A DNA stretch of 64,000 bases from assembly GCF_031769215.1 (NCBI RefSeq), contig NW_026782437.1, positions 186,001 through 250,000 on the forward strand, read 5' to 3'. Position numbers and translations under genes: made by a program. Below the pieces are notes generated by a model. That model made no database searches. It saw only the letters and a program-made list of their open reading frames with translations, and was not told the origin of the DNA. Origin of the DNA: Ylistrum balloti (taxonomy: Eukaryota). Each line of letters opens with the position of its first letter. The first letter of the stretch is position 1. Shown piece by piece: positions 1 to 64,000 of this stretch.

Positions 1-92
1 AATTACATGTGTAATGACATTGATGTAGCAGGTGTTATTACTTTGGCAATGGGGTGGTAATGCAATTGATATTTATATGATCTTTAAACTAG

Positions 93-3000
93 GATGGTGT
101 TTACCATGAGGATATCGGCTATGGAGTGAGTGAAGGTATGAAATCTAAAGCTCTGTCCATAGAGAAAGCAAGAAAGGAAGCTGTGACTGATGGCCTGAAA
201 AGGGCTCTGAAGTAAGTCTTAAAAATTATCTAAATGTGAGTGATGACCTCAAAAGGACTCTGTATCTCTAACTATTTATTGAAATGTGGCTGATGGCCTG
301 AAAATGGCTCTAAAGTAAATCTTTTAAGGTATCTTAATATGACTTATTACCTCAAAGAGCTCTGAAGTACTGAAATAAGTCTGTCTAACTGTGACTGATG
401 TCCTGAAAATATTAAGCTTATTACAGGACAATAAGCCCAGGAATCAAGCACCTTTAATAAGGGTTTAGGCTTATAATAGTACAAAAAATTTTAGGTATCA
501 AACATCTTTTAAGAAGGGGCTAGACTTATTAAAGTACAAAAAGTGCAGGTATCAAACACCTTTTAAGAAGGGGTTAGACTTATTAAAGGACAAAAAACGC
601 AGGTATCAGATACCTTTAATCAGGCTTCTTACTGAACAGTGAAACGCATTTGCTTCTAATCTTGCTACACAACACAAGATATGGATGGGTTTAATACCAG
701 ATATGGACTTTTTACCGCAAAATTTATTGGTGTTTGATGTTAGCGAGGAGGAATTGATGAATATTTGAATGTTATTCAGTGTAATTTTTATTTGATGCAG
801 TCTCTCTTTTGAATTATTTATCGTTTAGGAGTTTTGGAAATTCTCTTGGAAACTGTCTTGGAGACAAGGACTACTTAAAATGTATCAACAAAGCCCCAAA
901 ACCAGTAAGTGATATGATTGGATGTCTAGTGTTTGTTCAATTTACTTGTATGTCTGTAGATCAGATAATGTGCTCAGCTAGGTAAAGGAAGTTTTATTTT
1001 TATGCTCCCCAAAACTTTTTGGAGGAGCATGTAGTCGCTACCGCCAATATTTTGTTACTGACTGTCAGAATTTTTTTTTTTTTTTTTTCAATATCATATG
1101 CCATGGCTATTTGGGAAAGGTCTTCTATATCTGTAAGCTCAATGTTTTCCAGACACCCCAGGCCTATGAAATAGCCCACATGAAACACACAGATATTGAT
1201 GTAGATATCAGTAAAGTTCGGAGAAGTGGACGTATAGGGATGGACCAGGGTAAAAGAACATGGGGAACCGTCACGCCGTTACACCCCCAAGCTGACTCAG
1301 GTATTAGTGCAGACACAAGAGAAACAACCCACAGCACTACAGGCAGTTCAAGGGAGGCAACTACACACAGTGGACCATCTAACACAAACTCTGGACGATC
1401 CACCAAATCTGAATGGACCCCAGCTGAACTTGTGTTTGCGGGTCCTGAAACTAATACATCCCAGGCTTCATCAGTACACCAGGTGTCCACACGTCGGGGC
1501 TCCCTACCTGCCAATCAAAATAAGACCCCTCTCCTGCCCCCTAGTGGAGAATCGTCTGGTCAGTCCTCGACCAGTCACAGGAGGACACTCTCTGTACAGT
1601 TAGTGGACCCTCAGTATGGAGATAAGTGAGTTTCTGTGAAAATTGTTTCACTATAAATGATATATTCTATCAGGTACATCTAAATCTATTAATGTCTTCA
1701 GTTGCTCTCCTTTAATCAGTTTCAATTGCATGGTTGTCCACAAAGAAATGTCTTGCTATTTGTGTCGTTATATTTGCAAAACTTACATAACCTATGGTTT
1801 CTAGGAATATAAAGGGATATTCTTGGTGTAAATCATTTACACGCAAAATTTTATGGTAAATAATCTTTCATACATTGATATCATTTTTTCAAACGTAATT
1901 TGGTAGAAAAATCTTACTTCACTGTATGGATACACTAATGGCTTATTCAACTTGTTTTAATGCATGTCAGTTACTCTGTATGTACATGGTTAGAGAGACT
2001 GGAAATTCATGTCATAATCGCCACTTGATGATGGAAATGTATATAAATTATGTTATAGTAAAGATGATGAGAAAATGCGGAATGAAAGAATACATCGTCA
2101 AAGACAGAAGCAAATAGAATTCCAGCAAAAGTTGAAGAATCAGGTCCAGTCATCAGACCAAACAACACTTAATAACATAGGTAGGTTATGCATCACACAC
2201 TGGTCCATTTACAATTTATGTTTTTTTTTTTTTTTATGTCATTCCCTTTTATTGAAGGGAGGCAGACATATTGTTTTAGTTCATGTTCTACTGGTTAATA
2301 TTTTGGTTCTTCTAATAGCTTCTTGTTCAAACATTAACTTTTAATCATTAAAATTATCTTACTGAAAGTCACTGTTTACCTTGATTTACTAATTGATGTT
2401 TTGGAAGATTATCTTAAAATAAAGTATTTTAAGGTTATATATATATCTAGCTGTTATTTAGCTTCTCTGGTTGTAGGCCCTCCTATGGCAGCGTCCACTC
2501 CTGCTTACCCCTTGGGGCCTCCCATCAGCACATCCAGCCCCAAACCCAACATAGGAAAACGTAGAGGTCAGCTTGGAAACACTGCACGTCCACAGAGTAA
2601 CTCAGACCAGCCAGATAATGACAACAAAGACCAGCTGCTGATTGAGGATGGCAATTTTGGTCAGTTTAATCACACAAAAATGCATTTAAATATAATTTTG
2701 TAGTTTAAATCAGGGTTAGAAAGAAGAGGATTACTTAATCATAGTGAAGACATGTGTCTCCTGGTGTACAATGTAAACTGTTCATACTAGATAATTGGTT
2801 CCATTTTGCAATTATTGAATCAACAAGAAATAGGTGTATATTACATTTCCGAGGGCACTGTGACTCTGCCATAGGGATATTATCCAGCTCTTTGTGATGT
2901 CATTAGTCCATAACTGTAGATACTATGTTCAATGGTGGCTTTTATCAAAATTTCTCTTGGTCTGTCAAGTTATTCCCTTTGTTCAGGAACAATGAATTTT

Positions 3001-4773
3001 GAGACAGCAATTGGTCAATGAAAGAGGAATTTCTGTAGGATGTTGAAGGTGAAAATAGGAATTTATTGTGTGTTTTTGTGTCATAAAAACTATTAGGGTA
3101 TTTAGTGTGTGTGTTTGTGTCATATAAAAATAATTATGGTATTTATTGTGTGTTTTTGTGTCATATAAAAATTATCAGGGCATTTATTGTGTATTTATGT
3201 CATACATAAATCATTAAGTTACATGTTATGTGTTTAGCTTGTTTCTTAGGATTAAATTTCTTATTTACTTGGATAGTATAGTTGAAGACAACAAAGAATC
3301 AACCACGCTGAAGTTAATCAGAGCACTGCTACATACCACTATATACTTAACATTTCATACCATAGTCCACATTTAATTTCATGTTATGAATGTACTGTAA
3401 ACACAGGTATTTCTGCGAGGGTTTCATAATGTGATTCCATTGTGTGTGCCCTTTTTCTATAGTATGTTTAAATATACCTGCATACATCTGTTTAGTCTCT
3501 CTAAATGCAATGATTTTATGAGAAATACTTTTTATTCCATAATGACACAAGGCTACAAAAGAAATACAAACAGTATTTAACCATATTTTGAAAACATGAA
3601 ATTTCACTTCTGAATCTATCTGGGTTTTTTTTTTTATGTAGAAGATGCTGAAATATGGAGTCAGTCCTTGGATTTGGAGAATATAGAACCTATGGAAGGG
3701 ACTAATACAGGGAAGGAAGTGAAAAGTTTAAACAAAAGTCGCACAATTTATAGCAACAACAGGAAGGCTCGGACACCAAGTAAACAGACAGGTAACACAG
3801 AACAGGGTACTCCAAAAGATGTCACTCTCAACAGGCACTACCCTGTTACAAAGGCTGCACTACCTAGGAAGATGCCTGGACAAAATCCCCCAGGTATGTC
3901 CATACTGTCTTCCTTACCTCAAAGGTAGATCTCTGCGGTCTACCAAAGCCAATAAGGTAATTTACCATTTACCCAAGATTTACCCCAGTTTGTATTTATC
4001 TAAATTCAAGGTGGACTTATTTATTATTGAGCAAAACAAGGAGACATTGAATCTGATGTTTTAGTTTGGTTAGTCATCATTATATCCCTTGCAATGAAGT
4101 GGATATGGTATATTGGAATCACCCTGTCTGACCATTCATCAGTTTTGAATATTTTGTCCAATGTATCTGAAGCAATATTTTTCAAACTTTGCATGCTACA
4201 TCCTTTATATATAGTTGTGCCCTTCACTTTTCATGTAAAGTTGATCAAATGCTACAGCTAATTATAGCCTATATTTTGACATATTTGGTGTTCAAAACTG
4301 TTACCATGGAACCACTTTGAAGGCTTCTGATTGGTCGAAATAGAGATATTATCTGACTAAGTTGAAAATTGGTAAAAAAAGGTTTAGGAGGATGACATAT
4401 ACAATGATATCAAGAAAAACAATTGTTTCCATTTGGTTGCCATGGTGACAAATGAAGACCTTTTTGAGGAATCTTGTTTGGACAATCTCTCCAAATCTAT
4501 TGTTAATTGGGAAGTAGGGGTATTAGTCAGCCATCCTTGTGACAGTTCTAGTTTGCTTTTAATCTTGTATACTAGAATGTCAGTTTCACAATGCATATCT
4601 TAATTGTGGATTGTGCAATTGGTACAATAAGACTAAATACACCTAAATACCACAAATAGCCCTTGTATCACCCAATGGTCATGTAACTGATATCATCGGA
4701 AATTTACTTGTGACTACATTTACTTACAGATGATTACAATGCAGTCCAGAAAAGACGGAGAGTTGATGTATGA
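93..4773 (+). CDS. RAD52: DNA repair protein RAD52, 3' part (upstream exons lie outside the window). Exons: 93-211, 829-904, 1153-1625, 2059-2180, 2477-2659, 3642-3893, 4730-4773 (stop TGA)
   Basis: Exon 93-211 translates [40 protein letters not shown] and 829-904 [25 protein letters not shown], the conserved end of the Rad52 annealing domain. Later exons give a low-complexity linker, [32 protein letters not shown], and a basic C-terminus QKRRRVDV* (NLS-like). All junctions are AG/GT with matching phases. The C-terminal exon boundaries, especially the 2659 donor, are less certain. Confidence 0.93.
181..412 (+). repeat. Degenerate ~52-bp tandem repeat copied from the RAD52 exon 3' end and splice donor (about 5 copies including the exonic original)
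   Basis: The exonic unit ctgtgactgatggcctgaaaagggctctgaagtaagtc recurs as gtgagtgatgacctcaaaaggactctg (~236), gtggctgatggcctgaaaatggctctaaagtaaatc (~286), tgacttattacctcaaagagctctgaagtac (~340) and ctgtgactgatgtcctgaaaa (~389). Confidence 0.7.
445..625. repeat. Degenerate 54-bp intronic tandem repeat (3-4 copies)
   Basis: aggtatca(a/g)a(c/t)a(c/t)ctttt...gactta recurs at ~493, ~547 and ~601. Confidence 0.7.
3061..3235. repeat. Degenerate ~38-40-bp intronic tandem repeat
   Basis: atttattgtgtgtttttgtgtcata...atta(g/t)gg is repeated 4-5 times. Confidence 0.7.
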
Positions 4774-5019
4774 CATCGTCATTAAAACTTTTCATATTCC
4801 ACCATACAGACATTTGGAATAGGTTGGATTGGACATGTATACAATGGTGGTAAATGGCAAGTTCTATTAGAGGAAGTTCCTGTTGTGTTTGTTTGCTGGC
4901 CTGGGGTAGTATGAACAAGAGTGCAATATTTTCAGGAAAATAAAACAGAACTTATCCTTCCCTCTACAGATTTATTCAGATTGATTCATTCATACTCATT
5001 GTAAAATCTACATTGTAAT

Positions 5020-5135
5020 ATATGCATTGCATTATATACTTTGTAATATACACATTGTAATAAATTCATTGTAATATATACTTTGCAATATATTCATTGT
5101 AATATATTCATTATGATATATACTTTGTAATATGG
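5020..5135. repeat. Low-complexity AT-rich tandem repeat downstream of the RAD52 stop
   Basis: Repeated tatatactttgtaata / ttcattgtaata units. Confidence 0.6.
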
Positions 5136-6194
5136 CTGCATTTACATTCTTATATAAATCAGAAACATCTCTCATGTTGTCTTTGAGATCTGTTGAATTG
5201 ATACCAAGTTCATCACAAACATGAAGTAGGGAACTCCTTATGGTTAACCAAGCTTGGATGTGTTGGGGTATGTGTGTATGTGTGTGTGTATGTTTTTTTT
5301 TCTTGCAATTTGAAAATATAAATTGTACATGTATATTGAAAGAGCAAATCCTGTATACTATACTCATCCTGGAATAAGCCCAGGGGGAAATACATTCCTT
5401 TTTACTTAAAATCAGGTGTGTTAATCAAAGAATGATTAGAAAGATGAATAGCATTTCCTCATTACTCTGCTGAACAAGAGTTAAAATTTATGGGTGGGCT
5501 TATTAACAGACCTGGGCTTGTTACCAAATAGCTACAGCATTTGTTTTTAGTGAATGATTGATGTTAATTGTTTTAAGAAATTGTTGATATTATTACCATA
5601 AAAACCTATCGTGGACAATCCATTGAACTGTATGTTCATATTTGTGGTGTAATTATTCTCGATAGCCTATTTATAAATGCAGCTACAGTATCTAGTGAAT
5701 TCATTTTAAGAACTCCGATGAAATAGTGTAAATAAGAAGTATTGTATTATAATATTTAATTGTTTATATTTGTCATCATGAATTTGTTGGAATTATATAC
5801 ACTTGTTTGCAGTATAATTAAAGTCCTCTACATGAAGAAAAAGTTTTAATTTATTTTTTTATATCCTTGCCATTTAATGTAGAGGGAGAAAGTAAATAGT
5901 GATACTTATGTCAGCTCATATCTGTCCTGTCAGACCTGTTCTGCCCTTACATGATTCAATGTCATATCTTAAGAACAGTTCAAATTTACCCCTGAGTATC
6001 ATTGAGAAGTTCGAATTTACCATAGAGTATCATTGAGAACAGTTAAAATTTACCACAGTATCATTTAATGTCATGCTCTACACTGACTGATCAAGTACTG
6101 GTTTGCGTCAAGAGTGGATATACTGACATTTTGTAAAGAGAGAGAAAGTTTAATCCCCACCACTCTTCTTGGTCCCATGTTTTACCAATGTCAA

Positions 6195-6710
6195 TTTTTA
6201 GCTGACCTGGCCCAAAGGGCCAAGTGAGGTTATGCCATACCACGGCGTCCGTCGTCTGTCCGTCTTGTGTCCATCAACTTTTCATTTAAACAACTTCTTC
6301 TGAAATACTGAAAAGCATAGAGTTATCATATTTGGCTGGAAGGTTCCTTTGATGAAGCCCAACAAAGTTTGCAAAAAGAAATGACCTTGACCCATATTCA
6401 AGGTTGCAGAAGTCAAATGTGTTTAAACCTTTAAACAACTTCTCAAATATCGGAAGGTCTAGAATCATTATATAAGGCTACTATGTTCCTCTTTTGGTGT
6501 CCTACAAAGTTTGCTAAAAGAAATGACCTTCACCAATCTGCAAGGTCACAGGTGTCAAATAAATTGGTTAAACAATTTCTTCTCAAATATCGAAAAGCAT
6601 AGAATCATATTTGGCCAGTATGTTCCTATTATGAAGCCCAAGAAAGTTTGCATAAAGAAATGACCTTGACCCACAGTCAAGGTCACAAGGGTCAAATGTG
6701 TTAACCTTGG
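6195..6710 (+). mobile_element. Non-autonomous Helentron-associated (HINE-type) element: 5' end plus about three internal ~141-bp monomers, 3'-truncated
   Basis: Starts tttttagctgacctggcccaaagggccaagtgag (GGCCC-AAA-GGGCC hairpin), followed by a cgtccgtcgtctgtccgtc microsatellite-like tract. Monomers begin aaagcatag/aaggtctag at ~6312, ~6454 and ~6594 and carry the gaccttgac motif. This layout is typical of bivalve HINE/satellite-carrying elements (recalled, not searched). Confidence 0.75.
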
Positions 6711-9700
6711 AACATATGCACAGCTATAGTACTGTTGGTCATAAAGATCCAAGTGAGGTTGTGGAAAAATGGTCAACAGGTTGTCACATTTGATTTGGTA
6801 ATCTGGAGATTGTTATTAATCTTTGAACACAAAACACTAGATTTATCATTCTTAATTTATAGATGTGGGTTTCCAGTGTTGAATGATACAGAGATTCATT
6901 CACCTATCTATACAACAAAGAATTACACATATGAGCGTATGAGGCACAAATACAGGAGGAATAATCATTTGATAGTGTTAGGATTCCTCTTTGTTAATGT
7001 CACATTTTCAGGTATTGGTAACCTTCATTTATGTTTAAATCTGTTAATTTTCATGGGTGAAAACATTCAAGATTTTCTAACAAAATGGTTGAATTATGTT
7101 TTAACAAATGGAATTTCACGATCTAGATGTAAATTCATCTTAGACACATCTCATTACAACAGAAAATAACAGACTACACATTACTGTGTAACAAATTATT
7201 TGTATAAAAATGACAGACACAGAATTTGTTTTCCACGTTTTTATTGCATTTTTTGTCTTTTATCCTTTTTTCTGTGTTTTTCTTTTTACGCATGCTACAT
7301 TGGCATAATACACCATTTCCATAAAAGGTATATGTATATATATTTATATATATAGATAGATGGCTGTGTTCTTACTTTACATCAGTGGCCAAGCCTGTTT
7401 TACACACAGGAAAAATGAATACTGTGATTAAAAGGCCATACACAACCCCTAATACAAAAATGTTTTCAATGAGCGAGCTGAAGAATACACACTGCTTTTC
7501 AGTATTTCAAGGAAAGACATTCCCTTAAACATGCTTCTGAATAATTCAAATTTACAATATCCTTTATCAAAATGACTTGATGATATTGATATACATCTTG
7601 AACTCTACTAGAAATACTTCTATTCTTAAATTCATGATAAAAGATGCCAACATGGGAATCGGTTATGATGATAACAATGTTACATACATATAAATCTACA
7701 GCCCTTTCACACCAAAGAATATCACCTACATGATTTGGTAAAGGCTTTGAGGTGTGCATGATTTTTCAGAGAACTTCCTACTGAGAACAACTGCTACAAA
7801 CTTCAACAAACGAAACACAGGAGATTGCACTTTGGAAATTTAAGCAAATATTTGAAATCTTCAGGTCATTGCACTACAAATCTAGAGGACATTCAAGACT
7901 GGACAATAACCAAAAAGATGTGTCTGGTAATAACACAATGGCAAGAGAATGCCTTCACTACACATACCATACTCAGACATATTTAAGAACAAGCTATCTC
8001 AACAAGCCGCATTCTATTTCATAAGTTTTTCAATGATATAAAATGTCCCCTTCCAAAAATTTGCATCTTTTCAGTATTCTTACTGAAACAAGTTTCAAAA
8101 CAGTCATAAGGTTGGAAACAATTTAATCATATTGGTGTTACTTCTCAACTGATAGTCCAACTATTTCCTGTTGAAAGAAGATCATTGCAATGTTTTATAA
8201 AGAAAATTCACATCTTCAACATCAGATGAAACATTCCAAGGCAAATAAAATATCAATTTTTTAAAGTTTTATGAAAAATCCTTTATGAAAAACAATACAA
8301 AACATACAGCACTATTATACATGTAAATCTAATTTTTTCTTTGCTTTTTAATGTGATTTTTCATATTGTGGCTTTTATAACAAAAATATGGCTTGAACTT
8401 AAATGACATGTCAATTTGTGGTGGTCTTTGAAAACATTCAATCATAAAAACAATTTATACAGTTGTACCACATATACAAAAGGCAATAAGTGTACATCAT
8501 AAGTAGACATCAGAGTACAGTAAAACCTGTCTTATCAGAACAGTTTTAAAGAATTATGGTCAGATTAAACAGGTTTCTTCTTTATGTATGCAAAAAAGTG
8601 TACAATGTAAACCAATGTTATGCATACTGGTTTTGGTTAAAAAAGCAAAAAGTGAATATTTTCGGTCAACTTATTATTAGACTTTATTCGGGTAATCCTC
8701 CTTTGTATGCTGGCAGTTGAATAGATAAAAATGAAAACCAGATACTGATATTAAATGTAACAGCTGTTCACATCTACAAAACAAGGTTACGGTTCTAAAC
8801 TTCAACACTGACTAGCAGAACAGAACTGAAATAAATTTAAGCGTAGTGAAACATTAAACAGATATATATATAAATAAAAATATCACATAAGCATTTAGAC
8901 ATTTTAGTCATGTATGTCCTTTGTCATGCACAGCTCAACTCAAATTGCAAACTTGTGCATTTGATATCACAAAACAATAAATAACACCATTAAACCCAAT
9001 AGTTTCCTACTGATATTTAGATAGTTCCATGAAATCCACAGCGACCAAATGTTTAACATTTTGTATAACTCTAAAAGTTAGTTTCAATAGGGAATCATAT
9101 GGAAGGGAGACAACTTTTGTGAATGTTATAAATTAGATCTTGTTAAAATCCAAAGCACCAGAGATTTGCCACTATTTCAATTCAAATCTTGTGATTCTGC
9201 ATATCTATTTTCAATTTTGCCTTTTTTCATTTCAGAAATAAACAAAATACTATACATTGTAGTTCATGTGTCATTAAAATGTAAAGGAAAAATAATTCCA
9301 CATTATTTATAGTGCCGACTTTGATGTCAAAGGAAGTTGAACACTTTCTCTGTAAGAAAATAAATGTGATCAAGTGTTGATGAGTGAAACATGTTATCAG
9401 AAAAAGGTTACTGAAACATAATGAATATACAATATCAATGTTGGTTACCAGCTGATAACAATAACAATACAGTCATGAGATATTTCCATTCTGAACTGGA
9501 ATATTTCCAAGTTACATATGGCAATAAAGTCTCTAATCCAGGCAAAAACGTTTTCAACAAACAAATTCTCTTTCACGATTTATGTGTATATTGTAACCGA
9601 ACACATTGCAGTTCTAATATGACTCACTTTCCTCCAATCTTGTATAAAAAAAAATATCCTTGAGTATGACTATAAACTATTCACCATTTTTTTTTTACTT

Positions 9701-11554
9701 TTTTTTTTAAATCTATGAAGATAAATGCATTGTTACATTAACTTCACTTAAAAGCTGTTCAAAGTGAGGTAGTAATGATCATCGGAGTTAAAAAAAAGAT
9801 TGACTTGAAAGCAAGGAAAAGTTGAAAATACACAACACACAAACATCACACACCTTTCCTTTAAACTTTCCAAACTTCAGGTATCAAAACAAACATGACT
9901 TTGATCTTAAGTTTACAAACAATATTCATAATCTGAAGTCGTGAATCATCCATCCACTTATTTTTGGTCTATAGAGTGAAAGATTGTGTTTCCTAAGTCA
10001 TATGATTTAATAAACTCACAAATGCCATAGCTTTAATAGCTAATCCATATGAAACACAACTTCAGCACGAGGCAGATTTTCCATTACCAAGCTTCTCCTC
10101 AATATTTGTGTGTGTACATTTTACATATTAAAATGCAAGCCTCATACATATACATGTAGTAAAATAGCTGAGGCATCCAGATACATCAACATGCCACAGT
10201 TGAGGTTAAGATTTATTAAGTACAGAAAATTCAAGCACCAAACTTACTTAGTCTATTAAAATTTTACAAAATGTATACATTGTACATATGCCTGCATGTG
10301 TTGGGTGTCTATCTACATCGTAAGTAAAACAGTGTAGTATAGCATGGTATATTTGGTATGGTTATTTATCATTGAATAAATATCTATGTGATTAAAATTA
10401 ATAAATGTGAAAAAAAAAATCAATAAAATTATCATAGTTATTGACATGCAAGTAAATATATTAAGAATTATTTATATCTTTAAAAATAAACACATATATA
10501 TATATTCCTCAACCAAAATGTGGATATTGTTACTGGAGTAGTAATAAAGTCTTATCTCCTGACACAAGTAAGAGCTTCCATAAGAATATTTTAGCTAATA
10601 GGCTAACAGCTATCAGTTATCTCCCTTCTTAATAAAAGTTATCTCCCTTCTTGAATTTCTGGAGCTTTTTTTCATGTTCTTTCATAATCTGGAATATTTT
10701 TTTCTCCACGAACCATTAAAGAACTTTTTTCAGAAAGAAGATTCTAGTAAATATAAAGTAACAAGCAGCCTTTTATAGCTGTTTATCAGCACTTCATACA
10801 AGAATAACATATATATTGTCATCATTCTCTGTGTAGAAAATAGATTCATTTCAGGAGAGAAAAGTACAAAATTTCAACCAATGTAATTTGGTGATGCCAG
10901 TTGATTTCTATATGTTTATATAGAATGTCACACGTCCTTTGTACCCTTGAGAAATCAAACGGTCATGTGTTTTGACAATAACAAAAACAAACAATAGTTC
11001 CGTGTGAAGTTCACTACAGCAACATAAAGTGTTACACTTTGTTGTTGTACCAAGTATAATACCATTTTGCTTTATCACAACTAAATTCTTGTAAAACCCT
11101 GAACATGTTGGGAACAATGACATGGGCTATGTGACATACTCATCTACTTAAAATTTACTTACAGTACTAAACACTTAATTAGATGTTGTTTATAAATAAT
11201 ATACATCCACAATAATTTATACGGGTAACTCAGCAACATACCAAATGTCACTAAAGACATCATGCCCACTGACCAAGTAAGTACTTCTTTGGATCTGTTA
11301 CCTAGTTCTTCACCCTTTACTTCATATGATATAGTTCTATAACAGGCATTTGACGAGACCTCAGCCAACATCAATGTTTCTAATGAGTGTGGTGATCAGT
11401 TGATTTTCCTTATTTAATGTCACACTGTTTTTTTGAAAATGAAAAATAACTACCCGTATGCCAAATGATTCAACATTGGCCAAAATTTTCTCAAACTCCA
11501 CACGAAAATTGATTTATTCTTCAATTGCTAAGCTGTGTATTTTGATTATATCTG

Positions 11555-11805
11555 GATCATGTGACCACATCATTCTGAATCACATGACCAGGGTAATCCT
11601 GGACATGTGACATCATTCTGAATCACATGACCAGAACAATCCCAGTCATGGGACCTGATCATTTTATATCACATGACCAAAACAATCCCAGTCATATGAC
11701 CAGATCATTTTAAGTCACAAAACCAGAACACTCAATCATGCGGCCATAACATTTCCAGCCACATGAGCAATACATTCCCAATTATGTGACCAGAACATCC
11801 CCAGT
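11555..11805. repeat. Degenerate tandem repeat rich in TCACATGACC motifs
   Basis: Recurring tcacatgacca(g/a)aacaatcccagtca and catcattctgaatcacatgacc units. Confidence 0.6.
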
Positions 11806-13897
11806 CAAATGTAGGGATAAATAAAAAACATGTGTGCATCATATCAGATACACAGTGTCACAAAAGTCTAGATATCATCAGTGAAAAAAAAATCCTTTAA
11901 GAGGGTACATGTACAAAAATCTGTACCCACATGTATTCAGTGATAAAATACAAGTAGTGACATGATACAAATACATCATCAAGTACCCTGTCCTCAGTGT
12001 GCTCCTTCATATGTGGGCAACAGTCATAACATAAAGGCAGCGAAAAACCTGTTTATCTTATTGTTGTCTGAAATACCATTCTCTTTGGCAAAAAAATTAA
12101 TTTACCAAAAAGATAATTAAGGATATCCATCTTACTGTACAAAGTCTGGGAGTGTGTAGATCTTGTTTATACTTCTACACAAAATCCATTGTAAAAAAAA
12201 ACATTTATAATTCAGAAAGGAGCAATTACAATTTTCCTTTCATCTGATTAGTTGAATGACCATAAAAACCTGTGTAATTTGGAATAAAGTCTGAGGTTTG
12301 AGGTACACAAGTTACTAAGATATAGATGTTTTCATGTAAACTTTATGAATAACTTTTTCCCAGATAATAGTGACCTACCCAACAAAAATTTATTAAGATA
12401 TCTTCATACACAATTTTTTTAAATACTGGCTAATGAGCTTATAAATTATTTTTAATTATAGCTAAAATGAAAGTGACATTTTGATAGAATGTGACAGGTC
12501 ATTTTATGATAAATGTAAGATCATTAAATTAATAAACTAATAAGAAAGGTCAAAGGTCAGGCCTTACATTGTATAACCAATCATTGCATAGTCAATAAAA
12601 AATACACGATCAAGAATATATTTTAAAAGTATCTCTTCAATGTTACTATCACATGTGTAAATTAAATTACGCAAATGCTTTATGGTCGGTTGTCTTTTAA
12701 TCTTCAATGAGTTACCTTTCTGCAATTACATTTAAAATTGTTATTAAACATGGTATTTCTTTGTACTTTCTCAACTTGTCAAGTACTTTTTAGAAATCAA
12801 AATAATGTTTTATGGCTACTAATAATATTTCTGACAGAAAATCTTCAATTTTTTGGTATTAGTTTTTTTTTGTAACACATAGATATCAAGACAGCATGAA
12901 TAAGGAAACACTTGGCAAGTCAAAGATGTTTGGAATAGCCTACACAATTCAGTGTGAAATTCAGTGACTTGTTGACTTAAAAGTTGTTTGCTAAGTGGTA
13001 CAATGCAATTGCAGAAAATGATTGAAACATTCCCATTGAGCACATAATACTGCAAATAATGAACATATACTGCTGCATGACCATATCATGATCAGCAGTC
13101 AAATTCAGGTATAATGTGATAACTTTTTAAAAGCCCTATTTCTTTGATTTCTGCAGCATTAAAAAAAATTCATTTTTCCAGCAAATACATTTTTTGTGAA
13201 TTTGCTATGCTTATAATATATATAAATGTCAAGAAAAAAAACATTAACCTAGAAAATCTTTGTACTCAATTTCTTAAAGTTTAAATAGGTTTCCAATAAA
13301 AGTGGCCTCTAAATGCTGGCTAGTTGCCATCTCTTTCTCTTGAAGTACTTTACTCACTTACTTATGTTTCTACTCATACTTAATAAGTTTAAATTAAGCA
13401 CATCTTGAAACATTACATGCAGAAACATCATGGTCTTTATATCTACCAGATATATCATATCTAGAACTCTCCAATGATAAGTATGAAAAGTATAGCGTTA
13501 TCAATTGTACCTATGTAAATATATGTGGGTGCCTATAAACCATAATGCTCCAAGACTGACGTCTTCTATGAATAATCTCAGTGGTATAAAAAAGCAGTTC
13601 CTTTTCTTTTAAATATGGGCCAAAATGATTACTTACAGGGTTCTTTTTTGACAAAAATTACCATGAGCTTATGAAATGTTTCTACCAATAATTTTCAAAG
13701 CATGTTAAATGTATATGGAACAATTTTCATAAATGCTAACTTCGGCAAACTGGTTATAAGTATCTATATATAGAAATGTGTTAGAATGATTACATTTGTA
13801 TGTAAATCCTTTTTTAAAGTTTACATAACAATATTAAATTAATTTCCCACCTGTCTGAAATGTCACAAAGAGATAGATTTGCAAGATGTCCAATTTT

Positions 13898-16188
13898 TCA
13901 CATTTCTTCATGGAATAGCTGAGTTGCCAGAACTTCTCCAGTCACGATTGTCTGACAACCAGCATCAACCATTCCTTTCTTAGTCAACGATGATTTTTCA
14001 TCCGAGATTCCATTTGTGACTTTTGTCTTCTTTACTTCTTTCAATGTCTTCTCATCCCGGGGACTATCTCCGAGAACAGACCTGTTCATGTAATATCTCT
14101 CGGCAACCATAGAGAGCGTCTGGTTGTCGGAGTCATCACTAAGGTCAAGGTCATCAACATCCTTCATGGCATCCAGCTCAGTGTGTTTAAAATTCCACAC
14201 AGGCACAACACCAGTCCCACTTGGAGCTGCATCAGTGAAGGCATATTTTATACCACCAACATTGACTGGAGTCACTGGGACGTTAATGTTGGCATCATTT
14301 AGCTCCGGAATAATCCCCCTCATTTCCTCGTCAATGTTAGCTATAGGGCTTGGCGGTTCCTTATAGGGGACCCCATCTATAGGCAACTGCAGGCGGGTCG
14401 CCACACGCTCAATAAGATCTTCTATTGACTCGTGTTCTTTCCAGATCTTTGTGGCTCTCCATCTTGCTCTACTTCCCTTGGGTGCAGGGATAGCATCAAA
14501 ACAAGCCATCTCTCCCACACACAAGATCTTATGTAGATCATCAACATGTTTGCCAAATATTGATCTGTCAATAAAGACGTGCTCATGTCTTCCCAAGTCG
14601 ATGATACCCCACAATTTTGCGACGTGATATATACGTCCTTTACGATTTGTGACGGTAGGTTTTGGACTAGCAGGAGGTCGACTTCCTGTGATGATGACAT
14701 TGAGACGAGCACTTTTTATCACTGACACCATCTCGTTCTCACCAATGATGAATATATTGGAGTGGTCAACAAGAAAATGTTGGAGTTCTTGTTTACTCCA
14801 CCCCACAGTGTTGCGTAGGCTTTCAGGTGCCTGGCCAAAATGGTTGACCAAACTTCCAAGTTTCATGTCACCTTTCTTCTCTATGATTCCCTTGATAAAC
14901 ATCACGGCCTTATACTCATTAGCAGTCATGGTGGTAGGTCCTGTTCGGGGACTTGGTGTGGGCAACTGTTTCATAGGGGAACGTGGTGACATGACTGGAG
15001 ATTTGGGCTCAAACACTTCGAGCGACTTTGGCCTCCTCTTTAGTTTTGGTGTATGCTGTGTAGGATATGTATCTTTCTCCAAATATGATAAATTTGCACT
15101 GTATCTGTTGTTAAAGTTCATATCCTCTAAAGGCTCGGAGTTTGGATTCACAGCACTATATGTGATGTTGTCTTTTAAACAGGCATTATCGCCTTTTAAC
15201 TCAAAAATCAATGGATGCCGCAAAAGCCATTCTCGAAATTCGTTCTGTGGTCCAACACATTCTCTGATTTCCAAAGGTGCCTGAGAAAGATGTCCTGCCA
15301 GGCTTTTGATCGGCATCCATTTTTCACCCCTCTTCAGCAGTTTCGCTCGAAAAAATTGCACAGCTTCTGTTTCTGTAGAAACCTCTGGTGCACTTGGGCC
15401 TGATGATGTTGATGCAGGGCTGCTTTCTCGAAAATTTCTCCCAAGGTTGGCAGTTCCGTCATTAAGACTTATCTGATAAAGTAATGACAATTTGGTTTTT
15501 TTTTAAAGAAGAAATTGCAGTATTACAATGTTATCATATTTTTGGATTTTACATAAATTAACAAACTGTATACAATGGGGATTTGAAGATCCTTTTCATA
15601 ACTCTTTTTGTTAATTACCACTGCTTTTTTAGAAGTTAGTTATTAAAGAAAGAAAGAGAATAGAAGTTCTTATAACACAACCAGTAGATGATTAGAGTGT
15701 GATGTTTTGATGACTACATGGTCACCTTAATCAGACATATGACCAGTATGGAGCATACTAACACTGACGTATGTAGTGCACAAGATGGTACATAAATACT
15801 AATTTTCAGAATTAAACTTTTCAGGTATTTGTAAAATTAACAAAACTTTGGTTTCTTTTCTGCAAATGGTTTCTATAAGACAAGAAATAAAATTTCATTT
15901 TCCCAAATGAAAATACACAAAACTTCAATGTGTTAATTTGTCATTAAGCTGACAATAAGACTTCTATAATCTACTTACTAGGTTTCCGTTTACACTAAAC
16001 AAGGACGGATATTTCTGAAGGAACTTCTTCAGTCCAGTTTCATTGCCCCCAGCTGACTGTCTCATCTCGGCTGTAAAGTTACGGCTGCCAAAGCGGCCGG
16101 CCAGCTGACTGATGGTCAATGGAGCATTGCTGTGCATTAGGATCTCCAAAAAATACAACATAGCTTTGTGTCCAGGATCGTCAGCCAT
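13898..16188 (-). CDS. Egalitarian-like RNA-binding protein: 3 LOTUS/winged-helix (Egl-type) repeats, a cold-shock/OB-like domain and a C-terminal LC8-type motif; 594 aa. Coding exons 16188-15979 and 15472-13898
   Basis: Exon 1 MADDPGHKAMLYFLEILMHSNAPLTISQLAGRFGSRNFTAEMRQSAGGNETGLKKFLQKYPSLFSVNGNL closely resembles the Egl N-terminus (FTKEMRQIAGGSQSGLKKFLAQYP, from memory). Repeat 2 is EAVQFFRAKLL..PIKSLAGHLSQAP..EFREWLLRHPLIFEL; repeat 3 is KAVMFIKGII..SLVNHFGQAP..ELQHFLVDHSNIF. The donor CTA|gtaagt (15978) and acceptor tttatcag|ATA (15473) join in phase 0. Confidence 0.85.
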
Positions 16189-18504
16189 CTTGGATGATTG
16201 TTGGTTTTACAATTCAATTTATTTTCTTACAGTTAGCTTGGTATAAACCAATCTTATTTCTTAGATTCGAAAAAGAAACGAAACTGAACTCAGAAGTAGC
16301 TTCCAATGTTCTAGGATGGAATCTGAAAAAAATATGAAAAAGTATTTAAAAAAGGCTTGATTGCAGTGAAGTATAGATTGTAACTGATACATGTAGTCTT
16401 ATAGATCTATACATCTAAGGCCTTAAAATCAAAATTTATAAATGGTTCAACCTGCTACGAAAAATCATCTCAAATACCATAGCTGTAAAATGTTTTGTTT
16501 TAAATTGGAAAATATGCTTTATGTATACATATGTCAACAGAAGAATGACATAAGTTGCAGGATAATGACCCCACCACATAGTTGACATAAGTAAGTAATT
16601 TGGATCAAAATCACTAAAAAGAAATAGCATTGTTTAAGTGAGTTAATTTTCATACGAGTTATCAAGAACAATAAGAAATCACTCTCATTTCCTAACAAAT
16701 ATATAACAGGTAATCCAAATGTTGAACCTTCAAATCAATACACATTAAATCAAATTAGAGGTGACAGAGAGTTTTTTTTTTTAATTTAGACTAAATTTGC
16801 CCTGATGTCCAAGCCTCAAGTTCACAATCTATAACACCTAGTATACAAGGCCGAACAAGAAATAACTACATCAGCTGTGTAACCATATCACCTAACATTC
16901 CATCTTACACACTAATCCAACATCAATAGCAAGCTAAAATGGACTTCCTTTTAACATAAATCATGTGCTGGTCTATATTCCAGTTATAGGAAAATATCAT
17001 GAAATGACACAACAATTTGCTTAAGTATGCAAATCTTGCATCTTTGGAACTGATTGAGTCAACAAGCTTTCCGTGTACACTAAAACACTTCCATATTTGC
17101 AATTCTTCACAAATGAACTGAAACACAATGCACACTACAAGTGTACTGGGTTTAGATGAAAGGAACACAATAGAAATTACACATGGTGTGGATACTTATT
17201 TAGCCACCTTAACAAATATATTACTTGTGACATCCTCCACTGAAACTCTGAGTCATTCCTGCGCCATGCTGAACTAATATAGTGCAACATATGTTAGCTG
17301 CTCTGTGTTGTACAATAAAGTAACTACTAGTGTCAAATACAAGTTGTGTGAAACTCAGAGCTTCAGTTATAAAACACACGTCGTGTGAAACTGCAGTAGA
17401 GAACTTCAGTTCAAGCTACATAAAGTTGTACTGTCATGAATGGAAGTACACATATACAATACTGATATTAGGTATCAAAATTCTCAACAAGGACCAAAGG
17501 AATACTCTATACTGTGCACATAGGATGATGGGGATCCTCGGGGAGGAGGGGTAAGGGGATCGGGTGTTGGAGGTTGGAATGAGGCGTTAAACTTGAAATG
17601 TCTACCAGCTAGGTAATATAACTTCTATCTTTTTAATTATCTATGTTTTGTTACCTGGTAAGCAAACCAATCTCCCTTGCATTCCAATAAAAAAAAAACA
17701 GTAAGATTAGAATTCTATAGATATAGATCTTTAGTAAATGATAATACAATTATGTTTTCTTTTTATTCCATCAATCAAAATTTTACAAAAGAAAATTCTA
17801 ATACAGAATACTGAGTTCATCCTTTGAAGAAAATTAAGAAAATTCATTACAATGGACAATGTTAAATGTGTTAGTATCAATTTTGTCGGAGATTGGCACT
17901 TTAACCATATATATTTGACCTCAAAGGGAGCTCAGTGCACGTGGATACTGTTAGTAATTGATGACACTATATAGGTATGTATATAGTCCTACAATTTACT
18001 GGTGTACTCTGTATATGGATTCCATTAGCCTAACAAGGTTCATCATAGAGACATCCTGCTTTTGATCAGCCACTGCCAATTATCATTAGCCTCCAGCAAC
18101 TGGAAACAGCACTAAACATTAGTGCTTTTGGGTAATGATATGTTTATACACTCTGAGTGACTTATCACAATAAAATGAAAAATGGCAAGGGACTTTGGTA
18201 TCTTTTCCCATATCTTATTTGGTAGTTATTGAAAAATGTGAACATTTGCTTGGAATGAAATCTGCATAGAGACTTGGCATTTTAATTCAAGTTCTTTTAT
18301 TATCTAAAACCTATCAGGGTTTTTTTTTCATTGGTTTGGGATTGGGAATTTTTGCCACTTTTCTAGAAATATTGGGAACTATCATGGAAATTTTCAGGAG
18401 TATATTGCAAATCTTGGGAACTTGATCTCAATATGAAATAATTTAAATTGAGATTTGGACACATTATCTAAAAGGAAAGGAGGCAACTGAATTATTTAAT
18501 AGAT

Positions 18505-18765
18505 ATGACTGGATTATCTGCTGGGAATGAAAGTGACTGGATCATCTTCTGGAAATGAAGGTGACTGGAGTGACTGAATTATCTTCTGGGAATTAATGTG
18601 ACTGAATTATCTACTGGAAATGAATGTGACTGAATTATTTAGTGGGAATGAAGGTGACTGAATTATCTGCTGAGAATGTGGGTTACTGGAATATCTTCTG
18701 GGAATGGCAGTGACTGGATTATCTACTGTTAGTGAAGATTACTGGATTATCTACTGGGAATGAAG
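18505..18765. repeat. ~28-30-bp minisatellite (about 9 copies)
   Basis: Consensus gtgactggattatc(t/tt)ctgggaatgaa is repeated in tandem. Confidence 0.85.
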
Positions 18766-21700
18766 CCAATGTTGAATGTTATTTCTTCCTTTGAAACATT
18801 TCCATTAGTAGTTTTTATGAAGGCTATATACATTAATTCAAAGTTAATTAAATAAGCAGGTTTAGCACCAAAAAGAACGATGGTCAGGGATTGCAAATGT
18901 ACATGAAAAGTAAAGCAAATTTAATTTGTTTTATCTTCTATTTGTATATTGCATATCTACAATGTAAGCAACAATTTCAGTATAGTGAAGACAATATCAC
19001 TCTTTATTTTTTGATGTTTTGCAATTTTTTTCTTGTTCCCCTCTTGTCTAACACTGGTTTGGTCTTCAAGGTAGGACAGAAAAAGTTGCAGTCTGTGATT
19101 GCAACTGTAGATAAACAAAGCAATGATATAATCTTTGAAACTTCTATTTGATTATCTTCAGGGCAAGTAAACAATGAAATGATCTAAACACTGCTATCAT
19201 ATACATAATATTGAAATCCATGCATGATATAAATTGAGCCTAGCTAAGGAAGATTATAGCTAGGTCATTTTGGAGTAACAAGTTCAATGACCTCTGGCCA
19301 GTAGTGAGACACAGTAGTGACAGTAATATTGTGCACATCAGGCTATACATACATGCATACACAGAACATAATATACATGTTTAAAATATGTAAGATATAA
19401 TATGACCTGTGCATGGTCACCTTTAAAATAAAACCCATATGTCTCTCAGCATTAAGACATGTTACATGATATATAAATGTAGTTTGACACCATATCGGTA
19501 CAGATACATTGTCTACACAAGATTTGCACATGCAATTTGGAGAAGACTAGGAATTTGAAGGCAGATATCCAAGGGACTTCCAGTATTGTATGTTCATTTT
19601 TGATATTTTGAAAATGTTCTGTATTACTATTTACTGTTTGCAGCTCAAATGAGAGATAAAGTTTAGAGGATGTCTTTGACAATAAATTGTTTGTTTGGGC
19701 TTTTTTTTAAAGAATCTAAGTGAATTTGTTATGAAAAATGTTGATTCAATTGTTATTTTTGTAAACAGGAACATGACATGAGCACATTCACAACTGCATA
19801 TTATTACATTACAAGGGCTGGGATTACTTTTATACTGTTGTATCCCATGGTATTTTAGGCAAAATTGTCCAAAAATTAATCAAACTTTTATAATATCATG
19901 ATATTTTTTAGATACTCCAGTTGTAACTACTGAAAAGATAGAGTTAAAGGAATCATCAGAAGAATGAGTGAAAAAAACAACATATCAGTTCTGTAATTGA
20001 TATGTGTAGAGAAAACGATAATACATCTATAGGTATTGCACTATCAAAGTGGTATTGTGATGAATCTGGGTACGTCTCGTCCAAGCCCATAAAAACCATT
20101 GTCACAGGTGATATGCCTGCAAGAGCACAGCTTAACTTTGTATATGATGAACTAAATTGAAAAACCCTGCAGATCAACTAACCTGTATGTATGCAATGAC
20201 ATATGTACTGTTCACCATCACCAACCCTCATATGTCACACAACAAAACTTGCAAACATTTATATCCTACAGTCTAGAGGTTAATTACTCAATCACACAAT
20301 GAACATGTAAACATATATCTTATAATGCCAAGAGGTTTTATACTCAAATCACACAATAAACATGCAACATTAAACTATTGTGTCAGAGATGTAAGATAAA
20401 TAATCATTGTACATAAAAATATATATTGAATAACATCAGGGTTTCTGATAACACTACATCTACTCCCTCACCCTGCTAGGTGGGAAAATATACGGATAAA
20501 TAACACCAGTTTGAACCTGTACCTAGTCCTGACACCCGATAGCTAGGTGACTTAACACACACAATGTCCACCACACACACAATGTCCACCCAGGCCAGAT
20601 AAGACAAGAAAGAGATGTCAATATGAAAAAAATGTCACATAAGAGAATTCTAATGTGTTTATACCAGCCAGGACCTGCTGGCAAATTTATATATATATCA
20701 AAAATGATGCCACAGACTTAAGAAACAGGAGATTTCCATATGTGACTAGAAAAGATTAAAGATGGACAGGTAATCAAACCAACCTACGGTCAAATGGATT
20801 TGGATTTAACTGCACCGAGAGGTAAAAATTAATTCATGGTATTACCCATTTGATGTTTATGCCAAAACTCTAAAGAGCTGAAAAATGTCATTACTGGTGA
20901 CCTTTAATGATGACCATTAATAGTGGCTTGATGATCTACAAATATGGAAGTGGTGAAATCATTTGTAATTTGTGAAAGTGTTTGAATTCAATTATTTACG
21001 AGAAATTATTTGTGACAAAAAATACAGAGAATGATGGAAGAATTATCTAGACCAAAGGCATTTTGAAACCTCATCTTCTCAGAGACTGATCAAGCTGGGT
21101 TTACTGTTACTTTAACTAAGAAAAAAAACTTTATCATGCACATACTTGGCTAAAACCCAAAACAATCTCTATTTACATGTATAGAACTGATTTAGGACAT
21201 GTATATTAATCAGCTTATACTTTGTATTATTTTTCTATACCTATATAATACCAGGTAATTGTATCTACATTCAGTAACCCTCTAGCTAGGTCTGATTATA
21301 AACAAATCTGTTACCAAACACAATGTGTAGTTGGATCTTTTTCTCTTACCAGGTATGTTTTTGGAGAAACATCTGTCAAGTTTGATGAATGTAGTGTCTA
21401 TTGGTTTAAAACAGCTGACAGCACACTTCTCAAACTAAATATTATAGATATGATAAAGTTCTGTTATCATTGGGTTATGACGATGATGGTAATAAAGCAT
21501 GTATATATGCATACTATTTTGTGTGTGAAAATGAGTGTGTATGCTGTCTGGTTTTTATGTAATGTACAAAATAACTTGGGAAAAAAATAAAATTTCTCCA
21601 AAAAAAAAAGTAATCATTTATGATCTGGAAAATGAGCATGCATGAAAGGATAAAAAGAATGCAACTCAGTCTTTTCATGAAATCTAAGGCATCAAGAAGA

Positions 21701-22788
21701 TTCTCAATCTTCTAAAAAATGTTACATGTGACACCTATTTGGACTTTCTCATCTTTATGTAACATATATATCATATATAATGCAAAAAAAGAGTTGACAA
21801 TTTGACAACAACAGAATAATAAAGAGAATTACTATCTTTGGTATAATAAACAATATAAACACAGCAAACATCGGGCTTACCTCCTGTTTGATTATGTGCA
21901 GTTTGTTGAAGTGAAAGGAAAAACAAAACACACACACACAGAAATTGTTCATGACATGATAAGAACTCTGCCAGCTAAATTCATTGTTAAGAAAATGCTT
22001 ATAATATATACTGTCTCTCACTACACACACCATATCTTAAAAGATGTCAGATGTCAATTATGTCATTTAAACACCAATATAAGCTCTTTATGCTTCTGGA
22101 GATGTATCCTTGTATGATCAGTTGTCAGATCAGGTAACAAAATACCATGGAATTGAAAACATAGAGTTCATCGCTCCAGTGTTTGTTTAGCTGCTATTTG
22201 AAGGAATTATATTATGTATACACAAAATTGTGTCTTTTGTATTCGAGTAAATAATTCCTATTTGATGAAAAATAGTGCTTTGACAGCATTTTCAAGGAAA
22301 AAGTTGAATCAGACATTGTATCCGTTAAATATGTTTTGTCTCATAAAAAATGCCATAATACGCTTGCATTACTAGCTAGTCTGCTGTAATCTCATAGCTC
22401 TGTATACTTAGTCATTAACTGTGACAATTGATGTGGAATGTGTGGCACGTAAATCATAAAATGAGCTACAATGGACCTATCCCATTACTAACTGGAATCG
22501 CATCAATGGATGGCACCCCAGCAGCTACTTATACACCGCACCAGCTAACAACACACTCTATCAAGCAATGAAGCATATGTGTGCGCTACGGTGTACGCGA
22601 GACTGTGTATGGCATGCTATATGCCCACTGGCACTGCCGACAACACAGACAGACCCACGTAATATCACACTTACGAGGACTATTCTTCTCCTCCCAAAGA
22701 TTCGATATATTTGACTGGATAAGCATACAAAAACTGAATTCATTTTAAACACAAAGTCTTGTATACGGATGAGTAAAACTGTACTCAC

Positions 22789-22852
22789 CTTGCAAATGTA
22801 AAAACTTTGCAAGAAAGTTTAGAAACGTCAGACGAAAGCAGCCATCTTGGGA
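22789..22852 (-). promoter_or_regulatory. Probable non-coding first exon / TSS region of the Egl-like gene, with a YY1-type motif and a short uORF (MAAFV*)
   Basis: The minus strand reads CCCAAGATGGCTGCTTTCGTCTGA...TTTGCAAG|gtgagt, a strong donor at 22788 in a CpG-richer region. A strong acceptor (ttttcatatttttttcag, 16323) lies 134 nt upstream of the ATG at 16188. The linkage of the two exons is inferred. Confidence 0.5.
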
Positions 22853-23309
22853 GGTTTTAAGGTTGTGCTTACAAATTTAGGAATTACACACAAACGGAAC
22901 GCATTCGCATCTCTTTATACGTCCCTGGTGCATTGTATAAAAAAGTTCATGTATAAAGGGCGACTGAAAAATATCTCCAGACTATATCTTTTTAAATTAA
23001 AATATTGCTTTGGAAATCAAAAATATAAACCAAAGAGCTAATGTTTTGGGAAATATGTCAGAGGTAATTCAAGTAAGAAAATCTTCTTGGGAACATGTAT
23101 ACGTACCTGATAAGGACAGACATGTGTGTCATACGATTTCACAACTAGGTTCATGAATATAGATTTTTGTTTAAACATGCAAATTGAACTTCTGAAGTCA
23201 ACACGGGACACCGAACTCGTCGACCTTTGCTATGATTGTAGATAATTGTGAGCCTGATATTAATCTTGTATGATATTTTATAATGTTGATATGTTAGGAA
23301 CCAAGTTTT

Positions 23310-23350
23310 ACCAGAGACGTATATAACACATATATATATACGTCTCTGGT
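23310..23350. repeat. Perfect 16-bp inverted repeat with a 9-nt loop
   Basis: ACCAGAGACGTATATA (23310-23325) and TATATACGTCTCTGGT (23335-23350). Confidence 0.85.
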
Positions 23351-24104
23351 TTTACGAAAGGAAAAAAAATCTTCGATAAAAATATTGGATTAGGTTAGTG
23401 ATAACTTTCTTCATTTGTAAGAAAAACCACATCAGTTGTGTAAAATGAAAAGTGACTTACGAATATACATGACGAATATGCAGCCGTATGAAAATCAGTT
23501 CAACATACAAATAACATACACATTTTTGTTAAAAAAATATAAATACATATATGACCTTGTTGAGGTGATTAAGGTCAACATAAGCTAATTTTGTTATTCT
23601 TTGAGACTGTCAAACTTTCGTCTTTCATCACCAAAACTTTAAAACCATTTACACTGCAGTCTTCCTCTTCAACCATTTTGACGTGGTTCTTTTTTTATTA
23701 CTGTTATTTCTTTGTGGGATTTATCACCTTGTAAACATTGTCAATACAAGGCGGAGTGTCCCCGTTGGTGATCTAGTCAAAGTCTTACAGTACCATTACA
23801 CCACAGGACAGTCCCCGGTCGGTTACAGACTTTCATCCGTATAAGATCAAATCAAGACGTTTTATACGTCCGGTATGTGGACCAGAGTATATTGAACTCT
23901 GTCTTGCAATAATAAGGCTTAATAATTCAGTTACGTGTTATTGTCAAGGGACCCTTTACTTGGATACACAAAGATTTACATGTTTGTGTTTTCTTTGTTG
24001 TTTAATCGTTCAGAGGATAATCAAATGGAAGAATAAATGAATATAATTGATATATTACGGTGGCCATTTGATTGTCAATATAAATAATTTTAATTATAAT
24101 GAAC

Positions 24105-24345
24105 GCTCGTCTTATCATCTCGAGCGCTCGATATATTATCTCTGTTTACTTACTATAACTCTTACTCCCATCTTGTTACGACGGTAAGTAATGTAGGTTT
24201 AGGTGTCACGCCATCACTATGATATAACAGTACTATTATGAAGCTGTTCATCAGTAAAATCCAAGTTGAGCGCTGGAAATCATATGTGGAGAGTTCGAGA
24301 TAACATGTCGCGCGCTCGAGATAAGTCGAAATAATGTCGACCTCT
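24105..24345. mobile_element. Possible degenerate MITE remnant with imperfect inverted CTCGAG-rich ends
   Basis: cttatcatctcgagcgctcga (~24111) and tcgcgcgctcgagataag (~24308) are imperfect inverted copies. No TSD was identified. Confidence 0.35.
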
Positions 24346-24554
24346 CAGTATTATTAATATAAAGAATAATATTGTGCATGTCCTAAATGTACCATTGTAT
24401 GACATGTACCATCGCACCAACGGCATTCCATCAACACCATTTTTTCTGTGACCGTGATAGTATTAACAAAGTCGTCTGCTAATTCGTGTCGAACATTGTT
24501 TACCTGCAAATATAAAACAACCAGGCACTTGGTCCCTCGAAGCGCATGCGCACA

Positions 24555-24580
24555 TCAACAAGCGCCATTTTGGAAGCAAC
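24555..24580. promoter_or_regulatory. YY1-type motif (GCGCCATTTTG) in the CpG-rich region just upstream of the USP start
   Basis: agcgccattttgg at ~24561-24573, about 150 bp upstream of ATG 24722 and next to gcgcatgcgc. Confidence 0.4.
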
Positions 24581-24721
24581 ATTTTAAATGGCTTGGCCAT
24601 GAAGATGAAATAGAGTGATACTTCTTTGGCTATTCACCGATATATGGCACAGGGACACTTATGGATAAAGCCGATTTAATATTGAATAGCTAACATCTTC
24701 TTGACATTGATAACAATCACA

Positions 24722-27700
24722 ATGTGGATTCTAGACACTATTTACTCCTTTTTTTGGAACTCGCTGCTAGATTTCGTTTTCTTTATTATTATCGACGCTT
24801 TTGCAAAGATAACTCTGGGAGATTCCAGGTAAACATTGTGTAATTTTGTTACATTCAATTATACACGACTTGTCACGGTTAAGAAATTGATGCCTATTTA
24901 TATAAAGCCTGTAGCTGCCTTGGCCACTCGTCATTGTTAAGTGTTAGGCTACGTGTATTTCTTCATTTACTTAAGATGTATGAACAGGCATGAAATAACT
25001 ATCGTTGATGTTACGCATAATTTTCATTTTAACTAACATAAATACTTAATGCATACTCAATTTTGCTTTTATTGTGTATTCATAGATGTTGTATCTTAAT
25101 TCTCATCTGGAAATCCCCTTTTCTATAATTATACACCAGAAACTGATAACTGTTAGTACTGCATGACATTGCTGTACTTTGTTACAGCAGTGTCGCATAT
25201 AACGTATCATACGTCCCTAGTTTCAGGGATAAATAAACGGTGATGAACTTATAACAGGCGCCACAATAACTAAGCCAGTCTATTATCAGGCAACATGTAG
25301 CTAAGAGATAGTCATTATCTGTTATTGGATATCAAATCAGTATAGAAGCATAAAAACGAGGGATGAATAATAAAAATTGAAACCAATCTCAGTCCATAAC
25401 TTTATTGTACTCTGTCATTTTATGACAACCATATTGCACAACTCTGATGGATTTTATGATTGTTGGAATTTAAGCTGCAGAAGTTCAGTCAGAAGTCATT
25501 GATAAGGCATGTGTATATATTCAAAAGTACATTAAAAACTTTTCCCAGCCCTGACAAATTTGCTTGAAGTGTACATGTTTTTAATATTTTGTTCTTTTGG
25601 GTCATTTTAGGACTCCAGAAGAAAAGAAAACAATATGGTTTGGGGAGTCTGTCATCCTGGCCTTAACATCTATCATCATCTATTTCTGCGATCACACCCC
25701 AGTTGTTCTCATCAGCCTGACTGTGGTAACTTTTGTATATACCCAGTCAAGTGGAATGGTCAGTATCAGGAATTGGTACATTTCACTAAAGACACGATGG
25801 GAAGAGTATCAGCAGCATCAAGACAGTGTAGAACGTATGAAAATTCATTTGAACAACCAACAGGCATACTTTCGCTCGGAGCAGGTACGACAAGAGGCTG
25901 CTCTGAGGTCAACGCCTTACAACAGAAATGCACCTCCTTTTCAAATGCAGCAACAGCGACATGGAATGTATCCTGTTAAGCCTATTCAACAAAATCGAAT
26001 GGGCTTCCCTACCAATACGCAAGCAAATCTTGGACATCAGCAGAATTTCAACCCCCAAAACAATGCAATGCCACAAACACAAAGTCCAAGTTTTTGGTCC
26101 AGATTGCCAAGAATGAGACTGCCTAATGCATTCAAACGTTCTAATGTTTCTTCAACTGCCAACACAAGTTCAAATGATGACCATTATCAGCTGAGGAAAG
26201 AAGAGTACAGTTTTTCTACTGAAGTTCAATCAAATTTAAGATCTAATAAGCAAACTCCAACAGGAAAAACTGACTATTCCCCTCCGATAAAGCCATCTTG
26301 GTTTGGTGAGAATTTGGGGCGCAGACCTCTACGGCGTGGCATCTCTGGGTATCCAGAAAGTTACAACTCAGAGAGTACTTCTCTTAAAAATAGATTCATC
26401 TCAGCATTTGGATTTTCATCCACACCTGAAAAGCCTCCTGGGTTGAGGAATGAGGGACAAAATTTATGTTTTATGAACAGTATTATACAGTGTTTAGCAA
26501 GGACGCCCAACTTGACTCAGTCCTTGAGTATAGAATCTTCCAAAGAATCTGAATGCACAATGGAAGAGTCCTTGCTATTGACTTCCATTGTAGAAATTAT
26601 TGAAAACTGTAAAGTTAAAGGGAGTGCCAAAGTGTTAGATCCTATTGCATTCCGCCAGGCAGCATCCAGTCTCCCTAACAGTGTGGTGGCACTGCCTACA
26701 CAGAGACAGGCACAGCAAGATGCAGCAGAGTTCTATATGTGGTTCATGGATACACTTCATTGTCTTCTTAACAAGAACAGGAAGAGTAACTCAAAAGGTA
26801 AATAGAATAATAGGCAGTGAATTTAATTTTCATATTAAAGTATTTCTAATCTGGAAATATGTACCAAATATTTGTTTCAATTCATATCGTCTTATCTTTA
26901 TTCTTAAACATCAGAAGGCTATGATATCATTTTCAAAAGCATTTACCAGGTAGGTCTTTAGGCAACTTGAAAGTGGAAAAATACTGTACTGGTATATTTA
27001 TATCATATACAAGTGGTCACTTGTGGCCTTGATTTTATTGTATAATGTATACAGCACATAGAAGTCGGCCTTGAGCGTATTTTAATTTAGTGAATGTATT
27101 CTTCATAAAAATTCATTTTAGCTTGTCATTATGTCGGAGAGTAAGGAATGTTAACACAGAGAAACTTGACTGTTGACAAATTTTCTGTTAACAGGGCTAT
27201 GGTAGTTTTCTTACACTGCATGCACAGTTAACATGATTGATTTCTCTGGATTTATTGAAATGCTATTTTATGACATAACATAGGTGAATACTTACCAACT
27301 CATTTACTTTTTTAGGAGAAAAAAATTCCAAAACAAATGAAAGATTAAAGACCCTGAAATTTATCTATGGAGACCTCAATCCAGCTAAACTACAAGACCT
27401 AAAGTCTGCCTGTAAACAAGAGGTATGTTACCCCACTCTCTGTTAATAATACTGTGTACATTTAAAAAGGAAGTGCTACCACAACATTTACGAGCTGAAG
27501 AAAGCAACAATAGAGAATGTTTTTGTTTGGATGTAATATGTTACCAATATGTACCATTCATTTAAAGAAAACTTCTGGATTTGATGGTGATTCATGATTT
27601 TAAGATAATGTTCCAAGTCAGTCAGAACATTTATGTATGAGGTACTAGTTTTCTAGAGATTGATTCATTTCAAGTGAAGTAAGTTAAAGTGTACCCTGAG

Positions 27701-30542
27701 AGGTCAGCTATGTTGACCTTGAAAAATAGTTCTGCACATAAAATACACTATGCCGAAAACGCGAATGCCGTGGAATGTTCCGTTACTGAGAAATTGCGAC
27801 TTTTCTGAAAAACACACCTTTGGCTGAGAGGCGTTGACCTCGTTTTCGGGCACCCAAACCTGTGACGTCATAAGTTCAACGCTTTTGTTGATGCAGCCAT
27901 ATTGTCTTTACTGTGCTACATGTGATTGTGATCTATTTTGGGATTTTCCGTGGTAATTTCTTTATTTATGTGAAAGTACTTCACATCTTCGCAATATCTA
28001 AGGTAGTGAACGAGGGGTCGGTGAATTAGCGCTTAAATCCGCTAAAATGGCTTCCTATCGAGGAGGGAGGCGGTGTGTATGGTTGTCCTAACACTAACAC
28101 GGATGGAGTGTCGATGCATGACGTCGATAAATAAAACTGATTGTTGATTAAATAAAAGTATATTTGTTAGGTTGATATTTTGTTATTAATTCTACAACTA
28201 AACATTTTAAATTGATAGGCTAGCCTATGACTTGGGCGGTCATAGGAATATTATTCCTTCGTAATCGTGAACGCCTAATACTCGGAGAAGGCCTAATCGT
28301 GAATGGGTCACGGGAATTTTCACACCGAGAATTTTCATACTACTATTATATAGTATAGAATAGAATTATTAGAATTTATAGAATAGGTTATGTGTGTATG
28401 TTGTTTGTATAAGGTGTATTTGGTTTTTAGATCTTCCAGCAGACGATGTTGTTTAGTTATTAATTTTGCGATCGTAAAAATAACAATAAGATCACCAATC
28501 TTGATTTGAAAACACAGTTCACAGTGTAGAGATGTCATCTAAACTCATAATCACACCTGTGCCAGGTTAGGTAATTAGCACCTCTGTGGCTGGAAAAAAC
28601 AATTGTGACACCTGTGAGGTGACACGCCTGTCGGCTAACAACAGACGCGTACCAGTGCTAGGGTAAAAACCAGTCAAATAATTGTTTAAACTTCTAAAAC
28701 ATCAAATTTTTATTATTAACACAGCGGAGGGTGTTATAATTGGTTGTTGACACCCTATCTATATATATCCATAGTGCTACGAAAATTCCCTGGAAAGAAA
28801 AATTCCCCTCGGACGAAACTTCTTCGGTAAGAAAATTCCCGACACCTCGTGAATGTATGCATAGTCTTGCACAAACGCGATTTCCCAACGTCAGAAATTA
28901 TTGATCGAGACTTGAAGGTAGTGAAATTAGTCCAAAACCACGCCCAATTTTATTTTGTTTCTTTGAAATGACGATTCACTGTTCGACTACTTTCACGACT
29001 ACTGATGAGACCCAGTGAAGTACGTGCCAATCTATGTTGCCCAAGCGATCGTCCCTTTTCGAAGGGTCATTTTCCTCCTCACTGGATACATCGTCTTGTA
29101 ATTCCAGTTCAAATCGGTAGGGCTGGATTCCGTCTTCAGAAATATCATTCACACCATAATCAGACTCCTCAAAACTCATGCTCAAATCGCTCTCAGTTGC
29201 AGTGTCGTTGTCACTGTCAGTCATGTTGACTGCCATTTCTGTTGAACTTATGACGTCACGAGTAGAAGAGCCTCGATTCGGCGGAAATGACGATTCGGCT
29301 GATTAGGTCTGGGTGGACAGGTGAAAATCGACAACTTTGAGCTTTAATAACTCGACACTGGGGTGACGGATTTTGACGGGGTTTTCATTATTATTATATT
29401 TACGGCATTCTTAACATTATATCTAAATATAAAATTACTCTCAGGGTACACTTTAAATTCTCCAACAAATTTATAAGAAATTAAGTTAATGAGTTCATAC
29501 ATTGTTGTATGTGTTAAATCACTTGTTGTAGATTGATCAAGCTCATGGTTTACAAAACAACTCCTATGCAGAACCAGTACAACGTCTTTCAGACTTGGAG
29601 TGGTTAACTTATAAAGCTGAGAACAACTCCGTCATAGATAACTCCTTCACCGGTCAGCTAGTCATTGGCTATCATTGCCTTACTGACAACCGTATCACAG
29701 TCAACATGCAGACATTCAATATACTCCCTGTGCCTATTGTCTCTCCAAGAGAAGTCTCTGGACTAGTCATGCTGGCTGACTGTTTTACCACATTTTGTAA
29801 TGTAGAACATCTGACTGGACAGGATGCTTTAGATCACAGCTCATGGTGTCCTGCCGCTGAGAAATGTACTACTCCAGTTAGGGGTCCTTTTACGCCGTCA
29901 GCCACGAAGGTGAATGGGAGGAAGAGAGGTTTCTCCAGCCTAGACTCTGCGGTAGGTAGTCTTGGATCACCATTGACTGGTAATCCAATGTCACCTATTC
30001 CAAACAATGGGGAGTTTGTCAATGATAGTGGCTTTCAGGATACAGTGTTCAAAACCTCCACCCCTATAGCTGATGGCCAGATTAGCTTTGTTCCTCAGCA
30101 TCAAAGGTTAAAGGATGCACAGAGAAGATGTCTTCTTCGTCAGTTACCAGAATGTCTTGTCATTCAGCTAATGAGGTTTAACTATAATCCATTCTCAAGA
30201 CAATCTAGCAAGGTTCTGGCTCCAGTATCTATTCCCCTGCGGGATCTGGACCTAACACAGATCATGTTTGACACAGTAACAAACAGGGAGGACCTGTCAG
30301 CACCAGAGCATAGTCACAAATATGATCTGTATGGAGTTTGTGTCCATCTCGGTGCAGACACGACCAACTATGGCCACTATATTAGTTATTGTCTTCAATC
30401 AGAAAATAACACCTGGTACAAGTTCGATGATGAAGATGTCACTGAAGTCAACATGGAGTATGAATTGACAATGCGTGAACTAAGAGAAAATGCATACATA
30501 CTCTTCTACAAAAAAGCAGCAACAAGCCCGTCTCAGTCCTGA
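24722..30542 (+). CDS. Ubiquitin-specific protease (peptidase C19/USP) with a hydrophobic N-terminus; 803 aa. Exons 24722-24828, 25611-26797, 27316-27422, 29532-30542
   Basis: Cys box GLRNEGQNLCFMNSIIQCL, QQDAAEF, LPECLVIQLMRF, His box YDLYGVCVHLG..NYGHYISY, and WYKFDDEDV; the C/H/D catalytic residues are intact. Junction phases 2/1/0 give 2412 nt (803 aa plus stop). The N-terminus MWILDTIYSFFWNSLLDFVFFIIIDAF comes from exon 1. Confidence 0.9.
28047..28134 (+). pseudogene. Frameshifted THAP zinc-finger N-terminus (transposase remnant) inside the Kolobok element
   Basis: ATG GCT TCC TAT CGA GGA GGG AGG CGG TGT GTA t GGT TGT CCT AAC ACT AAC ACG GAT GGA GTG TCG ATG CAT reads MASYRGGRRCV/GCPNTNTDGVSMH, a THAP C-x3-C..H start, with one frameshift and a stop at 28132. 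Confidence 0.6.
28976..29236 (-). pseudogene. Truncated KolX / P2X7-ballast-like ORF inside the Kolobok element
   Basis: Acidic N-terminus followed by GIQPYRFE..SSEEE..RLGNIDW, the lead-in I recall for 'P2X7-like' transposon accessory proteins. The expected Cys cluster after W is absent (deleted, or lost with a following exon). Confidence 0.55.
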
Positions 30543-33146
30543 ATAGTCATTAGTAGTTGTCATTTGTGAAACTTTTATCATGAAGTGCATCGTTTATATT
30601 TCTCGGATCTCATTTTTAAAACAAGTATTAAATGTAGAGACAAAAATACAGTCTTACTATGACAAATATATATGTTCCCTGCTGAAGCAAATGGTTTGGT
30701 ATGTGAATATTGATATTCATTGATAATATGTAATTAATGTCCCAAAAAATGCAATTCTTTTAAAATTTGAAAATTTCATTTGTGCATGCTTAAAAGATAT
30801 TTAGATAAATCAGAACACCATTTGAACTTTCATATTTCAGTAAGTTTAACTGTTTTGTGGTACATATAATTTTTCATACGGTTCTGTTGTTTGTTTATGA
30901 TTAATGAACTGTGAAAAATATGTAGAACTTACATTTTAGGAGTAACAGCTTAGAAAACATGTACATATGATGTAGATAGCTTTATAAAGATTCATGTATA
31001 TAAATTTGTTTAAATGGCATCATTTTAATTTTAGTCTTAATATTTTTTTATTTATATGTACAACTCTTTTGTATGATTTATGATAATGATGTGAAGTACC
31101 TGGATATACTTGTATGTTTACATGCATATTTATTGAAGTAGCAGTTCATGCATGTGATGGTTGCCACCTTCACTAATTAAACCATTTTTATAGTTTGAAA
31201 TGCTGATTAACTGATATGTTCATGGTTTTCTTCTTTTGGAACATCTTTTTGTATTGACCAACAGTGCAATTATAAAAAGATAATTGAAATGCATAATTTT
31301 TTGTTGTAAATGTATACAAAGATTGTGAGAGAACATGTACATTTGCACAGAAAGAAAACCAGTTCTTGCTAATGAAGTTGTTTGCATTGGTCAATCTACA
31401 ATTAATTATCATGAGCCCTTTTAAACTTTATTGCAAAAAACAATGCATCCTACAATGTAAAATTGAATTATTTCCAGAAGTGAGTGGCTTCATAATGCTA
31501 TTAATACAGAACCCCGAGACTAGTGTGTAGGTTATAATTGTTTTATATTGCAGTTGGAATATGATATCCTGCAGTAAGCCTAGTTTGTAACATACAGATC
31601 AGGACTTAAAGCTAGAGACTAGGCTTATTTCAGAGAATGAAAGAACATTTGTCTGTAAGAAATGGAACTTGAAGAAATAGTGTTAATTCTGTGTTAACTG
31701 CTGTTACAAAACTTTAACAAAAGTTCATTTTTATATTTTCTGATGTGATTTTCAACTTCTCCAGTTTGGGGGTTTAACCAATTGGAACAACCTTTCAAAT
31801 TTCAGAATATTGGGCTATGCAAAATAATGTTGTTTTTTATGAAAGATATTTAGAATATTGTCGTAAATATTTGCAAGATATACAGAAGTTGTTGTTTGCC
31901 CACCTATGAAGTCTACAGCACCACTCTGGGTTATCAATAGGGAGATGGTGATACTTTTTATAAAAATGATGAAAAGTGGTCAATATCCACATTTTGAGCT
32001 TTAGTAAGACCTAATATGGTAAATATATCCTTTCATGGCCAAATGAAAGATATTTGTCTACAAATATTTTACCAGTATTAAAGATTAATTCTTGACCAAA
32101 GTCGATTGATCATGAACAGCAGCCATGTTCCATACCAAATTATCAGAGACATAACATTTTTTCCTCAAAGTTTGATCATCAAATAGAGATTAATGAATTA
32201 ATTCTGAGGTGTCTTTTCTAATTCTTAATTGTAACAAAAATGTTTTAGATGTTTAATGATTAATCTTTGGTCATGAATGAATATGTATTAGTGCAGCTAT
32301 TTCAGTTTGATATTCAATGTATGGCCTTGTTTGATTAAAAAAAAAAGTGCTGTAACAGTCCCATTGAGGTATGTCATGATTTGTATATACATGTAAATTA
32401 AATAAAGTATTTAAGTACTTTCAGAAAAAGAAAGAAAAAACTGACTCAATGTATCATGCACAGGTACAAATCAAGTTTTGTAGAGAAAGACCGACCAGGA
32501 CAAATTTATTCAATATACCGATAGTAGAAATTAACCAAACCAATACCATGCATAAAATATTCTCATTGCATTTTGCATCACAAGGGTTTTTGTTCTTATG
32601 TGGTACTTACATGGAAGAACAATCTTCAAATCCAAAGGTATGCAGGTTTCACCTTGCCTTGATATATCTGGTCAGTATATACCTCCACAAGTTTTCTCCC
32701 CCCATATCAAATAACAATGAAATTAGAAAATTGTTAATTGTGGTTACTTAATACATGTATGTGTTCCTAAACAAAATTAAAACTTGATCTAGCAGTTTGA
32801 ATGTTAAGAATTTTAATTTAAGCAAATTATTTTTAGAAAGTTTTGTAATATTTTGATATTAGAAAAATTCAATATACCTTTAAAAAAAAAACCTTAAGAG
32901 GTAATATGAAACAGATTATAACAAAATCCTTCAGTTACGAGTGTTTGCATCGTTGGATATACATTTTTTTCAGTATCAAACTTGTCATCATAATTCAAAT
33001 GTTGTAAAGAATTCATATAGTTGATAAATTATTTGTGGATTTGAAAAGAAGTCTTGTTTTCATTAGGGCCCTTCATCAGTGATAAAGAGGTCCTTGACGG
33101 TGTCGGGTCCTTTCAGGACTGATTCAAAGTTGTCTTGATGCTTCAT

Positions 33147-33269
33147 TCAGGTTGTTTCAGGACAAAGACAGAGGACTCCCTTCAGGCCCCACCAGTTGGG
33201 GTCTGCATCCTGTTTTTCAATCTGTTTTCTGATGATAATAGTTCTATTAATGCAGATGGAATTATTTTC
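33147..33269 (-). CDS. Candidate alternative terminal exon of ERC (ENNSICINRTIIIRKQIEKQDADPNWWGLKGVLCLCPETT*)
   Basis: Acceptor ttgtttaccttcacag at 33270 is followed by a 40-codon phase-0 frame in a GC-richer island. No homology was recognised. Confidence 0.3.
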   Translation of the reverse strand, partial: ENNSICINRTIIIRKQIEKQDADPNWWGLKGVLCLCPETT

Positions 33270-36200
33270 CTGTGAAGGTAAACAAAATATGCCTTGAAGT
33301 GTTTTTTTGTTATATGACCTGTAAAATTTACTCCTTCACAAGAGGGAAACTAAAAACCTTAGGGGTTTTGAAATATGCAGTTTTGACAAACCACGTTAGA
33401 ACTACTCTATCCATTGACTACAGTATCCTTAGAGGAGAGGTTGGGAGGATGGAATTTACAATCTTAGTTTACCATTCCTGATGGAACCTCTCTGCAAAAT
33501 ATTATTTGCATCACTTGAGCAATTTTCAAGAAGATGTAATAAGAGAATGTTTACACACAACAACAATAAAAACAGATCATAGAGGTTTCCTGGCCATTCA
33601 AAGCGTGCTCAATTAGATCATCTTATGTCAATATGGTCCATGAAAAGGAAAAGGTCTATACATGTATTGTTATATGAAGAGGTTATCTCCCATGGAAATT
33701 CCAAAAAGGCAGTAAGTATGCAATAACTGAACATTCACCACACAGACTTGATGATAGAAACTACAGATTTAGAGATTTTGGCTGCTTAGTATCCATCTTG
33801 TTCCTGTGATCACAAATAAGCAATTCCAAAACTAACAGTAAAAAAAATCTTGTGTATCAAGTAATTAATAACACCTACACATGGTTGCACAGTAACAGCT
33901 TTTATTGGTTCCAAACCTGGACATATGTATCCTACAATAACTTCCGCACGCACATATCAGCAATAAAACTACACAGGGAACATGGACCACATGCAGTAAT
34001 ATATTCACAGGCTACACCGTTTCATGTTACACTGTTTCTTACGGCTAAAAATGTCCTGTATATCAACACTAGACACATTTTACGCAGCAAAAACATATAT
34101 TGGAAGTGTTCTTGTATGAAATTGTAGAGGATAATGATGCAGCCAGCCTCTATGGGGGCCTTATGGATTCTTTGCGAGTTTGAAGATATAAAACACTGCA
34201 GATGACACATATCAAGGATAAACTTCAAATGAATTGAAATGGGCAACTTGATGAAAATGAATAAACACAATTGGTAAAAATTGACTACATACTTGTTCTT
34301 ATCTAAATCTTAACACTTCACTAAACATACGGTAATATGTTCTCTTAAACGTTCTGAACTTCCAAAGTGACTTGTCTCTATCATTACAGTAAGGAGTTAC
34401 AACTCACTGGAATCTACAACTTAAAACTCAGAACTATTGACTTGAGGATTTAATCATTTTACAAAATTGAGGTAGTTTATTAGCAAATATACTGCTACAG
34501 TCTGATTTGGGAGTCTTTTTCACTATATCTGATTTAAAATTAAGACTGTCTGATTGGTTTTTTTTTTTTTTTTTAAAGTTTGGTTTGTAATTTCTGACTT
34601 GTGAGAAAGGATATTATTATGATGGTGATTACTATCATATTAAATACTGGAGTCCTGCAAGCTTGTCTAGACATCGAACACTGAAAATGCACAGGTTGAA
34701 ATGGCATTTCTTAATAATCTAATTTTTTCCCCTGTTTTTTTTTTTAATGATTCAAATTGAATTCTATTGACTTTTTCCTGCTTTTAAATATGTTTAATTC
34801 AGTTGTGGATAAAGAGGTAATTCAAAGCAATATTTTGGCTGAATTCTGTGTTTGTACAGACAAAAGATTAAGTTAGGAAAACAAATTAAATTACTTTGTT
34901 TTCTCTAGAGAAAACATAAAGCATTACTTCAGTTTGTAAGTATGGTTGTATCATTAAGCATAATTACAAAGGTTTTTACTGAAATGTCCTGCAAAACCTT
35001 TCCCACATCTGGTAAGAAAAAATCAAAAACCTCTTTGATCACAACAGGGCATTTGTTCAACAGAAATAGTCACATAAACACAGTGTCAGTGGTGAAGACA
35101 AATGAAAACAAATTATGTGCATGTTCAAACATCATTTACCAAAACTGGTATAAATCAAGAATTTCTCTCATTAAATTAAAAATCAAAGTTAAAATTTGTC
35201 TTTGGTTAAATGAAAGAGATTAAAACTTAAAAATAAAACAAAGACAAGAGGGAAAAAAACATGTATTTCATACACTTATTTGGCCTAGGTATTCGCAAGC
35301 ATACACAAGGAGGCAAAACAATAAATTTGTACTAGGTAAGATAGAAATTAATACTTTGATACGAGGTAGGGAGCATAGACATGTATAAACAAGGATGACT
35401 TTGTGAAATATCAATGAATATGCTATTTTAGTAATACACATGTAACACTGTATTGTTTTTTTTCTCGCTAAAATGTTTTTACATGAATTTTAATTTGAAC
35501 AAAATCCCCCAGCTACAGGGCAAAAGTCATGACTGCATAGGCTTCTAAGTCCTGTTGAAGCTTACAGTAAAGTGCAATTAATTTCTGATAAGTATTTGGA
35601 ACACCTGATCTTTCTTATTCACAATATTTATCTACTGTAAGTCTGTGTGTTTGCATTATATAAGGGAGGTAAAATTAAAAAAGAATGCTTGCGCATAACT
35701 TGGTGACAAAATTTCTGAGAATTTCTACACAAAGCACTGCAAAAGCTAGGAGTTAAACAATGAAGTAGGTCTAAGTTCAGTGGTGAGTGTAGTGCACACA
35801 TAGCCTTGTTGCATTTATTTGTCACATAAGTCAACTGTTTTTTATTTTTCCTTGTGAACAAAACATCTTAACTCTCACAGCGTCTCCCTTGGTAGTTACA
35901 TGCTTTCTGCATAAGATATTTTTCTCATGACAATATGAATGGAAAAAAAGGTAAAAGTTTTTTTTTTTGTTTTTCGGGGTATTTTAAATTTTCGTTTTGT
36001 TTTGAAAAGCTTACTTAATTATGGGAATTTGTTGAAATGTATTTGTTTTTCTTCAGGGTTTTTTTCCTTTTTTTCTACTAGATCTTGTTTATCCTACCTG
36101 TTTTAACATTTCTGGAGTTTTATTTCAAAGTCTACACACCACATTACAGTTTTCAAGAGAACAATACTTATCTGATTATCCGTTAAGGTGGGGATTGATG

Positions 36201-37940
36201 TCTGCCATATTTCCTTGGCACACAAACAAGTCTAATCTTGATTTCACAAACATTTAATACAACAAATATTTTCACAAACATATTTTTCGTGTAATTCATA
36301 TAGGTTGCACAATAATTTGTTCTAGTTAACCTAAGATTTACCATAACAAATAAATAAGTGTTTCTGAAAGTTGTCTTAATCTGATGATAACTGTTCAGGT
36401 TTGTGTTAGAATGATATTTTTATACTGAAAATAAAATATAATTTCAAAGCACTATCAATTTAAACTTTTTCCATTTTTTTCTTAATTTTTCCTTTATCCT
36501 GGAAATCAGTTATTTACAATTTACAATCTAGTGTGTACAGTAATTCTTCTGTATGTTAATACACATACCACAAGAAAAGTACCTAATAACTTCATAATTG
36601 TGAGAATAAAGCATCCTTAAGACTAATATTATTATCTAGGTTACTATGTATATGTATGTTGAATGAAGATACCAGGGTAAACTGGATATTGAAAATAATT
36701 TTAACTTCAGAACATTTTAAATAGGTATTGTTCGAAATAGGTCCACAATGATTCAAGTATAGAATTACATATGATTTTTAATATAAATAGTCATGATTGA
36801 CAACCACTTTCATAAATTGATTGATCAAAAACACTGTTTGAAACATCTGACACACTAATACTTGTTTAAACATATAGTACATACTGAGTGGTAATGTAAA
36901 ATACATGATGTAGGAATAAAATGTGTGGTATAAGATGAATTTTAAGTACCATAATACACTATAAATTATTTGATATTTTATCGAGTTTAATTCTCCAAGC
37001 ACAGAAATCAGAAATACATACAACTGTTATTTGGAGAGAAAAAAATGCTATAAGTACGATAAATGTATCTATAAAATTCAATGTTTACATACTATGACTT
37101 CACACTATTTCATTTAAATTTAATTTAATTGCAAGGAAGCAATACGCTAGAAATTATATTTCAAAGGTGATTTTTTTTATGTCAGCTGCTCTTGTAGTCA
37201 TGTCTTTTTTATATTTTATACAAGAAATTAAAAGAAATAACTTTTAATATCCCATTTGAAGAGTTTGTTTTATTTGAAAATGTCTACAGCCAATCAACAC
37301 CATGTCTGACTTCAAAAACATACATGTGAATTTAAGACAATTTGATCTTTAAACACTGTCAACTTCTCAGAAAGATTTTACCTAAGTAATGGCATTTTCG
37401 ATTTCATTTCAGCCAAATGTCTAGTTAAAGCAATGGAGGTTAAGCAGCTGTTAGTATACTGGTCATTAATGGTGACCAGTCTCCTACATTGCACGCCCCA
37501 GCATTTCTTCCCAACTAATAGCTGTTGCTTTCAGAATTTTGATGAGAGTCATAACTGTTAAATTAGCAAAATAGTGATTTGATCAATCACTAAATCAATT
37601 CATCCTGAAGATATTGTAAAAGCATAACTCTGAGATTTGGAATTTCTTAATGATAAAAAAATAACATTATAATTGCTACTGGAAACCATAAAATGACAAG
37701 ACTTCATTCGAGGGCTCATTATTCAGTTTCTGCTTTTATCATGGTACTTTTATCTGAAATATGAACACAGACATTACAGGTAAGTCTGATGATTTAAGTA
37801 TCATATTTTACTAGATGTAAGTCCAGGGGGCTAATGTTCTGAAAATGGACAGTGCAGGAGATAGTCTTCCAAAACATGAACCTGGTCAAATATGGAAATA
37901 TAACAAACAGGTGTGTTGATCAATTACCATCTTCAAATTA

Positions 37941-38205
37941 TTCAGATAATGACTTAAATAATGAACAAGCTGTGTTTATCTGTCACATCGTTCAGATAGT
38001 GACTGAAGTAATGAACAAGCTGTGTTTATCCGTCAATCGTTCAGATAATGACTGAAGTAATTAACAAGCTGTGTTTATCTGTCTCATCGTTCCGATAATG
38101 ACTGAAGTAATGAACAAGCTGTGTTTATCTGTCACATCGTTCAGATAATGACTGAAGTTAAGAACAAGCTGTGTTTATCTGTCACATCGTTCATATAATG
38201 ACTGA
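37941..38205. repeat. 50-bp minisatellite (about 5.5 copies, degenerate tail to ~38280)
   Basis: gaacaagctgtgtttatctgtcacatcgttcagataatgactgaagtaat at 37963, 38013, ~38062, 38112 and ~38162. Confidence 0.9.
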
Positions 38206-39976
38206 AGGAACCAACATGCTTTGTATAGCTGTAACATTATTAAGATGTGATTGAAGGAACCAACAGGCTGCATAAAGACTGAAGCACTGTACATGTTTAC
38301 ACTGTCTTAACATACAAATAATAAAATAACATAAAAATTATGCATGCAATAGATAAGAAACAAAATTAAATTAAATATTTTTAAAATTAAATTCATCCTA
38401 AAAATGTTCTACAATTCAACTGATAAAAATAGTCTAAAGCAATATACACAGATAGGTATGTCTTATTAAATAGTAATTTCTTAATACATTATACAAGTAA
38501 ATCACAACTAAAGGTCAAGGTTAAATGACATGGACGTGATATATATTGGTACTAGGCTCTTGTTACATACTGTCATGTGAATCCTCAATGTTATCATAGT
38601 TGTTATGATCCAGATGGCTAATTAAGTTTGAAGGCGTAGTAAATTACACAGGAAACTGAATTTGGACCAAGACAAAAGACTGGTGCTTTAAAGTGAAACA
38701 GACTACAAAGTTTGGATTTGCAGAAATCAATGCAGAAACATGAAAAAATTAGACACTGATAATATTTCTCAAAAATTTGTTTTCAGATAAGGTATGGTAT
38801 TTAAAAATCTTAAATATGACTGATGATGAAGAAGCTTAATATACCTCATGTACTGTATTTTTATATTTCTTTTTTCTGAAATGTGTAATTTGAGTGTAAG
38901 CTGAAGGGGGTTCAACTTTGAAGCTGATAATACTATATGAAGTCATGAGAAGACTTCCTAAACTTCATAACTATCAATCCTCTCAGAGAATTGTCTGTCC
39001 AAAAAAAACTGACACATGACATATATCATGTCCAGTAACACGCAATCAACAGACCACAACCTTCCATTCATATCCAGGTACAGAACACATTATGCAAAAA
39101 ATACTGTAAATTAAAGAAATTAAAAAAAAGGCATAATATACAAGATTGAAAATGAGGAGTAAAATTTTATGCAATATTCATTACAGTGTATATCTATGAA
39201 TAAAAGTTCACTAAAAAAAGTTTCATTTGGAGATTAAAGGGTAACAATTCTAATATCACATACAGTGAAACCTGTCTATTAGGACCACATGAGCACACAC
39301 TTATTTGTTTTATCAATGACAACCAATTCATAAATACATGTATCACCTGAGTATTAATACCATATTTACCTCTTTCCCTTGAACGATCTTGACAGACAGG
39401 TTTTACCATAATTTATGCAGAACACCAGCCGGTGGATAGAAAAAGGCAAGACGACATACAAACTGGGTAGACACAAGCTTGGCTATGGCTTGCCGTCTAA
39501 AAACCCTAGGAATTTGTAACTACTAGCAACCATAATTAATCACAAGAAGCAGAATATTCAAACCTATCTCAGTAAAGTTGACAGGATTTCTGGGATAAAT
39601 TCATAGTCAACCTTCAAAAACATAGTATTCACATAATTCTATTATTTTTATATGGCTTGTTATCGTTTGTACACTTTCACACCTAAATGTACTGTGACTA
39701 TCCATCTATTACACCAAGCATCCTACATCATTTACAGTTTTACCACTGTATTTTATTAAAGCAAAAATGGAGATATACATGTATTCCATATGTTTGGAAA
39801 ATGCCAGAGTATATATACTCAAGGTAGATATCAAGCATCTTGGCACAAAGACTAAGTATAGTTTTATATACATGTTATAGGAATATTCATTTGGTTGCAT
39901 AAGAAGGAGATATATATTTTACATGTATATATATATATGTATATAATGACTGAAGATTTCATCAAAGGGAGATGAC

Positions 39977-42900
39977 TCATGAAGCATCAGTGGCGGCAGT
40001 AGATGATGGTAGAAGATCGGGGTCAAGAGATTCAGGAGCAGTCAACACATAAGGATCTGACTTATCTGGAGTAGAGCCTCTTGATGTGTAGGATTCTGAT
40101 TTGTCTGGTGTAGAACCTCGCCTCCGATGAGCTTTCTTTTCCTGTCTGTGGATTAACTTCATGCGATTTTGTGTCTGGGAAAAGAGAAAGAATGTCACCA
40201 CATTCATGATATCTCTATTTTACAGAAATATAATTCAAAATTTTTATGTTTAAACTGAATGCCTTTGGCCTCATGCAATATATCACACGGCCAATTAACA
40301 GCATCTTTGGTCAAATATTTATAAACACTAAACCGGAAGTAGTGACTAGCCAAAGGTTGCACATCTGGTCACTTTGAAAGCTAAGAGTTTATAATATTGT
40401 TGCAAACATTTCATAGCTTGTATTGGGGAGTAAAGTTTAAGAAAAAAATATCTGTTGATCGATGCATACAAAACGATGACTGAATATTGTGTGCCAGTTA
40501 TAAACACTAATGTACTGGTATGCCTATATTCACACACACAGAAAGATGGTATACAGTTGGTATATTTCAAAACTTGTTTATAATATAACTAATATCCACA
40601 ACATAATTACAAATGTTTACTTCATTTAGGAAGCCATTCTTCTCAATTTCTAAGAATAGAATATGTAATGACTACAGAAAAGCAGGTTGTTCATTGTTAA
40701 GATTCAAATTGTGTACAAGTGCCATTTAATAGAAGTAGAAGCTGATTCATCATTTTTAATCTGCAGATTAAGGCCCTGCTAATGATGTTAAGATATTTGA
40801 TCAAAATATATTCTTTCTTGTAAAAAAAAATCAAATGCTAATATATACTCATTATGTGTTTGTTTACAATAAATTTATCAAGCAGTTTAAACATTCACCA
40901 ATAATCTTATCAATTTAATGTCCATCAATTAACATGAAGGTGAGTATCTCTGTTTGACAGACAATATGCCAACACTCAGAAGTCCAAACGACTGGCCTTT
41001 CAGACAATTTTAGAGGGGAAAAAATGAGTCCGGACTATTGATAGTGTACTAAATATTCTGACAAAACGTTTATCAGTTGATTCTGCAGTTTCTCCTTATC
41101 TTTAATTTCTTTGTCTGTACAATTGATAGTCTACTTTTCTATACTTACCACTTCTTTAAGTTGATTCAGAAGTTTCCCCTTTTCTTTGTTTAATTTGTCT
41201 GTACAATTGATAGTCTACTTTTCTATGCACTTACCACTTCTTTAAGTTGATTCTGCAGTTTCTCCTTTTCTTTAATTTCTTTGTCTGTACAATTGATAGT
41301 CTACTTTTCTATGCACTTACCACTTCCTTAAGTTGATTCTGCAGTTTCTCCTTTTCTTTAATTTCTTTGTCTGTACAATTGATAGTCTACTTTTCTATGC
41401 ACTTACCACTTCTTTAAGTTGATTCTGCAGTTTCTCCTTTTCTTTGTTTAATTTATCTATTTCCTCATTATTTCGCTGTTTCTTTGTACTTGTCATTTCC
41501 AACAGAGCTATGTTTGCATCTTTCTCACTGATAGCTGCTTGTATAGCTTCTTGTCTGTAGAAAAGAATCAGTTAAAATTAGCTTTAATATCCCCTTGTTA
41601 TTTTGTATTTTAATCCAGCATTGAACTGTACTGATATGACATTTAATGACATCAACAGAACTTTATATTATGTTTTCTAATACAAAAAAAATGAGATCCA
41701 ACACCCGTGTGGACTGTTCTATTAATTTTCAGTAATCTTCCTAGCATGGATTCCTAAGGAATACACAAGTCCGGTACCAGTAATGTATAAACAATAAGTA
41801 TAGATGATCACACAACATTCAGGGAAGAGCTTCACCAGGCTTTAATGTTGACATGTTTCAGAATACTAGGTATCTGTCCTCAGAACAGGGCAACACTTCA
41901 AAATATAGGACTTATATAGTACCTCTGCCTAGCATCTACACATGTTTAAAGTTGATGCCATGTCATAGATATTATACAGAATACAATGATGTGATTTTTT
42001 TTGTGACATCATAATATAAATACATGAAGTGGAATTTCCCTAGATACTGTATTGCTACTTTATGTAGTTCAATATAAATAAACATAAACAGTAAATATGA
42101 TATAGATGTCTCCCCTAGGTATAGATGTACAAATATATATAACAGTTTCAACAGAAAGTGATAGATGAACATTCTTTGAAACTAGTATAAAGATGTCTCC
42201 CTGAGGTATAGATGTACAAATATATATACACAACAGTATAAACGGGTAAGTATTAGATGTACATTGCTGGTTATATGTTTTCTAATAGAAGTTTTCTTGT
42301 TATACAATATTTTTATAACATAGGCAATCTTATATCATATCTAGGGAAATACTTTACACACAATAATGTAAAACTTACTTCATTTCATACACCTCCTCCA
42401 GATGTTTGTGACGTTCTGACATCAGACGTTTGAGCTTATGGTCCTTCTCTTCCAGCTGCTTGTTCAGTAGAATCAGCTTCTCTGACTGTTCAAGGGACTT
42501 TTGTCTGTTGAGTTCTAGTGTGACCTCAGAAATCTGACAAAAACAAACAGACAAAAAGTTTAAAACAGTCCTTATTTGAAACAGATAACATTCTCATTGT
42601 TGTGCATGAAGTAATTTTCATATTGGTTTTTGTGTCACATTGCTCAATGCTATTAACAGATCATTCAGATACTGAAGGTTATGTTTATAGAAATGTATTA
42701 ACTCACAAAAAGCATGTATTTAAAAAACAAGACACATATATACTTTTCACTAAACTGTTGACAAATGATAAAAGTCTGAACTCTTTGACACTTTTAGCGA
42801 AACCAGCACTCAAAAATACCTTTTGAGTAATTTGAACTCTTCGATACCCTTTACATAACCTGAACATTCTGATACCTTTCCTTGTATGTAACTTTCACTC

Positions 42901-45900
42901 TTCAATACATTTACTTTTGTATAACTTGAACTCTCCAATACCTTTTCTTTTATAACCCAAACTCTTCAATACCTTTTTTTTTTTAAATATATAACTTAAA
43001 TTCTCCAATACCTTTAAATTCTTTTTTTTGTTTAGATAACCTGAACTCTTCAATACCTTTTCTTTTGTGTCATCCAGCTGAGCCTGCACTTCAACCATTG
43101 CCATCTCCCTTTCCGCTGTGATCTTCACACTTTCCTTCAATGCTTCCTCCAACTCCTCTATCCTGTCTGCCTGGGATACCAGCTTGTCCTGAAACAATCA
43201 ATGTGACTTGCAATAAGAGATCCTAGAGGGATCTTGGCGCCCACCATTGTTTGATCTCCATTTGCTCTTTGAAAGTTGGATCTTTTCCTTTTTTTCCTCT
43301 TCTTTTCTCTGTTTTTGCTCTTAATGATAAGAAATTTGAACATTCCTTTGCAGAAATAGTGATGATAATCTTTACCTGCCTAATCCAAGATTGTTGCCTG
43401 GAAGTGTTTTTGTTTTGTTTTTCACAATTTTTCTGATAATCCCCAAAATCAAACAGACACAAGTAAAGAGCAAAGGGAACATATGTATGAAATTTGAGAG
43501 ATATCCATTCAGTAGTTCTTCAGAAATAGGGATACCAATCTTTACTTATTGTCAGGGTGATTTGAATAGCCCACCATCTGATGTTGGTGGGCTAATAAAA
43601 AGTTCAACTTTCCACACAAATGCTTTGTCTGTAAAAGTATGAAAGTAAGTCTGTAACAAAAAAAACAAAAGATTTGTCTTCCTTTGGTTGGAATATATTT
43701 CCAACTATTACCTGTAGCTGGGTGGCATCATCACTAAGATCTCCCTCCCGCTTTCGTGCTTCTTCCAAAAGATGTGCACTTTTCTTCTTCTCAGCCTGTT
43801 TGTTCCTCTTCAGTGTGCCAACCTTTTGTTTGTACTCCTTGATGATGCTATAAGGAAAGGAATTAAAGTAAGTTCTGTGTCCCATATCAAGTAATATCCT
43901 ATGGATATCAGCACAGTCTTTAGTGCACAATACATTTTTTTAAGGCAAAAAGTCTTAAGTTCATAATATGTGAAACTTTCTATTTAAATGGTATTCAAAT
44001 CTGAGACAAATCTTTATCTATTAAGTCTATGTATGACCTTGCCATCAAATTCCAGTTAACCAGCTACTATTATGCTCTTAATTTGGTACAATCCGATTTT
44101 AGCACAGTATTAAATTTTGCTGTATAAATACAAAATGCAATCTAACAACAATACTTTCCAGACAATTTTAGAGTGCAATACTTGCAGTCCAAAACATAAT
44201 TTTAAATTAAGACAGCTAAACCATGTAAGTTTGCAGTATCTAATTAAGGTGGCTGAATAACTTGGGTTAAAATGCTTTTGATATGTTTATTCTAACAATT
44301 AAACAGTTGTAATGGTGACCTATCTTTAAGTGTTTACAGAACCAGACTTACTCCTGTAATTCGGTGATCTGGGCATCTTTATCAGACTTTTCTGCCTCCG
44401 CCTCCTTGACAATTCCCTGAAGACGATCTGCTTCAGCATGTGCCTTATTTACCTCATTACGAGCTTGTTCGAGCTGGGATGTCATCTCAGTTACTTGCCT
44501 CTCAAAGGACTCCAGATTCTTTGTTTCAGGAACACCCTTTTTGAGCTGTAAATCAACAAGGCAACCATGCCATAGTCAATTAGATAGAAACATCACATTT
44601 GTTTGAATCTCATCCTTATTTCAGATCCCCTCTATTTCTGACATGGATAAAGATGTATTCTTTCACCAATCTGATGCTGAATATCATTAAGGTACTTGAC
44701 TAGGAATACAAGAATACTTATGATGACTTGAAAAGTCTTCATGTCATTACTGGCTTCAGTATGGATTTAAATTGTACCTTGGTTACACACATCCGACATC
44801 CACATATTGGCCAACATATATATACACTGATTAATAAAAGCAAATATCATAATATGTAGTTTGCTCACTGAACACCATGAGAGGAACCTATCATTGCAAT
44901 CAAGATCAATTTGGGTAAAAGGTCTTGCCCAAGACACAACCACAATTTCTGAGAAACACAAACCACTGCTTGTGGGGAGCTTCAAGCCAAGTACCTCGTA
45001 TCTTAACCTCACTTTAAACCACTGGTGTCAAGGTCATAATTAATTCTGTTGTGATCAGAGTCAGTTTACCAGAACATCATCATCCATACACTTTGACCTT
45101 GACCTAGCTCTGTTCTCACCTCTTCCAGTTGTGTATCTAGTTCTTTCTGACGATCTCTCTTTGTTTGTAAATCATGATCTAGCTGTCGGACTTTGTTCTC
45201 CAACTGGAACTTCTCTTCACTAGCTACAGTTGCCTGCTCCCTCAGCTCAAACAGCTCAGTCTGCAATACCAAAGGTGTTTAATTTAGTCATATCTATACC
45301 ATACAGATATCTTTTATTCTAATCAAAGTCAAGAAGAGGAATAAGTTTCCAATTCAGATGAATTAAAATCTACATATAGCTCTACGTATTATCAAAAATT
45401 CTAATTGAAGGCCAATACATTTAATACCATAGCAATCAAAAGAAACTGTTTGTGGAGATATGCAGAGTTACTAAGAAACCAGCTCATTAAATGTCACTCT
45501 TAGTTCATTAAGACCTCAATGACAGCCATAGTACTAAAGTGTACCTGTTTATTGGTTAGCTCTAGCTGTAGATCATCTAGTCTTGCCTTCAGATTCTGGT
45601 TAGTTTTAATGTACATATCACATTCTTCTTGATGCTCCAAGTCAGTTTTCTCACGGAGGTCCTTTAATCTGTCACAATAAATGATACTTTCTATGCCTCA
45701 TTTCAATCATTTGTCTACCATAGTTAGAATATTTCATAAATAGCTGGCAAATACCAAGTTATAATATAAATCACAAAATTATAGAATTCAGAAATATTTC
45801 ACTTTCAAGGATTAGCCAAAGAGATTTCAGTTTTAATTAATGTTAATCTATCCCTTAAAAATATTTGAGCAATTTATGTACAATTTACTTCCAAACTATG

Positions 45901-48900
45901 CAGCTGATCACATGGCATATAAGTGTAAACTTCAATTCAAATCATATGACTTATCCTTTATACTACATAAACCAAACATACTTCTCTATTTGTCTGTCTT
46001 TATCATTCAGAGACTCTTCCATGGAGGAGATAGCACTGTCAGATGAGAAGGAATCCATGGCAACAGTAGCTGCTGCAGCCACAGACTTGAGACGCTGAAT
46101 CTCATCATCCTTATTATCTATGGATTCTTCCGCCACTTCAATCTTGAATTAAAACAGAATTTGTATTTATACTCATTGTATTCAGGGAATATTTTGCTAC
46201 GGTTTAACTTCTGGCCTTTTGTCAACACAGTGAAAATTAAACAGTCAAATTTTGTGGTAAAGATACAATATATGTTATTATGAATTTAGGACAAAATCAA
46301 CACTTGGAGAAGACAAATACTTTTTTTACTGCATTCATTTTTATGTAATCTTGTATAAACAGGAAATCTATATAATCCAGTCCTTTATCAACATCGAACT
46401 GTAAATATTTCTAGGTAACCCTGTATAATTTGGACACCTGTATAGCCGAGACCTGTAACTAGGTCCCACTATCTACATTTTTACATAACCCTGTATAATC
46501 TAGACACCTTATAAACCGGACCTTCAACTAGGCCCCATTTTAAACATTTCTCTAACCTGTTAGTCTTATTTATTTCAGATTTGTTACAAACTGAACTTGT
46601 ACATTATTAAACGCTGTGTCTTCCAAAGAATCAGAAATGGTTTATTTCATATTGCAGTCCTATGAAATATCTAATTAAACGGTATAATTTGGTTTGAAAG
46701 GCCATCAGATCATGTGACCTGGACAGTGTACCTTCCGTTGCAGCATACTGATCTTCCTGTCCTTGATCTCAATCTGGTCTTTAAGTTCCCCAATTTCACC
46801 CTCGATCTTCCTCTTCTCGGTTTGCAAGTTGTGGGAATGCTTGGCCTTTCTATCTATCGTGGAGTCTTTATCCTTTAAACGCTCTCGGAGATCTTCAATC
46901 TGTACAACACAAAATGTTATCAATTATTTTATAAAGTATCAATCTTGTTTGATAAAAACAAAGGGATCTCTCTACAAGGATACATTTTATCAGTTTCCAC
47001 ACAAGGCTTAACACCAGCGATTGAAATATTTTAAACTACATCACGAAGAAGTGTTCCTTGTTTTCTTTTAACATTTCATCATTGTTCATCCAAATATTGT
47101 TGAAGTAAACCAAATGAAAGTCATAATTAATGGTGCATGGAATGTAAAATGGCAATGACGTTTGTGAATTTTTTTCTTTTCCTATCTATCTTTTCTTTGG
47201 TTTCGGGTGAGACAACAAAGGTGAATATACATTATCATAACAATATTTCAACTTTTTTGCCTCTACCCATCCTGTTTTTTAGCACAAATCAAAATCTTCA
47301 TTTTTTATTTTCAAATGAACTGTGAGATCCTACACAAATTTATGGGCTTACATCTGCCTGCAACATGCTGATGTGTTTCTCCTTTGCACTGATTTGATCC
47401 TTGAGCAGATCCACATACTGAACCTGCTCTGTGTTCTGACTCTTTGATGCCTCAACCTTTAATTTCAGCCCAAGTATCTCTGTGTCTTTATTCGCCAAAT
47501 CCTTCTTAAGGTGTTCAATCTACAACAGTAAACCAAAATTTCGTTAAATTTCGAGCAGAGAAAATCCCGTAAGTATTTGTATTACAAGTATCACAAGGCA
47601 ATTTTCCCAGGTAAGTAATGACCTCTGAGGACTTTACAGGGCAAATATTCATTCTATTCCTTCATAAGAGAACAATTTAAATATTGCATGTTGTGTACTG
47701 TAAAATCCTGTATTTTCATGGGGCTCATGGGGGGAGGGGGATTCAAATTGTAATGAAGGTCTAAAACACACACAACTGTGGTTGCCCATTGTTACGTAAA
47801 CTGTCATTCATATTTGTGTAAATTTCACCATGGTAATATTATCATGTTACTCTCAAATGTCTCTGGTATACTTGGTGTTTGCACTGTTCTACTTTTTTTA
47901 CCTTAAAATTTATATTTACCATATAGCTGGTAGTTTTCTTTGGTCAAAACTTACACTTTCACCCCTTTAGAAAAATCAAATTACATTTTCACTACAGGGT
48001 AATTAAAATTTCATGATTGGATGTAAAAGAACATCTAATACACATTATTTCCTGTAATAAATTTTTGCTATCACATTTCCTATCCCTATGAAAATAAGCA
48101 GCTATACACATTATTCCCTAATTCCAATATTGTCCTGTGTGCAATGGCTGAAACAATAATAATTTCAATTTGTAAAAATAGTACAATGTCAATGGTTCAC
48201 CTCATTCCTCAGAGACTTTTCCTTGCTGGACAGAGAATCTTTCAGACTACCATCCTTTTTCTGGCTCTCCGTTGTTCCGGTTCCTTCCTCCTGGAGCCTC
48301 ATCAGTTTGTCCTCTAGACTCTGTACCTCCCTCTCTAGTGCTAAAATCCTTCCATCCTGTCATAGCAACAATATCAAGTGGGTATTGGAATAAAGAAATC
48401 TTAACCTCATGCAGGTAATGAAATAAGAAAATCTGAACCTGATATCTAAACCCCAAGTTGGTGAGAGTATTGATATCTTGACTCCAAATTTGCCTCATGT
48501 TCATTTTACCCTCTTAGATCTTATAAAAGGGAACAGGGTTTATAAGAGTAACAAATTAAATTGCCCTCCATGTTCATGGAATACTAGGGCAAAAAGGTGT
48601 ACAATTCACATAGATCAATACAGCCAAAAAAGGATTTTGATAAATTATGAATCCATTCTATATGTAATGTAGTTATCAAATCCCATTGGAGATATCAGTA
48701 TTTACTAAGATTTAATTAAATTCTATCAATCAATGTTACTGATTTATCTCCCTTTGTGTAGTATAGTCAATATGGTCACATTTACACGATACATAGACTT
48801 TTCAGTGTTTTCCTTTTTCTATGAAACTAGTGATATCTGAGATTGTTGAGACTCAAATATTTCACTCCGAGACCCCACTATATCTCTTTGTAACTGGACT

Positions 48901-51384
48901 CATCAAATTTTTGGAAATGGTGCTCTGGATTCACCAGAAAAAATCCTACAAAAATTACTGGGCAAGGTGTTCCCATCTATAATGTATCTAGATAGGATAG
49001 TGTTCCAATTTCATCAATATCAGGGATATTGCTTATATAACAGTGAGCTACAAGTCTTAAATTTCACCAATAACAGGGGTTTTGTGTCCTCATTCAGGGG
49101 TAATGGGAAACATTGCTCCTCGTTGAAAATTTTTTTACATACTTTCCTCCATGTTAAAATTTGAAGCCGTGGTGATCCTTGCAGTAAAATGACCTAAAGA
49201 GCTACCTTGGCCTTCGATAGGCTTTTGTGAAATGGTGATTACCTTGGCTTCCAGCATGGCTTGCATAGTATGTGTGCTGGCTGGTTGCTGTTTCAACTGG
49301 ACCTTAATCTGTTCCAATTCATCTCGCAGGTGGCTGTTTTCCTGAAATTAATATAATACATGTAACAACATTTACTTTAAAGAAAGAGCTCATCTTCAAC
49401 TATGAAATCCAACTAAATAATATTAATATGTCACGACTAAAAAATATCTACCTGACCTTAAGACATGTCAGCCAAAACTTACAATTTTGTTAAGATAAGA
49501 AAAAATAAGATCTTTTTGACACTGTAAGGTCAGAATATATTTCATATGAACCGATGTCTCTGAGACAAATTTATAATTTTACCTCTTTCGACTCAGTGAG
49601 ATCTCTCTCTCTATGACCAAGTGTAGACTGTAGTTGTCGAACCTTTCTTTCACCTTCGATGACTGATGTTTGTAATTTTTCCATTTCTTGTCGTTCAGCT
49701 TCTATCTTTTGGGCAGAACTAGACAATCCCTTGCTTTGTAACATTTCTAACAATTTTTTAATACTTTCATCTCTCGCGGATAATGTCTGCTTTTGTGTTT
49801 CGATTCGAATCTCCATTTCTTCCACTGTCTTTTTCAGGATCACAATCTCTTTGGATTGTTTGTCTTTTTCCCGTTGTAAAATTTCGATTTCTTGTTGTGA
49901 TATTTGACGACTGACATCAACATCTTCACATCCAAACAGCTTTGACTCCAAATCCTTGATGGTAGATGATTGTTTCTGTACAAAAAAAATGATAAATTGA
50001 AAACATTTTTACAGTATCTTTTATTTGAAAATAATGAACAAATATAATACACTGGGTAATAGGTTGGATCAAAATGTTTTCATCTATTTCCACTTCACAT
50101 CTATCCTGCACCATTTCTTAAACATTTACCACCCTAAAGACCTATGGGTTTTCTTTGAAATTAATTTTCACTTTGATTTGAGAATAACATCAGTAACATT
50201 ATAATGTAGCTTATAGGCTAACACTCTAATTAAATGTTCTATTGTGACCCAAATTGTGCATCTGGGGCTTCAAAAGAATTTGGATGTATCTTTATGAATG
50301 TGGATAGCTAATTCAAAACATCTAATTAAAAGCTACTGTTTAACATGAGTTTTGCAATGTATTGTAAAAATATGTCGTATTAAACCATATTAATCACCTT
50401 GAATTCTGCTTGTGCTACCTTCAATTGTTCATTCAACAAGCAATATTTGGCACTTTCTTCTTTTCTTAACGCTCTCTCCTTTTTCAATTCAGGACTCCAA
50501 AATGTTTTAATGCTATTCATACTGGAACTCAGTTTATCCTTTGTAGAATCTAACTCCTGCTGCATTTTGGCACATTCTTTGTTCAAATCAGCTATTTGGG
50601 CTTGAAAATCTAATATCAAAGTATCCCTAAAACTTCTCATATCTTGGTCACGATAATGTTTCATTTCCTGAGAATTAAACAATTGTGTCGTATAATCTGG
50701 TCTCTCTGATGACCTTGATCTTCCAAAGGGCTGTTCTGAACGTTCCAACGACCTTGCACCCATGTGAGGGTATTCTCTATCTATGGACCTATCACATTTG
50801 TTATTCGCAGAAAAACCTAATGAAGATCTTGGACTTCCCGCAGGACTAATACCTATATCTCCTCGTGCAGAGAGTTGTAACCTATCTAAATTTCGTTCCA
50901 ATGATCGTTCACCCATGAAAAGTCCATGCTGGTGATCTCGTTCGTATCGATCCTTTAAAGCTCTTACATTAAGACTATTTGTATTACTGTTTGTAGGACT
51001 ACTGTAGGGACTTTTGGATGAGCTAGGTGATGGCATGGTGTTGGCGCTACCGATACCATCTACCATACTGTAGCTGGACCCATGATTCATACTGGGGTAC
51101 CCAGCTGTGAAGGACTGCATTGTCTCATTTGGAAGATTGATTGCACTATTAGATCCTTGGTTTCCTTGTTTCTTGTCATCTTTTGATCCACCAGAACTCC
51201 TCCTCGACCTGGAGAAAAGATTTTTCGGTAGAGAACCACTGAACAATTTATTACCGGACCCATGACTCGGACTCCTGTTATTTGCCTTGTCTGAACTATG
51301 TTGCTCGTTCGGTCTATCCTCTGGACTGTGTTCAGCCGAGGATGTCTGCGACTGGGAACGCTTCTTGGATTTACTTCGAAACAT
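39977..51384 (-). CDS. ERC1: ELKS/RAB6-interacting/CAST (ERC) active-zone coiled-coil scaffold, about 1119 aa. Exons 51384-50398, 49975-49583, 49341-49243, 48356-48201, 47519-47352, 46899-46732, 46142-45982, 45668-45545, 45260-45120, 44545-44352, 43847-43712, 43188-43057, 42533-42379, 41554-41407, 40174-39977
   Basis: Signature ERC motifs: ELDSTKDKLSSSMNSIKTFWSPELKKERALRKEE, IETQKQTLSARDESIKKLLEMLQSKG, RIEELEEALKESVKITAEREM, HLEEVYEMKQEAIQAAISEKDANIALLEM, TQNRMKLI. All 14 introns are GT-AG with consistent phases. The gene is co-orthologous to vertebrate ERC1/ERC2. Confidence 0.93.
41076..41455 (-). repeat. 84-86-bp tandem repeat made of the last 50 nt of ERC exon 14 plus 36 nt of intron including the GTAAGT donor
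   Basis: Unit starts (ctgtac) at 41115, 41199, 41285 and 41371. Donor copies lie at 41148, 41234 and 41320, with the native donor at 41406. Confidence 0.92.
42812..43065 (-). repeat. Degenerate 28-45-bp tandem repeat copied from the ERC exon 12 donor (AAG|GTATTGAAGAGTTCAGGTTAT)
   Basis: Donor-like copies at ~43012, 42973, 42942, 42908, 42876, 42848 and 42820, after the native donor at 43056. Confidence 0.8.
44911..45035. mobile_element. Probable CORE-SINE fragment
   Basis: ggtaaaaggtcttgcccaagacacaac resembles the CORE/MIR motif (tgacttgcccaaggtcacac), followed by a degenerate tRNA-like segment. Confidence 0.4.
46405..46560. repeat. About two copies of a ~75-bp intronic tandem repeat
   Basis: taaccctgtataat(t/c)t(g/a)gacacct..ata..c.gacct..aactagg(t/c)ccca occurs at ~46417 and ~46486. 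Confidence 0.6.
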
Positions 51385-52887
51385 AGTGAATTGGGAATCG
51401 ATTAATTACATTCGCAATATTGCACTTATTAACACAGCAGTGACAACATCGTTCCCAAAACTTATCTCTATGCGCATCCTACTTCGGATGATCATGGCTT
51501 AGTTGCACAGCTGAGTCGAGCTGCACCCTGCTCGCGTACCGAAGATGCCATAAAGCTATAACAACATGATACTTCCCTTCGTAGGCCTCATTCGAGGCAC
51601 ATTGTGGTTATCGAAACTTTGGTCAGTTGTGCATGTCGTTATTAAACATCACATGACCCATTAAATTGCAAAGGCCGGTCAAGTTTTCGATTCGGTACTT
51701 CTCATCAGCAACCCTCTTCTCTAATTAATATTTATGCATCGTCTATATCCGGTAAACCAATATTTCGGAATGAAAACTAGAAACATGCGAAACGATCTAT
51801 ACCGTTTGTAGCTAAAACAGAAGTATTGATTATACTTTGAGTTTATCACTATACCTGTCTTTACAACAGGAAAATATCGATATATTTATGTAAATTGGAA
51901 AAAGAAGATGTTAATATTCCTTAACTATATTTAATTCATCTTATATAGACGTATAGTGGTATGGTGTTGAGACCATGGCAGGGGGCAGATTGCAACCTAC
52001 TATGATGGATCATATTCCACAGACACTTTCCAGATGTTATTTTATGTAGATTATCATAGTATACATATACTTATTTCAGATAACGATCCAGTACGCTTTA
52101 AAGAAGACATCCGCACAGACATATTCTGATGACTTTTTGAAGAATGTGAGACATATAGACTAAACATTGAAATATCAATTTGGAACACTATCTCATTATA
52201 TCCTTTCGGAATAATTTGTAGTCTGATATACAGAACAACGATGCCATTGTGTTTGTATTTAATTGGCTTTCTCCAGCTCTTATATGATAGCCTTATTAAA
52301 TAATGATCGCAGACGTACGTTTTACATACTCAATTGATTGGAAGGAAGGGGAGGAGAGGGGCTTCTTGGAGCACTAGCTAGACTCGCTTGGCCTTGTTCT
52401 AATACACGGGTTATCTAATCTGACATACCTCGAAGTTAACACGCAAACATGTGGAGAAATATTTATCAACCAATAGAGATTATTTCACTCATATTACTTA
52501 CCATACGGAACCTACAACATAGAATTACGTATGCCATATACTTGTTGTTCTAGTAGTAAATTAAGATTTTCAACACCTGTGGTTTTGTTCATCTTTTTAA
52601 TTGGTTGAAATAGTGACCTGTTCTCGATATACTAATTGTTTCCCATACCACTTATCTAAGCAGTTCTGTACTCTTCACTTTAGAGGTTTCATTCTTACTT
52701 ATTGCCTAGGTCGGCCATGTCTTATACCTAATGTTAATTTAACATCAATTAGTTATAGTCTTGCATTAATTAGGATTAATGCCGCATTTACTCATTACAG
52801 ATATTCACTCATTACACAAAACACACTTATAATTTAATACTTATAATACTGTCGATATGTAATAGAAAGGATAAATGGAAAATATCA

Positions 52888-52951
52888 GGCTGGGGTTCGA
52901 ACTAGCGACCCTTCGATCCATAGCCAGACACTCTACCGCTCGACTAAAGGG
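52888..52951 (-). pseudogene. tRNA-like (SINE head / tRNA pseudogene), copy 1
   Basis: The minus strand reads CCCTTTAGTCGAGCGGTAGAGTGTCTGGCTATGGATCGAAGGGTCGCTAGTTCGAACCCCAGCC. An A-box-like TAGTCGAGCGG and a B-box GTTCGAACCC are present, but the T and acceptor stems do not pair. Confidence 0.6.
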
Positions 52952-53154
52952 AAGTTATCATTAGTTAAGGCTAGAAAGGCGACTTATACTCTCAACTTCT
53001 ATGCTGCTCCGTCCTTCACAAAGTTTTCGACCCTGAAGACAACAACCCAGCCTTATATCAGAGGAAACATCCCAATCTCCTGTAGCTTCTACCCTTGCGG
53101 TAGTCCGTGACGCCAAATCTGTAATAAGAAGAAGTACTGAAAAACATCGTGCCA

Positions 53155-53220
53155 CCACTGGGGTTCGAACTAGCGATCCTTCAGTCTCTAGCTGGACACT
53201 CTGCCGCTCGTCTAAAGGGG
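53155..53220 (-). pseudogene. tRNA-like (SINE head / tRNA pseudogene), copy 2
   Basis: The minus strand reads CCCCTTTAGACGAGCGGCAGAGTGTCCAGCTAGAGACTGAAGGATCGCTAGTTCGAACCCCAGTGG, a diverged direct copy of 52888-52951 with a similar ~50-bp 5' flank. Confidence 0.6.
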
Positions 53221-53289
53221 AAATTGACACAAGCTGAGGCAAGAAAGGCAACATATTCTCAACTTCTACAGATACATGTTCATTCTACA

Positions 53290-54151
53290 ATAGATATCCA
53301 CTCATCATACAATACACACTAGATATCATACAATACATACTAGATATCCACTCACCATATAATACACACTAGATGTCATACAATACACACTAGATATCCA
53401 CTCATCATACAATACACACTAGATATCCACTCATCATACAATACACTCTAGATATCATACAATACACCCTAGATATCCACTCATCATACAATACTCACTA
53501 GATATTCACTCATCATACAATACACACTAGATATCCACTCACCATACAATACACACTATTAACTCATCATGCAATACACACTAGATATCCACTCATCATG
53601 CAATACACACTAGATATCATATAATACACACTAGATATCCACTCATCATACAATACTCACTAGATATCCACTCATTATACAATACACACTAGATATCATA
53701 CAATACACACTAGATATCCACTCACCATACAATACACACTAGATATCCACTCATCATACAATACACACTAGATATCCACTCATCATACAATACACTTTAG
53801 ATATCATACAATACACACTAGATATCATACAATACACACTAGATATCCACTCATCATACAATACTCACTAGATATTCACTCATCATACAATACACACTAG
53901 ATACCATACAATACACACTAGATATCCACTCACCATATAATACACACTAGATATCATACAATACACACTAGATATCCACTCACCATACAATACACACTAT
54001 CCACTCATCATACAATACACACTAGATATCCACTCATCATACAATACACACTAGATATCATACAATACACACTAGATATCCACTCATCATACAATACACA
54101 CTAGATATCATACAATACACACTAGATATCATACAATACACACTAGATATC
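53290..54151. repeat. Minisatellite of interspersed 29-bp (ACTAGATATCCACTCATCATACAATACAC) and 21-bp (ACTAGATATCATACAATACAC) units
   Basis: Near-perfect tandem units are directly visible across ~860 bp. Confidence 0.95.
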
Positions 54152-57100
54152 AACTCCGAACATCTTCAATTATATTGATTACCTGCTTGATATCTACTCG
54201 TTCATCTAATCATGTTCATTACATACTGATTGGGTTATTAATCCCTAGATATCTGTTAATCTCTAGACTGGATATCCGTTCATTGTTCGGTCGATAAGGT
54301 AATTAATTCTCCTGATATTTTTCACTGCATATATAAAATTTTTCCATTAACATTCTAGATATCTTTTCATCTACATATCGGTTTTAAAGGAAGGATTTTT
54401 TTAGGGGTTTTGACTGCTGCCAATTTCTTTTGCATATTGTATCTTATACAACAAATGTTCTTAACTGAAAGAATATCGATTTCCTTATCAATAATTTATG
54501 TATCACTTGCCGCAAACGAGAGAGAGCGATCGGTTTAGCGTAAGACCAGTAAAACAAAGGTCTTGAGTTTGAATCCAATTACAGGCTTTGAAATAAGTGA
54601 TGATCTCTGCACGTTATTCATAAATTGTCATACATTCAAACCTATCCTACCTATTGGAGTCCTTGCTGTTATGTATACTGTTGACAGTTGAGCTGTCATA
54701 TCCCTTACATATAAAAACATATCCCTTACATATAAAAATAATCAACATAAATCCCGAAAAGTACCCATTTTACTCAATTATATACCCTAATAAAAAATAT
54801 CTTTTTGTACAAAATGTCTCATTTCATGGCCTATGATACCGTCATTTTTGGTTCGAGACAACCAAACTGTGGTACGAACGACTGGTAAGGCCCGGTCGAG
54901 GTAGCCTCCCAATCGTGTTTCGATTCACAGAAGTAACAAAACAAACTCTGATTGAAGGTGCTGTAATCGAGACGAGCTGTTCAGAGATCACCACGCGACC
55001 TCATAAACTATTGGCTCTAGCAAGTCTAGATAATTCCGGGGCTCTTTTGTTTATGCAGTTGTAACGGACAAACCGGTGGAACCAAGAAACGGTCTACCCG
55101 GTTCGTTTTCGTTCCGGACCGTTTTCAGTGATAAGAATTGACACACTCTCCCTACTACGTTCATCCTGCATATTAAATTATCGAAATGTTATAATAGTAT
55201 GGATTTGTTTTTTGTTGAGTATTGTGTGTCATTTAGTTGATTTAATCACAATAACGTGCTTGATCATATTCAATAAGAGCTTGGGGAAAAATGACAGTTT
55301 CTGTGTCATCTTTATATGAGGAGGCTAGGAAATAATTAATTCAGTCATACATGTATGTTATCTCTTAAACAACTGTCCCAGGGTCTTAGGATATTTGTAT
55401 CATATAAGTTTTTCAGCTTTCTTTTTGCAGCAAATTGCAATAAAATATCCGAAGGTTAAAGTTGCATCATACCACTACAATGATACTACCATTTGATGAA
55501 TAATTTCTTGTTTCATTTAAGGAAAACAAATGCTATTATTGTGCAGTACCTTCAGTATATCAACCACAAACTTTTTAAATGTTTGCACCAATATCCTACC
55601 TTAGTAATAATCTTAACCGTTTGTTAATACGTTCACTTGGCTCACAGCAATATTTTAGCCAAATATAGGTTGAGCTGAATTACACGAACAAACCAAATCT
55701 TTAATGCTTTATTCAAAATTTGAAAATGAGAAATGATTTTGCATCTTCTGTTTAAAATCAACAAAGTGTTCCATAGGACTATATTTACATACTCTGACAT
55801 ATGTCACTATAACGACATCAGTAATTAATTTGATCAGGAGTTTGGTTGTTGTATTAACTTCGCCTTTGGAATTTGATAAAGAATGTAACAATCGTGTAAA
55901 GAAACCAAACTGTTACACCTCTTATAAATTCTTACAATTCACTATTTCAAAAATAAAATGTTACAAACTGTGATACTCACCTTTCTTGAAAATAATTTTA
56001 ATCAATACATGAAAATTTGAGTAATCTAATTTTAATTTGTTTGGTCTATAGTGGTAATATTTCTTTTCAGCTTATATTTTGATTTATACGTCACTTCTTT
56101 TATTTAATTTCGTGCTGATAATTGAAAAAATTAGCATCTCAATCACGTTTTTAGAGTAAAGTGAGATAAAGAAAATGGAAACTTATATTTGAAAGGTTAC
56201 CTATTCCCTGATAAATAAATGATACACATCTGTGTACAGTATACTTCAAAATGTTTTTTTCATACATGGACAACGTTGGTTTATCACAGTAAAATCAACA
56301 AAGTTAATAGAAATTACACTAATTACTCAAAATACACTTACTGATTATATGCCGTTTAATTACATATTTTTTTCTTTTAAGATTGAATTTTTTATTTCTC
56401 ATTCGTGATGTCTTCCATGACTTACTACTATGGTACTCTGTCAAGAAGAAAAGAACATCGAATAAGAAACAGGTTAAAGAGGTTAGTTAAATTGAATATG
56501 TAAAAAAGGTGTTTCTGATATAAAGCTAATAACTGTAGGAATTACAGAAAGAACAACTTTAATCACCTTGGCTTCATTGAGAATGCATGTTATCATTTAA
56601 TAGAATTTTATCTACCAAACGTTACATGTTTTTGAATTGATTGAGAACATCATTTTTAAATAACATTTTCTGAAGAACTGGAAAGTTGTTTCTGAATAAG
56701 CAAATCAAGAATTTTCATTTTTATCATCATTTGACTATGATCTGTTTTTTTTCATAAAACAAGTAAACCGTAATACACAATTTTCTAATATTCATAAAAA
56801 ATATTTATGGTCATTGACTTCTGTAATCATTTGATTATACATATGTGGTTTGGTTCGATGTTTAAATAATTGGTAGTTGATAAATAAATGATAATAAAAA
56901 ATAATTGCAAAATGATTTATAGCCTGAATCAGAATATAAATATTGATGTTGTATCCTTATCTAACATTCATTTTACAAAATTTCCTCTTGAATTGACTTT
57001 GCAGAAGAATTATTATATAGAAAGTAGTCTGTCAATGAATAGATTTTATTGTTGAAAAATGTAAAAATCTGCATTAGATTCATTTTTTTTTCTTTTAACA

Positions 57101-57251
57101 AAGTGGTGCTGTTACAAAGTCACTATTATTGTCAGTGTCCTAAAACAATGTATCAGAGACTAGAAATTTTCAAAAATGCAAATATTCAAATTGAAGTGTC
57201 TGGTAATGTTTGTCACTGGAAAGAAAACGCGGTTCGAGCCTGTTCTGTTAC

Positions 57252-57286
57252 GTGGAACGAAACCGTTCCACCTGCGTGCCGGCACG
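57252..57286. other. GC-rich hairpin next to a perfect palindrome
   Basis: GTGGAACG-AAAC-CGTTCCAC (57252-57271) and CGTGCCGGCACG (57275-57286). Confidence 0.8.
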
Positions 57287-57489
57287 ACCAGATAAATAAA
57301 AGCAACCCAGAGGTCCTTGAATAAAATATCACAAAATTCTCCCAGAAACCAAAGAATTATATCAGTGCTTATAGAGTTATTTCACCACTAAAAAGTTAAT
57401 GTGAAATAATGTAAAAATATCATAACCCATAGATGAATCCATCATTTGAATTTTTGACGTTCTAAGCGGCATTTAGTTAATTTTTTTCC

Positions 57490-58045
57490 ACGGTGGGGTT
57501 GAAATTTGTACGCCGTTCCCAGCCTCTCCCCTGATACCCGCACAAGAAAATCAACAACAAGAATAAATATCTCGAGAACAAAAAATCTAATCAATCTAAA
57601 AATTTCTACATAGTGGACTTAAATATTTTAGAAATGGGACACTTTGAATGAATTGATTTAGATATCGAGTTTTTTTTTTTAAATGGACGGGTGAAAACTT
57701 GTGCGTCACTCAACGGTGAAATTTTCCGATTTTTTTTTTCACAAATTAAACAAACATGCATCAGACTTGAGGAATGACCTCCCCCAAGCACGGGTCTGGG
57801 TCAAGTGTAAATATACGACCCGCGATCATGATAAATGCAAGATTAGATATCAATTATGTCCCATTTCTGGGTGAAAATGATGTATTTACAATCAGATGAG
57901 TAAAAATATTGTTTGGAATTTCAAAAAGTCTGAAATCAAACCGTATGATAGCTGTAATTGGTTTTAAAAAAAAAATCGAAAAAATTAACGGTTGAATGCT
58001 GCGTACAAGTTTTCAACCCCTGAAAAAAAAATCGAAATTTAAATT
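57490..58045. mobile_element. Possible degenerate non-autonomous DNA element with internal inverted repeats
   Basis: ggggttgaaatttgtacg (~57495) and cgtacaagttttcaacccc (~58002) are inverted copies, and there is an internal cgggtc..gacccg pair. Termini and TSD were not resolved. Confidence 0.3.
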
Positions 58046-58300
58046 ATTTCATTCACAGTGTCAGATTTTAAAAATATTAAGTACATCTATATATGAAAAA
58101 ATAAGACTAATTATATATTTCATTGTCGAGATATTAATGATTTCTTAATTTCGCAGTACGGGTTTGAGGCCGGGCCCGGGAACGACGTACATAAATTCAC
58201 CCGCACCCATCAAATCAAGAGAAAGGAAATTCTTGCGCAATAGATTGGTGGTTGTGTTTACATATCTGTCAGAGAGAAACTTCTGCGATAAAATGCAAAC

Positions 58301-60943
58301 ATGGATGCCAAGGAATTATTCCATGCATGCAGAACAGGCGATATCACTAAAGTGCAGTAAGTATAATTTTATTCTAACTGTTGTTTGTCAGTGTCTTGTT
58401 GTCATGTCAGTGTCTTGTTGTCAACTGCAGAGACGAATGCTTCCGAGTGACGATTAATCGGAATACTTTTGGCCTGTTATGATAAGAGTTCTGGCCATAA
58501 ACGAAAAGCAGTGCTATGAGAAAATGTTTCTGTGTTTTTTTTTTCCATTTCACCACTGCTACGACTGCACACAACTGTGCAACACATTAGTTTGTGCAGC
58601 AGGGCGTGAGTTAGTGACAGCTGTGTTTCACTGCATAAAATGTATCTATGTACAAAACAACCACAAGTGACAACATGATATTAAGTGCAAACAAATCTTC
58701 AGGTTTGCTGAACTGTTCTGAAATGTTGTCATAAAGTAAATTCACCTCGCATCGAAGAGCATGCATAGAAAGTCATTATTAGACAAGAATTAGAATACTG
58801 CTTTTCAGTTTACGATTTACAACACACAAACTATATAGAATAACTAGAAAATGTACCATAGGGAACAGTAAGTACAGCAAATCAAATAATACAACAAACA
58901 AAATCCATGGCCAATATGCAGAACAATTTTAAGCAAATGCCTCATTCAATATGTGCAGCTATAAACACAAATATCTTGATCCCAGCAGATCACAGAACAA
59001 GACTTCAGACACAGCAAGTCATCCAAAGACACAAGTACTCCTTTTTCTTCCTTTACACTATCATGCAATAGAACCTCCTCCCCATCGCATTCATTAAATA
59101 CATGCATGTACAACACCCACAGAATTGTTGGCATCTAGGTACAATGTAACTCAATTTGGTGACTAGCTGGAATCCTGACTAAGCAGGGTGTTTTTAATTA
59201 CTCCTTCCTATAACAGGATCTTCACCAAAATTCAAGATCATAATTTGATAAAAAGATCTTCTGTGACTTTTTCCCAATAACCAAAAGGTCAAGAATCAAG
59301 TATTTAGCTGGTATGTTCCTGGGATGGAGCATGACTAAATTATGTTATCAAATTACCTTGACCCATATTCAGGGTCATAAGAGTCAAATTTGTTGCACAA
59401 TTAAAAAGATTTGTTCTCATTATCCAAAAGCCTAAGATGATGATATTTGCCTAATAGTTTCCTGAGATGAAGCACCTTTGAATCCACTTACAGGATGTAT
59501 ATCATCTAAACTATTTTACTATTAGCAGTAAAGAAACACAGGCCCATTGGGCCTATTGTTTTCTTTGGAATGGAAGGAAAAAGGATGGGGAAGGCAAGAT
59601 GGATTATATCAATTCAGACAGAGTTTTGACACTCAGATTGATAAAAAATTGTAAATTTGTATGTTTAACATGAAAAATAAACATAAATAGTTAACTTTCT
59701 GTTAATCCTTGATTTAGATTTTGTTTCTAGGCATTTGTTTGGATTAGCAGAGTTTGAATCATGGTCTCATTGATGCTCTGACACAGATTGATATAGCCAG
59801 ACAATAACAGTGATGAGGATGACAATCCTTGTAAAACAGACCTTCGGTTTATGTTACAGATATTTATTTGAACAGAAAGAAGTTGAATTAAATCTAACAG
59901 ACAAGTGGGACAGTTCTCCACTGTAAGTATTAATAAAAATTCCATCAATGATGAAAAAACATGCTGAGGTTATAAATAGTAAGTATTGGCTTGTGACATG
60001 CTAGTTTTTATGTCCCTACTATGAACTTTGGGCATATTAGTTTTTGCCATCCAAGTATGTCCATTTTGTCTTGCCAACTCACACCTCATCATATTCCAAA
60101 TCAATATCATATACTGAGAACGTCTTATCAGATTTGGTTCATATTTACCTTACATTGATGTTGTATATATAAACATCTGCATCTTATTGGATTCTGGATT
60201 GCCCAGGAGCTGGCTTACATTTGTCCCTTAAGGACATGTCCTGGATTTGTGTATGTTTTCCATCACAATCCCGTGAATGATTATGTATATTTTACTCTGT
60301 AGAAGGATTTTTGTTTTCCAATATAAATATATACATGTATATATACAGATACTAACATGTGCATGCACCATACTAATAGTCTCATATACTAATATGTACA
60401 TGCACCTTATCTAGTCACTAATAAATCCCTGATGATAATAGTCCCCGATATCTAGTCAAGAATAAGACCCAGATACTAACATGTGCATGCACCATATCTA
60501 GTCAAGAAGAAGTCCCAGAAACTAACTTGTGCATGCACCATATCAAGTCACCAATAAGTTCTTGATACTAATAGTCCCAGATACTTACAAGTGCATGTAC
60601 AATATCTAGTGACCAACTGGTCCCTGATACTAATAGTGTAACATGTGCATGCACCGTATTTAGTCAACAATAACTCCCTGCTCAAGAATAAGCCCACCCC
60701 ATTCGGTATTACTGCTAAGTAATCATATATCATTGTAGCATTATGCTTTCATTGTACAATAATTATAAATCCATGTATATCAAAAGCCAACATTGTGACT
60801 TTGAGTAAGAACTTATCTATTGGTCAAATTGTACTACGCATGTAAATATTATGTTATATTATAGAGTGTCTGTTTTTTTCTGTTTAGGTACTATGCCTGT
60901 TTATGTGGACATGAAGAGCTTGTCAATTATCTTTTGGAAAATG
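58301..60943 (+). CDS. ABTB1: Ankyrin repeat and BTB/POZ domain-containing protein 1, first three exons (58301-58356, 59860-59922, 60888-60943); continues beyond the window. Not in the supplied ORF track
   Basis: The spliced translation MDAKELFHACRTGDITKVQYLFEQKEVELNLTDKWDSSPLYYACLCGHEELVNYLLENG matches the ABTB1 N-terminus (human MGTSDLFASCRKGDVGRVRYLLEQRDVEVNVRDKWDSTPLYYACLCGHEELVLYLLANG, from memory). Introns are GT-AG with phases 2, 2, 1. Confidence 0.92.
59215..59561 (+). mobile_element. 5'-truncated HINE-type remnant: degenerate monomers plus a 3' hairpin
   Basis: accttgacccatattcagggtca matches the monomer at 6386-6410. The remnant ends in ggcccattgggcc-tattgtttt (59541-59561), the typical 3' hairpin of these elements. 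Confidence 0.6.
60345..60700. repeat. Degenerate ~50-bp intronic tandem repeat
   Basis: Recurring ccagatactaacatgtgcatgcaccatatctagtca units. Confidence 0.7.
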
Positions 60944-61439
60944 GTAATTATGAGTTGATGTTTTCTTAGGAGCAAAAGTTACTGTAAGTTAAAATAATGT
61001 GCCTGTCAGTCCAAACCTTCTTTGATTAACTCGTTGAATTTTTCTAAATAGAAATGGATCTTTGCTGGGGTTATCCCAGGTGGATTGAAGATTTAAAGCT
61101 GTTCAGATAGGGTCATAGACTACCAAAGGGAGGGAAAGAAAGAGAGATATTTAACTACTAGCTTCTGAGAGAGAAAGAAATAAAAAGGAATTGATATCGC
61201 TACTTGTTTGATTAACTTCTGTTCTGGAACTATAAAATTGAAATAGGGGTTAGGAATGACTTAACCCAGGAAGTGTAATAGGATCTTTCACCCCTTGGAG
61301 GTTAAATAGAGGGAAATGGGAAAGGTTAGATAGAAGGATCTTAACCCAAAGGAAAAGGTTGTATAGATGTATCTCAACCCAAGAGGTAAGAAGCATATCA
61401 ACCCAAGGGGAAATGTTAGATATAGGGAACTCAATCAAA

Positions 61440-64000
61440 GGTGAAAGGTAAAATAGAGGGATCTCAACCCAAGGGAAACGGTGAGGGAGAGGGATCTCAA
61501 CCCAAAGGGAAAGGTTAGAGGAGTCTCAACCCAAAGAAATGGTAAGATAGAGCGATCTCAACCCAAGAGGAAAGGTGAAAAAGAGGGATCTCAATCCAAG
61601 GGAAAAGGTGAGAAAGAGGGATCTCAATCCAAGGGAAAAGGTGAGAAAGAGGGATCTCAACCCGAGGTAAAAGGTGAGAAAGAGGGATCTCAACCCGAGG
61701 GAAAAGGTGAGAAAGAGGGATCTCAATCCAAGGTAAAAGGTGAGAAAGAGGGATCTCAATCCGAGGGAAAAGGTGAGAAAGAGGGATCTCAATCCGAGGG
61801 AAAAGGTGAGAAAGAGGGATCTCAATCCAAGGTAAAAAGGTGAGAAAGAGGGATCTCAATCCAAGGTAAAAGGTGAGAGAGAGGAATCTCAGTCCAAGGG
61901 AAAAGGTGAGAAAGAGGGATCTCAACCCGAGGGAAAAGGTGAGAAAGAGGGATCTCAATCCAAGGTAAAAAGGTGAGAAAGAGGGATTTCAATCCGAGGG
62001 AAAAGGTGAGAAAGAGGGATCTCAATCCGAGGGAAAAGGTGAGAAAGAGGGATCTCAATCCAAGGTAAAAAGGTGAGAAAGAGGGATCTCAATCCAAGGT
62101 AAAAGGTGAGAGAGAGGAATCTCAGTCCAAGGGAAAAGGTGAGAAAGAGGGATCTCAACCCGAGGGAAAAGGTGAGAAAGAGGGATCTCAATCCAAGGTA
62201 AAAAGGTGAGAAAGAGGGATTTCAATCCGAGGGAAAAGGTGAGAAAGAGGGATCTCAATCCGAGGGAAAAGGTGAGAAAGATGGATCTCAATCCGAGGGA
62301 AAAGGTGAGAAAGAGGGATCTCAATCCAAGGTAAAAAGGTGAGAAAGAGGGATCTCAACCCGAGGTAAAAGGTGAGAAAGAGGGATCTCAACCCGAGGGA
62401 AAAGGTGAGAAAGAGGGATCTCAATCCAAGGTAAAAGGTGAGAAAGAGGGATCTCAATCCGAGGGAAAAGGTGAGAAAGAGGGATCTCAATCTGAGGGAA
62501 AAGGTGAGAAAGAGGGATCTCAATCCAAGGTAAAAAGGTGAGAAAGAGGGATCTCAATCCGAGGGAAAAGGTGAGAAAGAGGGATCTCAATCCGAGGGAA
62601 AAGGTGAGAAAGAGGGATCTCAATCCAAGGTAAAAAGGTGAGAAAGAGGGATCTCAGTCCAAGGGAAAAGGTGAGAAAGAGGGATCTCAACCCGAGGGAA
62701 AAGGTGAGAAAGAGGGATCTCAATCCAAGGTAAAAAGGTGAGAAAGAGGGATTTCAATCCGAGGGAAAAGGTGAGAAAGAGGGATCTCAATCCGAGGGAA
62801 AAGGTGAGAAAGATGGATCTCAATCCGAGGGAAAAGGTGAGAAAGAGGGATCTCAATCCAAGGTAAAAAGGTGAGAAAGAGGGATCTCAATCGGAGGGAA
62901 AAGGTGAGAAAGAGGGATCTCAATCCGAGGGAAAAGGTGAGAAAGAGGGATCTCAATCCAAGGAAAAAGGTGAGAGAGAGGGATCTCAATCCAAGGGAAA
63001 GGTTAGAGGGATCTTAACCAGAGGGAAAAGGTGAGAGAGGGATCTCAACCCAGAGGGAAAGGTTAGAGGGATCTCATTCCCAGGGAAAAGGTGAGAGAGG
63101 GATTTCAACCAAAGGGAAAAGGTGAGAAAGAGGGATCTCAATCCAAGGGAAAAGGTGAGAGAGAGGGATCTCAACCCTAAGGGAAATGTCAGAGGGGTTT
63201 CAACCCAAGGAAAAAGGTTAGAGAGGGATCTCAATCCAAGGTAAAAGGTGAGAGAGAGGAATCTCAGTCCAAGGGAAAAGGTGAGAAAGAGGGATCTCAA
63301 TCCGAGGAAAAGGTGAGAAAGAGGGATCTCAATCCGAGGAAAAGGTGAGAAAGAGGGATCTCAATCCAAGGTAAAAAGGTGAGAAAGAGGGATTTCAATC
63401 CGAGGGAAAAGGTGAGAAAGAGGGATCTCAATCGGAGGGAAAAGGTGAGAAAGAGGGATCTCAATCCAAGGAAAAAGGTGAGAGCGAGGGATCTCAATCC
63501 AAGGAAAAGGTTAGAGGGATCTAAACCCGAGGGAAAAGGTGAGAGAGGGATCTCAACCCAGAGGGAAAGGTTAGAGGGATCTCATTCCCAGGGATAAGGT
63601 GAGAGAGGGATTTCAACCAAAGGGAAAGGTCAGAGGAGTCTCAACCCCAAGAAATGGTAAGATAGAGTGATCTCAATCCGAGGGAAAAGGTGAGAAAGAG
63701 GGATCTCAATCCAAGGTAAAAAGGTGAGAAAGAGGGATTTCAATCCGAGGGAAAAGGTGAGAAAGAGGGATCTCAATCCGAGGGAAAAGGTGAGAAAGAA
63801 GGATCTCAATCCAAGGGAAAAGGTGAGAAAGAGGGATCTCAATCCGAGGGAAAAGGTGAGAAAGAGGGATCTCAATCCAAGGTAAAAAGGTAAGAAAGAG
63901 GGATCTCAATCCGAGGGAAAAAGTGAGAAAGAGGGATCTCAATCCGAGGGAAAAGCTGAGAAAGAGGGATCTCAATCCAAGGAAAAAGGTGAGAGAGAGG
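61440..64000. repeat. 33/34-bp satellite (AAGGTGAGAAAGAGGGATCTCAATCCGAGGGAA), more than 2.5 kb, running off the window end; lies in ABTB1 intron 3; degenerate flank from ~61250
   Basis: Roughly 75 tandem copies are directly visible. The unit is 25/33 purines on the + strand. Confidence 0.97.

Follow-up and report, generated by a model that had tools for sequence, protein, structure and literature searches.

What becomes of a dynein-dependent mRNA adaptor when its exonuclease-like module is missing? Of the machines that select mRNAs for transport by dynein, Egl-BicD is the best understood, and in the fly complex the ExoHD-XAD unit of Egl makes up half of the RNA-binding pocket. To our knowledge, Egl-BicD has been studied almost solely in Drosophila. 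The question is raised by a locus of the scallop Ylistrum balloti, found at positions 13,898 to 16,188 of the analyzed window (a stretch of 64,000 nucleotides, positions 186,001 to 250,000 of contig NW_026782437.1). A preliminary description, made from the sequence alone, had proposed that it encodes an Egalitarian-like protein with three LOTUS/Egl repeats, a cold-shock/OB domain in place of the exonuclease domain and a dynein-light-chain-type tail.

Gene model and locus

The locus contains a protein-coding gene on the minus strand with two exons (16188-15979 and 15472-13898), which together give a spliced product of 594 aa. Its parts are as follows.

15979..16188, minus strand: coding exon 1 (residues 1-70), with the start codon ATG at 16188, ending in ...SVNGNL, with donor GTAAGT at 15978
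15473..15978, minus strand: intron of 506 nt, GT...CAG, with acceptor CAG at 15475-15473
13898..15472, minus strand: coding exon 2 (residues 71-594 and stop), with the stop codon at 13900-13898

The product is identical at 567 of 594 residues (95.5%) to the annotated Mizuhopecten yessoensis LOC110457286 protein, and the exon junction is the same. Expression and splicing of the gene in Y. balloti are read from this identity with the annotated Mizuhopecten model; the sole public run covering the locus is made up of DNA contigs, which continue through the intron. The intron also carries a very high-copy repeat of ~45 nt (about 15654-15707).

Three winged-helix domains of the Egl type

Pfam detected three WH_Egal domains (PF23713) in the protein, of which the first falls in exon 1 (E 7e-22) and the other two in exon 2 (E 4e-37), in agreement with the spliced 594-aa protein with three Egl-type repeats that had been anticipated. 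Following the nomenclature of fly Egl, they are listed as ED1 to ED3.

15979..16170, minus strand: ED1 (WH_Egal 1, residues 7-70), Pfam E 7e-22, final ~5 residues in exon 2
15167..15370, minus strand: ED2 (WH_Egal 2, residues 105-172), from Pfam, phmmer alignment to fly Egl and conservation
14717..14932, minus strand: ED3 (WH_Egal 3, residues 251-322), from Pfam and AlphaFold2, immediately upstream of the OB domain

These domain matches are far above chance level. In the AlphaFold2 model the helices and strands of the three N-terminal modules reach pLDDT >90, and a Foldseek search with the whole model returned as best matches the Egl chains of the Egl-BicD-RNA cryo-EM entries 9rvy-9rwb. Judged by sequence, ED1 appears nearest to fly Egl ED1, the one that binds BicD CC3 and dsRNA: it aligns to fly Egl residues 13-73 (phmmer E 2.6e-15), with a mean column identity of 72% over 46 spiralians. 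However, the base-contacting His31 and Cys35 of fly Egl ED1 are replaced by Ser and Gly at the scallop positions, so that base preference there is probably different. In ED2, an A-G-H-x-S-Q motif shows no variation across 74 sequences and corresponds to fly Egl Gly124/Ser127, which have been described as RNA contacts (PMC13186709). Since RNA binding by fly Egl does not need ED3 (PMC13186709), an RNA role for the scallop ED3-OB pair is conjecture.

The EDs of Egl are known to resemble LOTUS domains at the level of the fold (PMC13186709). Of the combined LOTUS/Egl label given to the repeats in the preliminary description, the Egl part is upheld by the WH_Egal matches and the LOTUS part is not, as Pfam OST-HTH/LOTUS (PF12872) had no match in the 594-aa protein at E<=1. 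Likewise, Oskar/TDRD LOTUS chains were absent from the first 50 structural neighbours of the whole model (Foldseek). Sub-threshold Pfam matches to PORR, DUF4743 and wHTH_TTC3 were read as generic winged-helix likeness.

A predicted cold-shock domain downstream of ED3

ED3 is followed by a basic linker and a small beta-rich unit.

14642..14716, minus strand: basic linker (residues 323-347, pI 12) with a near-invariant NVIITGSRP strand, from conservation and AlphaFold2
14435..14641, minus strand: predicted divergent cold-shock/OB-fold domain, 69 aa (residues 348-416), from AlphaFold2, fold searches, hhalign and conservation

The beta-rich unit had been placed at 14441-14646 and read as an OB/cold-shock domain. 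AlphaFold2 indeed models it as a five-stranded OB barrel (b1-b2-b3-short helix-b4-b5, core pLDDT about 90), with the core re-placed at 14435-14641. In Foldseek and other structure searches, its structural neighbours were all S1/CSD-type OB folds, with Z of 6.2-9.3 over 63-81 residues (rmsd mostly 2.3-4.3 A) against CSD/S1 structures overall; VIA Z was 9.3-8.1 against S1 domains and 6.5-6.9 against the CSDs of Lin28 and Unr. At the level of sequence, the scallop domain stayed under the Pfam threshold for CSD (PF00313) and S1, with no CSD match at E<=1, and the OB profile found nothing meaningful among PDB sequences (best E 0.77; no solved CSD matched). Comparison by hhalign joined the scallop-type OB to copies from relatives picked for their Pfam CSD matches (98%, E 2.3e-13), of which 3/7 lie above the 27-bit cut-off (40.2, 28.4 and 27.3) and 4/7 below it (20.7-25.4 bits). 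With neither Pfam nor PDB matched directly by sequence, the connection between this OB and cold-shock domains is structural and transitive only. The modelled identity of the central region, a divergent cold-shock domain, is new here.

With a pI of 9.6 the domain is basic, and it is the best-conserved region of the protein, with 26 invariant columns in residues 348-416 (67 sequences). An RNP1-like L-W-G-I-I lies on b2 and an RNP2-like H-V-F-I-D on b3, and both W358 and F370 are invariant; Ile occupies the second RNP1 aromatic position and Asp the RNP2 His position. Canonical YGFI / VFFH motifs are seen in the homologous copies of relatives. An invariant cluster formed by H353, D362, H366-E367-H368 and D372 is atypical for a CSD. 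With Ile in RNP1 and Asp in RNP2, RNA binding by the domain is putative.

The C-terminal half and its dynein-light-chain-type tail

The folded part of the AlphaFold2 model after ED3 comprises the 69-aa OB barrel and one helix only, the remainder being of low confidence. The XAD/EHD four-helix unit was not seen in this model, where only isolated helices are present (420-431, 450-457 and 528-535), and a Pfam search of the 594-aa protein gave no exonuclease family at E<=1. With the OB domain directly after ED3, the proposal that a CSD/OB occupies the place of fly ExoHD-XAD was borne out. The C-terminal half is occupied by a long acidic disordered region with conserved short motifs, residues 433-571 being predicted largely disordered (AlphaFold2).

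14192..14242, minus strand: conserved linear motif (F)TDAAPSG(T/A)GVVPVWN(F), family consensus, low pLDDT
13901..13969, minus strand: dynein-light-chain (LC8)-type tail VDAGCQTIVTGEVLATQLFHEEM (residues 572-594), aligning to fly Egl 960-981

The alignment of the tail to Egl 960-981 is part of the full-protein phmmer match and by itself scores 1.2 bits (i-Evalue about 9e2). As the segment is weak on its own, it counts mainly through conservation across the family: Q, T, T, A and T do not vary among 74 sequences, and a matching xQT[LIV]xTG[DE] tail is found in flatworm, priapulid, spider and centipede relatives. The alignment and the invariant residues together agree with the tail type that had been suggested.

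Genome context and the spiralian family

The protein had been viewed as a possible second adaptor beside a canonical egl, and the surrounding system as poorly described. Neither view held. A six-frame, exon-by-exon scan of the 648-Mb assembly, which very divergent or intron-split EDs could escape, found no second WH_Egal gene outside the locus, and this single occurrence makes the gene the scallop counterpart of Egl. In addition, a 2025 Development paper (PMC12579938) already describes a spiralian Egalitarian-like family that includes planarian Egal-1 (Smed-egal-1, dd_8302). The architecture reported there consists of three N-terminal modules, a conserved central region of 67-71 aa and a C-terminal dynein motif, without an exonuclease site; the central region is common to molluscs, annelids and brachiopods (and planarians), is limited by the paper to Spiralia and is assigned no named fold (PMC12579938). 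RNAi of planarian egal-1 leads to ectopic posterior notum expression, microtubule depolymerization separately gives the same result, and the authors leave the degree of biochemical similarity open (PMC12579938). The scallop-type OB profile finds flatworm members at E about 1e-40. The scallop protein is the single scallop member of this Egal-1 family, and we infer, with a probability of roughly 0.6 for the explanation as a whole, that it is an RNA adaptor for BicD-dynein.

Possible partners are encoded in the same genome, namely a BicD with a highly conserved CC3 (aligning to fly BicD 611-773, E 5e-59) and intronless copies of LC8. A complex prediction of scallop ED1 with two scallop BicD CC3, run without an alignment and without controls, gave a median score of 0.21 relative to a mark of 0.34 and speaks neither for nor against binding.

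Relatives outside Spiralia

Priapulid, spider, tick and centipede proteins also contain the OB domain, in 3-6 copies and in every case together with WH_Egal; many of them end in the same tail. With the scallop-type profile, the OB of the Priapulus, spider, tick and Strigamia proteins is found at E 1e-7 to 1e-22. This occurrence in priapulid, chelicerate and myriapod proteins is new and, as far as profile matches indicate, widens the Spiralia-only range of PMC12579938. The Priapulus ED region, used as query in a word search, matched nothing but itself. P0229, searched in the same way, proved to be a rotifer member and not an insect one.

A relation to nematode LIN-66 had been suggested with reserve, and it stands as a lead only. 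An Atlas nematode cluster named 'Lin-66-like winged helix domain-containing protein' ranks second by features for the whole protein (0.84) and, when the OB model is compared by shape, second again (TM 0.59, 88 residues), both under the Atlas lead threshold of 0.9. PF26288 (Pfam 38.1 WHD_lin-66) is present in 99% of the cluster members and WHD_Egal in 20%. Of the 120 spiralian relatives listed, 14 had precomputed PF26288 matches, 'faint' where graded, and the Mizuhopecten orthologue had none; as direct support for LIN-66 membership these matches were downgraded on account of this 'faint' grade. LIN-66 requires its CSD for function and is reported to be nematode-specific, rich in low-complexity sequence and without a known dynein/BicD link (PMC11184513; bioRxiv 10.64898/2026.07.07.737059). 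By Atlas features and shape, nematode LIN-66 is a possible relative of the scallop protein.

A wider reading is offered tentatively, and as a joint proposal we would give it rather less than even odds. An Egl/LIN-66 superfamily spanning the protostomes, possibly the bilaterians, may have ED3, CSD and dynein-light-chain tail as its ancestral core; in it, spiralian ED1-ED3 with CSD and tail would be the near-ancestral state, the ExoHD-XAD that Egl has in insects and nematodes would be a later replacement, and LIN-66 and the chelicerate/myriapod multi-CSD proteins would come from the same gene. If true, a heterochronic/translational regulator would be joined to the mRNA-transport machinery. The possible kinship with LIN-66 and the chelicerate multi-CSD proteins would broaden a family now handled as two unrelated ones.

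Proposed function and alternatives

In our preferred reading, the scallop protein would serve as a cytoplasmic RNA adaptor for BicD-dynein. ED1 would dock onto the C-terminal coiled coil of BicD, while ED1 and ED2 would read RNA helices via helix 2. The ED3-cold-shock-domain pair may act as a third RNA-contact module, probably for ssRNA or loop RNA, substituting for ExoHD-XAD of the fly, and LC8 at the tail would dimerize the adaptor or couple it to dynein.

The main function could instead be LIN-66-like, with the winged helices as accessory RNA or protein binders and dynein transport not the main role. This is suggested by the shared ED and CSD architecture, by the second rank of the Lin-66-like cluster in both features (0.84) and shape (TM 0.59), and by the need of LIN-66 for its CSD (PMC11184513; bioRxiv 10.64898/2026.07.07.737059), the OB being the most conserved part of the scallop protein. 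We nevertheless regard it as unlikely, given the 'faint' spiralian PF26288 matches and Atlas scores below 0.9, and because two features point toward a motor link, the closeness of ED1 to the Egl ED1 that binds BicD and the conserved dynein-light-chain-type tail. LIN-66-like and BicD-dynein roles can coexist.

The cargo of a BicD/LC8-linked adaptor might also be protein, with the OB as a protein-interaction or small metal/ligand-binding module. The S1-like domain of DBC1/CCAR2 binds SIRT1, and superantigens contain OB folds. The DBC1 S1-like domain was one of the best compact matches, with TM by target of 0.71-0.74 and Z of 7.1, the H353, D362, H366-E367-H368, D372 cluster is unusual for a CSD and RNP1/RNP2 are aromatic only in part; yet the basic character of the domain (pI 9.6), structural neighbours that are nearly all RNA binders and relatives' copies with YGFI / VFFH motifs, some of which (3/7) pass the Pfam CSD threshold, render this option improbable. 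The preliminary description had also raised a granule scaffold and the recruitment of Vasa-type helicases by LOTUS domains. In such a germ-granule scaffold, the LOTUS-like domains would recruit and activate a Vasa-type DEAD-box helicase in the manner of Oskar and TDRD5/7. EDs are structurally LOTUS-like (PMC13186709) and Oskar/TDRD use their LOTUS domains to bind Vasa (Jeske et al. 2017, cited in PMC13186709), but the protein has no Pfam OST-HTH/LOTUS match at E<=1, its nearest structures are Egl EDs, and in Egl the EDs bind BicD and dsRNA, not Vasa (PMC13186709). The suggestion thus found no support and we consider it very improbable.

Returning to the BicD-dynein adaptor, molluscs, annelids, flatworms, rotifers and brachiopods retain both ED1 and ED2 as well as the LC8-type tail, with a cold-shock domain substituting for ExoHD-XAD. 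The presence of this domain instead of ExoHD-XAD suggests that the conserved RNA-selection core is probably ED1-ED2 and that the third module is exchangeable. Lambert and Nagy reportedly observed in 2002 that many mRNAs localize on microtubules and centrosomes in early cleavage of Ilyanassa, and we know of no adaptor for mRNA localization in spiralian cleavage. The scallop-type Egalitarian-like gene is an obvious candidate for this cleavage-stage role.

Comparison with known systems

Drosophila Egl (PDB 9rvy-9rwb; PMC13186709) has in common with the scallop protein ED1-ED3, the Gly/Ser contact positions of ED2 and a C-terminal DLC-type motif. In contrast, fly Egl contains ExoHD (DEDDy) and XAD where the scallop protein has a 69-aa OB after ED3, and is longer (1004 aa versus 594 aa). 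Both ExoHD and XAD, traits of Egalitarian sensu stricto as represented by fly Egl and nematode EGAL-1, are absent from the scallop protein. Canonical CSDs (PF00313: CspA/B, YB-1, Lin28, Unr/CSDE1) and S1 domains form the same five-stranded b1-b2-b3-helix-b4-b5 OB barrel, while the scallop OB differs from canonical CSDs by an invariant H-E-H turn before b3, the RNP1 Ile and the RNP2 Asp. The Priapulus, spider, tick and Strigamia ED and multi-CSD proteins are 860-1390 aa in length with 3-6 OB copies, compared to one in the scallop, and usually have just one ED, for which the ED3 type gives the best score, without a clear ED1. LIN-66, compared by Atlas features and shape, combines an Egl-related winged helix (WHD_lin-66) with a cold-shock domain, like the ED and CSD of the scallop. 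Finally, planarian Egal-1 has three paralogues, whereas the scallop has one gene, and shares with the scallop protein the three winged-helix modules, the central region, the DLC-type tail and the absent exonuclease site.

Gene structure and domain composition

The Egalitarian-like gene consists of two exons:

16188-15979, minus strand: exon 1, residues 1-70, with a GTAAGT donor at its end
15472 to the stop codon at 13900-13898, minus strand: exon 2, preceded by a CAG acceptor

The spliced product is 594 aa long, as the preliminary description had it, and is identical at 567 of 594 positions to the annotated Mizuhopecten yessoensis LOC110457286, in which the exon junction is the same. Compared with the window, a public DNA run holding the locus shows four differences in the coding sequence (14111, 14180, 14906 and 14921) and, within the intron, two further ones plus a 1-nt indel at 15494; this looks like allelic or individual variation (about 99.7% identity). 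Also within the intron, a ~45-nt segment at 15654-15707 reaches a summed word depth of about 64,000 in the DNA run versus 10 in its flanks, and hundreds of contigs terminate there; it is therefore a very high-copy dispersed repeat. Elsewhere the window carries two exons belonging to a USP/UCH deubiquitinase (25597-26805 and 29595-30542, plus strand) and an exon similar to the N-terminal end of ELKS/CAST, a RIM-binding active-zone protein (50380-51384, minus strand).

Pfam recognized three WH_Egal domains (PF23713), here ED1 to ED3; exon 1 holds the first (E 7e-22), exon 2 the other two (E 4e-37). The same scan of the protein returned no exonuclease, cold-shock domain (CSD) or LOTUS/OST-HTH family at E<=1. 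Of the three LOTUS/Egl winged-helix repeats proposed earlier, the Egl part stands, the LOTUS part is unsupported at the level of Pfam families, and the claimed absence of an exonuclease is borne out. In an AlphaFold2 model built from a 74-sequence alignment, ED2 and ED3 are confident winged helices, residues about 344-415 form a confident b1-b2-b3-helix-b4-b5 unit followed by a single helix (420-431), the C-terminal half is of low confidence and a terminal hairpin is weakly confident. Within a region predicted to be disordered lies (F)TDAAPSG(T/A)GVVPVWN(F) (window 14192-14242, residues 480-496), near-invariant in spiralian homologues and a likely candidate for a docking motif.

A cold-shock-type OB domain in the conserved central region

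Work on planarian egal-1 described a central region of 67-71 aa conserved in spiralians, left its fold unnamed and considered it limited to Spiralia (PMC12579938). We name that fold here as a divergent cold-shock domain, in agreement with the cold-shock/OB reading first made from sequence. Folded in isolation, the beta-rich domain reached a core pLDDT near 90, and Foldseek searches against the PDB returned OB-fold nucleic-acid-binding domains only, among them the LysRS anticodon-binding domain, RNase E and ribosomal S1 domains, NusA S1, the S1-like domain of DBC1 and the cold-shock domains of Unr, YB-1 and CspB. A VIA search, independent of Foldseek, gave Z scores of 9.3-8.1 to S1 domains and 6.5-6.9 to the CSDs of Lin28 and Unr, at an rmsd that was mostly 2.3-4 A across some 70 residues. 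By language-model features the domain alone lay nearest to CSD/S1-like clusters (0.85-0.89), a lead only.

No CSD was matched when the OB-domain profile was compared with the sequences of solved structures, and the assignment therefore needed a bridge. An exhaustive search with this profile retrieved 160 clusters at E<=0.001. WH_Egal was present in all 17 stronger matches scanned (one below the cut-off) and in 38 of the 50 weaker ones scanned. Of these 50, 12 also matched Pfam CSD (best 3.2e-10); in the tick protein P0199, Pfam CSD scored above threshold (28.4 bits) on the very stretch covered by the OB profile. Aligned by hhalign with seven copies selected for their Pfam CSD matches (three above the 27-bit cut-off, four at 20.7-25.4 bits), the scallop-type profile gave 98% probability (E 2.3e-13, 76 columns).

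With a pI of 9.6 the domain is basic, and no other part of the protein is as conserved (mean frequency of the commonest residue 0.79, versus 0.74 in ED2 and 0.71 in ED3). RNP1 reads L-W-G-I-I and RNP2 H-V-F-I-D, with Trp358 and Phe370 invariant; in contrast to canonical CSDs, Ile replaces the second RNP1 aromatic and Asp the RNP2 His. An invariant His/Asp/Glu cluster, unusual in cold-shock domains, is found at window 14570-14620 (residues about 353-372: H353, D362, H366-E367-H368 and D372) and might bind a metal or specific ligand.

Distribution and a putative ED3-CSD module

Molluscs, annelids, nemerteans and brachiopods have homologues of about 590 aa; rotifers and acanthocephalans have related members, and parasitic flatworms longer forms. 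Outside spiralians, we newly found WH_Egal proteins with the OB domain in 3-6 copies, many with the same xQT[LIV]xTG[DE] C-terminal tail. The ecdysozoan carriers include Priapulus, the spiders Parasteatoda, Stegodyphus, Uloborus and Nephila, the ticks Dermacentor and Haemaphysalis, and the centipede Strigamia. Among deuterostomes, a tunicate RING protein also carries the domain: in Clavelina lepadiformis, P0198/P0272 (1008-1016 aa, named RING-type E3 ubiquitin transferase) combine an ED-like N-terminal winged helix with three OB copies. One protein among the weaker OB-profile matches also matched RING_ZNF598; together with wHTH_TTC3 cross-matches, this hints at a link of Egl-type winged helices to RNA-binding E3 ligases.

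HMMs built separately from spiralian ED1, ED2 and ED3 typed the one ED found in the chelicerate and centipede proteins mostly as ED3, with modest margins, and Priapulus showed ED2, ED2, ED3 and four OBs. Together these results make ED3, which adjoins the OB, and the CSD look like one conserved module. The wider distribution of ED3, CSD and tail is worth following, as is a lead to LIN-66, discussed below.

Presumed partners and possible functions

A six-frame, exon-by-exon WH_Egal scan of the 648-Mb Y. balloti assembly gave no match beyond the gene's own three domains, and therefore found no egl combining EDs with an exonuclease; within the reach of such a scan, the suggestion of a second adaptor beside an exonuclease-bearing egl was not upheld. 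BicD is present as a long ORF (C-terminal region versus fly BicD 611-773, E 5e-59). LC8 is encoded by intronless genes, six of them full-length Dynein_light ORFs in a roughly 40-kb tandem cluster (contig C143:209846-249013, L004-L009), with further copies on contig C1052; dynein light chain genes are expanded in this scallop.

We regard the gene as the scallop's orthologue in the Egal-1 family, carrying an OB domain of CSD type (probability about 0.9). The analysis shows which domains the protein has, how conserved they are and that the genome carries conserved BicD and LC8 genes; a role as BicD-dynein RNA adaptor is, by analogy with the fly, an even bet or slightly better. From fly structures (PMC13186709), ED1 would dock on the C-terminal BicD coiled coil CC3 and, with ED2, read RNA minor grooves; LC8 would make the adaptor dimeric or link it to dynein.

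A LIN-66-like translational regulator is possible, at perhaps a one-in-five level. LIN-66 depends on its cold-shock domain and has been described as nematode-specific (PMC11184513; bioRxiv 10.64898/2026.07.07.737059). Pfam 38.1 includes a WHD_lin-66 family (PF26288), and a nematode cluster of the Atlas, a resource of protein clusters, carries it, with 20% of members also matching WHD_Egal. This cluster is second-nearest to the scallop protein by features (0.84) and, in the comparison of shapes, to the OB model (TM 0.59, 88 residues), both under the trust threshold. Because of these scores and the faint PF26288 matches on spiralian proteins, in a comparison made with the Atlas cluster, the kinship stays a lead. 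That the OB domain instead serves protein or ligand binding is unlikely, almost all its structural neighbors being RNA binders, and a Vasa-recruiting granule scaffold is the least probable reading for winged helices that match WH_Egal.

Comparison with known Egalitarian proteins

The system had been thought poorly described, yet PMC12579938 (Development 2025) already sets out the family, with three N-terminal modules common to Egl, a C-terminal dynein motif and no clear exonuclease site, and reports ectopic expression of notum at posterior wounds after egal-1 RNAi and, separately, after microtubule drugs. The scallop protein is a further member, not new in kind. Among solved structures, sequence comparison gives it a single relative, Drosophila Egalitarian in 2026 Egl-BicD-RNA cryo-EM entries. 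Scallop ED1 aligns with Egl 13-73 (E 2.6e-15), ED2 with Egl 99-164, and the final 22 residues with the dynein-light-chain region, Egl 960-981, an alignment weak taken alone that agrees with the dynein light chain-type C-terminus proposed before. The ED2 positions Gly124/Ser127 (fly numbering) are invariant in the family (A-G-H-x-S-Q), whereas the ED1 positions His31/Cys35 are Ser/Gly in scallop, so that specificity at that site probably differs from the fly. Fly ED3 is divergent, not visible in structures and dispensable for RNA binding (PMC13186709); in the scallop, an ED3-CSD unit would replace the exonuclease homology and adjacent tetrahelical domains (ExoHD-XAD) as the third RNA-contact module.
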